DNA from: an uncultured Ruficoccus sp. | Lineage (GTDB): Bacteria > Verrucomicrobiota > Verrucomicrobiia > Opitutales > Cerasicoccaceae | DNA: 64,000 nt | Direction: 5' to 3' | Assembly (NCBI GenBank): GCA_965140785.1 | Contig: OZ223481.1 | Coordinates: 480,001-544,000, forward strand | In this document: positions 1 to 64,000 of the stretch, in pieces | Layout: each line of letters opens with the position of its first letter | How positions within the stretch are numbered: position 1 is the stretch's first letter | Made by a program: the position numbers and the translations under genes | Notes under the pieces: generated by a model | Database searches by the model: none | What the model was told of the DNA's origin: nothing | What the model saw: only the letters and a program-made list of their open reading frames with translations

Positions 1-73
1 ACTAAAAAACACCTCGATTTGTTAAAAAAGGACCTATTATAAATCATTTTTTTAATTGTAACGGGATCGGCCA

Positions 74-98
74 AAGGGGTCAGGCCAATAATTTAAAT
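74..98 (+). repeat. Left inverted repeat of the RAYT unit; part of an imperfect hairpin 75-112
   Basis: AGGGGTCAGGCCAATA...TATTGATTAGCCCCT can fold; matches 1050-1074 in reverse complement. Confidence 0.8.
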
Positions 99-134
99 AT
101 TGATTAGCCCCTGTGTTTGTGCTGAGGTGTGCGT

Positions 135-1055
135 ATGGCAAGGGCTGTTCGCTTTCAGTTTCCGGGTGCGATTTACCATGTGCTCAATCGTGGGAACTAC
201 CGTAAGGATTTGTTTACGGCGGGTGAGAGCGGGGCATGGTTTGTGCGGGCGCTGCAGGAGGCCAGTGAGCAGTGTGGCTGGCGTGTCCATGCCTACGTGG
301 TGATGAGTAACCACTATCACCTGGTGGTGGAGACGCCGGAGCCGAACCTGGTCGATGGGATGCATTGGCTGCAAACGACGTTTGCGAGCCGCTTCAATCG
401 CTCGATGGGCGAGCGCGGGCATGTGTTTCAAGGCCGCTACAAGGCGCTGCTGGTGGCACCGGGTCCTCACTTTACGGGGGTGGTCAATTATGTGCATCTC
501 AACCCCGTACGCGCGGGCCTATGCACGCTGGAGGATTTGAGGAGCTATGGCTTGGGCAGCTATGGCCACTTTTTTCGCAAACATCGTCCCGACTGGCTGG
601 TGCGCGCGGAATTCCTCGGCCAACTGCACCTGCCCGACAGCCTGAAAGGGATGAACACTTACGCAAAAATGCTAGCATTGGCCGATGAGCAAGACCCCGA
701 AAAACGGGCGTCGCTGAGTCGCGAATATTGCCGGGGCTGGCTGATCGGTGACAAGGCCTACCGCGAGCAAGTCCTGGAGCGCATGAACAAGCATGAGTTG
801 CGGGGGAGCCACTGCGGTGACGATGTCCGCAACCTCAACGAGTTTCGTTGGGAACAGGCGCTGGCAGAACAACTCAAGCAGCACGAAAAATCGTCAGAAG
901 ACATTACCCGCGCCCCCAAGGCCGCTGATTGGAAAATCGCAATTGCCCGGCACATGCGCACCCACACCCGCGCCACCAATCCCTGGCTCGCAAAAAAGCT
1001 CTCCATGGGCCATCCCTCACGCGTCAGCAACTTGATATACAATCGCGACATTTAA
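135..1055 (+). CDS. REP-associated tyrosine transposase (Y1_Tnp/IS200-like HUH family)
   Basis: MARAVRFQFPGAIYHVLNRGN start, HUH motif MSNHYHLV, FQGRYKA, catalytic Tyr in YVHLNPVRAG, C-terminal HTH-like region. Confidence 0.9.
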   Translation: MARAVRFQFPGAIYHVLNRGNYRKDLFTAGESGAWFVRALQEASEQCGWRVHAYVVMSNHYHLVVETPEPNLVDGMHWLQTTFASRFNRSMGERGHVFQGRYKALLVAPGPHFTGVVNYVHLNPVRAGLCTLEDLRSYGLGSYGHFFRKHRPDWLVRAEFLGQLHLPDSLKGMNTYAKMLALADEQDPEKRASLSREYCRGWLIGDKAYREQVLERMNKHELRGSHCGDDVRNLNEFRWEQALAEQLKQHEKSSEDITRAPKAADWKIAIARHMRTHTRATNPWLAKKLSMGHPSRVSNLIYNRDI

Positions 1056-1074
1056 ATTATTGATCTGACCCCTT
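1050..1074 (-). repeat. Right inverted repeat of the RAYT unit
   Basis: ATTTAAATTATTGATCTGACCCCTT overlaps the transposase stop codon. Confidence 0.8.
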
Positions 1075-1099
1075 CGGCTCCCTTTGGCTTGATCCGGCC

Positions 1100-1534
1100 G
1101 TGCTACGGCAGGACCTTGAGGCTGCCGGGATCGCTTATCAGGACGAGGAGGGCCGCTATGTGGACTTCCATTCCCTGCGGCATACCTGGGGCACGTTTTT
1201 GCAGGTCAACGGCGTGACGCAGCGCGAGGCTATGGAGTTAATGCGCCATCAGGACGAGCGGCTAACGTCGAAGATTTACACCGACACGCACCACCTGCGG
1301 CTCTTTGAGAAAGTCGAGGCTTTGCCCGCCCTCGAAAAAGGGTCACACATAGGGTCACAGATTTCTGGTAACTCGGGCAAAGTCCTGACAAAACGTGGCA
1401 TAAACAGTCACGATAATTCCGTTTCGGAACCTGTTGAATCTGAGTCGGTTTGCGCCGTTCTGACCCCGCCTGACACAGGCGGGAAAGTGGCGTCCCCACG
1501 GGGAGGTGATGCTTTGAGTCTTCTGTGCTGTTGA
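1100..1534 (+). pseudogene. C-terminal fragment of a tyrosine integrase (older tRNA-Glu island)
   Basis: DFHSLRHT (HxxR), LMRH and catalytic Tyr in SKIYTD present. The N-terminal part with the first Arg is missing (in-frame stop at 1061). The ORF runs into the att repeat. Confidence 0.85.
1484..1504. repeat. att direct repeat, distal end of island (tRNA-Glu 3' end duplicate)
   Basis: AAAGTGGCGTCCCCACGGGGA, identical to 13589-13609. Confidence 0.95.
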
Positions 1535-1630
1535 AAATCAGCGCCTTATGTAATTGTCTCAAGCGGGCGATAGCTACGTTTTGTGACCAAATATATAACA
1601 GGGCAAATGATGGTATGAAAAGGCTAAAAA

Positions 1631-2017
1631 CTAGAAAGTCTCTGGATCGCGTTCGTGGACTTCAGGAATATTGGTGGAAAAAGTGATGGTTGAGTTGTCA
1701 TAATCAATATGAAAATCAACGACTTCATCGTAATCATACTCTGGTATCATATCCTTGCATCCCATATAGGCTTCGCCCCGAAACGAAACATTTAAGTATC
1801 CTTGCTCCGGGTTTTCAAAAGACACATCACCTGCCCAATCTACCCCGCAAAACGTTTCACGTATATTCTGACAAAAGCCTGCGAAAAGAGTTTCTTCCTC
1901 ATCGCTAGATAATTTATCAAAAAATAATTTGATCAGCGCTTCTTTGTCTGAAAGAGCATTGCCTTTAAGTACCTCTAGATCTTCTTCAAAGATGTACTCT
2001 GTTACAGATGCTTCCAT
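1631..2017 (-). CDS. Small, highly acidic hypothetical protein
   Basis: 128-aa ATG-started ORF co-oriented downstream of the HNH gene; about 31 D/E vs about 8 K/R by hand count. Confidence 0.7.
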   Translation of the reverse strand: MEASVTEYIFEEDLEVLKGNALSDKEALIKLFFDKLSSDEEETLFAGFCQNIRETFCGVDWAGDVSFENPEQGYLNVSFRGEAYMGCKDMIPEYDYDEVVDFHIDYDNSTITFSTNIPEVHERDPETF

Positions 2018-2091
2018 TGGTTTAGCAGAACGTTTTTTATTATTCTTTATATCGATTACTTGTATTTTGTTTTATTGTCGATTGATGGCAA

Positions 2092-2727
2092 CTAAGTTTT
2101 TTTAAACCTATCTGTGATCGCTCTAATTCTTGGCAGAAATGTGGAGTCGAACTCTTGTCGAATCATTTCATCTGCGACAAACGGAAGCCTTTTTTGTAAT
2201 TCCGAAAAGCTTATGAAGGAACGAACGTAAAATGATACCCACCTTGTTCTTTCTTCTACCAACCTACTTTTATTTAGCAAGTTGATAGTAGCGCTGTGTC
2301 GCTGAAAGTCGGTTGATGCATTTATTAGAAAAGTTCTAAAATCCAATGTAAACAACCCGTGTGGAATCTCAAAGGGGTCGTCTATGTTGACCGAATCACC
2401 TTTGTCCTGATTTACAAAAGCTCTTGCTAGACGAAAATTATCCCACTCATAAGCCTGATGTGGATTATGACTTTTTGGAATAAAGTGATCCACAGACGAA
2501 TGATCATCGCTCGCCTGAGGATTTCTTGGCATTGGAATCCACGCCGAACAGTAAGCACACACTCCAGAATACAACGTGTATAATTCATTATGAGCACGAC
2601 TCCAATATCGATGGTATTTGAACTCGTGACTCGTAGGATTAGGTGTTCTAGTTAGAAATCTCTGCCCCGGTGTCCTTACCCGCGTGTTGAAGTTAGGGGG
2701 CTCTGGTTGCCGCGTTACTGGTTTCAT
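2092..2727 (-). CDS. HNH endonuclease (Septu PtuB-like)
   Basis: CAYC...SVDHFIPKS...YEWDNFRLA...VNQDKG. ATG at 2727 overlaps the ATPase TGA (ATGA). Confidence 0.85.
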   Translation of the reverse strand: MKPVTRQPEPPNFNTRVRTPGQRFLTRTPNPTSHEFKYHRYWSRAHNELYTLYSGVCAYCSAWIPMPRNPQASDDHSSVDHFIPKSHNPHQAYEWDNFRLARAFVNQDKGDSVNIDDPFEIPHGLFTLDFRTFLINASTDFQRHSATINLLNKSRLVEERTRWVSFYVRSFISFSELQKRLPFVADEMIRQEFDSTFLPRIRAITDRFKKT

Positions 2728-4571
2728 ATCTGAACTCCATGGTCCTCTGCGAATAACAACCAAGTCATCCAGAATTCATCATCAGGAGGTAGAACTTTAA
2801 GTAATTGGTCTGTGAGTTTTTTGACCTCAATCGACGATGCTAGCTTTGGTTCTAATTGAACGGTGCGTGCACGTTTAATTAAAGTTTCAGCATATTTACT
2901 CCTAGGTTCGGCTAGTCCAAATATATCTGAGCTTAGCCAATTATCGACTTTGCCGTGCCGAATGAAATCTTTTTCTTCAAAGTTAACCGTACCGGAGGAA
3001 GTGCAATCTAGGTGAAACGTTTTATCGCTTTCAGAATCAAAAAAACTATCTACAGATGCTAGGACTAATGGAGAATGAGACGCTACTAGTATTTGAATGT
3101 CAATGTCGTCATTCAAACTATTAAAGACACGTATGATTGCAGGTAATAAAATCCTTTGCCACTTCGGGTGTAAGTGTGCTTCAATCTCATCGATTATTAA
3201 AACGATCCTCTGCTCAAATTTATTTCCAGTTTCTCGTGATAATTGTAGATGCCGACTCCAAGTCCAAACAACTAGATAGGCGAGAGTCAGTATTCTACGA
3301 ATTCCCGCTGAGGCCAGTTTTAGGGGGACCTGACCGTACCTGTGTACTATGGAAGGAGTATCTCTGTAGTCTCCAATCAGTCTAATTGGAGGGCCAGCTT
3401 CAATAATCCCCAGGTCTGGTGGGGATAGCTCTTTAAGTGCGAGCATAAGCAGTCGAAACTCGTCGCTATCAGTTGCTTGCCATGAAATCCAGTCTCTGAG
3501 TAGCCCTTCGATAGATGCTTCGTTCCCTTTGAAAACATCGTCTCTTGTAAAGTTCAGGGCTTTTTGACCTATCGCTGTCCTATGCGGGTCCCATACTGAG
3601 AAAGAACCATCCACTCGTGCATAAATGACTAGGCCGGAGAGAGTTGGTCGCTTCCTAGGGGTTTGCCATCGCCCTAATTTTGGTGCAAATTTTAATTCTA
3701 TAGCATCGCCCGGATTATCACTTGATATTTGAAATTTGATAGTTGCGTTCTGGGGGGAAACCGCGCTTGTGGGGTAGGCTTGTTCGGCTGCCCATTCCCC
3801 TGTCAAAGCCCACCATGCCATATCGAGAATGAAGGTTTTGCCCAAACCATTATCTCCTGTGATGAGGTTGAGTCTTTCCCCAAGACTCATTTGAAGATTT
3901 TTGATACAACCAGTTCCATGTGCCTCAAGATAGGATAGTATACCGCCCGATTCGGGTTCAAGATCGGGGGGCGCAGAAAAGTGATTCAGAATGGCATTCG
4001 GTTCGAGGGGCAAGCTGTCGAACTTGAGCCGGTTAGCCAATGGTTGTAGGTCGAATAACTTATTCTGCTCCTCTGCGTTTACGGCGAAATAATCGGTGAA
4101 TTTAGCGATAATATCTGAGCTGGTCGTCTGATCCGACCAAGCCTCTTTTTTGAAAATCCAACACGCCAGAGGCAGCATTGGGATTTTTTTGGAATTTAGA
4201 AGTGCCTGTTGAAGTATGTCTATATAGTTCGGAGACCATCCCCATTTACTGCTCTTTTTCTCATGTAAAAAAGCGCTCTTGAAGGTGCGGGTATTGACAC
4301 TTTGCAATCCTTTTCCGGCATAATCGGGTCGTAGCCAGTCTTGGTTCTTCTCGTTGAACCTTAGCACTCGAAAAAACCATCTTGAACGAGGGTGGATTCG
4401 ATAATGTCTGACTAAAAAGTCTTTGTTCAGGTTATCTAGACTAATATCTATCTGGGAACCGACCGGTAGTCGCACTTCTTTGCAAGAAAGATAGCTTGTG
4501 CCAAAAAAAACATTAAAGTCTTTGAGTAATCTGATGGACTCAAGCAACGAATCTGCTGATATGTATTTCAT
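2724..4571 (-). CDS. ABC-type/AAA_21 ATPase (Septu PtuA-like) with an extra ~200-aa N-terminal domain
   Basis: Walker A GDNGLGKT, signature-like ASAGIRR, Walker B IIDEIEAHLHPKWQR, H-loop ASHSP. Confidence 0.88.
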   Translation of the reverse strand: MKYISADSLLESIRLLKDFNVFFGTSYLSCKEVRLPVGSQIDISLDNLNKDFLVRHYRIHPRSRWFFRVLRFNEKNQDWLRPDYAGKGLQSVNTRTFKSAFLHEKKSSKWGWSPNYIDILQQALLNSKKIPMLPLACWIFKKEAWSDQTTSSDIIAKFTDYFAVNAEEQNKLFDLQPLANRLKFDSLPLEPNAILNHFSAPPDLEPESGGILSYLEAHGTGCIKNLQMSLGERLNLITGDNGLGKTFILDMAWWALTGEWAAEQAYPTSAVSPQNATIKFQISSDNPGDAIELKFAPKLGRWQTPRKRPTLSGLVIYARVDGSFSVWDPHRTAIGQKALNFTRDDVFKGNEASIEGLLRDWISWQATDSDEFRLLMLALKELSPPDLGIIEAGPPIRLIGDYRDTPSIVHRYGQVPLKLASAGIRRILTLAYLVVWTWSRHLQLSRETGNKFEQRIVLIIDEIEAHLHPKWQRILLPAIIRVFNSLNDDIDIQILVASHSPLVLASVDSFFDSESDKTFHLDCTSSGTVNFEEKDFIRHGKVDNWLSSDIFGLAEPRSKYAETLIKRARTVQLEPKLASSIEVKKLTDQLLKVLPPDDEFWMTWLLFAEDHGVQI

Positions 4572-5404
4572 TGGACAGCCTCATTTAAAATATATCTACA
4601 ATAGTCTTCATTGAGTTCGATTCCAATAGCGTTTCTACCTTCGCTAAGAGATACTCGCAACGTAGTTCCGCTTCCTGCAAAGGGGTCAAGGACACTGCCG
4701 CCAACAGGGCAGCCGATTTGAATGCATCGATGGACCAATTCATCTGGAAATGCAGCCGTATCAATCTCACCTCTAACCTTTGGTCTTGGGCTGATAGTCC
4801 AAACGTCTTCATCGATGCGATTGTTCTTTAGGTGTTCCCGATTGAAATAATATCTCCTACTTTTTGCGAACATAAATACAAACTCGTATGACCTCCTTGG
4901 TCGGTCACGCACGGATTCCGGAAGGCATTTTTCTCGATGCCAAATTATTGAGCTTCGCAATACCCACTCGGATTCGCAAAGCCTCATTGCGATTCTCCAA
5001 GGTATCCCTATCAATGATTTTCTTTGTAGTCCGACTCCTAAGCCTCCGCTTCTATCGACTGCCCGTAGTCCGAACCTTCGCTTTTTACTTTTAGCATCCT
5101 TACCCTGCGACTGGCCCTTGCCAGAATAGTAGGTGTCACCTATATTGAGAAAAAATGTTCCCTCTGGCTTGAGGATTCTTTTAAGTTGTTCTCCTACCAA
5201 AAACAATGACTCGACATAATCTGCTATAGAGTTTTCAAGTCCAATCTGACCATCGACCCCATAGTCACGTAGCCAAAAATATGGGGGGGAAGTAATAATG
5301 CAATCTACTGATTCTGAAGGAATTTGCGTGAGACAGTCATGGGCATCCCCGCAATGAAGCTGCCAAGTGTTCCCTGCTATATTTAGTCCATTCCATTGAG
5401 GCAT
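4568..5404 (-). CDS. Site-specific DNA methyltransferase, N4-C/N6-A beta class
   Basis: Catalytic TSPPY precedes SAM-binding LDPFAGSGTT. SPPY suggests m4C. TGA overlaps the ATPase ATG. Alternative TTG start at 5443. Confidence 0.93.
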   Translation of the reverse strand: MPQWNGLNIAGNTWQLHCGDAHDCLTQIPSESVDCIITSPPYFWLRDYGVDGQIGLENSIADYVESLFLVGEQLKRILKPEGTFFLNIGDTYYSGKGQSQGKDAKSKKRRFGLRAVDRSGGLGVGLQRKSLIGIPWRIAMRLCESEWVLRSSIIWHREKCLPESVRDRPRRSYEFVFMFAKSRRYYFNREHLKNNRIDEDVWTISPRPKVRGEIDTAAFPDELVHRCIQIGCPVGGSVLDPFAGSGTTLRVSLSEGRNAIGIELNEDYCRYILNEAVQ

Positions 5405-5466
5405 AAGCTTGATATACAAGTAAATAAAGACGTCGTTGTGCAATCACCAAAATAGTTGGTGTCCGT

Positions 5467-5494
5467 GTTCACAAAAACGACCGTTTCCCTGAAC
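5467..5494. promoter_or_regulatory. Candidate res subsite for the serine recombinase
   Basis: Imperfect palindrome GTTCACAAAAACGACCGTTTCCCTGAAC in the AT-rich gap upstream of the resolvase. Confidence 0.4.
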
Positions 5495-5603
5495 TCCAAC
5501 TCCACTTAGCAGACATATGAGAGAAAAAGGGATTATTGGTTCAATAAACTGGTTTTTAAAAATAGAGTTTACAAAACCAAAATTTCACGAGTAATGTAAA
5601 CTC

Positions 5604-6185
5604 ATGAAGTTTGGCTACGCTCGTGTTTCCACTGCGGATCAAAACCTAGACCTGCAAATTGATGCTCTCCAAAAGGAGGGCTGCGAGAAAATCTTTAAAG
5701 ACAAGATTTCAGGCGCGAAGATCGAGCGCCCGGAATTCGACAAGATGCGCCAACTCCTGCGGGAGGGGGATATTGTCGTCGTCTACAAGCTGGATCGCTT
5801 GGGCAGAAGCTTAAGGCATCTCGTGGAGATTGTCTCTGACTTTCAGGAAAATAAGGTCAGCTTCAAATCCCTGAACGATCCCATTGATACCACAACCTCT
5901 CAAGGGAAGCTGATTTTCAACATATTCGCCTCTCTGGCTGAGTTTGAGCGCGATTTGATCCGGGAGAGGACTCGGGCCGGGTTGGACTCTGCAAGGGCTA
6001 GAGGGCGCCTTGGAGGCCGTCCTAAGGGGCTTTCCGCTGAGGCAGAGCAGAAGGCGATTATCTGCGAGTCTCTATACCGTGAAGGCAAGCACACGGTAAA
6101 CAATATTGCACGTCAACTGAAGCTGTCTAAGGCGACTCTCTACAAGTATCTGAGGCATAGGGGCGTCGAGATCGCCCAATCCTAG
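5604..6185 (+). CDS. Small serine recombinase (resolvase/invertase)
   Basis: GYARVST catalytic Ser, KLDRLGRS, LAEFER, GRLGGRP, C-terminal HTH. Confidence 0.95.
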   Translation: MKFGYARVSTADQNLDLQIDALQKEGCEKIFKDKISGAKIERPEFDKMRQLLREGDIVVVYKLDRLGRSLRHLVEIVSDFQENKVSFKSLNDPIDTTTSQGKLIFNIFASLAEFERDLIRERTRAGLDSARARGRLGGRPKGLSAEAEQKAIICESLYREGKHTVNNIARQLKLSKATLYKYLRHRGVEIAQS

Positions 6186-6240
6186 CCATCATTGGCCGGT
6201 GCTGATTCCCTCCCCTGCGGAACGTGTAGTCACTCCCGCC

Positions 6241-6261
6241 CATTTTGAACCCGGTTCAAAT
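6241..6261. repeat. Island-specific palindromic motif, copy 1
   Basis: CATTTTGAACCCGGTTCAAAT; 20/21 identical to 11398-11418. Confidence 0.8.
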
Positions 6262-6264
6262 GCT

Positions 6265-7437
6265 TCAAAACTTGAGGTTTACATCAGCCTTGAGGGCAGC
6301 CTCTACAGCTTTCCGCATCTGAAGGCGGACTATATGGGCATGTTGCTTCTTGCAGACAATAGAGTCATGCACCGTGCCAAACGGAATTTTGGCCTTAACA
6401 AGCCTTATTCCGACATTATGGATAACTAAGTTCGCTTCCGCGTTCTGAAGGTATATGGCAAACCTTGAGCGATGCCCTTGTTTCTGTGCATCTATCAAGC
6501 CTGAGAGGATTGGGAAAAGCCTTTTCATTGCCTGCCAAAGTTGGCCCGTAGAGGGGGCGCGGTTGAAGAAAATCTGCTGGTAGCAGGCCACTTTGATCTT
6601 TTTACGAATCTTCAGCCTGCCTCCTGCTTCTTTTGCAATCTGAGTGTAGAAGTCCCCTTCAATGAATTTCAAGTAACGCGCCATTTCCTCCCGATGGGCT
6701 TTACTCCGGCGATTATAGAGGGTGGCAGATAGTAGAGGCTGTGCGCTTGGTATATCGACTTCAACCACGTCCTCCCCATCGAGAGTAAGCAACTTCCGCA
6801 TATCTTTTGGCGTACTGGTCAAGGCGTGAAAACAGCGCTTCGATTGGGGAGATTTTGTAAAAAAGCTGCTCTGCCCATTGACGAAGTCGCGACACATCTC
6901 CCGGTGACTTCGCTTACGCTTCTGGTACCGTCGAATGAGGACATCTACGTCGGACTTGAACTTGAATCTCTCCAGATTTTCTCGAATAGCATCATAGGGG
7001 AAGCCGACTGCCAATTCCGGTTGAGTGGCATTGAACTGCCTTACTCGCTTGAGGCACCGAGTATCTACAATCTTCATTTTCAGCTGACGGAGATTGGCGT
7101 AGGCAGGCTTTAAGCGATAACAAATCGATTTCTCTCCGGGAATATATCGGTGATCGCATTCAATCACACCCAAATCTTCCAACATATCTCGGGCCTCTCG
7201 TGCATACCCTTGACCAAGCAGGCGCTTCAGCATCGATCCTTTGATTTGCACCCATCCGTCATCCCCCTCTCTGGAGTATGCAGCTACAAACCCAATCCAG
7301 TTTATCAGGGTAATAAACAACAAAGCTTTGTGATGCCGTTCAACGCGAAGACTGTAATACTGAGGCATTCGCTCCTTCCTGGCGATTGCCCCTAGGTCAA
7401 ACCCCTTTGGAAGTAGGTAATACTCTGGCACCTTCAT
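6265..7437 (-). CDS. Minimal family-A-like polymerase (TV-Pol-like putative primase/replication protein)
   Basis: Motif A-like VEVDIPSAQP, motif B-like RKKIKVACYQQIFF, LQNAEA helix, motif C TVHDSI. No exonuclease domain. Confidence 0.6.
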   Translation of the reverse strand: MKVPEYYLLPKGFDLGAIARKERMPQYYSLRVERHHKALLFITLINWIGFVAAYSREGDDGWVQIKGSMLKRLLGQGYAREARDMLEDLGVIECDHRYIPGEKSICYRLKPAYANLRQLKMKIVDTRCLKRVRQFNATQPELAVGFPYDAIRENLERFKFKSDVDVLIRRYQKRKRSHREMCRDFVNGQSSFFTKSPQSKRCFHALTSTPKDMRKLLTLDGEDVVEVDIPSAQPLLSATLYNRRSKAHREEMARYLKFIEGDFYTQIAKEAGGRLKIRKKIKVACYQQIFFNRAPSTGQLWQAMKRLFPILSGLIDAQKQGHRSRFAIYLQNAEANLVIHNVGIRLVKAKIPFGTVHDSIVCKKQHAHIVRLQMRKAVEAALKADVNLKF

Positions 7438-7487
7438 GAAGTTCCCTTCTTTCCGCTCATAGTTCCGTCTATGATCCCCCCTCCTAT

Positions 7488-7518
7488 TTATGATTCCGGT
7501 TTGAACCCGAAATCATAA
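7488..7518. promoter_or_regulatory. Imperfect hairpin upstream of the polymerase gene containing the TTTGAACCCG core
   Basis: TTATGATTCCGGTTTGAACCCGAAATCATAA. Confidence 0.5.
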
Positions 7519-7602
7519 TTTTAGGTCATTCATGGATATGGTGAACAATCGCTTGTCGCAAGCGTATAGAGCATAGGAGATGAGATGCGGATACTCCTAG
7601 AC

Positions 7603-8346
7603 CTACCAGCTCACGACCCATCGAACGGGTATCTGTTCGGTGCCGTTGTCGCAGTTGGGGCAGGGATACCAGCGGTCGGGGGATTTCCCTTTTTCGATCT
7701 CGCCCCGCAAGCTGCCTTTGCCGTGGCAGAGGGGGCACGGGATGGCTTCGACATCGTAAATGATCAGCGTCCTTTTCCTGTCCCGAAGGATTGAAGTAAA
7801 ATCCGTTTGGCTCAGGCCGTTGCCAGACGGATTAATGTCCGGGGTCCATTCCTGTACTCTGCGTACGGTGCGAGTTGCTCCAATCACGCTCATGTATTGA
7901 TATGTCCCTGCGTCGAAATAGTAGAGGTAGACTTCTTGATCGTCTAAGACCTTGCGGGAATCACCCAACACCAGCGCAACCACTTCGCTGCCATTCGATC
8001 TGGGAGTGGCCAGACTGGGAGCGCCCTTGTAGGGGCTGGCCTGAAAGACTTTAAAGTACCCCTGTTTAGGATAATGGTCAGGGAGAATGATGGGGACATC
8101 GCCGGGGGCGAGATACTGCTTTTGCCAGAGATGAAACAGGCGCAGCAGGGTTTCGCGGGGGTATTTGCTGCTTCCGGTTTCGCCAACCCGAAACTCTCTA
8201 ACGTCCATACGCGCTTCGAAGGACGGGGGTGAACCATAATTTGTCGGGTGGCCTGTCAACGTATCGCCCGCTAGGGGCGAGGTCGCGAAGCTGGCCAGCA
8301 CTACAAGATTGCGCAACAGCATTAACATTCTATTTCCGTCACTCAC
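7603..8346 (-). CDS. Secreted hypothetical protein with C-terminal DnaJ-type zinc-finger motifs
   Basis: Signal-peptide-like N-terminus; CPLCHGKG...CPNCDNG. GTG start overlaps the upstream TGA. Confidence 0.65.
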   Translation of the reverse strand: MSDGNRMLMLLRNLVVLASFATSPLAGDTLTGHPTNYGSPPSFEARMDVREFRVGETGSSKYPRETLLRLFHLWQKQYLAPGDVPIILPDHYPKQGYFKVFQASPYKGAPSLATPRSNGSEVVALVLGDSRKVLDDQEVYLYYFDAGTYQYMSVIGATRTVRRVQEWTPDINPSGNGLSQTDFTSILRDRKRTLIIYDVEAIPCPLCHGKGSLRGEIEKGKSPDRWYPCPNCDNGTEQIPVRWVVSW

Positions 8347-9026
8347 TTTGATTTATCCTTCACGCCCTGAGGCTTCTTGGCCAAGTCCTTGAATTTATCG
8401 AAATAAGGCTGGAAAACAGCTTCCAACCAAAGGCGGTTCGCCATGCGCTGGGCAGCGGCTCCACCTGCGGAAGAGGACGCTTGGGCATAATTGCCAAGGT
8501 CGCTCTCAAGCGAAGACTGGATAAACGCGATTCTCTCCAACAGGTTCTCAGCCTCTATCTTGACCACGTAGCCGCAATAGCGCCGGTAAATGCCGGGGTC
8601 CACATCTGTTCTCTCCCCGCTCACATGGGTGTGATTAGCCCTTCTGCTGGCTTCCGTGTATTTGACGGGTTGCGGGATTGTATTGGCGGGAAAGTCGTTG
8701 ATGAGTGTCTGAATCTTTGCCTCAAGCGCTTCGTGCTGCTGGCGTTTCTGCTCGACGAACTTCCGTGTGGGAGCATCGAGCATTTCCAGCGGAATTGTTA
8801 CCTTCATTGGGTCTCCTTTCACATCCCGGTAGTCCAACCGCTCAACGATTACGGATGTATCATCGGCAGAGATATAAATGCCCTGAATCGAACGCCCATC
8901 GACAGAAGTAAACGTATCAGCGGGAGCGGCTTCCTCAGTATTCCCTTGGGCCGCATGCAAGGGGTAGAGAGAAGTTAGCAGGATCAGGACACCCACAGGA
9001 TACATTTTCAAATGCCGTAATTTCAT
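8343..9026 (-). CDS. Secreted protein with SHD1-like domain
   Basis: Signal peptide ending LHA; TFTSVDGRSIQG...IPLEMLD resembles the SHD1 domains common in PVC bacteria. Start uncertain (up to 9080). Confidence 0.6.
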   Translation of the reverse strand: MKLRHLKMYPVGVLILLTSLYPLHAAQGNTEEAAPADTFTSVDGRSIQGIYISADDTSVIVERLDYRDVKGDPMKVTIPLEMLDAPTRKFVEQKRQQHEALEAKIQTLINDFPANTIPQPVKYTEASRRANHTHVSGERTDVDPGIYRRYCGYVVKIEAENLLERIAFIQSSLESDLGNYAQASSSAGGAAAQRMANRLWLEAVFQPYFDKFKDLAKKPQGVKDKSK

Positions 9027-9180
9027 CGGGAGGGATGGCATATTTGCGCTTCCCGTATGGGGCACGCTGTATGAGTTCATCCCGTTTTTTAGCCCGCTAG
9101 TTAGATGACAGGCAACCTAAAAATGCTACGTATATGGTGTAGATGTATTTGCATCAAAAAGATATTCTACCTGCGCAAGC

Positions 9181-9411
9181 ATGGGGACAGAGGCAAAGAA
9201 GGAGTTACGACAACTTGGCGAGGCGATTCGAGTCGCCCGCAAGCAGATGAATGTTAGCCAAGAAGACTTTGCCGAATGGTGCGACCTTCACCGAACCTAC
9301 ATCGGCCATGTCGAGCGTGGAGAGGTCAATGTCTCGTTCAGGAATGTCCTGAAGATCGCCGCCGCGTTGAAGATGAAGCCTTCTGTCTTGCTGGATGCGG
9401 CGAATCTTTGA
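9181..9411 (+). CDS. XRE-family HTH regulator (R-M controller C-protein-like)
   Basis: SQEDFAEWCDLHRTYIGHVERGEVNVSFRNVLKIAAAL. Confidence 0.9.
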   Translation: MGTEAKKELRQLGEAIRVARKQMNVSQEDFAEWCDLHRTYIGHVERGEVNVSFRNVLKIAAALKMKPSVLLDAANL

Positions 9412-9685
9412 TCGATGTTTGCTCCCTGTGCTTCTGTAAGCAGCGGACAAATTCATCTTCTGTGATTCTCACAGCCCATACCTCTCCTAGAAATTCGGCA
9501 TCTGGGGCAATATTATGGGTAACGTTCAAAACCTTGAAGTAACCTTGATCGTAAATTTCGATCTCTTCGCCTTGGCATGGTAGTCGAAGAACCTCATAAT
9601 ATTCATGGTTCTTCCAGACTGTCGAACCCGGTTCATGGGTGTGGAGGTATATTTTTACCGTAGGTATCATATGGTTGTTTTTCAT
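9338..9685 (-). CDS. Hypothetical protein downstream of terL
   Basis: ATG 5 bp after the terL stop; 3' end overlaps the convergent XRE gene. Confidence 0.45.
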   Translation of the reverse strand: MKNNHMIPTVKIYLHTHEPGSTVWKNHEYYEVLRLPCQGEEIEIYDQGYFKVLNVTHNIAPDAEFLGEVWAVRITEDEFVRCLQKHREQTSIKDSPHPARQKASSSTRRRSSGHS

Positions 9686-9689
9686 AATT

Positions 9690-10997
9690 TTATGCTAGCG
9701 CTATGGTTGACCTTGGCCGGTGATAGAGGGCTCCCAGCACGGCGTCAGCCCGATCCGGGGAAGACAGGCCGCGTGCGTGTAGTTGCGCCTTGGGTTCGAT
9801 CTGGACCTGTCCCCGGCTGTTAAGGGTGTACTGACGCGAGACAAGCTGCTCGTGGAGGAGTTTATCGGGCGGAAGGATGATTCCCCCTGTCTTAATCTTT
9901 TCCGCCCCTTCCAGCCAAATCTCTGTCCCCATATTGGCGTAGGCTTCGCTGTTCTTGGCCGGTTTCTCGTTGCGGATGCGGTTCACCTTCCACCCCTCTT
10001 CTTTCAGGCGGTCGCAGATGGGGATTCCGAGCCCGGAGCCATCGGCGCTGATATCTTGGGGCGTGAGCCCATGTTCGCGGAAGAGGCGGATGAACTCTCC
10101 GACTGCGGACATGGTGTCCCGCTCCCGCCATGCCTTGGCGATCTGGACGCGATTGCCGCGCCGGATAGCCAGGACATTTTCATCGCCCCCTGCCGCGAAG
10201 TCACAGAAGGCGTGTGTCTCGCCATCGGTGAAGGGGGTTTGCGCCTGTAGACACTGCTCAAGCGCGGATAGGGGGACAACGCAGCGGTCCCCGTCCTGTT
10301 CGGGGAACTCCGCATGGATCATGCTGCGAACGAGCGGGCTGTCTTCCCCGTATTTTTCAATCTGTTCGTCGATCCATTTCTGGGGGATATGCGGGCAGTC
10401 AAAGGAGGTTACCGTGAAAGGACGGAAGAAGCGACGCTCGGTGGTAAATGCCCGGTAGAACTTGCCCCGGCGCGGGCCGGGCGAACTCATCAGGAGGACA
10501 CGCGTGGGCTGGCAGCGGTCTATCGCCTCAAAGATTTCATCGGGGATGGACTTGGCTTCGTCGCAGATGACGAGGAGGTTGTCGTTGTGCCAGCCTTCGA
10601 AGCGCCCCGGATCATCAGTCGAAAAGCCGTAGATGCGTGACCCTGTGGGCGTCTCGACTTCGGTTTCCAGAAATTTCCAGTGCGGGAAAAGGTGCTGATA
10701 GGCGCGGATGCCGGGATAGAACTGTTCCTTGACCTGACGGAAGACGCCCGCCGTAACCAGCGTCATACTGCCGGGGAATACGGCAGCATGCCAGAGTGCG
10801 AGCGGGACACCTAGGCTGGAGGTCTTGCCCGTGCCGTTTCCCGCCTTGATGGCAACGGAGCTTCCCCGCTTATCCAGCGCCGCTAGGGCGTCCTGCTGCC
10901 ATGGGTATAGCTCCATGCCCAAAACGCCTCTGGCGAAGCCGTAGGGCAGGTGTAGGAGGCTTGCAGGGTCATTCGCTGTCGGTGCTGCTGCCTTCAT
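9690..10997 (-). CDS. terL: Phage terminase large subunit
   Basis: LYPWQ Q-motif, Walker A GNGTGKT, Walker B VICDEA, coupling motif SSP, nuclease FCDFA...ADGSGLG...SPDRADA. Confidence 0.9.
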   Translation of the reverse strand: MKAAAPTANDPASLLHLPYGFARGVLGMELYPWQQDALAALDKRGSSVAIKAGNGTGKTSSLGVPLALWHAAVFPGSMTLVTAGVFRQVKEQFYPGIRAYQHLFPHWKFLETEVETPTGSRIYGFSTDDPGRFEGWHNDNLLVICDEAKSIPDEIFEAIDRCQPTRVLLMSSPGPRRGKFYRAFTTERRFFRPFTVTSFDCPHIPQKWIDEQIEKYGEDSPLVRSMIHAEFPEQDGDRCVVPLSALEQCLQAQTPFTDGETHAFCDFAAGGDENVLAIRRGNRVQIAKAWRERDTMSAVGEFIRLFREHGLTPQDISADGSGLGIPICDRLKEEGWKVNRIRNEKPAKNSEAYANMGTEIWLEGAEKIKTGGIILPPDKLLHEQLVSRQYTLNSRGQVQIEPKAQLHARGLSSPDRADAVLGALYHRPRSTIALA

Positions 10998-11400
10998 AGC
11001 GCTTTCTGGCCTCCGCAATCGCGTTCAGTGTGGTCTCATCGATCCCCAGCCGATGATTGATCGTCCCCTCGTGCCGGTGGGCAACCTCTAGGCGGCTCTT
11101 GGCGAAGTGTTCCGGGCGCACATGCTCCAGCCACCATTTGGCGGCGCTCAGGTCTCCGGCGTCTATCGCTTCCCGTATCGCCTTCAGGCGGGTTGCCACG
11201 CCCCTAGCCAACGCCTTGTCTATGGCCTCAGAAAACTCAGGAAACTTCCGCCGCCATTCGCAGAAGGTCTCATAGGAAATCCCTGCCAGCGCCGCCGCAT
11301 CCTTTAGGGGGAGCCCGTCCCCGATGTGTTCAAGGATGTCCTTGGTCAAGGCGGGCGTCCGCTTCGACGGCCTGCCGCATTTTCTGGTTTTCGTACGCAT
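10969..11400 (-). CDS. terS: Putative terminase small subunit (HTH)
   Basis: GRPSK...KDAAALAGISYETFCEWRRKFPEFSEAI...AAKWWLE; overlaps the terL start. Confidence 0.75.
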   Translation of the reverse strand: MRTKTRKCGRPSKRTPALTKDILEHIGDGLPLKDAAALAGISYETFCEWRRKFPEFSEAIDKALARGVATRLKAIREAIDAGDLSAAKWWLEHVRPEHFAKSRLEVAHRHEGTINHRLGIDETTLNAIAEARKRYEGSSTDSE

Positions 11401-11418
11401 TTTGAACCCGGTGCAAAT
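11398..11418. repeat. Island-specific palindromic motif, copy 2, overlapping the terS ATG
   Basis: CATTTTGAACCCGGTGCAAAT. Confidence 0.8.
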
Positions 11419-11572
11419 TTTGGAAGTTAAAGCGGGCTGCCTATGCCACCTTAACTTACGCAACCCCTACCGGGTTAATAATGTCCGCCAGAAATAGTGT
11501 CAATACATATTGTTGATAGCAAACAGTATGTAACAGATTAGTTGTCAATGGCCGCCTTGTCTTGTCAGGCGT

Positions 11573-13480
11573 TCAGCTCTGTTGAATCTGATAAATGTTC
11601 GGCTTTCTTGTCGGGCGTAATTTATCCAGAGAGAGCCGCTTAAGGTCCAAGCCATAATCGACTTTCTCAATGGCGGTCTTGAGATATTTAATAGTGGGAG
11701 CCTTTTTGTGGATATAATTACTCCTCATCGCATGTTCAAAGAACTTCCTTTCTTGGGTGGACCAGCCGCATAGGGCATCAATGATTCCCAGCTCAAGACC
11801 TGCCTCATGACATGCCGTTGCAAACGTATGCCTAAAGGAATGGAAAACGAGTTCTCGGGTTTTTATTGAGGCGAGCTTTTTAAGGACAACTTCATTGAAC
11901 CATCGCGATACGCCTTGGGGGCGTAGGTTTGGGAAAAGTCTTTGGGAGGTAGGCTCAATGTTTCGTTTGTAATCCATCAAGCCGAGAGCCAGTAGCTTGC
12001 TATGAACGGGAACAACCCTCACGCTGCCCGGTGTTTTTGCTGACTGTCCTTCCTTCGCGTTCGTGATCGAAAAACTGTAAATCTTGTCCTGCTCGACGAT
12101 CTGATCGCAATGAAGCTGGCAAATCTCGCCAAGACGGGCTCCCGTGTAGAGCGCGATTAGGGGCACCCAGAAATATCCGTTATGGATGATGTGATTGCCC
12201 GGACAATTTCGTCGTTTAAGGTTTTTGCAACCGGTGTAGGAGGGGACGGAGAATATCTTCCTGAGCATGTCTGCCTTGAAGGGTTCTCGGACTATGGAGG
12301 CGCTAGCTGTATCTCTCCGGGCATTATTCGTGAATCTGTAGTTCGTTGCCCAACACTTATCGATCAGTCCGGTTTCTTCTGCGAACATGAATGCTCCCCG
12401 TATCCTTCCGAGGGAATTATTGACCGTGTAGTTGTTTCGCCGTGTATCGCCGTCTTTATCTGCGATCTTGATGCATTCTCCATACGATTTACCGAGATAT
12501 TTCTTTCCCGTTCTCGGGGGTAACGCCGCGATCTGCTTTTTTATCAACTGAAAATCATCATAGGTCAGGGTCTTGATGTCTTTGTCTCCAAGGAATTCCA
12601 CCATGACCTCCTTTGAGGTATTCAAATCCGTGCGGATTTTTTTAGAAATTTTTCCTTCTCCCTCAGACTTCTTATACTCTTCGTAGCGTGTGAACAACTG
12701 GGAGATCGTGACCTTTGGCCTTAGCGCTTCATCTGCGATGTGCTCTTGAGGGACTGAAGCGACCATGGCGGCTTCAAGCTTTGCCAATTCCTTGGGGTAG
12801 AAGGGGGTGCTCAAGCGCTTGTCGAGGCAATCCAGCTCCCATCTATGGCATTCGTCCAAGATGCTCCACATGAGGCGGGACAGCTTCTTAAAGCATTTCC
12901 CATCCTCTCGAAGGTGGATATTGTTATCCAAGCAAATTTGCTTGGCCGCTATGACATGCGGCAAGTCGTCATGCCTGCGCCGTCGATTCGAGTGAAGGTC
13001 GTGTAACTCTTGGTGGAGATCGGCCTTGAAGTCCTGAACCTTGCCGGAGACATACTCGGATTCCTTTTCATCTATGGCGATGTCGATAAAATTGAGGAGC
13101 ACATCCCTTTCATTGCTGAACCAATTTTCAAACCACTCATCGATCATCGCGAATAGCTGAGATAGCGGGACTGCATCTATCGGTGCGATTTCCGCGAGTT
13201 TGGCTGTCAATTTGGCATGATGGGAAAGGATATTCTGCCTAAACGGGTGGCGTGGCTGCTGAGTCAGCCTGCGGGCGTCTTCGATCTGCTGATCGAATGT
13301 GGAGAGATTCTTCCGGTGCTGCTTTTCAATCTCTGCGGCAGGTCCGCCGCCTATCTGGACTGTGAGGTATTTTTTACCGATTACGGGCTGCACATCGGCA
13401 GGGACGGGATAGCGGCTGAAGTAGGCTTTTCGTTGCTTGCGAAACGTCAAATATTTGGCCTTGGGCACGGCTTCTTCCAT
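11573..13480 (-). CDS. int: Tyrosine recombinase/integrase
   Basis: YTGARLGEI (R), SAKT (K), FHSFRHT (HxxR), LCGW, RSNY (Y); adjacent to tRNA-Glu. Confidence 0.95.
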   Translation of the reverse strand: MEEAVPKAKYLTFRKQRKAYFSRYPVPADVQPVIGKKYLTVQIGGGPAAEIEKQHRKNLSTFDQQIEDARRLTQQPRHPFRQNILSHHAKLTAKLAEIAPIDAVPLSQLFAMIDEWFENWFSNERDVLLNFIDIAIDEKESEYVSGKVQDFKADLHQELHDLHSNRRRRHDDLPHVIAAKQICLDNNIHLREDGKCFKKLSRLMWSILDECHRWELDCLDKRLSTPFYPKELAKLEAAMVASVPQEHIADEALRPKVTISQLFTRYEEYKKSEGEGKISKKIRTDLNTSKEVMVEFLGDKDIKTLTYDDFQLIKKQIAALPPRTGKKYLGKSYGECIKIADKDGDTRRNNYTVNNSLGRIRGAFMFAEETGLIDKCWATNYRFTNNARRDTASASIVREPFKADMLRKIFSVPSYTGCKNLKRRNCPGNHIIHNGYFWVPLIALYTGARLGEICQLHCDQIVEQDKIYSFSITNAKEGQSAKTPGSVRVVPVHSKLLALGLMDYKRNIEPTSQRLFPNLRPQGVSRWFNEVVLKKLASIKTRELVFHSFRHTFATACHEAGLELGIIDALCGWSTQERKFFEHAMRSNYIHKKAPTIKYLKTAIEKVDYGLDLKRLSLDKLRPTRKPNIYQIQQS

Positions 13481-13588
13481 GGGCTAATTGTTACCAGATT
13501 TGTAACCAACGCCAAGGAGATAGCTTTCGTAAGAAGCTGGTTTCCAACAACCTGTTGATGCCCAAAAACTTTTGCCACTTAAACTTGA

Positions 13589-13609
13589 AAAGTGGCGTCC
13601 CCACGGGGA
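13589..13609. repeat. att direct repeat, tRNA-proximal
   Basis: Identical to 1484-1504; overlaps the tRNA 3' end. Confidence 0.95.
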
Positions 13610-13670
13610 TTCGAACCCCGGTCGCTGGAATGAAAATCCAGTGTCCTAGACCTGACTAGACGATGGGGAC
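13593..13670 (-). tRNA. tRNA-Glu (UUC)
   Basis: Reverse complement GTCCCCA...CTGGA-TTTTCAT-TCCAG...GGTTCGAATCC...TGGGGAC-G-CCA forms a cloverleaf. Confidence 0.97.
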
Positions 13671-13806
13671 TTAGCCAGTTGGAAGCGGATGAAGTTAGGG
13701 CGTATCGGGGTGGGCGCAAGGATTTTTTTGCAGGAATTTAAAAAAGTGCAGGGGCGGGCAATTCCGCGTTTGCTCCCGGGGGCGCGGGCACCTATGCAAA
13801 GGGGCC

Positions 13807-14724
13807 ATGACGTTTGACGAAGTCAAGGCGGCTCTGCCCCGGCAGGCCATGCGTGAAGTGACCGGTCTGCCCTACAGGCACATCGGCTCGGGCAAGGTGC
13901 GGGAGATTTACGATCTGGGCGAGGCGCTGCTGCTGATCGCCACCGACCGGCTCTCGGCTTTCGACGTGGTGCTGCCCGACGGCATCCCCGGCAAGGGCAT
14001 CCTGCTCACCCAGGCCAGCCTCTGGTGGTTTCGTCAGACCGAGGGACTCATCCCCAACCACCTTGTGCCCAACCACGACGCGGTTCTGCGCGAGACGCTG
14101 AAGGACTTCCCTCAGCTCGTCCCTTACAGCATGCTGGTCAAAAAGCTCGCTCCGGTCAAGCTGGAGGCCGTTGTGCGCGGTTATCTCGCCGGGAGCGGGT
14201 GGAAAGACTACAAGCAGACCGGCCAGCTTTTCGGTCTCGACCTGCCCGCCGGTTTGCAGGAAAGCTCGGCCCTGCCCGAGCCGCTCTTTACCCCGACGAC
14301 GAAGGCGGACGAGGGTCACGACCTGCCGGTAGGCGAAACCGAAGCCAAGGCCATTGTCGGGAGCGCGACCTACGAGCAGATCAAGGCCGTCAGTCTGGAG
14401 ATTTTCCGTATGGGTACTGAGAAGGCTGCCGCGTCCGGTCTCATCCTGGCCGACACGAAGTTCGAGTTCGGCACGGATACGGCGGGCTCGCTGTACCTGA
14501 TTGACGAGGTGCTGACGCCGGATTCCTCGCGCTACTGGCCGCAGGAGGATTACCAGCCGGGCCGCCCGCAGACCGCTTTTGACAAGCAATACGTGCGCGA
14601 CTACCTGGAGACGCTCAACTGGGGCAAAACCTATCCCGGTCCGAGCCTGCCGACCGAGGTTATCGCAAAGACCCAGGAGCGTTACCTGACCGCCCTGGAA
14701 AAGCTCTGGCAGAGCCTGCAATAG
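13807..14724 (+). CDS. purC: SAICAR synthetase
   Basis: GKVREIY, ATDRLSAFD, ADTKFEFG, DEVLTPDSSRYW, FDKQYVRDYL. Confidence 0.97.
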   Translation: MTFDEVKAALPRQAMREVTGLPYRHIGSGKVREIYDLGEALLLIATDRLSAFDVVLPDGIPGKGILLTQASLWWFRQTEGLIPNHLVPNHDAVLRETLKDFPQLVPYSMLVKKLAPVKLEAVVRGYLAGSGWKDYKQTGQLFGLDLPAGLQESSALPEPLFTPTTKADEGHDLPVGETEAKAIVGSATYEQIKAVSLEIFRMGTEKAAASGLILADTKFEFGTDTAGSLYLIDEVLTPDSSRYWPQEDYQPGRPQTAFDKQYVRDYLETLNWGKTYPGPSLPTEVIAKTQERYLTALEKLWQSLQ

Positions 14725-15044
14725 GGGGCATCTCATATCTCCGGCTGTCCGCGCGGGGCAGGGACCCCGGCGAGTTCGTCATGGGGGGTTGGCGCTGTCT
14801 TCCCTTTATCTCCTGTCGCATTAGGAGCCGCTTTTTGCTCCAAAGTCCATGTCCTCACCTCGATAATTCCTGATTCGCCTCGGTTCGAAGCCTGAATCTT
14901 GGCTCTAAGAATCAGCTTTTTCTGCTCGTTGCGTAATTTGAAGACAGGGCTTAGGCCTGCGAAGGTGAGCCGACGTATTGACGATAAAGGCACTTCATGC
15001 ATCCTGTTGTATGATAAACGTATAATTCCTAATTTATATCTCGG

Positions 15045-16148
15045 ATGAATCTCATTATTGGTGTCCCTACTGAAGTTAAGGAAAAAGAAAACCGGGTTGC
15101 CTGCACGCCGGGTAACGCCCATGCCCTGTGTGCACGGGGAGCGCGTGTGCTGGTGCAGGCTGGCGCGGGGGTTGGCAGCGGGTTCATGGACGAGGATTTT
15201 GTGGCAGCGGGGGCCGAGGTCGTCCCGGACGCCGAGGCGGTCTTTGGGCAGGCAGAGATGATCCTCAAGGTGAAAGAGCCCTTGAAGGAAGAGTTCGGGC
15301 GTTTTCGCGAGGGCCAGACGTTGTTCACGTATTTGCACCTGGCGGCGAATCCTGCCGTGGCTCAGATGCTCACGGAGCGGGGGGTCACGGCCATCGCGTA
15401 CGAGAGCGTGGTGGTGGGCGGACGCTTGCCGCTGCTTGAGCCCATGAGCGAAATCGCCGGTCGCATGTCGGCCCTGGTCGGCGCCTACTACCAGTCTTCG
15501 CCCTTGGGCGGAGCCGGTGTACTGGCCGGGGGGGTGCCGGGAGTCGCCCCGGCGAATGTGCTCGTGCTCGGGGGCGGCATTGCGGGCTTTAATGCCGCCC
15601 GGATGGCCGTGGGGATGGGGGCCGATGTCACGGTGATGGATATCAATGTGGAGAAAATGTGCGCCCTGGATGAGCACATGCAGGGACGGCTGAAGACGGT
15701 TTATTCCAGCGAACACAACCTGCGGGAGAGGCTTCCTGCAGTGGATATCCTGATCGGGGCGGTCCTGGTGCCGGGAGCGCGGGCTCCGCGCCTGGTCAAA
15801 CGCGACATGCTCAGGCTCATGCGGCCGGGGTCCGTATTCGTGGACATCGCTATCGACCAGGGTGGCTGTGCCGAAACCTCGCACCCGACCACCCACGGCC
15901 ATCCGGTCTTCGTGGAGGAGGGGGTCGTGCACTACTGCGTGGCGAATATGCCCGGCGCTTACGCCCGGACCGCCACGCTCGCCCTTACCAACGCCACTTT
16001 TCCCTACGTCCTTAAGCTGGTCGAACTGGGGCCGCAGGAGGCTATGCGCCAAATGCCCGCCCTGGCCGCAGGCCTGAACACCTGCGCCGGCAAAGTCGTT
16101 CACCCGGTCGTGGCCGAGGCCTTGAGCAGGGACGAAACCCCGTCCTGA
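15045..16148 (+). CDS. ald: Alanine dehydrogenase
   Basis: [45 protein letters not shown]. Confidence 0.97.
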
Positions 16149-16348
16149 CGGTCCGGGCGGTCGGTGTGTCCGGAAATGAACAGGCCCTAGGCACTGTACG
16201 CAAACCTCTCAGGTCACATCCTCGTGTCTGTTTGGGTTTGAATTTCGTGTCCTCGGCTCGGCAATTCTCAAAATTGCCTCCCCTCGGAGCCCAAAATTCA
16301 ACCCCCAAAATCCACTTTGGCTGTTCGTTCCGAGGTTTGCGTCACGGC

Positions 16349-17317
16349 CTAGGCGACGACTGCGGCGACGGCCAGACCGAGGCCGATGGTGGCGATGAGG
16401 GCGGCCATCAGGGGCTTGTCGGCTTCGGGCGGTGGCAGGTGGCTGGCGGGCATCTCGGCGATAGGGAAGTGTTTCTCCAGCGCGGTAAAGGCTTCCTCCT
16501 TGATGAAAAAGCCGAAAATCAGAATGGCGGCCATGGAGATGAGCTCCGAGCCGAGCCCGTGGTGGAAGAACTCGAACAGTTCCGGGTAGCCGACGATCAG
16601 AGCGAGGAAGTCGATCCGCAAGATACTGACCACGATCCCGGTGCCGAGCGCGGCGAAGAGCATGCGCCAGAATATTTTGCGCAGATCGGGAAGCATCATT
16701 AGCAGGATGATGAAAAAGGCGAACAAGAGGAAAAACAGCTTCAGGCCCGAGCACTCGGCGATGATTTCGATGGCGTGACCGTGGATCAGGATGGTGTTGC
16801 CGGAGGTTTTGACCGAGAAGCCCACGTAGTGCAGCGTAAAGGCGGATATCTGCGCCACCAGAGTAGAAAAGCGCAGGCTGTGCTCGATCAGGTTCTCCAC
16901 CTGGGCGGCGGGCACGGCGGCCAGGGCGAAAAGCCCGAGGCAGCGCGCATGGAGCCGACTGAAGGTGAACCCGCACGCCATCAGTGACACGCCGAGAGCC
17001 CCGAGGATGAAACCCAGACCCGGATCGGGCAGACCGGTGAAGATATCGGCCAGGGTGAAAGCATAGCCGAGGAGAATCACCCCCATCCCGGCCACGATGG
17101 CGCGGGCGGAGGGTTTTAGGGTGAAGCGGGCCCGGTTCAGGGCGAGGCAGCCCACGGCGGCGGCGATAGCCACGGCCTTGATCGCCATGCGGGACTTTTC
17201 ATCCACGCTGGTATTGGCCAGAAACGGCCCGAGGCAGACCGCGAGCAGGGCGGCGACGATCAATCGTTGCAACAGCCGGGCGCGGGCGGAGGAGGGACTG
17301 GCAGGCGGGTTTTTCAT
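16349..17317 (-). CDS. Exosortase (cyanoexosortase A-like)
   Basis: Polytopic membrane protein with ECSG (Cys), ILRI (Arg) and FFHHG (His) triad. Confidence 0.8.
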   Translation of the reverse strand: MKNPPASPSSARARLLQRLIVAALLAVCLGPFLANTSVDEKSRMAIKAVAIAAAVGCLALNRARFTLKPSARAIVAGMGVILLGYAFTLADIFTGLPDPGLGFILGALGVSLMACGFTFSRLHARCLGLFALAAVPAAQVENLIEHSLRFSTLVAQISAFTLHYVGFSVKTSGNTILIHGHAIEIIAECSGLKLFFLLFAFFIILLMMLPDLRKIFWRMLFAALGTGIVVSILRIDFLALIVGYPELFEFFHHGLGSELISMAAILIFGFFIKEEAFTALEKHFPIAEMPASHLPPPEADKPLMAALIATIGLGLAVAAVVA

Positions 17318-17470
17318 TATCGGTGCCTGGGCCAGAGAGTGGCCCGGTTGGCAGAATGCTTCGATCCCAAATCGGCCAAAGCGCCGCTTTTTTTACCCCT
17401 AAAAACCGACTTTCCGCACCACACGGGCGGAGAGGCCGGGTTTGTTGAGGGGGGAGGGCAGAGGACAGGC

Positions 17471-18169
17471 TCAGTCGTCCTCTTCGATAAACGGTTCCCG
17501 GGTGATGCCCACATGCTCGCCCTTGCCGATGGCGTCCTGGTGCAGCAGATAGCGGTAAACGCCGGTTTTGAAAAACAGCAGGAGGAAGCCCGCGGCGGCC
17601 AGCAGGCTCAGGGTGGCGTTGCGGATGGAAGCTCCCCACAGGGCGATTTTCAGCATGCGCAGGTCCTCCTGCGGGTTTCCGGTACGGATAGGCGAAGAGG
17701 CCATATAGGCCCGGACCGACTCCGCCCCGAGCCCCAGCAGAGCCTGATCGGGGTTGTTGGCGGTGGCGGTTGTTTGCAGGGCGCTCTGGACCCCGGTCGT
17801 AGAGATGATCCCGTAGGGGACCAGCAGCACCCCGGCGATGCCTGCGGCGAGGGCGACCCAGCCCATGGCGCCCCGGATTTTCAGGTGCCAGAAAGTGCAG
17901 GTCTTGGAGAAGGGAATCAAAATCAGTGCCAACCCTAACAACGGCAGCCAGGCGCACGCGACCAGGTGACCGAAGAGGTCATACTCCCACAACGGGCTGG
18001 CGAAATTTACCGGGACGTAGCAGAAAAGCACCTGCACGACGCCGATAGTCAGGAGGATCAGCCCGAGGATGGGCAGCAGTTGTTGCAGGTCCGAGAAGAC
18101 CTTCGCGCGCAGGCGGACGCGCCGGTCGAGATCGGCGTCAGGTGAGTATCGGGAAGCGTGTCGTAGCAT
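17471..18169 (-). CDS. HpsJ-like membrane protein
   Basis: 4 TM helices, PLWEYDLFGHLV...PLLGLAL motif; directly upstream of the exosortase. Confidence 0.6.
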   Translation of the reverse strand: MLRHASRYSPDADLDRRVRLRAKVFSDLQQLLPILGLILLTIGVVQVLFCYVPVNFASPLWEYDLFGHLVACAWLPLLGLALILIPFSKTCTFWHLKIRGAMGWVALAAGIAGVLLVPYGIISTTGVQSALQTTATANNPDQALLGLGAESVRAYMASSPIRTGNPQEDLRMLKIALWGASIRNATLSLLAAAGFLLLFFKTGVYRYLLHQDAIGKGEHVGITREPFIEEDD

Positions 18170-18456
18170 CAGGTGTGGCGAATAGGAACGCGGCTGGCCA
18201 GCCGGGAATATCTTTCGGCGCAAACGGCTTTTACTTAAGTCACAGGTGCAGAGGAAGAAAGAGCAGTGATCCCATTTCCTACAGCTAATGCCCTATATGG
18301 AGCATCCTAATGCTTACTGCAAGTCTTACTGCGCCGGTGAATTAGGTTTGCTTTTATCCTTGTCGGTGATCATCCTCGCTTTACCGCAGCGCGCCATACC
18401 CCGGAGCCGTTAATCTTGTTTGTTCTTTATCAATCCCTAACCCCCATCCCCCGTCT

Positions 18457-18972
18457 ATGTGCATAAAAAAACTGCGTGAATACCTGGACGCCCACGGTGT
18501 GAAGTATGTCACCGTGAGCCATTCGCTGGCCTACTCCGCTCAGGAGGTGGCGGCTTGCGTTCATGTCTCGGGCCGGGAACTGGCCAAAGTCGTCATAGTG
18601 ACGATGCATAACCAGTTGGCCATGGTCGTCCTGCCCGCCAGCTACCATATCGACTTCCAGCGACTCAATCAGGCGCTCCACAGCAAGGAGATGTACCTGG
18701 CCCAGGAAGCGGACTTCGTCGATCGTTTTCCGGACTGCGAGCCGGGTGCGATGCCGCCCTTCGGCAATCTTTACGGGATGGATGTCTTCGTGGCCCAGAG
18801 CCTGACCGAGGACGACACCATCACCTTTAACGCCGGAACGCACACGGATGCCATCACCATGCCCTACACGGATTTCGCCCGCCTGGTCGAGCCCAGGGTT
18901 ATCAGCTTCACGGACAGGCTTCGCGGCTGCGAGGAGCAGCCGGCCACCGCCACCGCCACCGCCACTCTCTAA
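18457..18972 (+). CDS. YbaK/ProX-family aminoacyl-tRNA deacylase
   Basis: LAKVVI, FPDCEPGAMPPFG, FNAGTH. Confidence 0.9.
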   Translation: MCIKKLREYLDAHGVKYVTVSHSLAYSAQEVAACVHVSGRELAKVVIVTMHNQLAMVVLPASYHIDFQRLNQALHSKEMYLAQEADFVDRFPDCEPGAMPPFGNLYGMDVFVAQSLTEDDTITFNAGTHTDAITMPYTDFARLVEPRVISFTDRLRGCEEQPATATATATL

Positions 18973-18998
18973 CCCACGGGACTATGGACGGGATTTTT

Positions 18999-19038
18999 AA
19001 ACAAAACGGAGAAGGCCGGAGCCTTCTCCGTTTTGTTT
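18999..19038. terminator. Intrinsic terminator (potentially bidirectional) after the ybaK-like gene
   Basis: Perfect 18-bp stem AAACAAAACGGAGAAGGC-CGGA-GCCTTCTCCGTTTTGTTT. Confidence 0.85.
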
Positions 19039-19168
19039 GGTGGACTTTGGTTCGCCTTTATTCGTCTGGATGCCTGTAGCTCCCCGGCGGGACTGCCCCC
19101 CCGCCATCCAACGGGCAGTCCCGCCGGTTCACTTTTTCTCACCGCTTGAACCTAAACTGTTACCCCCG

Positions 19169-21250
19169 ATGAAAGATTTCCACGCCGTTGATATCCGTAA
19201 TTGTGCCTTGGTCGGACACGTCTCGACCGGAAAAACCCTCCTCTGCGACGCCATGCTCGTGTGTGCCGGGCAAATAGGCAAAGTCGGGAGCATTGAGGCC
19301 GGCTCGAGCGTGTCCGATCATCACGCGGATGAACGCGAGCACCAGATGTCCGTCCATGCCACCCTCCTGCATACCGAGTGGCTGGGCAAGAAGTTCAACC
19401 TCATCGACTGCCCCGGCGCGGCGGACTTCATCAGCGAGCCGCTGAGCGCCCTGCGGGTGGCGGACTTTGCGCTGGTCGTGGTCAACGCCTGCCACGGCAT
19501 CGAGCCGGGCGCCGACATGGTGTACGAGACCGCACGCACCTACGACCTGCCGCGCATGATCGCGGTCAACCTGTTGGACAAGGAGAACACCGCCTTCGAT
19601 CGTGTGCTGGAGGAGGCTCGCTCGCACTACGGCACCAAGGTCTTCCCCATGACCATCCCACTCAACGCCGGGCCGGGCTTCAATCAGGTGCTCGACGTCA
19701 TGCGCAACGAGGTCATCACCTATGCCACCGACGGCAGCGGCCAGTACGAGGAGGCCCCCGCCACGGGCGAGCTGGCCGCGCGCGTCAAGGCCCTGCACAA
19801 GGAGTTGATCGAGTACGTGGCTGAGACTGACGACTCGCTCATGGAGCTGTTTTTCGAGAAGGAGACCCTCTCCGAGGACGAGCTGCGCGAGCACCTGCAT
19901 GCCGCCATCCAGCAGCGGGTCGTGGTGCCGCTTTTCGCCGTCTCGGGCGCAACCAATGTCGGCGTCTCGCGCATGATGGACATCATCGCCAAGTACGGCT
20001 CCTCCCCCGTGGACCGCAAGAAGATCGCCGCGAACGGGGCGGACGGCAGCGACACCAAGGTGGCGCTCGACGGGCCCGACCCGTGCCTCTTCGTCTTCAA
20101 GACGCTGAACGAGCAGCACGTCGGCGGGCTGTCGTTCTTTCGCGTGTACTCGGGCAGCGTGCACCACGGCATGGATCTGCGCAATGTCTCGCGCCAGAGC
20201 ACCGAGCGCATGGGGCAGATTTTCCTGCTCAACGGTCGCGAGCGCATGGCGGTGGGGCACCTCAACAGCGGGGACATCGGCGCGGCGGTCAAGCTGCGCG
20301 ATACCCACACCGGCGACACCCTCTGCGGCGGCCAGCTCAGCGTGACCCTGCCCACGGTGGCTTTTCCCGAGCCGAACATCCACGGCGCCCTCCAGGTCGC
20401 CTCCCGCAGCGACGAGGAGAAGATTTCCCAGGGGCTGCACGAGCTTCAGGAGGAGGACCCGACCTTCGTCTCGCGCTACGATCCCGAGCTTAAGCAGACC
20501 ATCATCTCCGGTCAGGGCGAGGTGCAGTTGAAAATCGCCGCCGAGGAGATCAAGCGCCGCTACAACGTGGACATTTCCCTGGTCGAGCCGCGCGTGCCCT
20601 ACCGTGAAACCATCCGCACCGGGGCCGAGAGCAGGTACCGCCACAAGAAGCAGAGCGGCGGGGCCGGGCAGTTCGCCGAGGTGTGGATGCGCGTCGAGCC
20701 GCTCCCGCGCGGTTCCGGGGTGGAGTTCACCCACTCGCTTGTGGGCAACAATGTTGACCGCGTCTTCGTCGCCTCGGTCGAGAAGGGCGTCCGTGCCGCC
20801 TGCGAGGAGGGTGTGGTCGGTGGCTTCCACATCCAGGACGTGAAGATCGACTTCTACGACGGCAAGCAGCACCCGGTCGATTCCAAGGACATCGCCTTCC
20901 AGATCGCGGGCAAGGCCGCCTTTCAGGAGGCCTTCCGCAACGCTCAGCCCTGCCTGCTGGAGCCGATCATGACCATCCGTGTGACTGTCCCCGAGGACTG
21001 CGTGGGAGACGTCATGGGCGACCTCTCCAGCCGCCGGGGCCGCATTAACGGTATCGACACGGCGGGCAAGTTTCAGGTCATCGACGCCTCCGTGCCCCAG
21101 GGCGAACTCTACCGCTACGCCACCCATCTGCGTTCCCTCACCGCCGGACGCGGTCGCCACAGCGAGAGCTTCAGCCACTACGAGGAAGTTCCCTACGACA
21201 GGGAGTCCCGCATCCTCGACCGCGCCCAGCAGCTTGCCACCGCCGGCTAG
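19169..21250 (+). CDS. fusA: Elongation factor G paralogue (EF-G2 type)
   Basis: EF-G domains I-V (KKQSGGAGQF, DGKQHPVDS, LLEPI); divergent G motifs GHVSTGKT, DCPG, NLLD. Confidence 0.92.
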   Translation: MKDFHAVDIRNCALVGHVSTGKTLLCDAMLVCAGQIGKVGSIEAGSSVSDHHADEREHQMSVHATLLHTEWLGKKFNLIDCPGAADFISEPLSALRVADFALVVVNACHGIEPGADMVYETARTYDLPRMIAVNLLDKENTAFDRVLEEARSHYGTKVFPMTIPLNAGPGFNQVLDVMRNEVITYATDGSGQYEEAPATGELAARVKALHKELIEYVAETDDSLMELFFEKETLSEDELREHLHAAIQQRVVVPLFAVSGATNVGVSRMMDIIAKYGSSPVDRKKIAANGADGSDTKVALDGPDPCLFVFKTLNEQHVGGLSFFRVYSGSVHHGMDLRNVSRQSTERMGQIFLLNGRERMAVGHLNSGDIGAAVKLRDTHTGDTLCGGQLSVTLPTVAFPEPNIHGALQVASRSDEEKISQGLHELQEEDPTFVSRYDPELKQTIISGQGEVQLKIAAEEIKRRYNVDISLVEPRVPYRETIRTGAESRYRHKKQSGGAGQFAEVWMRVEPLPRGSGVEFTHSLVGNNVDRVFVASVEKGVRAACEEGVVGGFHIQDVKIDFYDGKQHPVDSKDIAFQIAGKAAFQEAFRNAQPCLLEPIMTIRVTVPEDCVGDVMGDLSSRRGRINGIDTAGKFQVIDASVPQGELYRYATHLRSLTAGRGRHSESFSHYEEVPYDRESRILDRAQQLATAG

Positions 21251-21333
21251 GCGGTGTGCGCGCCGCACGGGATTTTACACGGTGGCGTGTGCGTGTGCGT
21301 TTCGGATGCGTATCCAAAAAATGGATACGATCA

Positions 21334-22605
21334 CTACTTCCACGAGTAGCGGGCGGCGTTGCCGAGCTCGCGTTCGATTTCGAGGAGGCGGTTGTACTTG
21401 GCGATGCGTTCGCCGCGGCTGGCCGATCCGGTCTTGAGGTGGCCGCCGTCCATGGCCACGGCGAAGTCGGCGAGGAAGGCGTCCTCGGTCTCGCCCGAGC
21501 GGTGCGAGAGGAAGTAACGCCAACCGGCCTCGCGGCACATGCGGACGGCCGCGATGCTTTCGGTCACGGTGCCGATCTGGTTGAGCTTGATCAGGCAGGA
21601 GTTGGCGACGCCCTGCTCGATACCTTTGGCGATGTACTTGGTGTTGGTGACAAAGATGTCGTCGCCGACGACTTCGATTTTATCGCCGTAGGCTTTCATG
21701 AACTTTTTAAAGCCGTCCCAGTCGTCTTCGCACAGCGGGTCTTCCCAGAGCACGATGGGGTAGCGTTCGAGCCATTGGCCCGCCTTGGCGATGAGGTCGT
21801 CGCTGCTCATCTTGCCCTCGCCGGACCAGGACAAGTCGTATTGGCCGGGCGTATCGGTGGCGAAGGAGTTGGCCGCGTTGTCCACGGCGATGGCGATGTC
21901 TTCGCCGGGGGTGCGCCCGGTCTTTTCAATCGCCTGGATGATCGACTCGATGGCGTCCTCGTTGCTTTTGAAGTCCGGGGCGAAGCCGCCCTCGTCGCCG
22001 ACGCTGGTGGCCAGACCGCGGTCCTGGAGGATTTTTTTCAGCGCGTGAAACGTCTCGGCCACATAGCGCAGCCCCTCGGCAAAGGTCGGCGCGCCGATGG
22101 GCACGGCCATGAACTCCTGAAAATCGACGCTGTTGTCGGAGTGCTCGCCGCCGTTGACGATGTTCATGCACGGGACGGGGATGCGGGTGGCGCCGGTGCC
22201 GCCGAGATGGGCGTAGAGCGGGAGCTTCATGGAGGTCGCGGCGGCGCGGGCTACGGCCATGGACACGCCCAGGATGGCGTTGGCCCCGAGCTTGCTTTTG
22301 TTTTCGGTGCCGTCGAGCTCGATCATGCGCTGATCGATCTGCGTCTGCGCGTGAGCGGGCATGCCTTTGAGGGCGGGCCCGATGATCTCGACCACGTTAT
22401 GGACGGCCTGCTGGACGCCCTTGCCCTCGTAGCGGGACTTGTCGCCGTCGCGCAGTTCCAGGGCCTCGTGCTTGCCGGTGGAAGCGCCGGAGGGGACCGA
22501 GGCGGAAACTTGCGTTCCGTCCTCGAGCGTTACGTAGGCGCGAACAGTGGGGTTGCCCCGCGAGTCCAGAATCTCCAGGGCATCAATGGCTGCTATCTTA
22601 CTCAT
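21334..22605 (-). CDS. eno: Enolase
   Basis: ILDSRGNPTV, VPSGASTG, GDEGGFAP, SHRSGETED. Confidence 0.98.
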   Translation of the reverse strand: MSKIAAIDALEILDSRGNPTVRAYVTLEDGTQVSASVPSGASTGKHEALELRDGDKSRYEGKGVQQAVHNVVEIIGPALKGMPAHAQTQIDQRMIELDGTENKSKLGANAILGVSMAVARAAATSMKLPLYAHLGGTGATRIPVPCMNIVNGGEHSDNSVDFQEFMAVPIGAPTFAEGLRYVAETFHALKKILQDRGLATSVGDEGGFAPDFKSNEDAIESIIQAIEKTGRTPGEDIAIAVDNAANSFATDTPGQYDLSWSGEGKMSSDDLIAKAGQWLERYPIVLWEDPLCEDDWDGFKKFMKAYGDKIEVVGDDIFVTNTKYIAKGIEQGVANSCLIKLNQIGTVTESIAAVRMCREAGWRYFLSHRSGETEDAFLADFAVAMDGGHLKTGSASRGERIAKYNRLLEIERELGNAARYSWK

Positions 22606-22817
22606 GCGTGTGTCCTCAGTTGGAGTGGGTCCGCTCAAGCGTGAGCGGTGCCGGTGTTTCTACCGGGCTCCAGTTTTTAAGACAATGCAATAAGGGCATC
22701 GGTTCCCGACTGAGTGGAGGCGACCGAGATTCGTCGAGTCAAGGAAACGGAAAACGGACCCATAGCCGACCCCCTCATGCGGATCTAACGCCGAGCGTTT
22801 GCTAAAGCGAAAGTGCT

Positions 22818-23927
22818 CTAGCGGCGGATGAGGACGAGTTCGTCGCGGTGGATGACTTCGACGTGCTTGCGGGCAGGGTGGAGGGCGTGGATTTCGTCGG
22901 AGTCCTTGCCGAGGATTTGTGTCAGGTCGTCAATACCGAACCCGGCCAGGCCGCGGGCGACCGGTTCGCCTTTGGGGCCGAGGACGGAGACGACTTCGCC
23001 GCGGGCGAACTTGCCTTCGGCGGCAGTGACGCCCTTGGCCAGCAGGCTGGAGCCTTTTTCGCGTAAAGCTTTGACGGCCCCTGCGTCCACGCTGAGGCGT
23101 CCGCGCGGCTCCTCGAACCACGCCAGCCAGCGCTTGCGCGAGCCCATGGGCAGGCGGCTGGGGATAAAGATCGTGCCGGTGGCGTGCCCGGCGAAAAGGT
23201 CGGCGATGATGGACGGCTTAGCGCCTCTGCCGATGAAGACGCCGCAGCCGGATTTGGTGGCGAGGCGGGCGGCCTGGATTTTCGTGATCATGCCGCCGGT
23301 GCCGACCACCGTGCCGGTTCCTCCGGCCATGGCCTCGATGGCGGGGGTGATGGTCTCGACCACGGGGAGAATCTCGCCGCTGCCCTTCATGTCCACCAGG
23401 CCGGGGGCGGTGGAGAGGATGAGGAGCAGTTGGGACTTGGTCATGGAGGCGACCAGGGCTGAGAGCACGTCGTTGTCGCCGAACTTGATCTCGGCGGCGC
23501 TGACGGTGTCGTTCTCGTTGACGATGGGCACGATGCCCTCGCTGAGCAGTTCCTCGAAAAGGTCCTTGATCGCGACGTGGCGCTTGCGCGAGCGCACGTC
23601 TTCGCGGGTGAGCAGGAGCTGCCCGACGTGGATGCCGTGCGGGGCAAAGGCCTGCTGCCACAGCTCGGTGAGCAGGCTCTGCCCGACGGCGGCACACTTC
23701 TGGAGGGCGGCCAGCCGGGTAGGGCGCCGGGTCAGTCCGAGCCGTCCCCGGCCCAGTCCGACCGCGCCGGAGCTGACCAGCACGACCTGCAGGCCGCGCT
23801 GCTTGAGGGCGGCGATCTCGTGGGCGATCCCGGCCACGACGTCCGTGTTGAGGTCGCCCGAGCCGGAGGTGAGCACGCCGGTGCCGAGCTTGATCACGAC
23901 GCGGCGGGCGTTTTCCAGAAAGTGCAT
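22818..23927 (-). CDS. proB: Glutamate 5-kinase
   Basis: VIKLGT, VSSGAV, NENDTV, FGDND, GTGGMITK, C-terminal PUA domain. Confidence 0.97.
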   Translation of the reverse strand: MHFLENARRVVIKLGTGVLTSGSGDLNTDVVAGIAHEIAALKQRGLQVVLVSSGAVGLGRGRLGLTRRPTRLAALQKCAAVGQSLLTELWQQAFAPHGIHVGQLLLTREDVRSRKRHVAIKDLFEELLSEGIVPIVNENDTVSAAEIKFGDNDVLSALVASMTKSQLLLILSTAPGLVDMKGSGEILPVVETITPAIEAMAGGTGTVVGTGGMITKIQAARLATKSGCGVFIGRGAKPSIIADLFAGHATGTIFIPSRLPMGSRKRWLAWFEEPRGRLSVDAGAVKALREKGSSLLAKGVTAAEGKFARGEVVSVLGPKGEPVARGLAGFGIDDLTQILGKDSDEIHALHPARKHVEVIHRDELVLIRR

Positions 23928-23946
23928 GGCGGTGTTGGCGCTGGGT

Positions 23947-23989
23947 AAAAAGAAAGCGGCCGGGCCGTCTTGAATACGGAGCCGGCCGC
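23947..23989 (-). terminator. Probable intrinsic terminator after frr
   Basis: GCGGCCGG/CCGGCCGC stem followed by TTTCTTTTT on the minus strand. Confidence 0.6.
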
Positions 23990-24012
23990 CGGATGAAAGA
24001 TCTGTGTGTGTT

Positions 24013-24573
24013 TTAGACCGTGGTCAGTTCCTCTTCCTTGTCCTTGAGGGCTTCTTCGATCTGTTTGACAAAGCTGTCCGTCAGGCTCTGGACTTCCTTT
24101 TCGCCGCGCTTTTCGTCGTCCTCGGAGATTTCCTTGTCCTTGAGGGCCTGCTTGAGGGCGCTCATGCCTTCCTGGCGGGCGGCGCGGATGCCGACGCGTC
24201 CGGCTTCGCCCAGCTGGCTGGCCATCTTGACCAGTTCCTTGCGGCGCTCACCGGAGAGGTCGGGCAGGGGGCAGATGACGAGCGTGCCGCGCACGACGGG
24301 GTTGAGCCCGAGGCCGGCGGTCTGGATGGCCTTTTCGACGGCCTTGAGTACGCCCTTGTCCCAGGGCTGGATGGAAATGGTGCGCGAGTCGGGGGTGGTG
24401 ATGGCGGCCACTTCCATCAGGCGCATGTTGCTGCCATAGGCGTCCACCGTGACATTTTCCACCATGGCGGGCGAAGCCTTGCCGGTGTGGATGGTGTTGA
24501 ATTCGTGCAGGGTATGGTCGAGGGCTTTCTGCATCTCAGACCGGGTATTCTTGATAATTGCTTCGGGCGTCAT
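24013..24573 (-). CDS. frr: Ribosome recycling factor
   Basis: HTGKASP, IQPWDK, ERRKELVK, ISEDD. Confidence 0.97.
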   Translation of the reverse strand: MTPEAIIKNTRSEMQKALDHTLHEFNTIHTGKASPAMVENVTVDAYGSNMRLMEVAAITTPDSRTISIQPWDKGVLKAVEKAIQTAGLGLNPVVRGTLVICPLPDLSGERRKELVKMASQLGEAGRVGIRAARQEGMSALKQALKDKEISEDDEKRGEKEVQSLTDSFVKQIEEALKDKEEELTTV

Positions 24574-24679
24574 AGTTGGGATGGGTTTTCTTGAGGGAAC
24601 AGGATTACAGGATTTGGCCGGATGAACAGGCTAAAGTTTAGCCGCTCCGGCGTGATTGCGACCAGGCGGCCCCGGTCGG

Positions 24680-25426
24680 CTACTCGTGGACGAGAGTGCC
24701 GACGTCATTGCCGAGGACGGCGTTGAGGATGCTGTCGGGCTCGTGCATGTTGAAGACGAGGATCGGCACGTCGTTGTCCATGCACAGGGAGAAGGCGGTC
24801 GCGTCCATGATCTTGAGGCGCTTGCCGAGGGCCTCGGAGAAGCTCAGCTCGTCGTATTTGACGGCGTCGTCGGACTTCATCGGGTCTTTGTTGTAAACGC
24901 CGTCCACTTTGGTCGCTTTCATGATAACGTCGGCGTGGATCTCGCTGGCGCGCAGGGCGGCGGTGGTGTCGGTGGAGAAATACGGGTTGCCGGTGCCGGC
25001 GACGAAGATGACGACGCGCCCCTTCTCCATATGGCGCACGGCGCGGCGCAGGATGAACGGCTCAGCCACCTTGTCCATGGGGATGGCGGTCTGCACGCGC
25101 ACGGGTACGCCGTTTTTTTCCAGGCAGTCCATCAGGGCGAGACCGTTAATGGTGGTGGCGAGCATGCCCATGGTATCGCCGGTGGTGCGGTCCACGTTGC
25201 GGTGCTCGGCCCCCAGCTGCCCGCGGAAGATGTTCCCTCCGCCGACGACGAGCCCGATCTGCACGCCCAGGTCGTGGACTTTTTTTACCTCGGCGCAAAC
25301 GGTCTGGAGAATGTCCCCGTCGATGGGGTCGCCGGTCTCGGTATTGCGAAGCGCTTCGCCGCTCAGTTTAAGCACGATGCGCTTGAATTTTGATTGCGCA
25401 GGTTCGTCAGCCAGTTGATCCACCAT
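24680..25426 (-). CDS. pyrH: UMP kinase
   Basis: [26 protein letters not shown]. Confidence 0.98.
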
Positions 25427-25549
25427 ATGTCAAAAATCTATGGGGCAGCGTGCCGCCGCCGTCAACCACTTGCTTTGGCGCTCGCACAATCCATCCGCAT
25501 CAAATTCTTGACGCCGGGGCCGAAATGGGTACTTTCGCGCTTTTCCAGT

Positions 25550-25623
25550 AGGTCCGTGGTGTAATGGTAGCACAGCAGTTTTTGGTACTGCTTGTCGGGG
25601 TTCGAATCCCTGCGGACCTGCCA
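25550..25623 (+). tRNA. tRNA-Gln (UUG)
   Basis: AGGTCCG acceptor / CGGACCT-G-CCA; anticodon arm GCAGT-TTTTGGT-ACTGC; GGTTCGAATCC. Confidence 0.96.
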
Positions 25624-25831
25624 GCGGAGGCCTCCGCTGGCCTTGAAGAGCTTTGCCCTTGCGCCGCCAGAAAGGCGGCTATCCCTCCCCGGGTATGAGT
25701 CTTTTCCGCTGGAGGATTTTGTCTGGAGTAGCTTTCGTGTCGCGGACTTTGGGTTTCTACTGCTGCGTTTCGAGGCAAGCGTCCATCTGGCACTGATGAC
25801 GCGCAAGCCCATGAAAAGCCCGCGCGTGTAA

Positions 25832-27592
<1,761 letters not shown>

Positions 27593-27864
27593 TTAGGGAG
27601 CAGATGTATGAGCCGCTTTAGGCCGATTATATACGGCTCGTCGGTCTGATTCCCCAGTCATAGATGCGTTCTTAGCAGCTGATGCTGACAAGAATCCGCC
27701 CTACTGGCTGTCACGGGTCGTCCTGGGGGTGTCCCGCTAGTTCTTAGAGGGCTAACACTCCCTGGGTGGGCCAGACTTACCTCAATTGACGCTGCCTTTA
27801 TTGACAAGGCAGCGGGCGGGATAATCGTGGCAGGGCTACCAGTGCTTAGCAGCGTTATCTACAG

Positions 27865-28348
27865 ATGCGTATCTCGGTAAATCCCTTTCATAAAATCCGG
27901 AACCGGCTCAAAGCGGGACAGCTTAAGCCGGAGGCACTGGATTTTGCAGTCAGCGAAAGACTGCCGCCGCTGGATGTCCGGGTGATGGACAGTGTGCTCT
28001 ACCAGAATGGCAAGGAGTCGGTCGTCCTGTACTATGGGGAGCGCAAAAAAAAACCTTTATCGCGTACGTCTGTGGCTGGACGGCCGGGATCTACCTCAAT
28101 TGGCCGAAGCCCGCTACCGCTTCCCTTCCAGGGCGCGGTTGACGGATCAACCCGTTTCCCGGCGGATCGATAACCCGCGCTGCGAGATCTTCATCTGGGC
28201 CGGTGGTCTGCTGGAGTTGGCGGCGGAGTTGACGCTGAAGGACGGACGCAGCTACACCCTGCGCCATGAACTGGGCTTCGACCGGGAGCTGAAAGGAGCC
28301 CGTCCGACATTTATCGAGGTGGCGGCTACCGGCGCTCCCGTGGCCTGA
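27865..28348 (+). pseudogene. pYEATS-like domain protein split by a frameshift in an A9 run
   Basis: Two overlapping frames join at A9 (28045-28053); A8 would fuse them into about 160 aa with YRVRLWLDGRDL...IFIWAGG...LKDG...HEL. Confidence 0.55.
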
Positions 28349-28434
28349 GGGCGAGATCTCTAAACTCCGGCATCGGGCCGGTAGTTAACAGGCTCCGCTC
28401 TCCTGTACGGATTGATGGATACAGGCGAGGCCGA

Positions 28435-29145
28435 TTATTTAAAATCGTCGATCGTCGGCAGGTTGCTGGAGAACTGAATGTCGCCCCAGCTTTCCTCGCC
28501 GCCACCGCCGGCATTGGCGGGTTCGCCGGCCGCGGGGGTTTTGTCGATGATGTGCTGAGCGATGGCCTTTTCGATGGCGTTTTCGGCCCAGTAGCCATTG
28601 CGCAGTTCCCAGTCCGAGGGCTCGTAGCCGTATTTTTCCAGCACGGCCAGGATAATGGAGGATTCCGGGGTAGCGCTGGTGCCAGCGAGCAGGCCTTTTT
28701 CCTCGTGCCGCCGGATAGCCTCAGCGGCGATAAAGGGTGGCAGCACCCGCTCGTAGCTGGGATGGACAGTGTAGTTGCTGGCCCAGCGGGACCAGGCTTC
28801 ACGCGAGATGGAGCGTTCGGTGCCGGTAACGGCCTCGTAGTAGTAAACCCGCCGCTTGGACATGCGTTTGACCAGGGCCACCGTGGAGAGGCCGTCCTGG
28901 GAGATTTCCAGCCAGTCGAGCGGGCGGGGTTTTTCCACAGGACTGCGGGTGCCGGAGATGTCTTCCGGCGCTTCGAGGAACTTCACCCCGAGGGCGCGGG
29001 AGAAGCGGACAGTCTGCTCAGCATCACGGCTCAGCGTCAGTTGTTCCTGGGAGATCAACTCACTTTGGTACTTGGCTGCGTCCTCGGCGGACTCGGCCCA
29101 GATGTACGTCACGATTTCCGTACTGACTTTGTATTTACGCATCAT
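28435..29145 (-). CDS. Hypothetical protein with Gly-rich linker and acidic C-tail
   Basis: 236-aa ORF with host-like codon usage, ends GGGGEESWGDIQF...DDFK. Confidence 0.7.
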   Translation of the reverse strand: MMRKYKVSTEIVTYIWAESAEDAAKYQSELISQEQLTLSRDAEQTVRFSRALGVKFLEAPEDISGTRSPVEKPRPLDWLEISQDGLSTVALVKRMSKRRVYYYEAVTGTERSISREAWSRWASNYTVHPSYERVLPPFIAAEAIRRHEEKGLLAGTSATPESSIILAVLEKYGYEPSDWELRNGYWAENAIEKAIAQHIIDKTPAAGEPANAGGGGEESWGDIQFSSNLPTIDDFK

Positions 29146-29551
29146 GGCGGGGGGGCAATCTAGGGGTTGTGGGCATCATCAATGCCCGGATGGGAGAGTT
29201 TGATATCAACCGTTAGGTTAGAGGTGGTCAAACAAAAAGTTTTAACACTCCCACCTTCTGTATGAATGAACTAATACTAACCTGACCATTTGCTAAAAGT
29301 CTTTGATGCTCTAGTCCTTCCAGTAGTTCTTTCTCTGTTATATACATAATTTTTACTAGTCGGACTAGGGAATGGGCCGCATGTTATTTTTAGCCTCAAT
29401 CTGTTATGCTGAGTCCCCTTAGACTCCTGTTAATCAATATGATTCCGGTTCTTCTTTCGAGGTGCGCTGTGCATTTTTTTATCTGGAAGAATAGGAAAAA
29501 CTCCTTAGTCTCTGATCTTTTGACTCGTTACTGTTTGAGAACCGCGTCCCC

Positions 29552-30442
29552 ATGCCACGTAAAATCTGCTTCGTAAACTACAAGGGCGGTGTCGGGAAAA
29601 CCTCGATGATCGTCAATATCGCCGCCTGCCTGTCTCAGAGCGGCAAAAAGGTCTTGCTTGTTGACTTGGATACGCAGTCCAACGCCAGTATCTGGCTGAT
29701 GCGTTTGGATCGCTGGAACAAGTTGAATATCAACGGCGAGGGGTCTGTTTTCTCGATTTTTGATCCCGGCGAGCAAACGTTGAAGGAGATCCTGGTCAGC
29801 GACGTGGTATCCAGCAAGACGGGTGAAAACCTCCTTCCCGGCTTCGACCTGCTGCCCACCACGTTCAACCTCGTGGACCTGGAAAACGAGTACCCGGCCG
29901 ATCCTTCCGAGCCGCCCTACCTGCGCTTCTACCGCCAGTTGAGGGAAATCGAGGCCAACTACGACTACATCCTGTTCGACTGCCCGCCGAATGTCCTGCG
30001 CGCCTCCCAGTGCGGCATCTTCTCCAGCAACGAAATTTACGTCCCGGCCAACCCCGACGCCCTCAGCCTGATCGGCTTCACCCTGCTGGTGGAGAAGCTC
30101 CTGCTCTTCCATCAGCGTTCGGCCAGCTTCCGCGAGCCGGGGATGGGGCGGCCCGCTCTGTGCCGCGGCGTCATTTTCAACTCGATCAAGGCCAATGTCG
30201 ACATCGAGGTTCCGAAGATGCGTATGCAGCTACGTATCAACCAATTCCGAAACCAGCGGAGGATTGATCCCGGCACCAAAATCTTTACCTCCCAGATTCG
30301 GGACGCCATGGTGGTACGCCGGGCGGTGACGCTCGGCCTGCCCGTCAACCTGGTCGGTCAGGTCGCCAAGGAGGAAGACTCCGTCGCCACCGATTACCAA
30401 CACGTGGCGACCGAACTTGATCAGCACGAGGTAATGGCTTAA
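29552..30442 (+). CDS. Orphan ParA/MinD-family ATPase
   Basis: KGGVGKT deviant Walker A, DLDTQSNAS, DCPP. Confidence 0.93.
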   Translation: MPRKICFVNYKGGVGKTSMIVNIAACLSQSGKKVLLVDLDTQSNASIWLMRLDRWNKLNINGEGSVFSIFDPGEQTLKEILVSDVVSSKTGENLLPGFDLLPTTFNLVDLENEYPADPSEPPYLRFYRQLREIEANYDYILFDCPPNVLRASQCGIFSSNEIYVPANPDALSLIGFTLLVEKLLLFHQRSASFREPGMGRPALCRGVIFNSIKANVDIEVPKMRMQLRINQFRNQRRIDPGTKIFTSQIRDAMVVRRAVTLGLPVNLVGQVAKEEDSVATDYQHVATELDQHEVMA

Positions 30443-30456
30443 GGTAAGGCAACGCA

Positions 30457-31440
30457 ATGAACTCCGCTATGGCCGACACCAACACAACCGGACGCAAATA
30501 TGGAAAAAAAGACTGGGACGAGGTGCGTTCCGGGATGACGCCTGCGATGTCCGAAGTGCGGCTGAAGGCGCTGGCGGAGGAATCGGGCCTGAGTGAGTGG
30601 CCCCTGCGTGGCAAGGGCGAGGTGGCCTCCAAGTATATCGATTACACCTGGGAGGAGATTCACGAGCTTCACGGCCTGGCGGAAAATCCGGAGCGCATCG
30701 ACCTGCTGATCGATATCCTGCGCGAGACCATCGCCTTCGAGGACCCTTTCGGGGACATGGTGGCCACGGTGGACGCGGCGACCAAACGCGAGGACAAGAT
30801 CGGTCGCAACCTCGTTCGCTTCCAGATTGATAAGACTTTCCCCCTCCGCTTCAGCGGCCTGTCCCAGGATACGATCGAATTTTGCGAGGCCGAGGACGTC
30901 CGCACCCTCGGCCAGTTCGCCGAGTTTTCCCACCGCATGGCCCAGAGCATCATCGTTGGCGGCGATTTCAAGGGCCTGCTCAGCGCGCTCACCAGCGCCG
31001 ACGAGCACGGCATGGCGCGGTACCTGCCTTTCCGCCCCGGCCACAAGGGGCTCCACCTGCCCGAAGCCATCGGCCTGGTCCTCTTGCAGTTGGCCGAAAA
31101 CGAAAAGTACACCCTGCTCAAGCGTTACGGCGCCAAGCTCGGCTCGGTCGAAAGCGCCAAGGCCAACCTCAGCAAGGAGCAGATCGCCCAACTCGAGGAC
31201 GTGCTCATGGCCAAGGTGGTCGAGCAGTGTGACTACTTTGACAAGCAGGTGCCGGAGTTGGAGACTAGGGTACGCGCCGGTGTCAGCCTCGAACGGATTT
31301 TCATGGTCTTAAACGACCCGGAAAGAGAAACCATCGCCGTCCGCGTCATGGACCGCTACCTCAAGCGGCGCCGGGGCCAGGTGGATGAGGCCGGGCCGAG
31401 TAAAAAGAAGGGGTTCTTCGGACGGCTCTTCGGGCGGTAA
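30457..31440 (+). CDS. Hypothetical protein with alphaCTD-like segment and MinD-like C-terminal amphipathic helix
   Basis: PLRFSGLSQDTIEFCEAEDVRTLGQF; ends KKKGFFGRLFGR. Confidence 0.75.
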   Translation: MNSAMADTNTTGRKYGKKDWDEVRSGMTPAMSEVRLKALAEESGLSEWPLRGKGEVASKYIDYTWEEIHELHGLAENPERIDLLIDILRETIAFEDPFGDMVATVDAATKREDKIGRNLVRFQIDKTFPLRFSGLSQDTIEFCEAEDVRTLGQFAEFSHRMAQSIIVGGDFKGLLSALTSADEHGMARYLPFRPGHKGLHLPEAIGLVLLQLAENEKYTLLKRYGAKLGSVESAKANLSKEQIAQLEDVLMAKVVEQCDYFDKQVPELETRVRAGVSLERIFMVLNDPERETIAVRVMDRYLKRRRGQVDEAGPSKKKGFFGRLFGR

Positions 31441-31509
31441 ACGGTTTTTGTTTCCCGCTGCCCTCCGGGTTCCTCGCTCTTTCCTTTCACGAAACAGCTA
31501 CGAACTTTC

Positions 31510-32157
31510 ATGCTGGACCCCATGGGCAAGCCCTTCATCCCCAAGAAACGCGTGCTGAGCCTGCGGCCTCAGGATCGCCGCACGGCTGAGGTGTCCATCC
31601 AGTCGCGCGAGAAGATCGATGCCTTCGTCAAAAAGACACGCAATCCCTTCGGCACGCCGGTCACTTTTCAGGAATCGGAGGTGGACGAGGTCGTGCACAC
31701 GCTCCGCAAGGCGGAGAAGGACCTGCTGGAGCGGGAGCGCAAGCTTCAGGAGATGGAGACCCGCCTGGCCGACAAGGAGCGCGAGCTGTGGGAGGGCGAG
31801 GCCCTGCTCGAAGCCCGCCGCAAGGTGCTCGACACCCAGCGCCGCCAATTCACCCAGCAGCAGGCCCATGCCCAGGCTCAGCCGGGCGTTTCCGACGAGG
31901 AACGTGCGGCCCTGCTAGAGCTTCAGCGCCAGTTGGAAGGCCGGGAAAAGACCCTCGAAGAGGGTCGGGCTTTGCTCAAGGAGCGCGAGGAATTCGTCGA
32001 GCAGGCCGAGAACGTGCTTTTTGATAAAACGATGGAGCAGCAGGAGCGCGAGGCGGAGCTGGAAATTCTGGCCGATATGCTGGAAGCCCGCCGGGCGGAT
32101 CTCGACGCTCGCGAGGGCATCGAGCGCCCCGAACCGCCCAAAGAAGTCATGGAGTAG
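31510..32157 (+). CDS. Coiled-coil protein
   Basis: Long E/R/K/L/Q-rich heptad segments. Confidence 0.75.
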   Translation: MLDPMGKPFIPKKRVLSLRPQDRRTAEVSIQSREKIDAFVKKTRNPFGTPVTFQESEVDEVVHTLRKAEKDLLERERKLQEMETRLADKERELWEGEALLEARRKVLDTQRRQFTQQQAHAQAQPGVSDEERAALLELQRQLEGREKTLEEGRALLKEREEFVEQAENVLFDKTMEQQEREAELEILADMLEARRADLDAREGIERPEPPKEVME

Positions 32158-32281
32158 GCATCCGGTTTATCCTATGTCTGGCAGAGGCCTTTCTGGCCCT
32201 GTCGGGCGCGTGTCTTTTGTTCAATACTACTCCAGCCGGACCATTTGACAGCCGGAGAAAATCGGCTTATTAATGAGTTGT

Positions 32282-32512
32282 ATGAACGATGTTAATATAC
32301 CCCCGTTGCTCCTGCGTAGCCTCAAGTTCCGTGCCCATCGCCGCCACACCACCCTCGACTCTGAACTGGCCGCGTGTATTCGGGCAGGGATGGACAGCCT
32401 GATGCGGCACGAAGAGCGTTTCCGCCAGACCGCCCCTCGTCTGCGCCAGAAATCCACCGGTTTCCTGAGGCGCGGCCAGCTCGCCGCCTTGATCGAGGAG
32501 GGTCGGGCTTGA
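32282..32512 (+). CDS. Putative antitoxin (FitA/Arc-like ribbon-helix-helix)
   Basis: NIPPLLLRSLKFRAHRRHTTLDSE...LIEEGRA directly upstream of a PIN gene. Confidence 0.65.
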   Translation: MNDVNIPPLLLRSLKFRAHRRHTTLDSELAACIRAGMDSLMRHEERFRQTAPRLRQKSTGFLRRGQLAALIEEGRA

Positions 32513-32549
32513 GTCTGCCCCGCTGTCAGCCACATCTTATCCGTTGCCG

Positions 32550-32957
32550 ATGATCGTTGTCGATACGACCGTAATCGCCCCCCTGCTTCTGCCCGGCGTT
32601 AATACCCCCTGGTCACAACAGGCCTACGAGCGCGACAGTGCCTGGGCCTCCAGCCCGCTTTGGCGCTCCGAGCTGCGCAATGTGCTCGCCCACTACCAAC
32701 GCGAACATCGGGTGGAGCCTGCCGCCTGCCTGGAGATCATGAACGCGGCGGAGGAGAAAATGCACCCCCGCCAGTACAACATCCTCTCCGAGACGGTCAT
32801 CATGCTCGCCGCCCAGAGCGACTGCTCGGCCTACGAGTGCGAATACGCCGCCCTGGCCCAGGAATTGAACGTCTTTCTGGTCACCGCCAACGAGCGTTTG
32901 CTGGCGGCTTTTCCTACAGTTACCTGCGCGCTGGAGCGGTTCGCCCGTGGTGAGTAA
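32550..32957 (+). CDS. vapC: PIN-domain VapC-like protein
   Basis: MIVVDT, LWRSELRNV, SAYECEYAALA, LVTAN. Confidence 0.85.
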   Translation: MIVVDTTVIAPLLLPGVNTPWSQQAYERDSAWASSPLWRSELRNVLAHYQREHRVEPAACLEIMNAAEEKMHPRQYNILSETVIMLAAQSDCSAYECEYAALAQELNVFLVTANERLLAAFPTVTCALERFARGE

Positions 32958-33082
32958 TGGCCATTTATACTGTGCCGCTCCCATATCGCGCTTTCGAATA
33001 CTTTGGGTGGAGGTCACGCATGGCGTCTCCCGGCTAAAAAGAAGTTTGCCAAAGGCGCCCTCTCTCTCTTTTAAAATCGAAC

Positions 33083-33454
33083 ATGGAAGCTAATGAACCC
33101 AAGCCCTTTACCGCCGAAGACGAGGCGGAAGTGAGGGAGTCCCTGAAGCGTTGTTCCCCTGAAACGGTGGAGGCGGCTATTGCCTATCGCAAAACCGGCG
33201 ACACCTCGCAGGTGCCCACCATCATCATGGGCATCCTCGAACGCGTGATGGAACCCGAAGCTCGCCCCAAGCTCCAGGAGGGTAACGACGACACCCGCAT
33301 CAACGAAGATCTCGGGATCGACTCCCTGACCATGGTCGAGGTCATCATGATGGTCGAGGAGACCCTCGACATCACCGTGGACAACGAAGAGCTGCGCAAC
33401 CTTTCGACCATCGGCGACGTTAAGACCTTTATCACCAGAAAGCTCGAATCCTGA
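33083..33454 (+). CDS. Acyl carrier protein with N-terminal extension
   Basis: DLGIDSLTMVEV phosphopantetheine site. Confidence 0.9.
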   Translation: MEANEPKPFTAEDEAEVRESLKRCSPETVEAAIAYRKTGDTSQVPTIIMGILERVMEPEARPKLQEGNDDTRINEDLGIDSLTMVEVIMMVEETLDITVDNEELRNLSTIGDVKTFITRKLES

Positions 33455-33456
33455 GC

Positions 33457-33927
33457 ATGGACGATATCCCGGTCTGTCAGCTCGACGCGGCGGCCATCGC
33501 CGCGGCCATTCCCCACGACGACCCCTTCCTCTTTCTGGACTCGGCCTCGCTCGAGCCGGAAACGGCCACCGGCTCCTACCGTATCCGGGGGGACGAGTTC
33601 TTCCTGCGCGGCCACTTCCGCGACAACCCGACTTTCCCGGCCTCCATCATGCTGGAGGCGCTCGGGCAGCTCGCGGTCCTCTTTCTGGTCGCCGCCCCTT
33701 CGCCCGCCCTGGCGGAGAAGCAGGTCGATCCGGCCAAGATCTTTTTCCACTCCAGCGACGAGGTGCGCTGCTCGCGCTTCTGCCGCCCCGGCGACGTGCT
33801 GGAGATGGCGATCAAGTGCCGCCGCATCCGCCACCCCCGGGCCAGCTTCCAGGGGTCGATCACCGTGGCGGGTGAGCGGGCGGCCTACGCCGAGGGGATC
33901 AACCTCATGTTCGACTGGCGGGCGTAG
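33457..33927 (+). CDS. 3-hydroxyacyl-ACP dehydratase (FabZ/FabA family)
   Basis: IPHDDPFLFLD, FLRGHF..NPTFPASIMLEALGQ. Confidence 0.88.
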   Translation: MDDIPVCQLDAAAIAAAIPHDDPFLFLDSASLEPETATGSYRIRGDEFFLRGHFRDNPTFPASIMLEALGQLAVLFLVAAPSPALAEKQVDPAKIFFHSSDEVRCSRFCRPGDVLEMAIKCRRIRHPRASFQGSITVAGERAAYAEGINLMFDWRA

Positions 33928-34014
33928 GTGCCGGTGTATCAGTTTACATGATTGCTGATCCGGTCGGACTTTTTCCGTTTGAAGACTGCGTGGGGATCAA
34001 CATAGTCCGTGATC

Positions 34015-35265
34015 ATGAGAAACGTTGTGGTTACCGGCCTTGGATTCATTACCAGCATCGGTAATGATAAGGCGACCGTCTCGCAGAGCCTGAAGGAGCT
34101 CAAGCACGGCATCGCCGTCTATGACCGCTTCGAGGAAGCGGGCGAGCGCATTCACCTGGCCGGAAAGGTTCAGGACTTCGACGTCAGCTCGAACGACCCG
34201 GAGGACTGGGTCTACCCGGAGCGCTACGCGCTCAAGCGCGAGCAGCTCCGCAGCATGGCCCCGCACGTGCTCTACGCGCACTGTGCCCTCGTACAAGCGG
34301 TCGCGGACGCCGGGTTGACCCCGGAGGCCATTTCCGACCCCATGACCGGCCTGTTCACCTCCTCCGCCGGTTCCGTTCGCCTGCTGACCCACCACATGAA
34401 CCGGCTGAAAAAGCACGGCCTGCGCCGCGCCAGCCCCATGGGCGTGGTCTCTTCGGTGGCGGGCACCCTGTCTTTCAACCTCGTGGCCCTGCACAAGATC
34501 CTCGGCTCTTCCGGGGGCTTCGTCTCGGCCTGCGCCTCCTCCGGCCATGGCCTCGGCTATGCCTGGGACGAAATCGCCCTGGGCCGTCAGGACCGCATCA
34601 TCGTCATCGGCGCCGAGGACGGTGACTTGGAGACGATCCTGCCCTTTGGCGCCATGCGCGCGCTCTGCCCCTCAGCCGAGCCGCCCGGCTCGCGCCCCTT
34701 CGACAAGGCCCGCAACGGCTTTGTCGGCACCGGCGGGGCTACCGCGCTCGTCCTCGAGTCCGAAGAATGCGCAGCCGCCCGTGGCGCCCCGGTCTATGCC
34801 CGCTTCAGCGGCTGGGGTCAGGCCTCCGACGGGTACAACGTCGCCATCTCGCACCCCGAGGGCGACGGTCTGGCCCGCGCCATGCAGCTCGCGCTCAAGG
34901 CCACCGGCACCGAGGCCGCCGAGGTGGACTACATCAACGCCCACGCCACCTCGACCCCCATCGGGGACACTTCCGAGATGAAGGCCATTCGAAAGGTCTT
35001 CGGCAGCGGCGGCCCGGCCCTCTCCAGCACGAAAGCCCTCACCGGCCACGGCCTTTCGCTGGCCAGCGCGATGGAGGCGGGCTTCACCATTTTGGGCATG
35101 AAGGAGGGCTTTACGCCCGGCTCGGCCCACATCACCGACCTCGACCCCGAGGGCGAGGATTTAAACATCATCCGCGAAACCCTCGACAAGGCCCCGCAGG
35201 TCGCCCTCTCCAACAGCAGCGGTTTCGGCGGTGCCAACGTCGTCACGGTTTTCAAATCGGCTTAG
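34015..35265 (+). CDS. Beta-ketoacyl-ACP synthase (FabB/F family)
   Basis: SACASS (Cys), INAHATST, TGHG, NSSGFGG. Confidence 0.93.
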   Translation: MRNVVVTGLGFITSIGNDKATVSQSLKELKHGIAVYDRFEEAGERIHLAGKVQDFDVSSNDPEDWVYPERYALKREQLRSMAPHVLYAHCALVQAVADAGLTPEAISDPMTGLFTSSAGSVRLLTHHMNRLKKHGLRRASPMGVVSSVAGTLSFNLVALHKILGSSGGFVSACASSGHGLGYAWDEIALGRQDRIIVIGAEDGDLETILPFGAMRALCPSAEPPGSRPFDKARNGFVGTGGATALVLESEECAAARGAPVYARFSGWGQASDGYNVAISHPEGDGLARAMQLALKATGTEAAEVDYINAHATSTPIGDTSEMKAIRKVFGSGGPALSSTKALTGHGLSLASAMEAGFTILGMKEGFTPGSAHITDLDPEGEDLNIIRETLDKAPQVALSNSSGFGGANVVTVFKSA

Positions 35266-35278
35266 ATGGGACGGGGTA

Positions 35279-35704
35279 ATGCCCGTAACAAAGCCTTCTC
35301 CTCGCATGCGCTCATCTCCAACCGGACACGCGACACACTATACGCTCAGCGCTGGGGCCTTCGCCATGGTGTTGTTGATGGGCTGCGCTGGATGTGTGCG
35401 TGACACCGACGCTCAATACCGGAATCGCATTGAGCGTTTGAACGTAGCCATGCAATCCTACCGCCTCATGTATGGCTATTTCCCCGAGGCTGATGACAAC
35501 CGGACGCTGATGATTAAGCTGATGGGAGAGGCAAACTACATCAAGGACAAGGCTTCTGCGTCGGATGCGAGGAGGCTGGATAAAGTTTTCTTTGAGGCGC
35601 GCGAAGGGGATTTGAATGCCCAGATGGAACTCCTCGGCAAAGATGGCCACCCGTTGGATATTTCTTCACACCCTCAGGATGGGCTTATTCTGAACGAATC
35701 GTGA
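35279..35704 (+). CDS. Hypothetical exported protein (pseudopilin/GspG-like segment)
   Basis: Hydrophobic segment ending GCAGC, then LNVAMQSYRLMYGYFP; start uncertain. Confidence 0.5.
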   Translation: MPVTKPSPRMRSSPTGHATHYTLSAGAFAMVLLMGCAGCVRDTDAQYRNRIERLNVAMQSYRLMYGYFPEADDNRTLMIKLMGEANYIKDKASASDARRLDKVFFEAREGDLNAQMELLGKDGHPLDISSHPQDGLILNES

Positions 35705-35766
35705 CCGGCCCGGTGATTTCGCTGGTTTGTATCGCCTTGGGCTGAGCCAATATCTAATTTCCCCCT

Positions 35767-36342
35767 ATGAGTAAACGCCGCTACGGCCAACATGGCCGCG
35801 ACAATGCCCACGCCAGCAGCCGCATCGCCGTCGACCCGATGGACGAGAAGCAGTTCCTGGCCAAACTGCGCGAAACCGAAGACCCCTTCGTGCTCATCAT
35901 TGACGGCGTGCAGGACCCGCACAACCTCGGGGCCTGCCTGCGCAGTGCCGACGCCGCCGGGGTGGACTTCGTCCTCGCCCCGCAGAAGCACACCGTTGGC
36001 CTGACCGAGACCGTGCGGCGCATCGCCTGCGGCGGGGCCGACCGCGTCCCCTACATCCAGGTGCAGAACCTCAACCGCACCCTGGAAAAGATGAAAGAAA
36101 TCGGTCTGTGGATCGTCGGCACCGGGGACGAGGAATCGCAACTCCTCTACGAAGTGGACATGAAGGGCCCGCTCGCCATCGTCCTCGGTCGCGAGGATTT
36201 AGGCGTGCGCAAAGCCATCGCCGACAAGTGCGACTTCCTCGTGAAAATCCCCATGCTCGGCCACGTCGATTGCCTCAATCTCTCCGTCGCCACCGGCGTC
36301 TGCCTCTTCGAGGCCGTCCGGCAGCGGACCACAAAATCGTGA
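35767..36342 (+). CDS. TrmH/SpoU-family RNA 2'-O-methyltransferase (RlmB-like catalytic domain)
   Basis: DGVQDPHNLGACLRSA, VLGRED, IPMLG..LNLSVATG. Confidence 0.92.
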   Translation: MSKRRYGQHGRDNAHASSRIAVDPMDEKQFLAKLRETEDPFVLIIDGVQDPHNLGACLRSADAAGVDFVLAPQKHTVGLTETVRRIACGGADRVPYIQVQNLNRTLEKMKEIGLWIVGTGDEESQLLYEVDMKGPLAIVLGREDLGVRKAIADKCDFLVKIPMLGHVDCLNLSVATGVCLFEAVRQRTTKS

Positions 36343-36353
36343 CTTGGCTGAGA

Positions 36354-36628
36354 CTGGCCACAGAGCACACAGAGGAGTCACAGAGACCCCAGAGCTTATA
36401 TCCTGAAGCTTCTAATTTGTCTCGGGAATCGCTCGGTGGGATTTAACAGGAAGGTCGGGAAGATCGAAAACGAAGTAGAGATAAATTCTCTCGGCCTTCC
36501 CGCCCTTCCTGTTTAAAAAAGCATCCCTTCAGTGAAGGCCCGGATTTACCACTTCCTGCTTGGAAACGGGATTCGTTTTGGAAAACTCTCTGTAGTCTCC
36601 GTGCCTCCCCGGTGCTCTCTGTGACCAG
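36354..36628. repeat. Nested inverted elements made of degenerate ~9-nt units
   Basis: Outer CTGGCCACAGAGCACAC / GTGCTCTCTGTGACCAG; inner TTTAACAGGAAGGTCGGGAAGATCGA / TCGGCCTTCCCGCCCTTCCTGTTTAAA. Confidence 0.7.
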
Positions 36629-36633
36629 CTTCT

Positions 36634-37359
36634 TTATCCCCCCACGCCGTAAAAACGTCGGTGTTTGCGGAAGAGATTGTATTTGATGATGGCGTAGATG
36701 GCGCGTACGCCGTCTCTCCAGCCGATCTTTTTGCCTTCGGCGTAGGTGCGCCCGTCGTAGCTGATGCCGACCTCGTAGATGATGCAGCCGGAGTGGGCGA
36801 GCTTGGCGGTGATCTCCGGCTCGAAGCCGAAGCGATCCTCCTCGATCTGAAACTGCTGGATGATGTCGCGGCGGCAGACCTTGTAGCAGGTTTCCATGTC
36901 GGTGAGGTTGATATTGGTGCACATGTTCGAGAGTGTGGTCAGGAAGCGGTTGCCGAGCATGTGCCAGAAATAGACCACGCGGTGCGGCCTCCCGCCCAGA
37001 AAACGTGAGCCGAAGACCACGTCTGCCCCGCGGTGCAGGATGGGGTCGATCAGGGTGGGGTAGTCGCGCGGATCGTACTCCAGGTCGGCGTCCTGAATGA
37101 TGACAATGTCCCCGGTGGCGGCAGCGATGCCGGTGCGCAGGGCCGCGCCCTTGCCCTGGTTGGCCTTGTGGCGCAGGAGCTTGTGGTAGCTGCCGGGGTT
37201 GGCTTCGAGGACGTCGAGTGTGCCGTCCCCGGAGCAGTCATCGACCACGATCAGCTCCAGCTCGTGCTCGGGGAAGACCGGGCTCTCCTGGATGCGGCGA
37301 AGGATTTTCAGGACGGTCTCTTCCTCGTTATAGCAGGGGACAACAACGCTCAAGATCAT
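36634..37359 (-). CDS. GT2 glycosyltransferase (DPM-synthase-like)
   Basis: [40 protein letters not shown]. Confidence 0.95.
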
Positions 37360-37464
37360 GCTTACCCCGCAGTATTGAGGCGTGCCTGGCCCTTGGCAAG
37401 GCGAAGGTGCCCGCTCAGGCTTTCGCGCTTGAAGCCTGAGTATTATACCCGATAATGCGCTCTT

Positions 37465-38211
37465 ATGCACCGTTTCCTGGGACGGCACCTGGAGGCCGCG
37501 GCTCAAGTTCCGATCTACGCGCGGCATCACTGGCGCGTCTTGCTTATCCGGGGAACGATTCTCGCTGTCGCTATGGTGGCGGTCGTGGTGGTAGGCAAGA
37601 TGCTGGAGGACGACCTCCCGGCCATCCTTGGCTGGATCCGCGACCAGGGCGCCTGGATGCCGGCTATCTTCTGCGGGATCTTTCTCATCGCGTGTCTGTT
37701 GTGCGTGCCGGCGGACATCTTCGTTTTCGCGGCGGGGACGCTCTTCGGCCTGGGCTGGGGTTTTTTCTATGCGGTGGTGACGGAATATGTCGCGCTCATG
37801 CTGGCTTTTTATCTGGCCCGCGTGTTTTTCAAGAAACGGATCGAGCGCTTCATGGCGGTCCACCCGCGCTTTCAGGCCATCGACAAGGCGGTCAGCGCCA
37901 AGGGCCTGCGTATTGGGTTTCTGCTACGACTGGGGCCGGTGCCCTTCGGCCCGCTCAACTACATCCTCGGCGTCAGCCGAATGGATTTTCGCACGTATAT
38001 GCTGGCTAGTCCCGGCCTCCTCCCGAGCCTGCTGGCCGTCGTTTACTACGGGGTCGTGGCCCGTCACCTGACGCGGCTGGCCACGGGGATGGAGCACCAC
38101 AGCCCGGTGCACTACATCAGCATGGTGGCCGGGGCGATTGTGGCCCTGTGCGCCTCGGTGTACATCGCCCGCGTGGCGCGTAAGGCCCTCAAGGACGCCC
38201 ACGCGCTCTGA
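37465..38211 (+). CDS. TVP38/TMEM64 (DedA/VTT) membrane protein
   Basis: [24 protein letters not shown]. Confidence 0.9.
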
Positions 38212-38278
38212 TTGCTTGATTCTGCTCTTCTGGGGTTTTCCGTTGTGTAGATCTTTGATTAGTCGTCATAATAGTACG

Positions 38279-38734
38279 ATGAAGTGCCTGGCCGTTTTTG
38301 TATTACTTCTATTTCTGCTACCCCGCGCCTTTGGGGAACAGACTGTGGATTTTTCGTCTTATGAGGTGAGAGAACCTGCCCGTATAGCTGCATTTAAGAA
38401 GATTCTAGCCAAGAAGGCGGAAGATAAGGAGGCGTACTTGGAGGCGATGGACGCATACTGTTCGACTTTGAAGGCGGAGGTGAGCATACAGGCTCAAGCA
38501 GGGCTGGACGGGCAGTTCGAACAGACAGAGGGGGACGTTTGCATGACGGGCAAAGTCTTTCCTTTTCAGACAAACCCCGATGGGTATCCGGTCAAAGTGA
38601 ATGTCACCCAGGGTGAGCGTACGATCCACAACGCGACTCCGTTACTGATGCAGCCAAACGAATTTGTAGTCGTCACCGTTGTTACTGCCGAGAAGTATAT
38701 CTATGTCACTACACTTAAGCTGAGTGTGGATTAG
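38279..38734 (+). CDS. Hypothetical secreted protein
   Basis: Signal peptide MKCLAVFVLLLFLLPRAFG; lower GC. Confidence 0.6.
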   Translation: MKCLAVFVLLLFLLPRAFGEQTVDFSSYEVREPARIAAFKKILAKKAEDKEAYLEAMDAYCSTLKAEVSIQAQAGLDGQFEQTEGDVCMTGKVFPFQTNPDGYPVKVNVTQGERTIHNATPLLMQPNEFVVVTVVTAEKYIYVTTLKLSVD

Positions 38735-38812
38735 AAGAGTCTTTGGTGTGAACACCCGCTTCGGCAGGATGCGGGCTTGCCATGGGTAGGGGGGCGGCGT
38801 TTTCATAAGGGT

Positions 38813-39280
38813 ATGTTGAAATGGGTACGTAGCGCCGCCCGTGCGCTGATCATCCGGAATGGCGAACTGCTGGCCATCCGCATGCAACGGGTGCCCGGAG
38901 AGGTCTTTTACATCCTGCCCGGCGGCGGCCAGAAGCACGGCGAAACGCTCATGGACACGCTCCAGCGCGAGTGCCGGGAGGAGATCGGCACCGAGGTCCA
39001 GCCCGGCGAAATCGCCTACGTGCGCGAATACATCGGCCGCCACCACCACCTGCGCAAGCTGCACAAGGATTTCCACCAGCTCGAAGTGGTCTTCCACTGC
39101 GCACTGCCCGAGGGGGCGGAGCCGCGCCCCGGCCCGGACCACGACAAGCACCAGATCGGGATCGAATGGCTGCCGCTGGAGCGGCTCAAGGACACCGATT
39201 TCTACCCGGAAGTGCTCAAGACCCTGGTCGAGGACGGACGGGTCAGCGCCAGCCGCCTGTACCTGGGCGACATCAATTAG
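38813..39280 (+). CDS. NUDIX hydrolase
   Basis: Nudix box PGGGQKHGETLMDTLQRECREEIG. Confidence 0.92.
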   Translation: MLKWVRSAARALIIRNGELLAIRMQRVPGEVFYILPGGGQKHGETLMDTLQRECREEIGTEVQPGEIAYVREYIGRHHHLRKLHKDFHQLEVVFHCALPEGAEPRPGPDHDKHQIGIEWLPLERLKDTDFYPEVLKTLVEDGRVSASRLYLGDIN

Positions 39281-40112
39281 TGTCCGCCAGCATGCTGGTG
39301 CCGGTGATGGTTGAGCCGGTGGGCGCAATAGGCGGTCGCTTGTCCGCCTCCGAGGGCGGCTCGTCCAGCCCCTCAATGCCGCCGGGCGGATCGAAGTAGG
39401 GCAGGTAAACCCCGGCGTCGAGCCGAATACTCTCCAGCGTGATAACCGAGACCAACTCTCCGTCCCGGTAGCTTTCCACCCGGAAGGGGAGCTGGAGCCT
39501 GTCCAGGCGGCGAATGTCCTGATAGCGGTACTCCACCTGGTGCTCGCTGCCGTCAACAACCTCGGAGTACTCCAGCCGGTAATCGAGGAAGGTCTCCTGG
39601 TCGATGGTGTAGCGCTCCGTGGAGCCGTTCTCCAGCGTCACGTCGATCAGATACACGGGTCTGCCCTCGAACTCGTCGGACCCGGCATAGGCCCGGACCA
39701 CGTGCGGGTTGTGCGGCTGGTAGAGCTGGTTGAACATGGCGGCGTTGCGGATCAGGTTCTCGCGTGCCGGCCCGGTGAGCTCGACCGCCTGCCGACGCTG
39801 GCGAACGGTTTGCCAGGCGGTTTCGCCATTGTACCCCATGATCAGTTCCATTCCGTTCAGCGTCACGGTCATGCGGATCAGGTCGGGCTGCTTTTTAACC
39901 TGCACGAAGGACAATTGCTGCCCGTCTTGCTCAATGGTTCCCTCCATGCGCAGAGTTTCTATTGAGTCGATGTAGGCGCTCCCGCCCTGGGCCTTGACGT
40001 ACCCGGCCAGGATTTCCGGCAAGCTCAGCTCTCTGGACGAGGCCGTCGGTTCGGCGGTGAGCAGGCGGGCGCAAGCCAGGGAGGACAACAGCAGCAGAGG
40101 GAGGGCTTTCAT
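39273..40112 (-). CDS. LolA-like / outer-membrane lipoprotein-sorting family protein
   Basis: Signal peptide; YVKAQGG, GYNGETAW, beta-rich core. Confidence 0.7.
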   Translation of the reverse strand: MKALPLLLLSSLACARLLTAEPTASSRELSLPEILAGYVKAQGGSAYIDSIETLRMEGTIEQDGQQLSFVQVKKQPDLIRMTVTLNGMELIMGYNGETAWQTVRQRRQAVELTGPARENLIRNAAMFNQLYQPHNPHVVRAYAGSDEFEGRPVYLIDVTLENGSTERYTIDQETFLDYRLEYSEVVDGSEHQVEYRYQDIRRLDRLQLPFRVESYRDGELVSVITLESIRLDAGVYLPYFDPPGGIEGLDEPPSEADKRPPIAPTGSTITGTSMLADTN

Positions 40113-40389
40113 GGCGGTGTTGATGGTTCTTCTGCCGCGGGGCGGCAGGAGAGCACTTACCATAAAGCGGCATCACGGCGCCCGCATGGCGGATGGGTGA
40201 CAATGCAGCAACAAACCGCTTCGCCGGAGCATAGGTCAAATGCGGATTAGTATCACTCTAACGTATTTAAGAATTTTATATCTTTAAAAATAGCCGTATA
40301 AGTTCTTTTTGTGTTGATTGTTACTTAATGAAATATATTAAATATCAAAAATGACTCATGGATGATTTTTCATATTCAAAGGAGTGTTG

Positions 40390-41148
40390 ATGCACAAGGA
40401 AACCTTACTCTACCCAGTTCATAATAAGTATCGGAAGCTCTCGCGGAGCGTCGGCCCCAGCAGTGAGTGGAAGCTGTTGGCGCTGCTTTTTGTGTGCGCT
40501 TTGTTCGTTGCGCCGTCGGCCCGGGCGCTGCAGACGTTAAGCCTGACCTTTCAGGAAGATACGGGTGCGAACCAAGTGATAATGACTTTCAACGGACAAG
40601 TCATGGCCTTGGGCGGCACCGCCTGGAATGCCGCAGAGAATGACGGGCTGTATCTTTATAATTCGGACGCAACCGCCCGCTATGGCTTTGCCGTCGGTAA
40701 CAGCAACACGCTCTTTGGCGGTGTGCCGGTGGATGAAAACTGGGAGTTTACTCAGGATGTGGGATGGTCTGATCTGCAGGGTCTGGAGGTTCAATCCGCA
40801 GCTCCCGGAGGCGGAGTATTATATGCGCCTGTCGAAGATCCGGAGGTCATTCCCACTCTCTTCTTATTCTATGATACCGCTTGGGAGGCGGGGGACACTC
40901 TCGTGTGGGACAACGTCACCTATACCCTCGATAATACCACACTGGCCGACTTGGGCCTGACTGCCGGGGACACCGGCTCCATGACCTTTACGCGCACGCA
41001 GGGGGAAGCTTATGAACTCGTTTTTACCTATACCGCCCTGGAAAACGTTCCCGAGCCCTCTGCCTGGGCGATGATTGTCGGGATGGGCTGCCTGGGGCTT
41101 ATCGGTATCCGCTATCGCGGGCATCGCCGCGGGGTATTGCAGCGGTAA
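40390..41148 (+). CDS. PEP-CTERM sorting domain protein
   Basis: Signal peptide; C-terminal VPEPS + TM helix + basic tail RYRGHRR. Confidence 0.92.
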   Translation: MHKETLLYPVHNKYRKLSRSVGPSSEWKLLALLFVCALFVAPSARALQTLSLTFQEDTGANQVIMTFNGQVMALGGTAWNAAENDGLYLYNSDATARYGFAVGNSNTLFGGVPVDENWEFTQDVGWSDLQGLEVQSAAPGGGVLYAPVEDPEVIPTLFLFYDTAWEAGDTLVWDNVTYTLDNTTLADLGLTAGDTGSMTFTRTQGEAYELVFTYTALENVPEPSAWAMIVGMGCLGLIGIRYRGHRRGVLQR

Positions 41149-41282
41149 GCCTTTCCTGACGCCTGGGGTGACGACCGGGCCGTGCATGACGGTGCCGTGA
41201 CGCAGGTTCTGCCTTCCGCCTTCCCGGCTCGCCCAGGGCGATCCCCGTCAACGAACCGGCTGCAAGCCTGCCGGGGGCGCAA

Positions 41283-42695
41283 TTACCGGGCGGGCCGGTA
41301 AACGTGCTTGTTGATCCCCTTGGCGATGGCCGCCCGGTACACGTCGAGATTTTCGATCACGCCGAGGCCGAGGAGCTGGTAGCCGATATTGCCGACAGAG
41401 GTGCCCTCCAGATTGTAGCTGGTCACGGGCAGGCCGCAGGCGTCAGCGATGCGCTGGCACAGCAGCTGGTTCTTCGAACCGCCGCCGACGATGGCGATGT
41501 TGTCAAAGGACTCGCCCGTCATCTGGCCGAACTGCTTCACGGTATTGGCGACGGACTGGGCCAGCGAATCGCAGATCAGCCGCATGTACGCTGCCAGCGT
41601 GGTGGGCGGGGTGCCGCCCTGCTGGCGGATGTTGGCCTCGATGGCCTCCCGCATGTCGTCCGGGTTGAAAAGGGTCTGGTCCGTGCAGTCGATGAGGGTG
41701 TCCGGTGTGGGCTCGTCCTCGGCCTGGTCGGCCAGGGCGTCCCAACCGGCTCCGCTGGTGGGGCGGTCGGGGAACTTGAGCGAGAGCTGTTCGAGCAGCC
41801 ACAGGCCCAGGAGAATCTTGTTCGGGCGGTAGCCGCCGAGGCCGTCGCGCTCGTTGCTGACGCCCAGTTTGTACGCCGCTTCGCCCTTGGCGGGTTGGGC
41901 GGTCAGGCCCCCGGTGAGTAGCCACGTTCCCGCCGAGATAAAGATGTCGTTGCCGGTCTTCGGAATGGCTTCGAAGGCGCAGGAGGTGTCGTGGCCGGGC
42001 ACGAGAATCGTCTCCACCCCCTCGAGTCCCTCAATGTCGCGCACCTTGCCCAGCTTGACCCCGGCCCGCGTCGGCCCCTCGAACCACTGCTGCGGGATGC
42101 CGAAGTAATCCAGCGCCCCCTCCGAGAAGCTCATCTCGGTCAGGTCGAGGAGCTGGCCCGTGCTGGCGATGGAGACCTCGTTGCACATTCTGCCCGAGAG
42201 CAGGTAGTTAAAGTAATCCGGCAGCAGCAGCACGCGGCTGGCCATGTCCTTGAGTGCGGGGTAGGCGCTGAGCGTCTCGCCCAGTTGCAGCGCGGTGTTG
42301 TAATTGATCGGGGGCAGGCCGGTCCAGTCGTAGAGGCGGCGGTCATCGCCGGAGTCGATCAGGCGCTGGCGCAGCGGCTCGGTGCGCTGGTCGCGGTAAG
42401 CGTGCATGGGGAAAACCAGGCGCCCGTCCTCGTCCAGCAGGACGTGGTCCACGCCCCAGGTGTCCACCCCGCACGAGACCAGGTCCGGGAAGAGCCGCTT
42501 GGCCTCCTGCAGGCCCTTGCGCACTTGGGTAAAGAGCGCGGCGATATCCCAGTAGTCGTTGTTATTAAGGCGGTGAAATGCGTTGGGAAAGCGGTGGACC
42601 TCGGTCAGCTCCAGGGTGTCATTGGCCCAGGTGCCGACGATGACGCGTCCGCTGGTGGCTCCCAAATCGATGGCGGCGGCATGTACTTTACTCAT
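41283..42695 (-). CDS. rhaB: Rhamnulokinase/fuculokinase (FGGY family)
   Basis: AIDLGATSGRV, VDTWGVD, GHDTSCA, GLWLL, VGGGS. Confidence 0.88.
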   Translation of the reverse strand: MSKVHAAAIDLGATSGRVIVGTWANDTLELTEVHRFPNAFHRLNNNDYWDIAALFTQVRKGLQEAKRLFPDLVSCGVDTWGVDHVLLDEDGRLVFPMHAYRDQRTEPLRQRLIDSGDDRRLYDWTGLPPINYNTALQLGETLSAYPALKDMASRVLLLPDYFNYLLSGRMCNEVSIASTGQLLDLTEMSFSEGALDYFGIPQQWFEGPTRAGVKLGKVRDIEGLEGVETILVPGHDTSCAFEAIPKTGNDIFISAGTWLLTGGLTAQPAKGEAAYKLGVSNERDGLGGYRPNKILLGLWLLEQLSLKFPDRPTSGAGWDALADQAEDEPTPDTLIDCTDQTLFNPDDMREAIEANIRQQGGTPPTTLAAYMRLICDSLAQSVANTVKQFGQMTGESFDNIAIVGGGSKNQLLCQRIADACGLPVTSYNLEGTSVGNIGYQLLGLGVIENLDVYRAAIAKGINKHVYRPAR

Positions 42696-42723
42696 GGGGT
42701 CGTAAAAAAAAGAGGGGCGGGGT

Positions 42724-43506
42724 TCAGGGTTCGATCTTGCCGGGAGGGGCTACGAGGATCTTCGTTCCGGCCTCCGCAGCCAGGCTGGCGATGTCGGCGG
42801 GCGGTTCCCGGTCGGTGATGATGGTGAATTTGTCGGAAAGTTCAGTCACCAGGCTCAGGGCGCGCTTGCCGACCTTGGAGCTGTCCATGACGAAGTAGAG
42901 CCGGTCGCAGACATTGACCATGTGCTGCTGGAAGGAGGCGATGAACGAGTTATTGTTCCAGATGCCCTCCGGGGTCAGTCCGGCGCAGCCGCACACGGCG
43001 ATGTCCACATGGACGCGGTTGATGGCCTGCTCGCAGGCCGGGCCGTAAAGGATACCCAGACGCGAGTAAACCGTGCCACCGGTGACAATCGTCTCCGAGG
43101 AGCCCACCTCGCCGAAGAGCGCGGCGATGGGCAGGGAGTTGGTGATCACGACGAGGCGCTTCTCGACCAGGGAGCGGGCCACCGTGTAGGTGGTGGTGCC
43201 GCCGTCGAGCATGACGGTCATGCCCGGCTCGATCAACTCGGCCATTGTGCGGGCGATGGCGTGCTTTTCCTCCGTCTGCCGGTTGTCCTGGGTGATGAAG
43301 TCGTAGCCGGTGCTGCCGTTGTCCTCCTCGACCAGGCTGGCTCCGCCGTGGTGACGGCAGATGATGTTGGCCGCCTCCAGTTCGTTAAGCGCCCGTCGGA
43401 CCGTGGACAGGCTGATATCGAACTTTTCGGCCAGCGTGTGAAGATCCGCGTACTTGTGCTCGCGGATGTACTTCTCGATCAGGTCCAGGCGCTGTTTGTT
43501 CGTCAT
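42724..43506 (-). CDS. DeoR/GlpR transcriptional regulator
   Basis: SLSTVRRAL...RHHGGA, LDGGTTT, VITNSL, DSSKVG. Confidence 0.93.
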   Translation of the reverse strand: MTNKQRLDLIEKYIREHKYADLHTLAEKFDISLSTVRRALNELEAANIICRHHGGASLVEEDNGSTGYDFITQDNRQTEEKHAIARTMAELIEPGMTVMLDGGTTTYTVARSLVEKRLVVITNSLPIAALFGEVGSSETIVTGGTVYSRLGILYGPACEQAINRVHVDIAVCGCAGLTPEGIWNNNSFIASFQQHMVNVCDRLYFVMDSSKVGKRALSLVTELSDKFTIITDREPPADIASLAAEAGTKILVAPPGKIEP

Positions 43507-43582
43507 GAAAATCGCTCTTACCCTGAAGGCGCTTCCACAATCTGTCAAAAACAATCAGTTGCTTCCAGTTGATTGGTAGGGC

Positions 43583-43984
43583 TCAGTTCAAGGAACCGTC
43601 CCAGAGCTTCCAGGGCGCGATTTCGAGGCTGTTACCGGCCGGATCGCGGAAGTAGAGCGAGTGGACGCCCTCGCGCCAGACATGCTCCATCTCCAGCGGG
43701 ATGTCCAGCTCGGCCAGGCGCAGTTTCCACGCTGGGATTTCTCCGGCTTCCACCCGGAAGCAAACATGGCTGGCTCCGGTAGCGCCGTGCGGGGGGACCT
43801 CGTCATTGTGGGCCGACTCATGCGGATCGAAAATCAGCAGCATCGCCCCCTCCAGCCGGTAAAAGACAAACCGCCCCGCCTCTTTCGCCAGCGGCTCCTG
43901 CCCGAGCAGGCGCGTATAAAACGCTTCCGCCGTCTCCAGATCGTTGGCGTAGAGGCAGGTTTCGAGTATGCTTCGCAAGTTCAA
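43583..43984 (-). CDS. VOC/glyoxalase family protein
   Basis: LETCLY, PPHGATGASHVCF, SLYFRDPAGNSLE. Confidence 0.9.
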   Translation of the reverse strand: MNLRSILETCLYANDLETAEAFYTRLLGQEPLAKEAGRFVFYRLEGAMLLIFDPHESAHNDEVPPHGATGASHVCFRVEAGEIPAWKLRLAELDIPLEMEHVWREGVHSLYFRDPAGNSLEIAPWKLWDGSLN

Positions 43985-44094
43985 GGTTTGATCGTTTGAG
44001 GGTTTGAAAGTTAGCGGGCTGAGAATCTCTCATCCGGTTTCAGGCAGCCCGGCCCTCCCAACTTTCAAACCCTCAAACCCCAAACGCTCAAACT
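43985..44094. repeat. Inverted pair of 8-nt-period (..CAAAC) tandem arrays
   Basis: Perfect 19-bp IR GTTTGAGGGTTTGAAAGTT (43994-44012) / AACTTTCAAACCCTCAAAC (44060-44078). Confidence 0.85.
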
Positions 44095-44099
44095 TATTT

Positions 44100-45725
44100 C
44101 TACAGTCCGATCCGCCGCAGGGGCTTCCCGGCGTAGATATTCTCCTCGATTTTTTCCAGCGGCACGCCGCGGGTTTCCGGCAGGAAGCGTATGGCCAGCG
44201 CCAGTCCCACAGCGGTAAACCCGGCGTAGATGAGGAAGGTGAACGACATGCCCAGCCCGTCCTTCATGACTGGGAACAACTGGCTGACGAAGTAGTCCAC
44301 CAGCCAGTTGGCCGCCACCGCCACGGACATCCCGATGCCGCGGAAGCGGATGGGGAAGATTTCGCTGATCATGAGCCAGCACAGCGGCCCCGCGCTGATG
44401 GCGAAGCAGATGATGTAGAGCAGGATGCTGGCGAAAATCCAGTACGTGATGGCCGGGGGCTTGCCGGGCTTGAGCGCGGCGCCGGCGTTCGCGGCGTCCC
44501 GCTGGTCGGTGGTCTGTTCGTGGGTCACGACGGCTCCGGCATTGGGCAGGACGGGGCGCTGCCCGGCCTTGTCGGTGGTGGTAATGTCGCGGGCTTCCAG
44601 CGCGGCGGTGGCCTGAAACTGCTCGTACTTGTGGAACAGGTACGCCTGCGCCCCCAGCATGACAATGATGCCGCTCACCCCGATGAACATCAGCTTGCGC
44701 CGCCCCAGCTTGTCCACCAGAAAGATCGAGCCGACCGTGGCCACGAGGTTGACCAGTCCCATCGCCACCTGCGCCCACATCGACGCCGAGGCGCTGAATC
44801 CGCCCTGGCTGAAAATCTGCGGGCCGAAGTACATGTCCGCGTTGATCCCGGTGGACTGCTGGAAGAATTGCAGAAAGAATCCCAGCAGCATGACCGGCAG
44901 GATCAGCTTGCCGAAGCAGGCCTTCATGTTGACGCTCGTCTTGCGGGCGGCGGCTTCATGGATGTCGCAGAAAGTCGAGCGGGCCGCTTCTTTGCCCATC
45001 ATGCGCATGAGCACGTGGTGCGCCTCCTGCAGGAACTTGTTTTCGATCAGCCAGCGGGGGCTGTTGGGCATCTTGAACATGCCGAAGAGGAAGATGAAGG
45101 CCGGCACCAGCCCGATGGCCAGCATGACCCGCCAGTTGATGTCGGTGTCCTTGATCGAGGCATCGACCGCTACGCCGACCAGAAACGAGAACAGAATCCC
45201 CACAACGATCGACAACTGATACATGAACAAAATCCGCCCGCGGGACTCCGGCGGGGCCACCTCGGCCATGTACATCGGCGTGATAACGGCGGAGTTGCCG
45301 ATGGCCAGCCCCATCATCAGGCGCGCCGCCACGAAGACCCACAAGCCCGGAGCGAGCGCTGCCACCGCGATCCCGGCGATGAATAAAAACGCATTGAAAA
45401 TCAGTCCCTTCTTTCGCCCGAACCGGTCCGATATCTTGCCCCCGAACAGCGCGCCGATAAGCGCTCCCAGCGGCACCGCCGCCACCCACAGCCCTTGCAG
45501 CAGGGGCGACTGCTCCAGGTGGAAGAACGTGTTGACCGAGCCGCCCACGGCGGCGGCGATAGAAGCGTCAAATCCGAACAGCACCCCGGACATGGCCGCG
45601 ACCGTGCCCACGAAAAAGCTGCTGAGGGGTTTGATCACGACGTCCTGAAGGGCCGTTTCGACCTCTTCGAGAACGTTGCGCAGGTGTGAGGGGATGGACA
45701 GCTGGGCAAGAGACGTATCACTCAT
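44100..45725 (-). CDS. Sugar porter family MFS transporter
   Basis: LFGFD, SDRFGRK, PMYMAE, QQSTGIN, SEIFP, PETRG. Confidence 0.95.
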   Translation of the reverse strand: MSDTSLAQLSIPSHLRNVLEEVETALQDVVIKPLSSFFVGTVAAMSGVLFGFDASIAAAVGGSVNTFFHLEQSPLLQGLWVAAVPLGALIGALFGGKISDRFGRKKGLIFNAFLFIAGIAVAALAPGLWVFVAARLMMGLAIGNSAVITPMYMAEVAPPESRGRILFMYQLSIVVGILFSFLVGVAVDASIKDTDINWRVMLAIGLVPAFIFLFGMFKMPNSPRWLIENKFLQEAHHVLMRMMGKEAARSTFCDIHEAAARKTSVNMKACFGKLILPVMLLGFFLQFFQQSTGINADMYFGPQIFSQGGFSASASMWAQVAMGLVNLVATVGSIFLVDKLGRRKLMFIGVSGIIVMLGAQAYLFHKYEQFQATAALEARDITTTDKAGQRPVLPNAGAVVTHEQTTDQRDAANAGAALKPGKPPAITYWIFASILLYIICFAISAGPLCWLMISEIFPIRFRGIGMSVAVAANWLVDYFVSQLFPVMKDGLGMSFTFLIYAGFTAVGLALAIRFLPETRGVPLEKIEENIYAGKPLRRIGL

Positions 45726-45936
45726 GGGCAGATAGGGGGGGGGACCGCAGTTTCCCTTCCGGCCCAGGACGAACCAACCGGCACCGGCCAGCGGGTTCGA
45801 GGAGGGGGAAATGTTGCGGCAGGGGGGTTCAAGATGTGCCGGATGGGGTTAATCACAATTCATCGGATTGACACCCATTTGGCAAGGTAAGAATACCCCT
45901 TTTGCGGAAGCTTTCACCGTCCGCAGCGGCTTCCCT

Positions 45937-46329
45937 TCACGACTTCTGAGCGGGTGAGTGCCGGTCCCGTTCCCAGATCACCGTCTCATCCTCCCCGTAG
46001 GTGATGCGGTTTACATCGGGAGGGATGGCTATGGCCTTCTCAAAGCTGCCGTTGACCCCACTTTGTGTTGCCGGAACCAGATGCACCATGATCTGCAGGC
46101 TGTCAGGATGCCTGATCACGTCCACCCGGTCCACCAGATAGGCGCTGTGTCCGCAGATACCCTCTATGATGAGGACTTTCTTGCCGTTCTCATCGACGAC
46201 TTGCTGGTGATAATCAAACGTGTCCGCGCGCGAAAGGATGAAATCGCCGGGTAGCAGCGACTGGCACGCGCCCAGTGCCAGGGTGAAAAGCACTAGAACG
46301 GGAAAGGAAAAGGCGGGACAGGCTTTCAT
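45937..46329 (-). CDS. Hypothetical lipoprotein
   Basis: Lipobox LGAC. Confidence 0.65.
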   Translation of the reverse strand: MKACPAFSFPVLVLFTLALGACQSLLPGDFILSRADTFDYHQQVVDENGKKVLIIEGICGHSAYLVDRVDVIRHPDSLQIMVHLVPATQSGVNGSFEKAIAIPPDVNRITYGEDETVIWERDRHSPAQKS

Positions 46330-46344
46330 GGGAGCGGTTGAAGG

Positions 46345-47226
46345 CTATCCGCCGAAGTCGTACAAGGCGCGTCCCTGCGCGCCCGGCTCGCAGGCGAACA
46401 AATGACCGGCGGCCTTGGCCTCGGTGGCATTCATTTTGTCGATCCCGGCCTTGGACGTGGTGAAGTAGAGGGTGCCCATGTCGGGGCCGCCGAAGCTCGG
46501 GCAGGTCACGCGCGGGGTGGGGCACAGGACCCGTTCAATCATTTTGCCGGTGCGCGGGTCGTAGCAGGCGACCATGGAGCCGCCGTAAAGGGCGACCCAG
46601 AGATTGTCCTCGGTGTCGATGGTCATGCCGTCGGGCACGCCAAGCTCCTCCGGGACCTCCACCACCGTGCGGCGGTTGGAGAGGCTGCCCGTGACCGCGT
46701 CGTAGTCGAAGGCCTCGATCAGGCGGGTGGGCGAGTCAACGTAGTACATCGTCTGCTCGTCCTTCGTCCAGCACAGGCCGTTGGAGATGGTGACGTTGTC
46801 GAGCAGGTGGCGGTAGTTGAAATCCTTTTCGATCAGCCAGAGGCTGCCCAACGGGCTCTTGCCGTCGTAGGCCATGGAGCCGCCGTAGAGCCGCCCGTCC
46901 GGGCCGGGCTTGCCGTCGTTGAAACGCGTGGTCTCCAGGTCGGCTTCCGGGTCAATCACGAAGGTGATCTCGTTCTCCTTGAGGTCGAGCCGGGCGATTC
47001 CGTCGCGGGTGCCCAGGAGCAGGTCGCCGTTGACGGTCGGGTGCGCAAAGCCCACATGGCAGGGCACTTTCCACATCCGGTCTTCGTCCTTGGCGGGGTC
47101 GTAGAGATGGACCTCGCAGGCGAGAATGTCCACCCAGATAAGCTGCTGGCGGGCTTCCCACCAGTAGGCGCCTTCGCCGTGCTGCTTGGCGCACGGGTGG
47201 AGCTGGATCGCGTGGTGCGTCTTCAT
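46345..47226 (-). CDS. SMP-30/gluconolactonase/LRE family protein
   Basis: GEGAYW, RFNDG, SNGL, PDGMTID. Confidence 0.93.
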   Translation of the reverse strand: MKTHHAIQLHPCAKQHGEGAYWWEARQQLIWVDILACEVHLYDPAKDEDRMWKVPCHVGFAHPTVNGDLLLGTRDGIARLDLKENEITFVIDPEADLETTRFNDGKPGPDGRLYGGSMAYDGKSPLGSLWLIEKDFNYRHLLDNVTISNGLCWTKDEQTMYYVDSPTRLIEAFDYDAVTGSLSNRRTVVEVPEELGVPDGMTIDTEDNLWVALYGGSMVACYDPRTGKMIERVLCPTPRVTCPSFGGPDMGTLYFTTSKAGIDKMNATEAKAAGHLFACEPGAQGRALYDFGG

Positions 47227-47245
47227 GGGGGTATCACTGAGTCAC

Positions 47246-47277
47246 AAAAAGACCGGTGCGGCAAGCCCGCACCGGTC
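47246..47277 (-). terminator. Probable intrinsic terminator downstream of the isomerase gene
   Basis: GACCGGTGCGG/CCGCACCGGTC stem followed by T5 on the minus strand. Confidence 0.7.
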
Positions 47278-47356
47278 CTGAAAAGCAATCCGGGTTATTT
47301 TCTCAGGGATGAGAAGGGACCGTCTTGGCCCCATCCTCCTCCGAAATGATAAGATT

Positions 47357-47430
47357 TAAATCCACCGATGACACAGATTTACCCGGATGAAGGCCCTATC
47401 CGGTGAAATATCCGGGCTATCCGTGGTTAA
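47357..47430. repeat. Imperfect hairpin of ~9-nt-period CxGAT units
   Basis: TTAAATCCACCGATGACACAGATTTACCCGGAT...ATCCGGTG...ATCCGGG..ATCCGTGGTTAA. Confidence 0.6.
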
Positions 47431-47460
47431 ACGCTTATCATCAAAACCCGGGCGCGTGCC

Positions 47461-49095
47461 TTAAAGCTTGCCGCCCTTGGCGTCGGTCCCGCAGATGGAC
47501 ACCTCGATGCCGAGCTGGCGTGCCAGTTCCGCCTTGGCGTAGAGGCAGAGGTCGGCCCCCTTGGCGTCCTTGGCGTAGGCCACGTTGAGGTGGTTGGCCT
47601 TGTGGCGGGCCATCATCTGGTCACGGCTGACTCCGTAGGAGACGAAGTGCATGATCGGCCACTGCGGCGTGGTTTCGTTCAGGCGGCGCTGCGTTTCCTC
47701 TTCGGGCAGCTCGATCGCCTTACCGCGGCCCAGGTCCAGCTTGAGTTTGCCGTCCTCGACATAGACGCGGCTCCAGACCAGTTCGCCCGGCTTGGCCACG
47801 CCCATGAGGGTGCTGCCCCCGGCCGGGAAGTACATGGCCGGCTGGCGGTAGCCGTGGCTGCCCTTCCAGCCGCCGACGTGGTGCTCGACCGGAGCGCCGC
47901 CGGAGATGAGGAAGACCCAGACGTACTCGTCGGTCGAGCCGGACTGGTCCCAGTCGCCCCAGCGCAGGTCGTGCAGGGTGGTTTCGGGCGGCTGGTTGAG
48001 AGCGCGGTGCACGCGGTTGGTGAAGATCGCGTCGAGCCCGACGCATTCGTCCACCTCGTTGAAGTGCGGGTAGGGCAAGCCCTTCTTGATGATCTCGCCC
48101 TTGGCGTTCTTGACCGGCGGGCGGTCGGAGCTGTTAAGCATGCCTTCGACCAGGTCGGAGGCGGCGCACAGGTCCTTGAGGCCCTGCTGGTACTGGATAC
48201 CGAGGGCTTCGCACCCGAAGGTGTCCCCGATGCGGCAGGCGGCGATGTACATCTTGCACTGCTCGATCACCTGCTTCTTGGTCAGGTCGGTCTTGCCGTT
48301 TTTACCAAAGTGGAAGTTGAAGCCCTTCTTTTCGATAAACTGGTAAACCTCTTCGGCTTCCTTGTTGGAGACCTGGGTCATCTCGTAGTACAGGGCGCTC
48401 TGGCTCAGGCGCTCCTTGTACACGCCGAGGGGAAAGAGCAACTCGTCCGGGATGGCGGCATTGTACATGCCCATGCAGAACTCGTCGAACACGCCCATGA
48501 TGGCCTTGTTCTGGTCGAGGTCCTTGACGATCTTGGCGGCTACGCTCTTGGCGCGGGCGGGCGCCTTTTTCGGGGCGTACTTGCGCACGTGGGCGGTCGG
48601 GTGCTTGACCTCACCGGTTTCCAGCCAGGTGGAGAGGTTTTTCTGGAAAGCCTTGTCGGTCTGGAAATCCTCGCTCCACAGGGTGGAGTACTTGACGCCG
48701 GCCTTGGTCAGGGAGCCGTTCAGGTTGAGCATGCCGACCAGTCCGGGCCACGTGCCGCTCCAGTTGGCCAGGGTCAGGATCGGGCCCTGGTGGGAGATCA
48801 GTCCGGCCAGAATGTGGTGGGAGTACTGCCAAACGGCTTCGGCCACGATGATGGGGGCCTTGCGGTCGATCTTGGCGAAGATGTCCATCCCCTCGCGCTG
48901 ACTGTCGATGAAGCCATGCCCTTTGTCTTTCTTGACGGAGTGGGCACGCTTGACGGTGTAGCCCAGGAGGGAGACAACCTTCTTCAGTTCGTTTTCCATT
49001 TTCTCCTGTTCGGACCAGCACATCTGGTTGGCCGAGAGGCGTAGGTCGCCATTGGCAACGAGCAGGACGGTTTTTGCGGGGTTTTTTTTAGCCAT
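47461..49095 (-). CDS. L-fucose/L-arabinose isomerase-family protein
   Basis: [39 protein letters not shown]. Confidence 0.8.
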
Positions 49096-49338
49096 GGTAG
49101 TTGTTGGATGATTTTGGCGTTTCTTGCGCGTTTATTCAAGGCACCCCGGATACGCCTTGGCAAGTGAAATCACTGGTCGCAAACGGGCGAACGGTGGTCT
49201 ATTTTTGGTAATGGAACTGCGGCGATGGCGGAACCGGCACGGGGTTGAGCCGGGGCTGGCCGGCGAGTGCACCTGCCGGCCAGCCATGCCTTTGTTCCCG
49301 GCAAAGGCATCCCGGCGCACAGCACCGAGGGTGCAGGG

Positions 49339-50310
49339 CTAGGCCCGGCTGGTGAGGGTGTGGACGGTGATCTCCGCCGGGCAGTTGAAGCGCAGGGGGA
49401 CGCAACCGGCGCCCGTGCCCCGGGAAGTATAGCCCTTCAGGCGCCCGTACTGCCAGGCACTCGCCACGAGGCGGCGCGGCACGGGACAGTGGGTAAGAAC
49501 GGCGCGTCCGCCGGGCAGACAGAGCTGACCGCCGTGGGTATGCCCCGAGAGCATCAAGTCCACCCCCAGCCCTTCGGCTTCCAGGTAGGTCTGCGGGCTG
49601 TGCGAAAGGAGGATTTTGCACGCCTCCGGCGGGACCTCGCGCAGGGCGCGCGGCAGATCGTGGGTTTTATAATAGTAAGCATCGTCCACCCCGGCTAGCC
49701 AGAGCGTTTGCTCCCCGCGTTCGAGCGGGATGGCCTCGTTGAGCAGCAGACGCATGCCCATCGCCTCCAGATCGGGGGCTTTTTCGATAAAATCGTGATT
49801 GCCCAGCACCCCGGCCTTGAGGCCGGTCAGGTGACGGTAGATCTGGGCCGTCTGCCGCATGGAAGCGCGGTGGCAATCCCGGGTGCAGTTGCGGTAGTCG
49901 CCGGTGTTGACGCACAGGTCGTACTCAATGCCGGTCAGGGCCTGGATGACCATTTCGGGCAGGATCGGGTCGAGGTCCGTGTGCAGGTCGGCGATATGCA
50001 GGATGCGGTACCCCTCGAAAGCTTCGGGCAGGCGCGGCAGGACGACGCGGTTCTCGACCCGGCGGATTTTCAGGAAATTCCGGTACCCGCGTCCGTACAG
50101 GCCGGTGGCCTTGAAAGCGAGCGTCAGCACCTGTTCCATGTTCAGGTAGCGCTCCAGCCGAAAAATTCCTTCCCCCTGGATGGCCATGTGTGCTTCCAGC
50201 TCCTGCTGGGAGCGCAGCCGCCGCTCGAGGTTGGCCTCGCCCAGTCGCTCGCCGATCCGGGTATAGAAATCGGTTTCGTCCGCAGAGGAGACTTGAGGGA
50301 CGGTATTCAT
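49339..50310 (-). CDS. Metallophosphoesterase
   Basis: ADLH, TGD, GNHD, LLSH, SGHTHGGQ. Confidence 0.93.
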   Translation of the reverse strand: MNTVPQVSSADETDFYTRIGERLGEANLERRLRSQQELEAHMAIQGEGIFRLERYLNMEQVLTLAFKATGLYGRGYRNFLKIRRVENRVVLPRLPEAFEGYRILHIADLHTDLDPILPEMVIQALTGIEYDLCVNTGDYRNCTRDCHRASMRQTAQIYRHLTGLKAGVLGNHDFIEKAPDLEAMGMRLLLNEAIPLERGEQTLWLAGVDDAYYYKTHDLPRALREVPPEACKILLSHSPQTYLEAEGLGVDLMLSGHTHGGQLCLPGGRAVLTHCPVPRRLVASAWQYGRLKGYTSRGTGAGCVPLRFNCPAEITVHTLTSRA

Positions 50311-50567
50311 GCCAAGGGTAGGGGATGATGCCCGATCTCTTCCCTTGCGGCAACATCGGATCATTTGCGCCGGGGTTAACGGTTACGCCCGCTTCACGCC
50401 TGCCTTTTGCAGAAAATGTCCTCGACTCTCCAGGAGCCGACGGTTCTTGGGAGAGCGGCCATTGGGCCGCGTATAGGCGCAAGCTCCTCATGGACAGTGC
50501 GGACGTGCACCGACGCCAGCCGGGGCTTGCCAGGGGGGCTCGGATGGGTTTGGATAAGTGGTTTCCG

Positions 50568-51671
50568 ATGTCCAAGAAAGCCACCAATCCCTTCGATATG
50601 ATCGAGGACGCCATCGCTGCCATCGCGGCGGGCGAACCCGTGATCGTGACCGATGACGAGTCCCGCGAGAACGAGGGAGACCTCATCATTGCCGCCGAAA
50701 AGGCCACCCCCGAGGTCATCAACATGATGATCCGTGACGCCCGGGGCCTGGTCTGCGTGCCCATGGCCGCCCACCAGCTCCAGCGGCTGGGCATCCAGTC
50801 CATGGTGGCGAATAACCGCGAGTCCCACGGCACCGACTTTACCGTTTCGGTCGATGCGGCCGAGGGCATCACCACCGGCATCAGTGCCTACGACCGCTAC
50901 GCGACCATTAAAATCCTGGCCGACGCGAAGTCCACCCCGGACCAGCTCGTGCAGCCCGGCCACGTCTTTCCGCTCCAGGCCCGCCCCGGCGGCGTCCTCC
51001 AGCGCGCCGGACACACGGAGGCGGCGGTGGACCTCGTCTCGCTCGCCGGGCTCTTTCCGGTCGGTGTCATCTGCGAGATTTTGAAGGAGGACGGCTCGTC
51101 CGCCCGCCTGCCCGATCTGGTCAAGTTCAAGAAAAAGCACGGCCTCAAGCTCGTCTCCATCGCCGACTTGATCCACTACCGCCACAAGCGCGACAAGCTC
51201 GTCCGGCGGGTGGCCACGCTGCCGTTCGACTCGGAGTTCGGCCAGTTCGACCTGCATGTCTTCCAGAGCCAGTCCGACCACCGCAAGCACATCGCTTTCT
51301 CCCGCGGGCAGCTCGACGAGCGTCCCACGCTGGTCCGCGTCCACAGCGAGAACCTCCTCGACGACCTCTTCCGGGGTAAGAAAATGTCCGGCCACTCCGC
51401 CCTGACCAAGGCCCTCAAGCGCGTGGCACAGGAGGGGCACGGCGTCGTCCTCTACATGGAGCAGCCCGACGGCGGCCTCAAGCTCACCCCCGGCGAAAAC
51501 GGCGAGCACCACCTGGCTCCGACCAAGATGGACTTCCGCGACTACGGCATCGGCGCTCAGATCCTCTCCGAGCTGGGCCTGCGCAAGATCCGCCTGCTCT
51601 CGGGCACCCAGCGCCGCGTCGTCGCCCTCGACGGCTACGACCTGGAGATCGTCGAGCAGATCCCGCTCTGA
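50568..51671 (+). CDS. ribB: DHBP synthase fused to a degenerate GTP cyclohydrolase II domain
   Basis: DDESRENEGD, TTGISAYDR, RAGHTE. C-terminal VRVHSENLLDDLF lacks the Zn-binding Cys residues. Confidence 0.92.
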   Translation: MSKKATNPFDMIEDAIAAIAAGEPVIVTDDESRENEGDLIIAAEKATPEVINMMIRDARGLVCVPMAAHQLQRLGIQSMVANNRESHGTDFTVSVDAAEGITTGISAYDRYATIKILADAKSTPDQLVQPGHVFPLQARPGGVLQRAGHTEAAVDLVSLAGLFPVGVICEILKEDGSSARLPDLVKFKKKHGLKLVSIADLIHYRHKRDKLVRRVATLPFDSEFGQFDLHVFQSQSDHRKHIAFSRGQLDERPTLVRVHSENLLDDLFRGKKMSGHSALTKALKRVAQEGHGVVLYMEQPDGGLKLTPGENGEHHLAPTKMDFRDYGIGAQILSELGLRKIRLLSGTQRRVVALDGYDLEIVEQIPL

Positions 51672-51870
51672 GCTATTTATCCAGAAACAACCAGCGCGCG
51701 CCCCGTACACAGGACGGCACGGATGCCTTTTCGATTCTCACCCAGCCGCCCTTCAACCATCAGAAGTCAGCCCTTTAACAATCAACCCTTCCTCCCTTCA
51801 ATGGCCGTTGCCATCCGCCGAATATCCTGAATGATCTTTCCTCCGCCCTCTGCTTAATACGAGAAAACAC

Positions 51871-52410
51871 ATGTCTTTCCACGCACCACAACCGCTGAAA
51901 ATCGACGGCTCCGAACTGTACTTCGGGATCGTCGCCGCGCGTTACAACGGCGAACTCGTCGAGGCACTCATCGGGCGCGTCAAGGCCGTCCTCAAGGAGG
52001 CCGGTGTCCCCGCCGCCAACATCCGCCTCGAACGCGTCCCCGGCTCCAATGAGATTCCCTACGTGGCCACCATGATGGCTGCCACTCGCCAGTACGACTG
52101 CATCATCGGCCTCGGCGTGATCATCCGCGGCGGCACCGCGCACGACGAGGTTATCGCCCACAGCACGGCCTCCATCCTGCACCGCGTCGCCATGCAGACC
52201 GAGTGCCCGATCATCAACGGCATTCTCACGGTCAATAATCAGGAGCAGGCCGAGGAGCGCGTCAACGGCCACGCCGACCGCGGGGCCGAGTTCGCCCGCG
52301 CCGCCCTCGAAATGGCCCGCCACAAAGTCAACTACGTGCAGCTCCTCGACGATCTCGATGCCGAGGCTGCCGCTGCCGACGACATCAACGATCTTTTCAA
52401 CAAAAACTGA
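51871..52410 (+). CDS. ribH: 6,7-dimethyl-8-ribityllumazine synthase
   Basis: VAARYN, VPGSNEIP, LGVIIRGGTAH. Confidence 0.95.
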   Translation: MSFHAPQPLKIDGSELYFGIVAARYNGELVEALIGRVKAVLKEAGVPAANIRLERVPGSNEIPYVATMMAATRQYDCIIGLGVIIRGGTAHDEVIAHSTASILHRVAMQTECPIINGILTVNNQEQAEERVNGHADRGAEFARAALEMARHKVNYVQLLDDLDAEAAAADDINDLFNKN

Positions 52411-52411
52411 C

Positions 52412-52942
52412 ATGCCCGACCACGAACAAGCCCCCGGTGACGACCCGCAACGGTCGCCCTCCGCCGGGCCGCCCGCTGACAAAAAATCCGGCGAGCCCCG
52501 CGCCAAGGCCCCCTCGCCCCGGCACCTCAACCGCGTCGCGGCCATGCAGTTCCTCTACATGGCCCAGATCAACCCGCCCGACGAGTTGGCCGCCACGCTC
52601 TACGACTTTTTCAATAACCGCGAACAACCGCGCGACTTCTACGCCTTTGCCGAAGACCTCGCCAGCGGCGCCTGGGAACACCGCGAGGCGGTGGACACCA
52701 CCATCCGCGAGCACGCCAAGAACTGGTCCTTCGACCGCATCGCGAAAGTGGACCTCGCCATCCTCCGCCTGGCCATCTACGAACTGCTCTTCCGCCGCGA
52801 CATCCCGCCCATCGTCTCCATCAACGAGGCCATCGACCTGTCCAAGGAATTCTCCACCCCCGACGCCAAACGCTTCATCAACGGCATCCTCGACAAACTC
52901 AAAGGCACCCTCGACCGCCCCCTGCGGACGGCGGATGTGTAG
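52412..52942 (+). CDS. nusB: Transcription antitermination factor NusB
   Basis: NWSFDRIAKVDLAILRLA, INEAIDLSKEF, FINGILD. Confidence 0.95.
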   Translation: MPDHEQAPGDDPQRSPSAGPPADKKSGEPRAKAPSPRHLNRVAAMQFLYMAQINPPDELAATLYDFFNNREQPRDFYAFAEDLASGAWEHREAVDTTIREHAKNWSFDRIAKVDLAILRLAIYELLFRRDIPPIVSINEAIDLSKEFSTPDAKRFINGILDKLKGTLDRPLRTADV

Positions 52943-52972
52943 GCTTGGCTAAAGGGAAAGATTGAGCTAATT

Positions 52973-53020
52973 CCTCAGCGTTCAGTGAAAAGAGATTTCT
53001 CTTTTCACTGAACGCTGAGG
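52973..53020. repeat. Perfect 23-bp-arm palindrome between nusB and ftsY
   Basis: CCTCAGCGTTCAGTGAAAAGAGA-TT-TCTCTTTTCACTGAACGCTGAGG. Confidence 0.95.
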
Positions 53021-53139
53021 CGATGCAGGGCATCGAAAGTGCAGGCTTTGCCTGCCGCGGGTCTGGGCTGCGCAAGCCCAGTCTTTACGCAAACCAACCT
53101 TGCCTTTCGCGCGCGGAGCCGGAAAATCCTCCTTTCCCT

Positions 53140-54069
53140 ATGGCCTCATTTTTTTCGCGATTCAAAGACGGTCTGAAACGGACCACGCCGACCTTTTACA
53201 AGATTTTCGGGAAGGTCGGGGGGATTTTCAGCGGCAAGAGCCTCGACGCCTCCAGCCTGGACGAGTTGGAGGAGGCCCTCTACGGGGCGGACTTCGGCGT
53301 GGAGACCACCACTGAGATCGTCGAGGAGATCCAGACCGCCTATAAAAAGGACAAGTCCCTGCGCGGTCAGGACGCCGCCCGCATCGGCGCCACCGTGCTC
53401 AAGCGCGTGCTCGAGGGCGCCGAGTTTGCCACCGATTTTCGCGCCCACAGCCCCGAGGTCATCTGCCTGATCGGCGTCAACGGCTCGGGCAAGACCACCA
53501 CTGCGGCCAAGCTCGCCTGGCGCTTCAAGGAGGACGGACGCGGCGTCGTGCTGGGCGCGTGCGACACCTTCCGCGCCGCCGCCAACGAGCAGATCAAGGC
53601 CTGGGCCGAGCGGCTCGACCTCGAGCTCGTGGCCAGCCAGCACAACGCCGACTCCGCCGCCGTCGCCTACGATGCCTGGCAGGCCGCTGCCGCGCGCCAC
53701 CGCGACATCCTCATCCTCGACACCGCCGGTCGCCTCCACACCAAGAGTAACCTCATGGAGGAGTTGAAAAAGATCCGCCGCGTCCTGCAAAAGCACGACG
53801 AGTCCGCCCCGCACCACGCGTGGCTGGTGGTGGATGGCTCCCTCGGCTCCAACTCCATCGAGCAGGCCCGCGTCTTCCACGAGGCTTTCGGGCTGACCGG
53901 CCTCATTATCACCAAGCTCGACGGCACCAGCCGCGGCGGCGCCCTCGTCGGCATCTACCGCGAGCTCGGCATCCCCATCGCCTACGTCGGCCTGGGCGAA
54001 CAAAAAGAGGACCTCCAGCCCTTCTCTGTCGACAACTACGTCAACGCCATCTTCGGCCTGGAGGAGTAG
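53140..54069 (+). CDS. ftsY: SRP receptor FtsY (NG domain only)
   Basis: GVNGSGKTTT, DTFRAAA, DTAGR, TKLDG. Confidence 0.96.
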   Translation: MASFFSRFKDGLKRTTPTFYKIFGKVGGIFSGKSLDASSLDELEEALYGADFGVETTTEIVEEIQTAYKKDKSLRGQDAARIGATVLKRVLEGAEFATDFRAHSPEVICLIGVNGSGKTTTAAKLAWRFKEDGRGVVLGACDTFRAAANEQIKAWAERLDLELVASQHNADSAAVAYDAWQAAAARHRDILILDTAGRLHTKSNLMEELKKIRRVLQKHDESAPHHAWLVVDGSLGSNSIEQARVFHEAFGLTGLIITKLDGTSRGGALVGIYRELGIPIAYVGLGEQKEDLQPFSVDNYVNAIFGLEE

Positions 54070-54087
54070 TTTTTACTTTTTTAATCA

Positions 54088-54218
54088 TTAACCACCAAGG
54101 CGCAAAGACCCGAAGGCCCTCAGAGATTTTAACCCCGGATGACACGGATGACGCAGATCAATCTAACGCGCCTCGATTGTCACGACTGGCCTCCGTGCCC
54201 CTGTGCCTCCGTGTGAGC
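54088..54218. repeat. Cluster of degenerate 8-9-nt-period repeat arms
   Basis: TTAACCACCAAGGCGCAAAGACCCGAAG; TTAACCCCGGATGACACGGATGACGCAGAT; CTCCGTGCCCCTGTGCCTCCGTG. Confidence 0.55.
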
Positions 54219-54232
54219 TAAATTAAAAACCT

Positions 54233-55363
54233 ATGAGCGAGCAATTAACCGTCGAACTGGGCGAACGCAGCTACCCGATTATTATCTCCGCCACTGCCGG
54301 GGAGCACGACGAGCACCTTCGCCAGAAGGAAGCCTTCGCCGCCAACACGGCCGTCATCTTCGACGAGAACACCCGCCCCTACGCCCCGGACGATTTGCCC
54401 GAGGGCACCGTCGCGCTCGGCCTTGCTCCCGGCGAGCAGACCAAGTGTTTTTCCGAGCTCCAGCGCATCCTCGACGCCATGGCCGCGGGCCGCATCGATC
54501 GCTCCGGCAAGCTCGTCGCCATCGGCGGCGGCGTTATCGGTGACCTGGCCGGATTCGCCGCCGCGACGTACTTGCGCGGGATCGACTTCTACCAGGTGCC
54601 CACGACCCTGCTCGCCATGGTGGACAGCTCCGTCGGCGGCAAGACCGGCATCAACATCGCCGCCGGTAAAAACCTCGTCGGCGCCTTCTGGCAGCCGCAG
54701 GCCGTCTTCATCTGCACCGAGTTTTTAAAAACCCTGCCCCCGCGTGAATTCGCTGCCGGCATGGCCGAGGTGATTAAGTACGGCATGCTCTACGACCCGG
54801 CGCTCTTCCAAAAACTCGCCGCGCTGGAAACCCCGCTCGTCTGGGACCACCCGGACCTGCCGGGCGTCATCCGCCGCTGCTGCGAGATCAAGGCCGAGAT
54901 CGTCAAGGCCGACGAAAAAGAAACCGCCGCCAGCGGGGGCCGCGCCCTGCTCAACCTCGGGCACACCTTCGCCCACGCCATCGAGAACGTCGCCGGCTAC
55001 GGCACCTACCTGCACGGCGAGGCCGTGGCCATCGGCCTGGTGCTCGCCGCCGAGCTCTCTGCCCGGCTCAGTGACGACGGCGCGATCGGCTTCGCCTTTG
55101 ACCACGACGATGCCGCCGCCGTCCGCGCCCTCGTCGCCGCCAACGGCCTGCCCACCTCCTTAAAAGACCCCGTCGCCGGCCAGCCAGCCCCAGCGCTCGC
55201 CATCGACAAACTCCTCGACGCCATGCGCCGCGACAAAAAAGTCCGCTCCGGCCGCCTGCGCTTCGTCGCCATGGAGGAGCTGGGCCGCGCCGTCACCGTG
55301 GCCGATGTCCCGGAGGCGTGGATACGCGAGCTGTGGGAGGCGTCATTGGCCAATGGTCATTAG
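54233..55363 (+). CDS. aroB: 3-dehydroquinate synthase
   Basis: GGGVIGDLAG, PTTLLAMVDSSVGGKTG, LNLGHTFAHA, HGEAV. Confidence 0.97.
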   Translation: MSEQLTVELGERSYPIIISATAGEHDEHLRQKEAFAANTAVIFDENTRPYAPDDLPEGTVALGLAPGEQTKCFSELQRILDAMAAGRIDRSGKLVAIGGGVIGDLAGFAAATYLRGIDFYQVPTTLLAMVDSSVGGKTGINIAAGKNLVGAFWQPQAVFICTEFLKTLPPREFAAGMAEVIKYGMLYDPALFQKLAALETPLVWDHPDLPGVIRRCCEIKAEIVKADEKETAASGGRALLNLGHTFAHAIENVAGYGTYLHGEAVAIGLVLAAELSARLSDDGAIGFAFDHDDAAAVRALVAANGLPTSLKDPVAGQPAPALAIDKLLDAMRRDKKVRSGRLRFVAMEELGRAVTVADVPEAWIRELWEASLANGH

Positions 55364-55484
55364 TCGTTGGTTCTTTGTTAATTGCTAATGGTTATATCCT
55401 TTCCTGGGAGACCTGACCAGTTGTACCGTCCGGTGCTGCTAGCCAATGACAAATGACGATTGACCAACGACTAATGACAAACTA
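55342..55484. repeat. Inverted pair of heptamer arrays (GTCATTG / CAATGAC type)
   Basis: About 7 and 6 degenerate 7-mers; perfect 16-bp IR 55356-55371 / 55463-55478. Confidence 0.85.
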
Positions 55485-55494
55485 ACCCTGTTTC

Positions 55495-56106
55495 ATGGCC
55501 GGTGTCGATGAGACCATTGTGCGCGAGTACTTCGAGATGAACGGGTTCCTCGTTCGTCAGCTGCGCAAGTACGCCGTGCAGTCGCGGGCCAAGCGCAGCG
55601 AGGAGGAGATCGACCTCATGGTGTACAACCCCGGCTGGCGCAAGGGCGCGGGCAAGCCCGGCTTCATGCTCTTCTCCAACGAGCTGGAGCTCGTGCACCG
55701 GGCGGTCGTCATTGTCAAGGGTTGGCACAGCCAGCGCTTCACCCCCGGCACGCTGCGTGGCAGTTCGGACATTTTTAAATTTCTGGAAAAGGATGTTCTC
55801 AAGAAAGCCGAGGATCTTTTTTACGTGGACGAGAAACAGGTCGAGGACATCGGCCCGTTTATGAAGATCCTCGTCATGCCCGGCCTGCCCACCCACGAAC
55901 CGCACAAGTCCCAGAGCATTGAGTTGCTCGAAAAGGCCGGGATCGACGCCATCATTTCCTTCCGCTCCATCCTTCAGGACATCGTCCAGAAGCTCGAAAT
56001 CAACCACAACTACCAGAAGTCCGACCTGCTCCAGATCCTGCGCATCCTGAAAAACTACGACATGATCAAGGCCCCGCAGCTCGAACTCTTCGGCGGCAAG
56101 CGATGA
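55495..56106 (+). CDS. Conserved hypothetical protein, PD-(D/E)XK nuclease-like fold
   Basis: E..VREYFEMNGFLV, EIDL, IVKGWH. Confidence 0.65.
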   Translation: MAGVDETIVREYFEMNGFLVRQLRKYAVQSRAKRSEEEIDLMVYNPGWRKGAGKPGFMLFSNELELVHRAVVIVKGWHSQRFTPGTLRGSSDIFKFLEKDVLKKAEDLFYVDEKQVEDIGPFMKILVMPGLPTHEPHKSQSIELLEKAGIDAIISFRSILQDIVQKLEINHNYQKSDLLQILRILKNYDMIKAPQLELFGGKR

Positions 56107-56223
56107 ACGCGGGTGTGGGCAGGTGGCTGGGATTCTCGGGGCTGTTCCACCATTGCAGGCGTTCCGCTCAGGCCACTGTAGTTAAAAACGGATACATGGA
56201 TGCTCCGGGTCATTTGTTATCGT

Positions 56224-56263
56224 CAACTCTCAAGCTTTCAAACCTTCAAACTCTGAACCTTTC
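56224..56263 (+). repeat. 8-nt-period array abutting the lpxA start
   Basis: CAAGCTTT CAAACCTT CAAACTCT GAACCTTT C-ATG. Confidence 0.7.
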
Positions 56264-56977
56264 ATGAGCGAAGCTCTGATTGAACCCGGCGTCACCCTCG
56301 GCGCTGATTGCACACTGGCCTCTTTCGCCGTCCTCAAGGCCGGGGCTGTCCTCGGCGAGCGCGTTACCGTGGACCACTTCGCCGTTGTCGGCGGCTTGCC
56401 GCAGGACTTGAAATTCGACCCCGCGACAAAGAGCGGCGTGCGCATCGGCTCCGGCTCCGTCCTGCGCGAGGGGGTGACCGTCCACCGCGCCACGACTGCG
56501 GGCGGCTTTACCGAGGTCGGCGCGAACTGCCTGCTCATGGCCAACTCCCATGTCGGCCACGACTGCACACTGGGCGACAACGTCATCATGGCCAACGGTG
56601 CGCTGCTGGGCGGGCACGTCCATGTCGGCAAAAACGCCTTCATCAGCGGCAACGCCGTCATCCACCAGCACGTGCGCGTGGGCGAGGGCTGCATCATTTC
56701 GGGCGGCTCGCGCGTCGGGCTCGACGTGCCGCCCTTCGTCATCGCCGATGGCAAGAACACCGTTGGCGGCCTCAACCTCATCGGCCTGCGCCGCCGCGGC
56801 CACTCCGCCGAGGAAATCACTGACCTCAAAAACTGCTACCGCGCCATCTACATGAGCAATGTGAAAGGCACCGCCGCCGACAAGGCCGCCACCGTCGAGG
56901 CCAAAACCCAAACCGGAAAAACCTTCCTCGACTTTTTCGCCGCCAGCGGGCGCGGTTTTATCCACGCACGCCGGTAG
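56264..56977 (+). CDS. lpxA: Acyl-ACP--UDP-GlcNAc O-acyltransferase
   Basis: Hexapeptide repeats, PQDLKF, REGVTVHR, HVGHDC, DVPPF, GLNLIGLRR. Confidence 0.92.
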   Translation: MSEALIEPGVTLGADCTLASFAVLKAGAVLGERVTVDHFAVVGGLPQDLKFDPATKSGVRIGSGSVLREGVTVHRATTAGGFTEVGANCLLMANSHVGHDCTLGDNVIMANGALLGGHVHVGKNAFISGNAVIHQHVRVGEGCIISGGSRVGLDVPPFVIADGKNTVGGLNLIGLRRRGHSAEEITDLKNCYRAIYMSNVKGTAADKAATVEAKTQTGKTFLDFFAASGRGFIHARR

Positions 56978-57010
56978 GTGTATTGATAAAATGGATACAG
57001 GGGTGCAGCT

Positions 57011-57460
57011 GTGAAACCGTGGCGGACTCGGATGCGTATCAATAGCGGGGTGTTTCTCGTCGCGTATCTGATGCTCTTTAGCACGCCCTTTTTCTTTTGC
57101 CTCCTGCCATTGTTTGTCCTCATTGTTCCCCTGCGCCAGATGTGGGGCAAGCCTTCCCGACGAAACTTGTGGCGCTGGGGCAGTGTGCTGTGGCTGGTGA
57201 TCGCTCTTGGAGTCGGTAGTTGGTGTGCCTTCGGTGTGCAAATAGAACGGGGTGGTGTATTGCACCAGGGGTATCCACTGGGCCGACCCCTTCCGTCGCC
57301 GGAGTTCTCTTTTTTTAGTGTGGGCGAGCCTTGGACCTTCAACTGGGTTGCCGGGTTGAATCTCTCGATCGTTACAGGTACACTGATGCTTCCACTTACG
57401 GCAATATCCGCCGCCGAGGGGCGACGGCGAAGACGGCTAGCTTCACCGGCTCCGGCGTGA
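57011..57460 (+). CDS. Hypothetical membrane protein
   Basis: Three hydrophobic segments; fills the lpxA-pdxA gap. Confidence 0.5.
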   Translation: MKPWRTRMRINSGVFLVAYLMLFSTPFFFCLLPLFVLIVPLRQMWGKPSRRNLWRWGSVLWLVIALGVGSWCAFGVQIERGGVLHQGYPLGRPLPSPEFSFFSVGEPWTFNWVAGLNLSIVTGTLMLPLTAISAAEGRRRRRLASPAPA

Positions 57461-57518
57461 GGGTACGCGAAGAAGCTTTATTTGTTGTTTTCCGATGCTT
57501 ATTCATCTCTGAAGTTCC

Positions 57519-58424
57519 ATGACTGACACACCTATCGCCATCACCTGCGGGGACCCGGCCGGAGTCGGGCCCGAGATCGTTGCTAAAATTTTAAAAGAGC
57601 GGCCTGAGCTTCGCGAAAAGGTTTGCCCCGTCGGCCCCGCTTCGTGGCTTTCGGAGCTGGACTACACGCAGGCCAGGGAAGTGGGCGAACCCGGCTTTCG
57701 CGCAACCCCGGGCAAGCCGACAGTGGAAGGCGCGGCGGTCGCGCTGGCTGCTCTGGAAGAAGCCGCTTACGGTTGCCGTCAGGGGCGCTACAGCGCGGTG
57801 GTGACCGGCCCGGTCAGCAAGGCCTGGATGGCGAAGGCCGGGTGGACGTGGCCGGGACAGACCGAGTACTTCGCCGAGCGCTGGTACGGGGAGCCGACCA
57901 TGGCCTTCGCCGGGGGAAAGCTCACCGTCGTCCTCGCGACCTGGCACGTGCCCCTGCTGGAGGTGATGAACCACCTTTCCCGCGAGTCCGTCGAGCGCGC
58001 GGTCAAAAACGCCGACCACCTCGCCCGCAAGCTCGGGGCCGCGCAGCCGCGCATCGGCGTCTGTGGGCTCAATCCCCACGCCGGGGAGGGCGGCCTGATC
58101 GGGTACGAGGAGCAGGGCCAGCTCGACCCCATGCTCGACGTGTTGCGCGAGACCTACCCCGGCCTCTCGCGGTGCGAGCCGGGCGACACGCTTTTTCATC
58201 GGCAACTTCAGGGGGAGTTCGATGTGATTATTGCGATGTACCACGATCAGGGCCTGGCCCCGCTCAAGGCGGTGGACTTCGACCGTGCGGTCAATATCAC
58301 GCTCGGCCTGCCCTTCGTGCGTACGAGTCCGGACCACGGGACGGCCTTCGGCATCGCCGGCCAGGGAAAGGCCGACACGGGCAGCTTCGCCCGTGCCATC
58401 GAGCTGGCTGAGGTGTTGATGTAA
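57519..58424 (+). CDS. pdxA: 4-hydroxythreonine-4-phosphate dehydrogenase
   Basis: GDPAGVGPE, LNPHAGE, MYHDQG, RTSPDHGTA. Confidence 0.95.
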   Translation: MTDTPIAITCGDPAGVGPEIVAKILKERPELREKVCPVGPASWLSELDYTQAREVGEPGFRATPGKPTVEGAAVALAALEEAAYGCRQGRYSAVVTGPVSKAWMAKAGWTWPGQTEYFAERWYGEPTMAFAGGKLTVVLATWHVPLLEVMNHLSRESVERAVKNADHLARKLGAAQPRIGVCGLNPHAGEGGLIGYEEQGQLDPMLDVLRETYPGLSRCEPGDTLFHRQLQGEFDVIIAMYHDQGLAPLKAVDFDRAVNITLGLPFVRTSPDHGTAFGIAGQGKADTGSFARAIELAEVLM

Positions 58425-58560
58425 AGGCAGTTGCGGGAGCTGTTTCACGCGGATTCAGCACGTGCCGACAGGGGAATGGTCCGGACGGGTGACCACCTGC
58501 CCCCGCATGTTGTCCTGCCCTTGCATTTTCGGGCGAGATGGTTTTTCTTAAAGGACTCCC

Positions 58561-58938
58561 ATGATTTCCTCTCCGACTACAGAACTGCCCGCGGGCGTAC
58601 GCGTGGGCGACGAACGCCTGATCCGCCTCACCGATCCCGCCGGGGAAAAACTTGCCCGCCTCATCGAACGCGAGCAAAAGGGCGAGTACCTGCGCGTGGC
58701 TATCACCGGCGGCGGCTGTAACGGGCTGTCGTATAAAATGAAGTTCGCCGCGGCCCCGAAAAAGGGCGACATCATCGTTTACACAGGCGGGGCGCAGGTC
58801 GTGGTCGATTCCAAGAGCGCCCTCTACCTCAAGGGCACCACGCTCGACTACTCGGACAAGATGGTTGGCGGCGGTTTCAAGTTTACCAATCCCAACGCCG
58901 CTTCCAGCTGCTCCTGCGGCGAGAGCTTCTCGGTCTGA
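58561..58938 (+). CDS. HesB/IscA/ErpA Fe-S assembly accessory protein
   Basis: GGGCNG, NPNA..CSCGESF. Confidence 0.95.
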   Translation: MISSPTTELPAGVRVGDERLIRLTDPAGEKLARLIEREQKGEYLRVAITGGGCNGLSYKMKFAAAPKKGDIIVYTGGAQVVVDSKSALYLKGTTLDYSDKMVGGGFKFTNPNAASSCSCGESFSV

Positions 58939-58977
58939 CCCGAGCAAGCGGGCGGCGGATCATTGTTTCGTTCGCAT

Positions 58978-61900
58978 TCATCCGTTTGTTTTTCCGCGCC
59001 GCAGCTTGAGCGAAGCTTCCGCCAGCGCGCAGTACAGTACGGGTACGACAAAGATCGTCAGCAGCGCCAGCAGCATCCCGCCAAAGGTCGGGATCGCCAT
59101 CGGCACCATCACGTCGGCACCGCGTCCGGTGGAGGTGAGCACCGGCAGCAGGGCGAGGATGGTCGTTGCACTGGTCATCATGGCCGGTCGCACGCGACGG
59201 ACACCGGCCTCCACCGTGGCCGCACGGATCGACGCGCGGTTGCCGGGCTTGCGCTCGCCGAAGACCTGCTGCAGGTAGGTGCACACGATGACGCCGTTGT
59301 CCGTGGCGATGCCGAACAGTGCCAGGAAACCGACCCACACCGCCACGCTCAGGTTGATCGTGTCGATCTGGAAAAGCGCGCGCAGGTTGTGCCCGAACAG
59401 GTTCACATTCATAAACCACGGCTGCCCGTAGAGCCAGATCAGGATGAATCCGCCCGTCCAGGCGAACAGGATGCCGGAAAAAACCAGCAGCGTGGCGCTG
59501 ACGCGCTTGAACTGAAAATACAGGATCAGCCAGATGGCGGCGAGGGCGATGGGCAGGATCAGGCGCAGCTTTTGCTGGGCGCGAACCTGGTTCTCATAGC
59601 TGCCGGTGAAGCGGTAGCTGACACCGGCCGGGATAAGCAGTTCGCCCGAGGCCTGCTTGTCCTTTAAAAACTGCCGGGCCTGCTCGACCACCTCGACCTC
59701 GGCGTGGCCGGGTGCCTTGTCGAAGATCACATAGCCGAGCAGAAAGGTGTCCTCGCTCTTGATGACCTGCGGCCCGCGCACATAGTCGAGGGTGGCCAGC
59801 TCCTTGAGCGGGATCTGGGTGCCGTCGGGCGCGGCCACGAGCATGTTTTCAATCGCCTCAATGCTGTCGCGCAGCTCGCGCTGGTAGCGCACGCGCACCG
59901 GGTGGCGCTCGCGGCCCTCTATCGTCTGGGTGACCGGTTTGCCGCCGAGGGCGACCTCGATCACATGCTGTACGGTCTGGATTTTAATCCCGTAGCGGGC
60001 GATAGCTTCGCGGTTGATATCGATTTCCAGGTACGGCTTGCCCACGATGCGATCAGCGAAGACAGCCTCGGACTTGATCGCGGGCACCTGCTTGAGCAGG
60101 CTCTCAATCTCCAGCGCGGTGTGCTCGATGGTCTCCAGGTCGGGGCCGTAAACCTTCAGCCCCATGGGCGCGCGCATCCCGCTCTGGAGCATGACCACGC
60201 GGGCGGCGATGGGCTGGAGCTTCGGTGCCGAGGTCGTGCCGGGGATGCGGGCAGCCCGGACGATTTCCTCCCAGATGTCGTCCGGACTTTTGATCTGGTC
60301 GCGCCATTGGCGGTACGGGCGGCCATCTTTGTCGGGGATAAGCTTGCCCGCGGCGTCACGTTCGAAGTCCCCGGCCTCCTCGTCGTAGGCGAAGGTCAGG
60401 ATGCGCCCGTCTGCGTCGGTCATGTACTCGGTTTTGGTGGTGATGATCGTCTCGATCATGGAGACCGGCGCGGGGTCGAGCGGACTCTCCACGCGTCCGA
60501 GCTTGCCCACCGCGAGTTCGACCTCCGGGATGGCGTTGATCGCTATGTCCTGCTTTTTCAATACATCCATCACCTCGCCGATGGAGGCGTGCGGCATGGT
60601 CGTGGGCATGAGCAGAAACGAGCCCTCGTCCAGGTTCGGCATAAACTCCTTGCCCAGCCCCGGGAACTGCCGTTCCAGGTAGGCAGAGGGGGCCGAGTCC
60701 CGGACAAACCCCGGCAGCCAGCCGAAGAGTTTGCCCCAGCCCAGCCACGCGACGAAGCCGAAGCCGACGATCAACGCGCACGCGGCGAGAAAGGGCAGCT
60801 TCACGCTCAGGATGAAGCCGAGCATCTGCGCATAGCAGTGGATGACCGCATAAAAGAGGCCTAATAGCCCGCCCACGGCGATCAGAACAAAAAGCGCATT
60901 GCCGACGCTGGCCTCGGGCCCGAGCGGTTGCCAGTCCCGCGCTAGCCATAGGGCGACTACCCCCGCGACCAGAAAATTAAACCCACGCAGGATACCCTGC
61001 CTGATGTGCGTGGGCAGATGGGCACCGAGCAGATGGAAGGCCGCGACACCGATCATGAGCAGGCCGAGCCACCAGGGAAACCAGGAGATGAAAAAGGCCC
61101 CGATCAGTCCGGCCAGTGCCAGCATCGTCCAGAGCCAGACGCGTGCAAACCGGCTCTTGATCTCGCCCGCGATAAAGGCATGCGCCAGGGGCGGGATAAT
61201 GGTCAACGCGACAATGATTGAACCGATCAGGGCGAAAGTTTTCGTATAGGCAAGCGGGCGGAAGAGCTTGCCCTCCGCCGCCTCCATCGTGAAGACCGGC
61301 AGGAAGCTGATCACCGTGGTCAGCACCGCGGTGACGACAGCGCCGGAAACTTCCGCGCAGGCCCGATACACGACCTCCAGCCGATTCTCCTCGGGCGGAG
61401 CATTCTCCAGATGGCGCAGGATGTTCTCTATCAGCACCACGCCCATATCCACAATGGTGCCGATGGCGATCGCGATGCCGGAGAGGGCCACGATGTTCGC
61501 ATCCACGTCGAACAAGCGCATGCCGATGAAGGAAAAGAGCACGGCCAGCGGGAGCACACCGGAGATGAGCGTGGCGCTGCGCAGATGCATGACCATGATC
61601 ACCACGACGATGATGGTGACGAGGATCTGCTGGCGAACGGCGCTCTCCAGCGTGCCTAGTGTCTCGTAGATCAGGCCGGTGCGGTCATAGAAGGGGACGA
61701 TCTCGACCTGGCTGACGGTGCCGTCGGCCCAGCGTCTTGCGCGGCAGGCCGGGGGAGATTTCGGCGATCTTCTCCTTAACGCGCTTGATGACAGCGAGCG
61801 GGTTCTCTCCGTATCGAGTCACCACTACACCGCCCACAGCCTCGGCCCCTCCTTTATCCAGAGCGCCGCGCCGAAGTCCGGGTCCGAACTGCACCTGCGC

Positions 61901-62761
61901 GACCTGCTCCAGGGTGACGGGGACATTGTTGCGCTGGGTGATGACCGTCTGGCGCAGGTCGTCGAGGTTTTCGATCAGGCCGAGGCCACGAATGACGTAC
62001 TCGACGCGATTAATCTCGATCGTGCGCGCGCCGACGTCCTGGTTGCTGCCGCGCACCGCGTCGAAAACCTGTTCCAGCGTGATGTCGTACGTGCGCAGGG
62101 CATCCGGGTCGACATCGACTTGGTAGTCCTTGACAAAGCCGCCGATGGAGGCGACCTCCGCCACGCCGTCCACGCCCTGAAGGGCGTAGCGCACATACCA
62201 GTCCTGCACACCGCGCAGCTCCTGCGTGTCCCAGCCGCCGGCGGGCTTGCCCTGCGGCGTGCGGCCCTCCAGCGTGTACCAGAAGACCTGCCCCAGCGCC
62301 GTGGCATCGGGCCCAAGTCGCGGCGTGACTCCGTCGGGTAGTGTGCCGGCGGGCAGGCTGTTGAGCTTTTCCAGGATGCGGCTGCGCGACCAGTAAAAGT
62401 CCACCCCGTCCTTGAACACGATGTAGATCGAGGAGAACCCGAACATCGAGTAGCTGCGGACGGTCTTGACATCGGGTAGGCCGAGCAGGGCGGTCGTCAG
62501 CGGGTAGGAGACCTGGTCTTCAATGTCCTGCGGGGAGCGCCCCGGCCACTCGGTGAAGACGATTTGCTGATTCTCGCCGATGTCCGGGATCGCGTCCACC
62601 GGCACCGGGTGACGGGGGAGCAGATCCAACTCCCAGTCGAACGGAGCCGTGATCAGGCCCCAGGCGATCAGCCCGAAGGTGAAGATTGCGACCACCAGTC
62701 GGTTCTGCAGGCAGAACCAAATCAAGCGATTAATCGGATTTGCCGGGGGCTCAGTGGGCAT
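58978..62761 (-). pseudogene. cusA: CusA/CzcA heavy-metal RND permease with a 1-bp frameshift near 61729
   Basis: VDAIPDIGENQ, LGPDATALG in the 5' frame. Removing one base restores ...RKTLADGTVSQVEIVPFYDR into the 3' frame (GTIVDMG, RVRPAMMT). Confidence 0.88.
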
Positions 62762-64000
62762 GGCTGTCTGTAGTGAGATTTTCACTACTAAGTATTTCCA
62801 GCGTCTCGCCGCACCCGGACATCATGGCTCCGAAGTACGGGTTGCGCAGCGGTTCTTCGGTCTGAATCCAGTCCGCACCGTGGTCTGTGTAAACCATCGG
62901 GCAATGCATGACATAGAGCGTGTGATCCGCGGCGGTTGGGTCGGTTTTAAACGCGGCAATCATGGCCCGGGAGAGCTCGTCAAAGGTCGGACGGCGCAGG
63001 GTGTCGAGTGAGCCGGCAGCCATCATACCATGGATTAAATGCGCGGCGGGGCTGGTATGACCGGTGATGCTCATCATCGGCTTCAGGGCGGCCTTGGCCG
63101 CTGACAAATCGTCGGAGGCGAGGGCGTCCTGAAGTTTGAGGTACGGTTCGAGCAGCTCAACCGCTTGCTCGGTGGAGAGGTGAATCTTTCCGTCATCAGG
63201 TTCCATGGCTTCCCTCTTTATCGCCGATGGCGTGGAAGCTTCGGCAGGCTTGTTCATCTCCATCTTCGCCGGATTCATCATGCTGGGCTTTGCCTGTATC
63301 TGGAGGGCGCTGTCGATTTTAAAGGCCCCGTGGGTGACGACTTGGTCGCCTTCTTCCAGCCCTTGGGCGACGATATATGTATCGCCCGCCCGCGGACCGA
63401 GCACGATCTCCCGCCCCTCGTAGGTCGGGCGGTCAGCTCCCGGGATTGAGATGTAAACAACCGCTCGCTTACCCGTTCGCAGAACGGCGGAGGCAGGAAT
63501 GACGAGTGGCGCAGAGGCGTCCTCAGAGTCGTTGGTGTAGCCGAGCTTTTCGGCCGGGACGAGGTCCATGCCGCAGACATCGCAGGCGCCGGGCCCGTCC
63601 TTGACGATTTCCGGGTGCATGGGGCAGATCCACTTGCCGGAAAGGTCGGGGGCAAAGATACTGCCGTCACCTACCAGACGGGCTTTGACCACGCCCTTGG
63701 CGAACATGCCGGGCTTGAGCTTCTGGCCCGGGTTGGGGACGTTGACCCGGACGGAGACGGTGCGCGTCTTGCGGTTTACCTCCGGCTCGATGAAGGCGAT
63801 GGTGCCGCGAAAAGTTTCACCCGGATAAGCCTGCACGGTGAAGCTTACCGACTGCCCGTAGCGCAGCCACGGCAGGTCGGACTCGTAGGCATCGAGAAAG
63901 AGCCAGACCTCGTCGAGGTTGACGATCTTGAAGAGCGGTTCGCCGGTTTTGACGTACTCGCCTTCCTTGATGTATTTATTTACCACTACACCGCCGATGG
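62751..64000 (-). CDS. cusB: CusB-type RND periplasmic adaptor (5' end outside the window)
   Basis: LKPGMF, heavy-metal-binding WICPMHP...CDVCGMDL, C-terminal CPM...NPYFG..MSGCG domain. Confidence 0.9.
   Translation of the reverse strand, partial: IGGVVVNKYIKEGEYVKTGEPLFKIVNLDEVWLFLDAYESDLPWLRYGQSVSFTVQAYPGETFRGTIAFIEPEVNRKTRTVSVRVNVPNPGQKLKPGMFAKGVVKARLVGDGSIFAPDLSGKWICPMHPEIVKDGPGACDVCGMDLVPAEKLGYTNDSEDASAPLVIPASAVLRTGKRAVVYISIPGADRPTYEGREIVLGPRAGDTYIVAQGLEEGDQVVTHGAFKIDSALQIQAKPSMMNPAKMEMNKPAEASTPSAIKREAMEPDDGKIHLSTEQAVELLEPYLKLQDALASDDLSAAKAALKPMMSITGHTSPAAHLIHGMMAAGSLDTLRRPTFDELSRAMIAAFKTDPTAADHTLYVMHCPMVYTDHGADWIQTEEPLRNPYFGAMMSGCGETLEILSSENLTTDSHAH

Follow-up and report, generated by a model that had tools for sequence, protein, structure and literature searches.

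The island in tRNA-Glu and its genes

Within the 64-kb stretch of DNA analysed here (the window), an exact 21-nt direct repeat at 1484-1504 and 13589-13609 encloses 12.1 kb. The two att copies are indeed perfect, as had been claimed; theirs is the sole exact repeat of at least 21 nt in the window, and the att core is present twice in the entire 4.36-Mb genome. The 21 nt match the 3' end of tRNA-Glu(TTC) at 13593-13670. An empty junction was observed in the same-genus genome G246, where the counterpart of window positions 1100-1504 (93% identical) joins the tRNA directly. GC content was 0.489 within the island and 0.618 in the remaining window. On its left, the island borders on the 3' end of an older integrase that a Y1 transposase has cut, and beyond it come sugar and sulfatase genes of a host-like kind. 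The following features were recognised:

1484..1504, no strand: att copy on the side away from the tRNA, repeating the tRNA-Glu 3' end (repeat search; G246 empty junction)
1631..2017, minus: 128-aa acidic protein of no family, with homologues near the distal end of the related islands L110 (46%) and L361 (38%)
2092..2727, minus: Septu PtuB HNH nuclease, longest ORF to 2763 (PADLOC PtuB, E 1.1e-49)
2724..4571, minus: Septu PtuA ATPase, 615 aa (PADLOC PtuA, E 5.9e-197; Pfam AAA_21)
4568..5443, minus: N6/N4 DNA methyltransferase, overlapping ptuA (Pfam N6_N4_Mtase, E 4.1e-45; PADLOC MTase_II)
5604..6185, plus: serine resolvase/invertase, 75-77% identical to those of L110, L162 and L361
6241..6261, no strand: second copy of a 21-nt repeat with a 15-nt dyad at 6245-6259, just past the Pol stop codon (repeat search)
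6265..7437, minus: 390-aa minimal family A polymerase (Pol) with a TV-Pol-like core, an N-terminal helical/winged domain and no exonuclease (conservation; model; Foldseek)
7603..8346, minus: 247-aa protein with hydrophobic N-terminus and C-terminal CxxC pairs, an ORF of no family (Pfam, PHROGs and NCBIfam without match)
8343..9080, minus: 245-aa protein with hydrophobic N-terminus, an ORF of no family (Pfam, PHROGs and NCBIfam without match)
9181..9411, plus: XRE helix-turn-helix regulator, on the strand opposite to terL (Pfam HTH_3, E 9.6e-12)
9338..9685, minus: 115-aa protein directly after terL, of no named family, with homologues directly after terL in L139 and L156
9690..11018, minus: TerL, longest ORF 442 aa, probable start ATG 10997, ATPase and nuclease motifs intact (phrog_2, E 1.6e-23; PDB profile matches)
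10969..11400, minus: TerS, 143 aa, longest ORF to 11463, overlapping the terL start (phrog_4102, E 3.4e-22; alignment; complex model)
11398..11418, no strand: first copy of the 21-nt repeat, dyad at 11402-11416 directly before the terS ATG (repeat search)
11573..13480, minus: tyrosine integrase, 635 aa, long N-terminal type (PF00589, E 5.4e-12; phrog_1, E 7.4e-31; motifs)
13589..13609, no strand: att copy overlapping the 3' end of the intact tRNA-Glu(TTC) (13593-13670, minus strand; repeat search)

The 13 ORFs cover 11,096 of the 12,126 nt of the island (91.5%), with a longest non-coding gap of 172 nt, which bears out the description of an element nearly filled by ORFs. Only Int, TerL, Pol and PtuA reach at least 300 aa, and there is therefore no room for a portal. 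Portal, capsid, protease and tail genes, stated to be missing in the original prediction, gave no match in Pfam (15 proteins), PHROGs (14) or NCBIfam (12). Head genes concealed in the adjoining DNA were also considered and rejected, none being found there, and the whole genome, scanned as 44,317 six-frame segments, gave 0 matches to local portal, scaffold and capsid profiles. The locus is a 12-kb mobile island, site-specifically integrated in tRNA-Glu, with an intact two-subunit terminase and no head genes.

The integrase motif residues R449, K482, H547-x-x-R550, W573 and Y589 are all present; R449, K482, H547, R550, W573 and Y589 are what we take to be the tyrosine-recombinase catalytic set. 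In TerL, residues K65, D153-E154, S178-S179, D273, D279, D326 and D422/D425 are intact and (near-)invariant across 47 relatives, so that the catalytic motifs of both enzymes have been preserved, as had been predicted. A PDB search with the single TerL sequence returned 0 matches, and matches came from the profile search alone, headed by 8dkr and 4idh/5c10, presumably phage E217 and the headful packager Sf6 gp2, respectively. Profile matches and motifs are the basis on which a large-terminase fold is assigned to the island TerL.

TerS probably starts at the ATG at 11400, giving 143 aa; its match to Pfam Sf6_terminase (E 5.8e-6) was just under the cut-off. The predicted TerS-TerL complex scored 0.76, compared with 0.00 for the best of three controls; the mark applied was attained by 116 of 157 solved complexes, as opposed to 2 of 215 mismatched pairs. 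Model runs shared at least 53% of contacts, with a partner pLDDT of at least 51, and a similar complex may already be known to the model. In this prediction, the TerS C-terminal helix would dock onto the TerL ATPase domain.

Among the remaining genes, the PtuA ATPase and PtuB HNH genes are adjacent, the arrangement that marks Septu. No reverse transcriptase match was found near the pair (Pfam, PHROGs), and it is therefore not the retron form. From their sequences, the 247-aa and 245-aa proteins are likely exported cargo. The 115-aa protein has no named family in the ESM Atlas, and XRE-like genes also come after terL in L110 and L111.

The original prediction of a minimal polymerase was confirmed by the AlphaFold model of Pol (pLDDT 93.8), whose Foldseek matches are family A polymerases; the ESM Atlas gave no named family. 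Residues R201, D228, Q233, K282, Q331, E334, H357 and D358 are invariant in 60 homologues, and R278 is kept in at least 90%. TV-Pol, as defined in the cited account (PMC2579912), has a family A fold with an arginine hairpin, two palm aspartates and a fingers RxxxK motif, and the island enzyme shares its minimal core, template arginine, palm aspartates, RxxxK and location in a mobile element. This likeness was drawn from motif description and fold. A minimal family A core in a mobile element is likewise described for CCPol-type primases (10.1101/2022.12.02.518924). In contrast to both, the island Pol has a different N-terminal domain, no named-family match and no recognised D5 helicase or SSB partner beside it (Pfam, PHROGs). 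It likely acts as a primase-polymerase.

In L110, L111, L162/L163 and L121, as in the window, the dyad lies upstream of terS; the strict pattern has just two copies genome-wide, both of them inside the island. The pattern was drawn after the first five copies had been seen, and its relaxed form has 2 background matches genome-wide and another 2 within 1.27 Mb of phage loci. As relaxed copies, 2-3 in each, were found in three TerL-less sister islands, often before Pol or after int, a terminase-specific role of the dyad before terS as a pac site was rejected.

A family of islands sharing integrase and terminase

Loci with a TerL at least 52.3% identical to that of the window numbered 52, the window included and duplicates kept. 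Portal or capsid matches were found in 0 of these 52, with at least 2 kb of downstream sequence in 34 and at least 5 kb in 23. Of the more distant TerL loci with at least 2 kb downstream, 102 of 102 had a portal. The phage loci themselves supplied the sequences for the local portal profile, which does not recover other portal families: the G312 portal was seen by this profile and missed by PHROGs, and the L259 portal was seen by PHROGs alone. G327 (L259) was considered as a second portal-less lineage and rejected, its portal lying 6.7 kb downstream.

In the TerL tree (outgroups G636 and G598), the 27 portal-less rows form one clade (support 99/96; 99% of 200 bootstrap trees). Its sister group is a phage clade (99/98), and it sits nested below phages and prophages that bear a portal. 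Nine of 11 additional genome regions apparently duplicate known loci and were left uncounted. The TerL of the islands has a single origin inside a family of ~40-kb phages. Complete prophages as closest kin would speak against a satellite; what emerged instead was this single clade, free of portal and capsid matches.

Nineteen members are bounded by att sites: L354, at 14.1 kb, and 18 others that span 7,236-15,256 bp (median 10,400). Their integration targets comprise 14 named tRNA/tmRNA genes and their integrases are divergent (median pairwise identity 34.8%), and therefore the elements move. PHROGs gave no portal, major capsid or tail match in the ORFs covered from 16 att-bounded relatives (126 of 157 picked). 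Rather than the relaxed selection that would also argue against a satellite, terL showed a median dN/dS of 0.175 and a maximum of 0.29 (445 of 1,081 pairs); the gene is under purifying selection across the island family.

These data bear directly on whether the island is a decayed prophage or cf-PICI stripped of its head genes. The clade does descend from phages with a terL-portal-scaffold-capsid order, terL is frameshifted or truncated in 5 of 52 loci, and scars of the same island type were found in G401 and G402. In one subclade, terL is still followed by a gene with weak similarity to prohead proteases (phrog_328, E 2.2e-5; for Pfam Mu-like_Pro, E 0.001-0.003 in three of three, below the cut-off). 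However, the loss is old and clade-wide, the terL of the window differing from its nearest kin by a saturated pS of 0.77-0.81 and a pN of 0.15-0.21; the 19 members have both att sites intact at many different targets, and a portal or capsid fragment was found in no member. Complete-phage kin and decaying genes, the marks of a defective prophage, do not describe this island, and decay is very unlikely, being already largely refuted.

A second source of capsids was considered in the host's resident Mu-like head gene cluster (G000:C32). The genome has Mu-like terminase, portal, protease, cement, capsid and gp36 genes, and a Mu-type portal occurs in 14 of 16 family genomes. That the island uses these heads is nevertheless scarcely credible: the TerL of the cluster is unrelated to that of the island (best tblastn E 0.23), the island TerL descends from phages with an SU10-type portal, and G411 carries two clade-range TerL matches (731-737 bits) with no Mu-type portal match.

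The usual order in the mapped relatives is int, an excisionase-like HTH gene, a replication gene, terS-terL and cargo. TerS occupies the same place in PICIs, as described in PMC10085698, and the sister island L361 has a lone TerS-like gene directly after int. The excisionase-like gene is absent after int in the window copy and in L110, the latter also being without a recognisable replication gene; in the window, the gap between int and terS is 172 nt and holds no AlpA/excisionase-like gene. Several relatives carry primase/helicase or initiator genes. Pol was found in only two distinct elements among the TerL-bearing loci (the window and L162/L163), and also in sister islands without TerL, and was rejected as a defining gene of the class. 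The predicted class of integrase, terS-terL, Pol and defence cargo therefore stands as to int and terS-terL, while its signature was too narrow, Pol and cargo being variable. The conserved core is integrase plus terS-terL; the replication gene and defence cargo are exchangeable.

This modularity raises the alternative that the terminase pair is itself anti-phage cargo, jamming or out-competing the packaging motor of related phages or cutting their DNA, with the island spreading otherwise. The pair behaves as an optional module: L361, L362 and L363 share the integrase family, Pol, resolvase and dyad of the window and are without TerL. The islands also bear defence genes (Septu here; methylase, Z1/HSP90-like and MmeI-type genes in relatives), and packaging is a known interference target (PMC11417361; 10.1101/2025.02.27.640495). 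Yet the ATPase and nuclease sites are both (near-)invariant in 47 sequences, which would be unnecessary in a decoy, and in most mapped members the pair lies right after the replication gene, co-oriented with int and outside the variable cargo. We regard this alternative as unlikely, although interference and self-packaging are compatible and not mutually exclusive.

Regarding distribution, about 9 of 401 sampled class genomes had a TerL in the score range of the island clade. Four scans of IMG/VR yielded two clade contigs only (L303/L353 and L354), one of them tRNA-integrated, with nothing indicating virion origin.

Comparison with known satellites

PICIs of the SaPI/EcCICFT073 type, as described in PMC10085698, share with the island family at large an integrase, regulator, replication gene, small terminase and cargo, have a comparable size (median 9.5 kb versus 10.4 kb) and are likewise without tail or lysis genes. 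The difference lies in the large terminase, since PICIs use that of the helper and the island family encodes its own; in the same account, terL is listed among the genes separating cf-PICIs from PICIs. A capsid-morphogenesis gene is described there as frequent in Proteobacteria and absent in SaPIs, and none was found in the island.

The island holds the integrase and small terminase expected of a PICI, but encodes an intact large terminase instead of leaving this to the helper. It has a PolA-like enzyme in place of a primase-helicase, for which there was no match (Pfam, PHROGs), and no AlpA after int. No regulation module lies between int and terS; the XRE HTH gene follows terL, and an excisionase-like gene is present in many relatives.

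The cf-PICIs encode both TerS and TerL, and according to 10.1101/2022.09.08.507074 and PMC10085698 their TerL forms satellite-only clades apart from phages. They also carry capsid, protease, portal, connector and packaging HNH genes and steal tails only, as reported in these sources. Such head genes were not found in the window, and the ORFs covered in the 16 relatives (126 of 157) gave only the weak protease-like match of one subclade. No packaging HNH gene precedes terS, the sole HNH being Septu PtuB, 7 kb away. As the island has no head gene, its TerL would need a foreign portal, unlike that of cf-PICIs.

P4-like satellites are known by Sid, Psu, Delta and the alpha primase-helicase, and none of these had a match in the island (Pfam, PHROGs, NCBIfam).

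VEIMEs (PMC9618062) and PICMIs (PMC12822802) are described as small integrative elements whose concatemers fill helper heads of full size, a mode also proposed for the island. TerS and DNA polymerase genes occur in some VEIMEs, as they do in the island, and a link to Verrucomicrobia has been drawn for some; the cited account (PMC9618062) gives them small terminases only, with the large subunit presumed to be the helper's, and its datasets S5/S6 could list TerL-bearing elements. Vibrio PLEs, as portrayed in PMC11417361, likewise manipulate the packaging motor and encode no capsid of their own. Mycolicibacterium EPIPs (PMC12822802) are 11-kb satellites with integrase and TerS, as here; they differ in having a serine integrase, head-tail adaptors and a tape measure protein, and TerL is not among the genes listed in that account.

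Proposed life cycle and significance

A terminase pair without shell genes, in a layout kept family-wide, suggests that the island spreads by filling helper-built heads. It is fairly probable that the island is a phage satellite whose self-encoded headful motor loads procapsids made by ~40-kb podovirus-type helpers. The integrase would excise the island, and in the window copy the PolA-like enzyme would prime or copy it. TerS would then recognise a pac-type site within the island, and TerL would cut the DNA, dock on the helper portal and fill the head by the headful route. Because the island has no size-redirecting protein, the 12.1-kb unit would be packaged as about three tandem copies per ~40-kb head. 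Septu and the methylase would be cargo of benefit to the host.

Likely helpers would be podovirus-type phages with a sister-group TerL, such as the prophage of G312, a genome of the same family as the host. Within the host genome itself (90.85% complete), a helper belonging to the sister family was not found. The closest phage TerLs share just 45-52% identity with the island TerL, and docking on their portals is therefore an assumption.

Neither an excised attP circle nor an empty attB was seen as a joint in two of two public runs, available as contigs only, from one study and one of them possibly the source. Run X1 gave one 15.2-kb contig across 1034-16000 with flat depth, and run X2 patchy coverage, with a lower depth inside the island that was given no weight as evidence; neither run was a long-read virome. 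As contigs drop rare forms, the absent att-to-att joint neither supports nor excludes excision.

The same observation fits packaging in place from the integrated island, in a lateral-transduction- or GTA-like manner that would move mainly cargo and adjacent host DNA rather than replicated island copies. Both phages and PICIs have been described as agents of lateral transduction (PMC12829572, PMC8575950), and the lack of an excisionase-like gene in the window copy and of a replication gene in L110 points the same way. Most members, however, keep both excisionase-like and replication genes, and 14 target sites in many host families require excision and re-integration; moreover, packaging that started near terS and ran downstream would leave int behind. 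Packaging in place is accordingly quite improbable as the main route.

When the helper-head satellite is considered at the level of the whole family, a broader reading, whose chances we hold to be about even, is that of an undescribed old class. Its TerS+TerL motor would have been captured once from ~40-kb Verrucomicrobiota phages and would now be a portable module among islands whose integrases and replication genes are unrelated. Since the motor would plug into helper portals, the satellite would take empty heads and leave the helper terminase untouched. No class of motor-only satellites (TerS+TerL, headless) was found in the literature searched; the published satellites compared here either depend on a large terminase from the helper or make complete heads of their own. 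If true, this class would be the missing intermediate between PICIs with TerS only and those that form capsids.

For practical annotation, a terL match on a cellular contig is by itself not evidence of a prophage, and models based on known satellite core genes would probably misfile islands of such a layout. If the proposed life cycle is true, TerL can work with portals with which it has not co-evolved, and these natural mismatched pairs make terminase-portal specificity testable. It would also provide an additional route for the movement of defence genes in Verrucomicrobiota.

Boundaries and gene content of the island

The island is real and integrated, and its ends are correctly placed. An exact 21-nt repeat corresponding to the 3' end of tRNA-Glu(TTC) was found at 1484–1504 and 13589–13609, confirming the perfect att repeats of the original prediction. 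The 64-kb window has no other exact repeat of this length, and the att core occurs twice genome-wide. In G246, a genome of the same genus, the left flank of the island (93% identical) runs directly into the tRNA, so that this junction represents an empty site. GC content was 0.489 in the island versus 0.618 outside. As predicted, ORFs nearly fill the element: 13 of them cover 91.5%, with a largest gap of 172 nt.

Genes of the island, in order from the tRNA
1 (nearest the tRNA), tyrosine integrase, 635 aa
2, TerS, phrog_4102 match
3, TerL, phrog_2 match
4, 115-aa protein, no family
5, XRE regulator
6–7, two proteins with hydrophobic N-termini
8, polymerase (Pol), 390 aa, 6265–7437
9, serine resolvase
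10, methylase
11–12, Septu PtuA and PtuB
13 (farthest from the tRNA), 128-aa protein, no family

No island protein matched a portal, capsid, protease or tail family, and the four family-less proteins are each below 250 aa, in agreement with the predicted lack of such genes.

Other features were noted around the site. At 70–1078, an older integrase gene is interrupted by a Y1 (IS200-like) transposase that is flanked by inverted repeats of 29 nt. The 3' end of the older gene (1100–1534) shares 91% identity with the integrase of another island, 7.3 kb long, that occupies the same tRNA in G246. Scars of the integrase-side island end lie beside an att copy in two same-genus genomes, G402 (~130 bp, L249:17724–17880) and G401 (~60 bp, L252:13165–13254); the integrase body and TerL were absent from both loci. 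The window also contains tRNA-Gln(TTG) at 25550–25623 and a local GC drop to 0.50 at 29001–30000.

The terminase pair and its family

A TerL profile of 64 sequences, searched against solved structures, matched the large terminases 8dkr (E 2.7e-6), 5c10 and 4idh. Of these, 8dkr is from phage E217, and 5c10 and 4idh are Sf6 gp2, a terminase that packages by the headful route. The catalytic motifs are intact, as had been claimed: across 47 relatives, little or no variation was seen at K65 of Walker A, D153-E154 of Walker B, S178-S179 or the nuclease aspartates. In the modeled TerS-TerL complex (score 0.76; best of three controls 0.00), the TerS C-terminal helix sits on the TerL N-terminal domain, with contact agreement of at least 53% and partner pLDDT of at least 51. 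The mark for this score was attained by 116 of 157 solved complexes and 2 of 215 mismatched pairs; the result may reflect likeness to solved complexes.

One search returned 1,519 TerL homologues, the best at 50–75% identity, and the genomes fetched were mostly Verrucomicrobiota. TerL at 580 bits or more was present in 9 of 401 sampled genomes of the class and in none of four other genomes of the host genus. Fetched loci comprised 46 from genomes, the best 80 of 168 from metagenomes and, from IMG/VR, the best 80 of 422 and, in another scan, the best 80 of 232. The phage loci served to build portal, scaffold and major head protein profiles, which were named via PHROGs and Pfam. The portal count took in the window, the 46 genome loci and the best 80 of 168 and of 422. 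Among these, portal or capsid matches were found at 0 of 52 loci with TerL at least 52.3% identical (window included, duplicates kept; at least 2 kb downstream in 34, at least 5 kb in 23), and a portal at all 102 of the less similar loci that had at least 2 kb of downstream sequence.

The local profile overlooked a real portal at locus L259, and PHROGs overlooked one in G312, a genome of the host's family; the 19 islands with both att copies are therefore the stronger evidence. They measure 7,236–15,256 bp in 18 cases and 14.1 kb in L354, and occupy 14 named tRNA or tmRNA targets; the family has moved among many sites. Sixteen were scanned with PHROGs (126 of 157 picked ORFs, the other 31 being TerS, HTH, resolvase or methylase homologues, antisense shadows or ORFs below 100 aa), with no portal, major capsid or tail match. 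Head genes are missing family-wide, the sole head-type match being weak, protease-like and confined to one subclade.

In the subclade of L129:11389–13483, L131:11450–13248 and L174:9047–11042, a DUF5681-type protein takes the place of the small terminase, and a weak prohead-protease-like gene and a HEAGH-motif protein follow terL. These additions are possibly a step toward manipulating head maturation.

Quick (80 rows) and careful (55 rows) TerL trees agreed; the latter was drawn from the former, omitting short-flank rows and five long or distant rows. In the careful tree, 27 portal-less rows formed a single clade (99/96) with 19 portal-bearing rows as sister (99/98), nested below more phages and prophages. 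The nearest kin are thus not complete prophages, and the tree, whose root is not firm, is most simply explained by one capture from phages. Selection on terL was not relaxed: dN/dS had a median of 0.175 and a maximum of 0.29 (Nei-Gojobori, 445 of 1,081 non-independent pairs with 0.05<dS<2). Compared with the three relatives nearest to it, the window terL showed saturation at synonymous sites and a pN of 0.15–0.21. Five of 52 terL copies were frameshifted or truncated, through either decay or assembly error. Descent of the island from a prophage by decay is very unlikely next to this selected, portal-less clade. That the intact pair serves anti-phage interference is unlikely.

The polymerase and the island as a mosaic

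Against the PDB, the predicted structure of Pol (pLDDT 93.8) matched family A polymerases (best E 1.6e-4, TM ~0.37); it also matched a model of a putative phage Pol I (E 3.4e-17, TM 0.67). Its invariant residues agree with the minimal TV-Pol core of PMC2579912. The predicted minimal polymerase is supported on both counts, and primase or polymerase activity is likely. Homologues of Pol form a large family without a name (2,736 representatives at E ≤0.001); none of 60 aligned members gave a convincing Pfam match, and close structural matches occur in marine phages.

Pol was found in 5 of 401 genomes of the order, and TerL was missing from the DNA at all three loci fetched from these. One of the three, an 8.7-kb tmRNA island (L361:3337–12067, genome G126) with an integrase of the window island's family, carries Pol (54%), the resolvase (77%), the 128-aa protein and a TerS-like gene without TerL; it is a TerS-only sister island.

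Integrases of the att-bounded elements had a median pairwise identity of 34.8%, and that of the window shares no more than 27% identity with any of the other 17. Replication genes were primase/helicases, phage initiators, a Rep_trans-like protein, Pol, or none recognised. Given this variety and the Pol islands without TerL, the window island is best seen as a mosaic in which a terS-terL module has joined an Int-Pol-resolvase backbone. The predicted int-terS-terL-Pol-defence layout holds for the window, with its Septu and methylase genes, and fails family-wide, as replication genes vary.

A 15-nt dyad lies upstream of terS in the window and four related elements, and also occurs in islands without TerL. 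The 21-nt repeats bearing it (window 6241–11418) flank a 5,157-bp segment with terS, terL, cargo and Pol. Joining the window at these repeats would give Pol-dyad-terS, the order of loci L162 and L163, which suggests that recombination at the dyad produced the window order.

Proposed packaging and comparison with known satellites

The island is fairly probably a satellite that packages itself in helper heads by its own motor. It would excise, replicate and be recognised at a pac site; its terminase would dock on the portal of a helper and, by the headful route, load about three island copies into each head. Sister phages have the order terL-portal-scaffold-capsid, and many of their contigs, among the best-matching loci fetched, are 39–43 kb. 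A candidate helper type is the apparently complete ~40-kb temperate podovirus-type prophage at G312:C11:30800–70200 (L256–L258), in which a related TerL (43%) is accompanied by a portal, a scaffold-like gene and a major head protein. No such phage was found in the host genome (G000, 90.85% complete).

The self-packaging reading is weakened by four observations: no attP or attB joint in two of two sequencing runs (contigs, one study), no virion-derived record of the clade in the best matches of the IMG/VR scans, nearest phage TerLs that are only 45–52% identical, and a window island that lacks an excisionase-like gene. Packaging in place, from the integrated island, is quite unlikely.

The host also carries a Mu-like head cluster of host-like GC at G000:C32:38500–48100 (L255:4762–13757), encoding gp27-like, TerL, Mu portal, protease, cement, major head, gp36 and LamG proteins; no transposase or tail gene was recognised among the eight proteins scanned. 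Of 16 genomes in the host family, 14 have a Mu-type portal, and the cluster looks like a domesticated gene-transfer-agent-like unit, possibly tailless. It is extremely improbable as the source of heads, and a helper phage remains the preferred source.

PICIs encode TerS and use the helper's TerL, whereas terL marks cf-PICIs, which also encode capsid and portal (PMC10085698; 10.1101/2022.09.08.507074), as the original prediction had it. The island shares TerS with PICIs and adds its own TerL; it shares TerL with cf-PICIs and lacks their capsid and portal. VEIMEs, some linked to Verrucomicrobia, include TerS genes, but their large subunit is presumed to be the helper's (PMC9618062), whereas the island has its own. 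TerL is absent from PLE (PMC11417361), and the terminase listed for EPIPs, which share TerS with the island, is TerS only (PMC12822802). Haloarchaeal satellites with the capsid protein and/or ATPase of spindle-shaped viruses (10.1101/2025.02.15.638363) offer a loose parallel.

In a literature search covering few subscription journals and no supplements, no satellite was found to combine TerS and TerL with a lack of head genes; VEIME datasets, outside that search, could bear on the novelty of TerL-bearing headless satellites. The island would work much as PICIs do, and on the tested features it belongs to neither PICIs, cf-PICIs nor P4 satellites. Headless satellites with their own terminase are well supported as a family, with a putative role in packaging.

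What the first reader, a model, noticed from the sequence alone, without database searches (positions are those of the whole stretch)
2092..5404. Methyltransferase-coupled Septu-like operon (MTase - ATPase with extra N-domain - HNH): candidate new restriction-type defence system
Seen: three genes joined by consecutive ATGA stop/start overlaps (4568-4571 and 2724-2727). They encode an SPPY beta-class MTase, an ABC-type ATPase and an HNH nuclease, and sit in the AT-rich cargo end of an integrative element. The ATPase carries about 200 aa ahead of Walker A (...DYAGKGLQSVNTRTFKSAFLH...WGWSPNY...LACWIF). Established: PtuA/PtuB (Septu) is an ATPase+HNH anti-phage module that acts alone or under retron control, and classical R-M restriction subunits use SF2 helicases, McrB GTPases or stand-alone nucleases. 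Inference: the MTase marks self DNA, the N-domain reads the unmethylated site and the ABC-ATPase licenses HNH cleavage. Alternatively the MTase acts as the guard in place of a retron.
Basis: partly seen in the sequence, partly recalled or inferred. Interest (0 to 1): 0.85.

Follow-up and report, generated by a model that had tools for sequence, protein, structure and literature searches.

The report
Methylase-coupled Septu restriction cassette
A three-gene cassette on a small mobile island joins a DNA methyltransferase to a Septu-type ATPase and nuclease, and comparison with other genomes suggests it works like a restriction-modification system whose extra ATPase domain is the matching reader for the methylase.

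Summary
Three minus-strand genes joined by ATGA overlaps encode a PF01555 SPPY methyltransferase (4568-5404), a 615-aa ABC ATPase (2724-4571) and an HNH protein (2092-2727). They lie in a 12.1-kb tRNA-Glu island.

The ATPase and HNH are already catalogued Septu proteins. PADLOC PtuA model PDLC00270 covers the ATPase end to end, N-domain included, and PtuB model PDLC00348 matches the HNH. The methylase coupling is what appears to be new.

- In 80 loci from one-genome-per-species contigs, 36 of 42 PtuA with the N-domain have this methylase family directly upstream. None of 35 without it do.
- Both viral-contig loci found (2 of 2) show the same order.
- The N-domain folds confidently, has no clear solved relative, and resembles winged-helix domains only weakly.
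- The same domain heads McrB-like AAA+ ATPases that follow the closest methylase relatives on four plasmids (hhalign probabilities 92.5-97.7%).

Best reading (about 0.58): a methylation-gated, LlaJI-like restriction variant of Septu. This is inferred, not shown. Six lineages kept PtuAB after losing the methylase, and a guard model is not excluded.

I found no paper describing it. This scan noted the same architecture earlier on other DNA (e1-2615965).

The parts
4568..5404 (-). beta-class N4/N6 DNA methyltransferase, 278 aa, motif IV SPPY and motif I DPFAGSGTT. Predicted modification (self-marking) subunit, probably m4C.
   Evidence: PF01555 E 3.5e-45. PADLOC MTase_II PDLC03387 E 1.5e-83. 50-66% identical to the MTases upstream of long-form PtuA in 28 other loci and 34-37% in 6 alphaproteobacterial ones. 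SPPY or SPPF in 31 of 34. PDB relatives include both N4C and N6A enzymes.
3957..4571 (-). N-terminal domain of PtuA (residues 1-205). Predicted target-recognition or reader module matched to the MTase.
   Evidence: No Pfam family. AF2 model pLDDT 96.4, pTM 0.92. Foldseek found no PDB match at E<=1e-3. Best VIA Z is 6.0, to winged-helix proteins over residues ~17-125. The profile finds 375 cluster representatives, and in the 150 listed it sits at the N-terminus. Homologous to the N-termini of McrB-like AAA_5 ATPases: hhalign Prob 97.7, E 2.2e-12, 194 columns; Prob 96.4; Prob 92.5.
2724..3956 (-). PtuA ABC-type ATPase core with C-terminal region (residues ~206-615): Walker A GDNGLGKT, signature SAGIRR, Walker B LIIDEIEAHLH, H-loop HSP.
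   Evidence: AAA_21, AAA_15 and AAA_23. PADLOC PtuA PDLC00270 matches residues 3-615 to model positions 2-627 of 627, E 5.9e-197. The short-form model PDLC00307 matches from residue 212. The motif residues are invariant in 15 sequences. Solved PtuA structures are only distant relatives, E about 1e-8 to 1e-9.
2092..2727 (-). PtuB HNH-type nuclease, 211 aa. Predicted effector.
   Evidence: PADLOC PtuB PDLC00348 E 9.1e-50. NCBIfam TIGR02646 and PtuB match below their cut-offs. H81, N97, N106, K109 and D117 are conserved in at least 95% of 38 sequences. No PDB match at E<=0.01. Start ATG overlaps the PtuA stop.
5532..5560 (-). Sigma-70-like promoter match upstream of the MTase start. Possible operon promoter.
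   Evidence: Consensus match, 9 of 12. This is weak: 14 matches were found in the region against 8.4 expected.
1484..1504 (.). Distal att-like direct repeat that bounds the island carrying the operon.
   Evidence: Perfect 21-nt repeat with 13589-13609.
13589..13670 (-). tRNA-Glu (13593-13670) with the proximal att-like repeat at its 3' end. Integration site of the 12.1-kb island.
   Evidence: ARAGORN, repeat, adjacent integrase at 11573-13480.

Best explanation
This is a three-gene, translationally coupled variant of Septu that most likely works as a restriction-modification system.

Proposed mechanism:
1. The SPPY beta-class methyltransferase marks the host's DNA at a motif that is probably the same across the family. 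The mark is probably N4-methylcytosine.
2. The 205-residue N-terminal domain of PtuA is the target-recognition module matched to that methylase. It engages unmodified sites on incoming DNA, either directly or with the help of the methylase.
3. The PtuA ABC ATPase turns this recognition into activation of the bound PtuB HNH nuclease.

Functionally this parallels LlaJI-type systems: a methylase, an NTPase carrying an N-terminal specificity domain, and a separate nuclease subunit. Here an ABC ATPase and an HNH nuclease stand in place of McrB and McrC.

Shown: the gene order and overlaps, the family assignments, the conserved MTase and N-domain association, and the sharing of the N-domain with McrB-like ATPases next to the same MTase family.

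Inferred: DNA binding by the N-domain, methylation sensitivity, the substrate of PtuB, and anti-phage function.
For: - Coupling: the window has ATGA overlaps. By my ORF calls, which take the first ATG/GTG/TTG and may overextend starts, MTase-to-PtuA distances in 34 loci run from -64 to +31 nt, with a 4-nt overlap in 6.
- Association: 36 of 42 long-form PtuA loci have the PF01555 MTase directly upstream. Of these, 32 are whole, L002 is cut by the contig end, and L005, L044 and L060 are fragmentary. No short-form locus (0 of 35) has any tblastn match to the MTase in up to 6 kb of flank on each side (less where the contig ends). Both viral loci found have it, 2 of 2. The hosts span more than 10 phyla.
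- Phylogeny: long forms make one clade of the ATPase-core tree (SH-aLRT 96, quick tree). MTase-less members are nested inside it, so they are secondary losses.
- MTase catalytic motifs are kept: SPPY or SPPF in 31 of 34, and DPFxGxGT. Methylation itself therefore appears to be under selection.
- The N-domain is homologous to the N-termini of AAA_5 McrB-like ATPases that directly follow the four closest plasmid relatives of the MTase (48-51% identity), 4 of 4 inspected. In LlaJI, the McrB-like R1 subunit, with a unique N-terminal half, is the sole specificity determinant, and the system restricts unmethylated DNA (PMC1459862, abstract read).
- A more distant MTase relative (42% identity) pairs with an XcyI-family type II endonuclease, so this is a genuine R-M methylase lineage.
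- After MTase loss the ATPase core keeps 96-98% of 94 conserved columns, while the N-domain keeps only 76-86% of 21 in 4 of 6 loci, and Q90 is replaced in 5 of 6. Short-form L032 sits next to MTase-less L061 inside the long clade.
Against: - No experiment exists. Nothing here shows DNA binding, methylation sensitivity or defence.
- Six of 42 long-form loci lack the MTase (L008 has only remnants). Five assemblies searched (not L008) hold no close family member elsewhere; the best match is 97 bits. PtuAB is therefore not necessarily lethal without it.
- N-domain decay is confounded by phylogeny. L072 and L078, which have the MTase, also keep only 81% and 71% of the conserved N-domain columns.
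- The winged-helix likeness is weak (Z<=6.0), and the tool's own note says Z under 8 may reflect only a common arrangement. N-domain net charge is near neutral, median +1.
- Pairwise-distance correlation gives no extra MTase and N-domain co-variation once the core is controlled: partial r 0.13.
- Studied Septu and retron PtuAB are reported to cleave tRNA-Tyr (abstracts of PMC13096335 and PMC12673091; passages of PMC12819146). DNA cleavage by this PtuB is therefore not assured.
- Solved PtuA structures are only remote relatives, and PtuB has no PDB match.
Confidence: 0.58

Rival explanations
1. Guard model, like PrrC with EcoprrI or like the retron. The MTase protein docks on the PtuA N-domain and keeps PtuAB latent. 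A phage factor that inhibits or removes the MTase releases PtuAB, which then causes abortive infection, possibly by cleaving tRNA.
For: [quoted passage not shown] PtuAB of Septu and of the retron targets tRNA-Tyr (abstracts). ABC ATPases regulating nucleases in PrrC and RloC are mentioned in PMC12065111 (passage); the link between PrrC and the EcoprrI R-M enzyme is recalled, not from a call. The strict MTase and N-domain pairing in two motor contexts would equally fit a docking domain.
Against: The MTase catalytic motifs are strictly kept, which a pure protein guard would not need. In the homologous McrB-like context the experimentally studied analogue, LlaJI R1, uses its N-terminal half for DNA specificity. 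The weak fold likeness is to DNA-binding winged helices. Lineages without the MTase keep an intact core.
Confidence: 0.2
2. Methylation sensing coupled to an abortive effector. The N-domain recognises unmodified DNA as in the best explanation, but activated PtuB cleaves host tRNA (or nicks DNA indiscriminately) rather than cutting the invader at defined sites.
For: tRNA-Tyr cleavage is reported for Septu and for retron Eco7/Ec78 PtuAB (abstracts and passages). The association evidence is the same as for the best explanation.
Against: This PtuAB clade is remote from the studied ones: PDB E about 1e-8 for PtuA and no match for PtuB. No tRNA-related feature was seen in the operon.
Confidence: 0.14
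3. Coincidental neighbours: an ordinary two-gene Septu beside an unrelated solitary or orphan methylase in a defence island.
For: Defence genes cluster. Four short-form Microcoleus loci have an unrelated C5 methylase upstream, and one locus has a Bpu10I fragment. PADLOC treats PtuA/PtuB as a complete system.
Against: Stop/start overlaps. 36 of 42 against 0 of 35. The same MTase family appears every time across more than 10 phyla. The N-domain is shared with McrB-like partners of the same MTase family.
Confidence: 0.03

Closest known systems
Septu type I (PtuA ABC ATPase + PtuB HNH nuclease; Doron et al. 2018, recalled; PADLOC models; structures 8EE4/8EE7/8EEA listed)
   Same: Both proteins hit PADLOC Septu models over their full length (PDLC00270 E 5.9e-197; PDLC00348 E 9.1e-50). 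The genes overlap, and the ATPase motifs and the HNH histidine are intact.
   Different: A third, translationally coupled gene (the PF01555 methylase) is present in 36 of 42 members of this PtuA clade. PtuA carries a 205-aa N-domain that short-form PtuA lacks. Solved PtuA structures are only remote relatives, and PtuB has no PDB match.
LlaJI-type, methyltransferase-associated McrBC-like restriction systems (PMC1459862 abstract; MTase-associated McrBC branches noted in bioRxiv 10.1101/2023.07.31.551357, passages read)
   Same: Same logic: a methylase, an NTPase with an N-terminal specificity domain, and a separate nuclease, restricting unmethylated DNA. The PtuA N-domain is homologous to the N-termini of McrB-like AAA_5 ATPases encoded after close relatives of this methylase.
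   Different: The motor is an ABC ATPase, not an AAA+ GTPase. The nuclease is HNH, not McrC/PD-(D/E)xK. LlaJI uses two m5C methylases; here there is one SPPY beta-class enzyme.
Retron type I-A / Septu type II (RT + ncRNA + PtuA + PtuB)
   Same: A PtuAB effector placed under the control of an upstream-encoded partner. An N-terminal extension of PtuA mediates the contact there (PMC12819146 passages; PADLOC paper PMC8565338 passages).
   Different: The upstream gene is a DNA methylase, not a reverse transcriptase. NCBIfam retron PtuA and PtuB models score far below their cut-offs: 67.8 vs 500 and 29.6 vs 150.
MADS (methylation-associated defence system; MAD3-MAD4 ATPase-nuclease)
   Same: A methylase-linked defence with an ABC/OLD-type ATPase and a nuclease (PMC13662399 abstract).
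   Different: The NCBIfam MAD3 model scores 35.2 bits against a cut-off of 420. MADS is a larger multi-gene system; here there are three genes.
PrrC-EcoprrI (anticodon nuclease guarded by a type I R-M enzyme; recalled, PrrC mentioned in PMC12065111 passage)
   Same: An ABC-ATPase-regulated nuclease genetically linked to an R-M component.
   Different: PrrC is a single ATPase-nuclease fusion embedded in a type I R-M locus. No sequence relationship was tested here.

Membership tests
Septu (PtuA/PtuB) | PtuA: ABC/AAA_15/AAA_21-type ATPase with intact Walker A, Walker B and signature motifs | tested here: met
   (PDLC00270 E 5.9e-197, full length). Motif residues are invariant.
Septu (PtuA/PtuB) | PtuB: HNH-family nuclease encoded immediately downstream | tested here: met
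   PADLOC PDLC00348 E 9.1e-50. ATGA overlap. H81, N97 and N106 conserved. Pfam HNH gave no hit, and NCBIfam models score below their cut-offs.
Septu (PtuA/PtuB) | Self-sufficient two-gene system | tested here: not met
   A coupled methylase accompanies 36 of 42 members of this PtuA clade. Six lineages do exist as PtuAB alone.
Septu (PtuA/PtuB) | Protection against phage; PtuA6:PtuB2 assembly; ATP-inhibited nuclease | not testable with these tools
   Needs experiments. The solved complexes are only remote relatives.
Restriction-modification system (functional class) | DNA methyltransferase with catalytic motifs, in one operon with the nuclease | tested here: met
   PF01555, SPPY and DPFAGSGTT. 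Overlapping genes.
Restriction-modification system (functional class) | Nuclease activity blocked by the cognate methylation | not testable with these tools
   Only indirect support: the association counts and N-domain decay after MTase loss.
LlaJI-type / MTase-associated McrBC-like restriction | N-terminal specificity domain fused to the NTPase subunit | tested here: met
   The N-domain is homologous to the N-termini of MTase-linked AAA_5 ATPases. DNA binding itself was not tested.
LlaJI-type / MTase-associated McrBC-like restriction | McrB-type AAA+ GTPase and McrC-type nuclease | tested here: not met
   The window proteins are ABC-type (AAA_21/AAA_15) and HNH-type. It works like this family but is not a member.
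Retron type I-A (Septu type II) | Reverse transcriptase (and ncRNA) upstream of ptuA | tested here: not met
   The upstream gene is PF01555. No RT appears among the island's ORFs scanned. No ncRNA search was run.
MADS | MAD3 ATPase equivalog | tested here: not met
   NF047739 scores 35.2 bits against a cut-off of 420.
Hma (helicase, m5C methylase, ATPase) | Helicase plus C5 methylase plus ATPase | tested here: not met
   No helicase is present, and the methylase is N4/N6 type, not PF00145. Hma is described in PMC8565338 (passage).

The most novel reading that the evidence does not exclude
The methylase and the N-domain form a portable self/non-self cassette that evolution has plugged into unrelated NTPase-nuclease engines: ABC/HNH Septu here, AAA+/McrC-like on plasmids. 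In the Septu version, sensing of unmethylated DNA triggers not site-specific DNA cutting but the tRNA-directed, abortive activity reported for other PtuAB. That would be a restriction-type sensor driving an abortive-infection effector.
Probability: 0.14. Interest if true: 0.85.

Novelty: new variant of a known kind. Interest (0 to 1): 0.64.

Why it matters
How stand-alone Septu recognises infection is still debated. Papers I saw as abstracts or passages report ATP depletion, phage proteins, DNA nicking and tRNA-Tyr cleavage.

A Septu clade hard-wired to a methylase, with a dedicated N-terminal module, would give a simple and testable trigger: unmodified DNA. It would also add an ABC-ATPase/HNH engine to the known restriction machineries.

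The same N-domain heads McrB-like ATPases next to the same methylase family. This suggests a reusable methylase-plus-reader unit, which bears on how restriction systems are assembled from modules.

In practice, current defence finders label these loci plain Septu and overlook the methylase.

Tried and rejected
- Complex prediction of the MTase (A3) with the N-domain (A2): no verdict, score 0.00. It says nothing either way.
- Foldseek against PDB: nothing at E<=1e-3.
- VIA wide search: only Z<=6.0, so no fold assignment is claimed.
- tblastn of the N-domain against PLSDB plasmids: no match at 1e-5. The homology to the plasmid McrB-like N-termini appears only with profiles.
- tblastn of the L090 N-terminus against plasmids found only itself.
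- Metagenome scan with the McrB-like alignment A4: 26 loci, all matching only the AAA+ part, none with this MTase. The MTase context of the McrB-like N-domain family therefore rests on the four plasmid cassettes alone.
- Mirror-tree test for extra MTase and N-domain co-variation: partial r 0.13, no support.
- Serine recombinase as part of the cassette: rejected for the PtuA clade, 2 of 42 long-form loci, though recombinases flank 3 of the 4 plasmid cassettes.
- The 128-aa ORF at 1631-2017 as a fourth gene: rejected. It has no family hit and no homologue in the 80 loci.
- Papers PMC7544218 (ABC ATPase classification) and PMC12318543 (Septu structure) are not held, so I cannot say whether they mention this clade.
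- Four literature searches on Septu/PtuA with methylases or ABC/HNH conflict systems, and passages read in five papers, found no description of a methylase-coupled Septu. One search searched LlaJI/McrB only. Supplements were not examined.
- The careful tree did not finish, so the quick IQ-TREE result is reported.


Full report
OBSERVATION

- MTase: 4568-5404, 278 aa from the ATG at 5404.
- ATPase: 2724-4571, 615 aa.
- HNH protein: 2092-2727, 211 aa from the ATG at 2727.

The sequence shows the two ATGA stop/start overlaps at 4568-4571 and 2724-2727. No terminator-like site separates the genes on the minus strand, apart from one weak match inside the MTase gene. A weak promoter-like match lies upstream at 5560-5532.

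FAMILY ASSIGNMENT

- The first protein is a PF01555 N6_N4 DNA methylase, E 3.5e-45, with motif IV SPPY. PADLOC type II MTase model PDLC03387 gives E 1.5e-83.
- The ATPase has AAA_21, AAA_15 and AAA_23 hits only in residues ~216-505.
- PADLOC's PtuA model PDLC00270 aligns residues 3-615 to model positions 2-627 of 627, E 5.9e-197. A shorter PtuA model, PDLC00307, aligns only from residue 212.
- The third protein matches PtuB model PDLC00348 at E 9.1e-50. Pfam gives nothing for it, and NCBIfam retron PtuA and PtuB models score far below their cut-offs.

The ATPase-HNH pair, N-domain included, is therefore already catalogued as Septu. The new question is the methylase.

NEIGHBOURHOOD SURVEY

An alignment of 15 PtuA homologues (A1) was used to scan one genome per species. 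Of 602 pattern matches, 507 encode a relative, and the best 80 were kept.

With my own ORF calls and BLAST labels:
- 42 loci carry a long-form PtuA with the N-domain.
- 35 carry a short form that starts near residue 205-225.
- 3 gave no PtuA ORF in my caller: L051, L054, L065.

Pfam on 72 upstream ORFs found PF01555 in 34, all of them long-form loci. tblastn added L041 and L078, which my ORF caller had missed, and found decayed MTase remnants in L008.

Final count for the 42 long-form loci:
- 36 have the MTase directly upstream. Of these, 32 are whole, L002 is cut by the contig end, and L005, L044 and L060 are fragmentary.
- 1 has remnants only (L008).
- 5 have none: L007, L012, L013, L019 and L061.

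Among the 35 short-form loci, none has any tblastn match to the MTase anywhere in the fetched DNA. Qualifications on this set:
- L067 is an artefact of a contig end.
- Five short-form loci had no upstream ORF to test: L047, L057, L067, L070 and L079, each with under about 600 nt of upstream DNA (four are cut by a contig end).
- Four Microcoleus loci have an unrelated C5 methylase upstream, and one locus has a Bpu10I fragment.

Fisher's exact test on 36/6 against 0/34 gives p = 9e-16. The two viral-contig loci that hold the N-domain also have the MTase (59-62% identity) directly upstream. By my ORF calls, which take the first ATG/GTG/TTG and may overextend starts, MTase-to-PtuA spacing in 34 loci runs from -64 to +31 nt, with 4-nt overlaps in six.

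PHYLOGENY AND LOSSES

The tree uses the ATPase core only: 77 rows, quick IQ-TREE search, SH-aLRT support. The careful search did not finish. It places all long forms in one clade of 44 rows with support 96.

- The MTase-less long forms are nested. Five are cyanobacterial and sit around L004, which keeps the MTase. L061 sits beside L032, a true short form inside the long clade. These are secondary losses.
- A profile search of the five MTase-less assemblies found no close family member elsewhere. The best match is 96.6 bits, against about 255-380 bits for tblastn matches of the window MTase to family members.
- In the six MTase-less loci the ATPase core keeps 96-98% of 94 conserved columns. The N-domain keeps 76-86% of 21 conserved columns in four of them, and Q90 is replaced in five.
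- This fits a sensor that must be disarmed once the methylase is gone. The sample is small, and L072 and L078, which have the MTase, are also divergent at 81% and 71%.

THE METHYLASE FAMILY

- Identity to the window's MTase is 50-66% in 28 of 34 homologues from many phyla, and 34-37% in six alphaproteobacterial ones. This is higher than for PtuA, where the best non-self homologue is 48% identical.
- Mean pairwise distances are 0.47 for the MTase, 0.53 for the ATPase core, 0.59 for PtuB and 0.65 for the N-domain.
- The central region, GDTYYSGKG..KS.KRRFGLRAVDKSGGLG, is highly conserved. This suggests one common target rather than diversified specificities (inference).
- Motif IV is SPPY or SPPF in 31 of 34; the other three are truncated. 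The rule that S-P-P-Y/F marks N4-cytosine enzymes is recalled, not tested. PDB relatives include both N4C and N6A methylases.

THE N-DOMAIN

- It has no Pfam family.
- It folds with very high confidence from a 41-sequence alignment: pLDDT 96.4, pTM 0.92.
- Foldseek finds nothing in the PDB at E<=1e-3.
- An exhaustive VIA search gives at best Z 6.0, repeatedly to winged-helix DNA-binding proteins: GntR, CRP/FNR, histone H1, FOXN1 and the DpnI winged helix, over residues ~17-125. By the tool's own note this is within the range of common arrangements.
- A profile search of 1.84 billion representatives finds 375 proteins at E<=1e-3. In the 150 listed, the domain is at the N-terminus of proteins of at most 670 aa, or of fragments.

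THE KEY ADDITIONAL FINDING

The window MTase's four best PLSDB relatives (48-51% identity) were all inspected. In each, the MTase is followed by an AAA family ATPase and then a third gene. In the two cassettes I scanned, the ATPase is AAA_5 (McrB-like), and in one the third gene is PF10117 McrBC.

The N-termini of these ATPases are homologous to the PtuA N-domain:

| Comparison with A2 (PtuA N-domain profile) | hhalign Prob | E-value | Columns |
|---|---|---|---|
| Mycobacterium plasmid protein (L090) | 96.4% | 1.1e-9 | 171 |
| Alignment of 18 actinobacterial relatives (A4) | 97.7% | 2.2e-12 | 194 |
| Three alphaproteobacterial plasmid proteins (A5) | 92.5% | 4.8e-7 | 146 |

The shared motifs include Y-P-x-S-x-L-Q-x-x-x-T and L-A-x-W-L. 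The same domain therefore heads two unrelated NTPase engines, each encoded right after the same methylase lineage.

A more distant relative of the MTase (42% identity) pairs with an XcyI-family type II endonuclease.

In LlaJI, the McrB-like R1 subunit has a unique N-terminal half and is the sole specificity determinant. R2 cleaves, and the system restricts unmethylated DNA (PMC1459862, abstract). MTase-associated McrBC branches are noted, with details deferred, in the CoCoNuT preprint (passages).

CONTEXT

The operon lies in a 12.1-kb island bounded by a perfect 21-nt repeat at 1484-1504 and 13589-13609. The second copy is at the 3' end of tRNA-Glu.

The island also encodes:
- a tyrosine integrase;
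- terminase small- and large-subunit-like proteins;
- an HTH protein;
- a 390-aa protein with one weak match to a PHROG of unknown function and no Pfam hit;
- a serine recombinase.

No capsid or tail genes were recognised. GC is 0.43-0.44 over the operon against about 0.62 in the flanking chromosome.

MECHANISM

Best-supported reading, about 0.58: a restriction-modification-like Septu variant. The methylase marks self DNA. The N-domain is the matched recognition module for unmodified sites. The ABC ATPase gates the HNH nuclease.

Which steps are shown and which inferred is set out under Best explanation.

Rivals:
- PrrC- or retron-like guard role for the MTase protein: 0.20.
- The same sensor driving a tRNA-directed abortive effector: 0.14.
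- Chance adjacency: 0.03.

The evidence against the main reading is given in full in the Against line. The main points are that six lineages lost the MTase, the fold match is weak, the co-variation test was null, and reported PtuAB substrates include tRNA.

NOVELTY

- PADLOC's paper describes only the RT-linked Septu type II and the separate Hma operon as Septu associates (PMC8565338, passages).
- Four full-text searches on Septu/PtuA with methylases or ABC/HNH conflict systems, and the passages read, gave no description of a methylase-coupled Septu.
- Two potentially relevant papers were not held, and supplements were not examined.
That is not independent evidence, but its central claim was re-tested here and holds.

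I class the cassette as a new variant of a known kind.

Noticed in passing
window 1484-13609: The 12.1-kb tRNA-Glu island has an integrase (11573-13480), terminase small-subunit-like (10969-11463) and large-subunit-like (9690-11018) genes, an HTH gene (9181-9411), a 390-aa protein (6265-7437) with no Pfam hit and one weak match to a PHROG of unknown function, and a serine recombinase (5604-6185). No capsid or tail genes were recognised. It looks like a phage-satellite-type element carrying the defence cassette as cargo.
   Followed up: partly
window 129-1534: Just outside the island's distal repeat lie an IS200-like Y1 transposase ORF (129-1055, PF01797 E 7.9e-10) and a C-terminal fragment of a tyrosine integrase (1100-1534, Pfam profile positions 113-168 of 172). 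The fragment runs into the 21-nt repeat. It may be a remnant of an earlier element at the same tRNA site.
   Followed up: no
window 1631-2017 (-): A 128-aa acidic ORF lies 74 nt downstream of PtuB. It has no hit in Pfam, PADLOC, NCBIfam or PHROGs and no homologue in the 80 related loci. Unexplained.
   Followed up: partly
L039, L040, L042, L046 (Microcoleus), about 4360-5930: Short-form PtuA/PtuB in four Microcoleus genomes is preceded on the same strand by a C5 cytosine methylase (PF00145, E about 1e-75). It may be a second, independent methylase coupling of Septu, or an ordinary neighbouring R-M or Hma-like gene.
   Followed up: no
L008 5751-5943; L044 5621-5947; L005 283-1211; L060 2788-4727: These loci catch the cassette in decay. 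L008 has MTase remnants only. L044 has only a C-terminal MTase fragment. L005 has a split MTase. L060 has a split PtuA.
   Followed up: partly
L032 5737-7050 and L061 5965-7947: A true short-form PtuA (L032, TetR gene upstream) sits inside the long-form clade, next to an MTase-less long form (L061). This suggests the N-domain can be lost after the methylase is lost.
   Followed up: partly
L089 3156-3719, L092 8298-8843, L093 9032-9589; window 5604-6185: Small serine recombinases flank three of the four plasmid MTase-McrB-like cassettes and also the window's operon. Only 2 of 42 long-form chromosomal loci have one nearby.
   Followed up: yes
L090 6725-8734: The third gene of the Mycobacterium plasmid cassette (669 aa) has no Pfam or PADLOC hit, unlike the McrC-like third gene in L089.
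   Followed up: no
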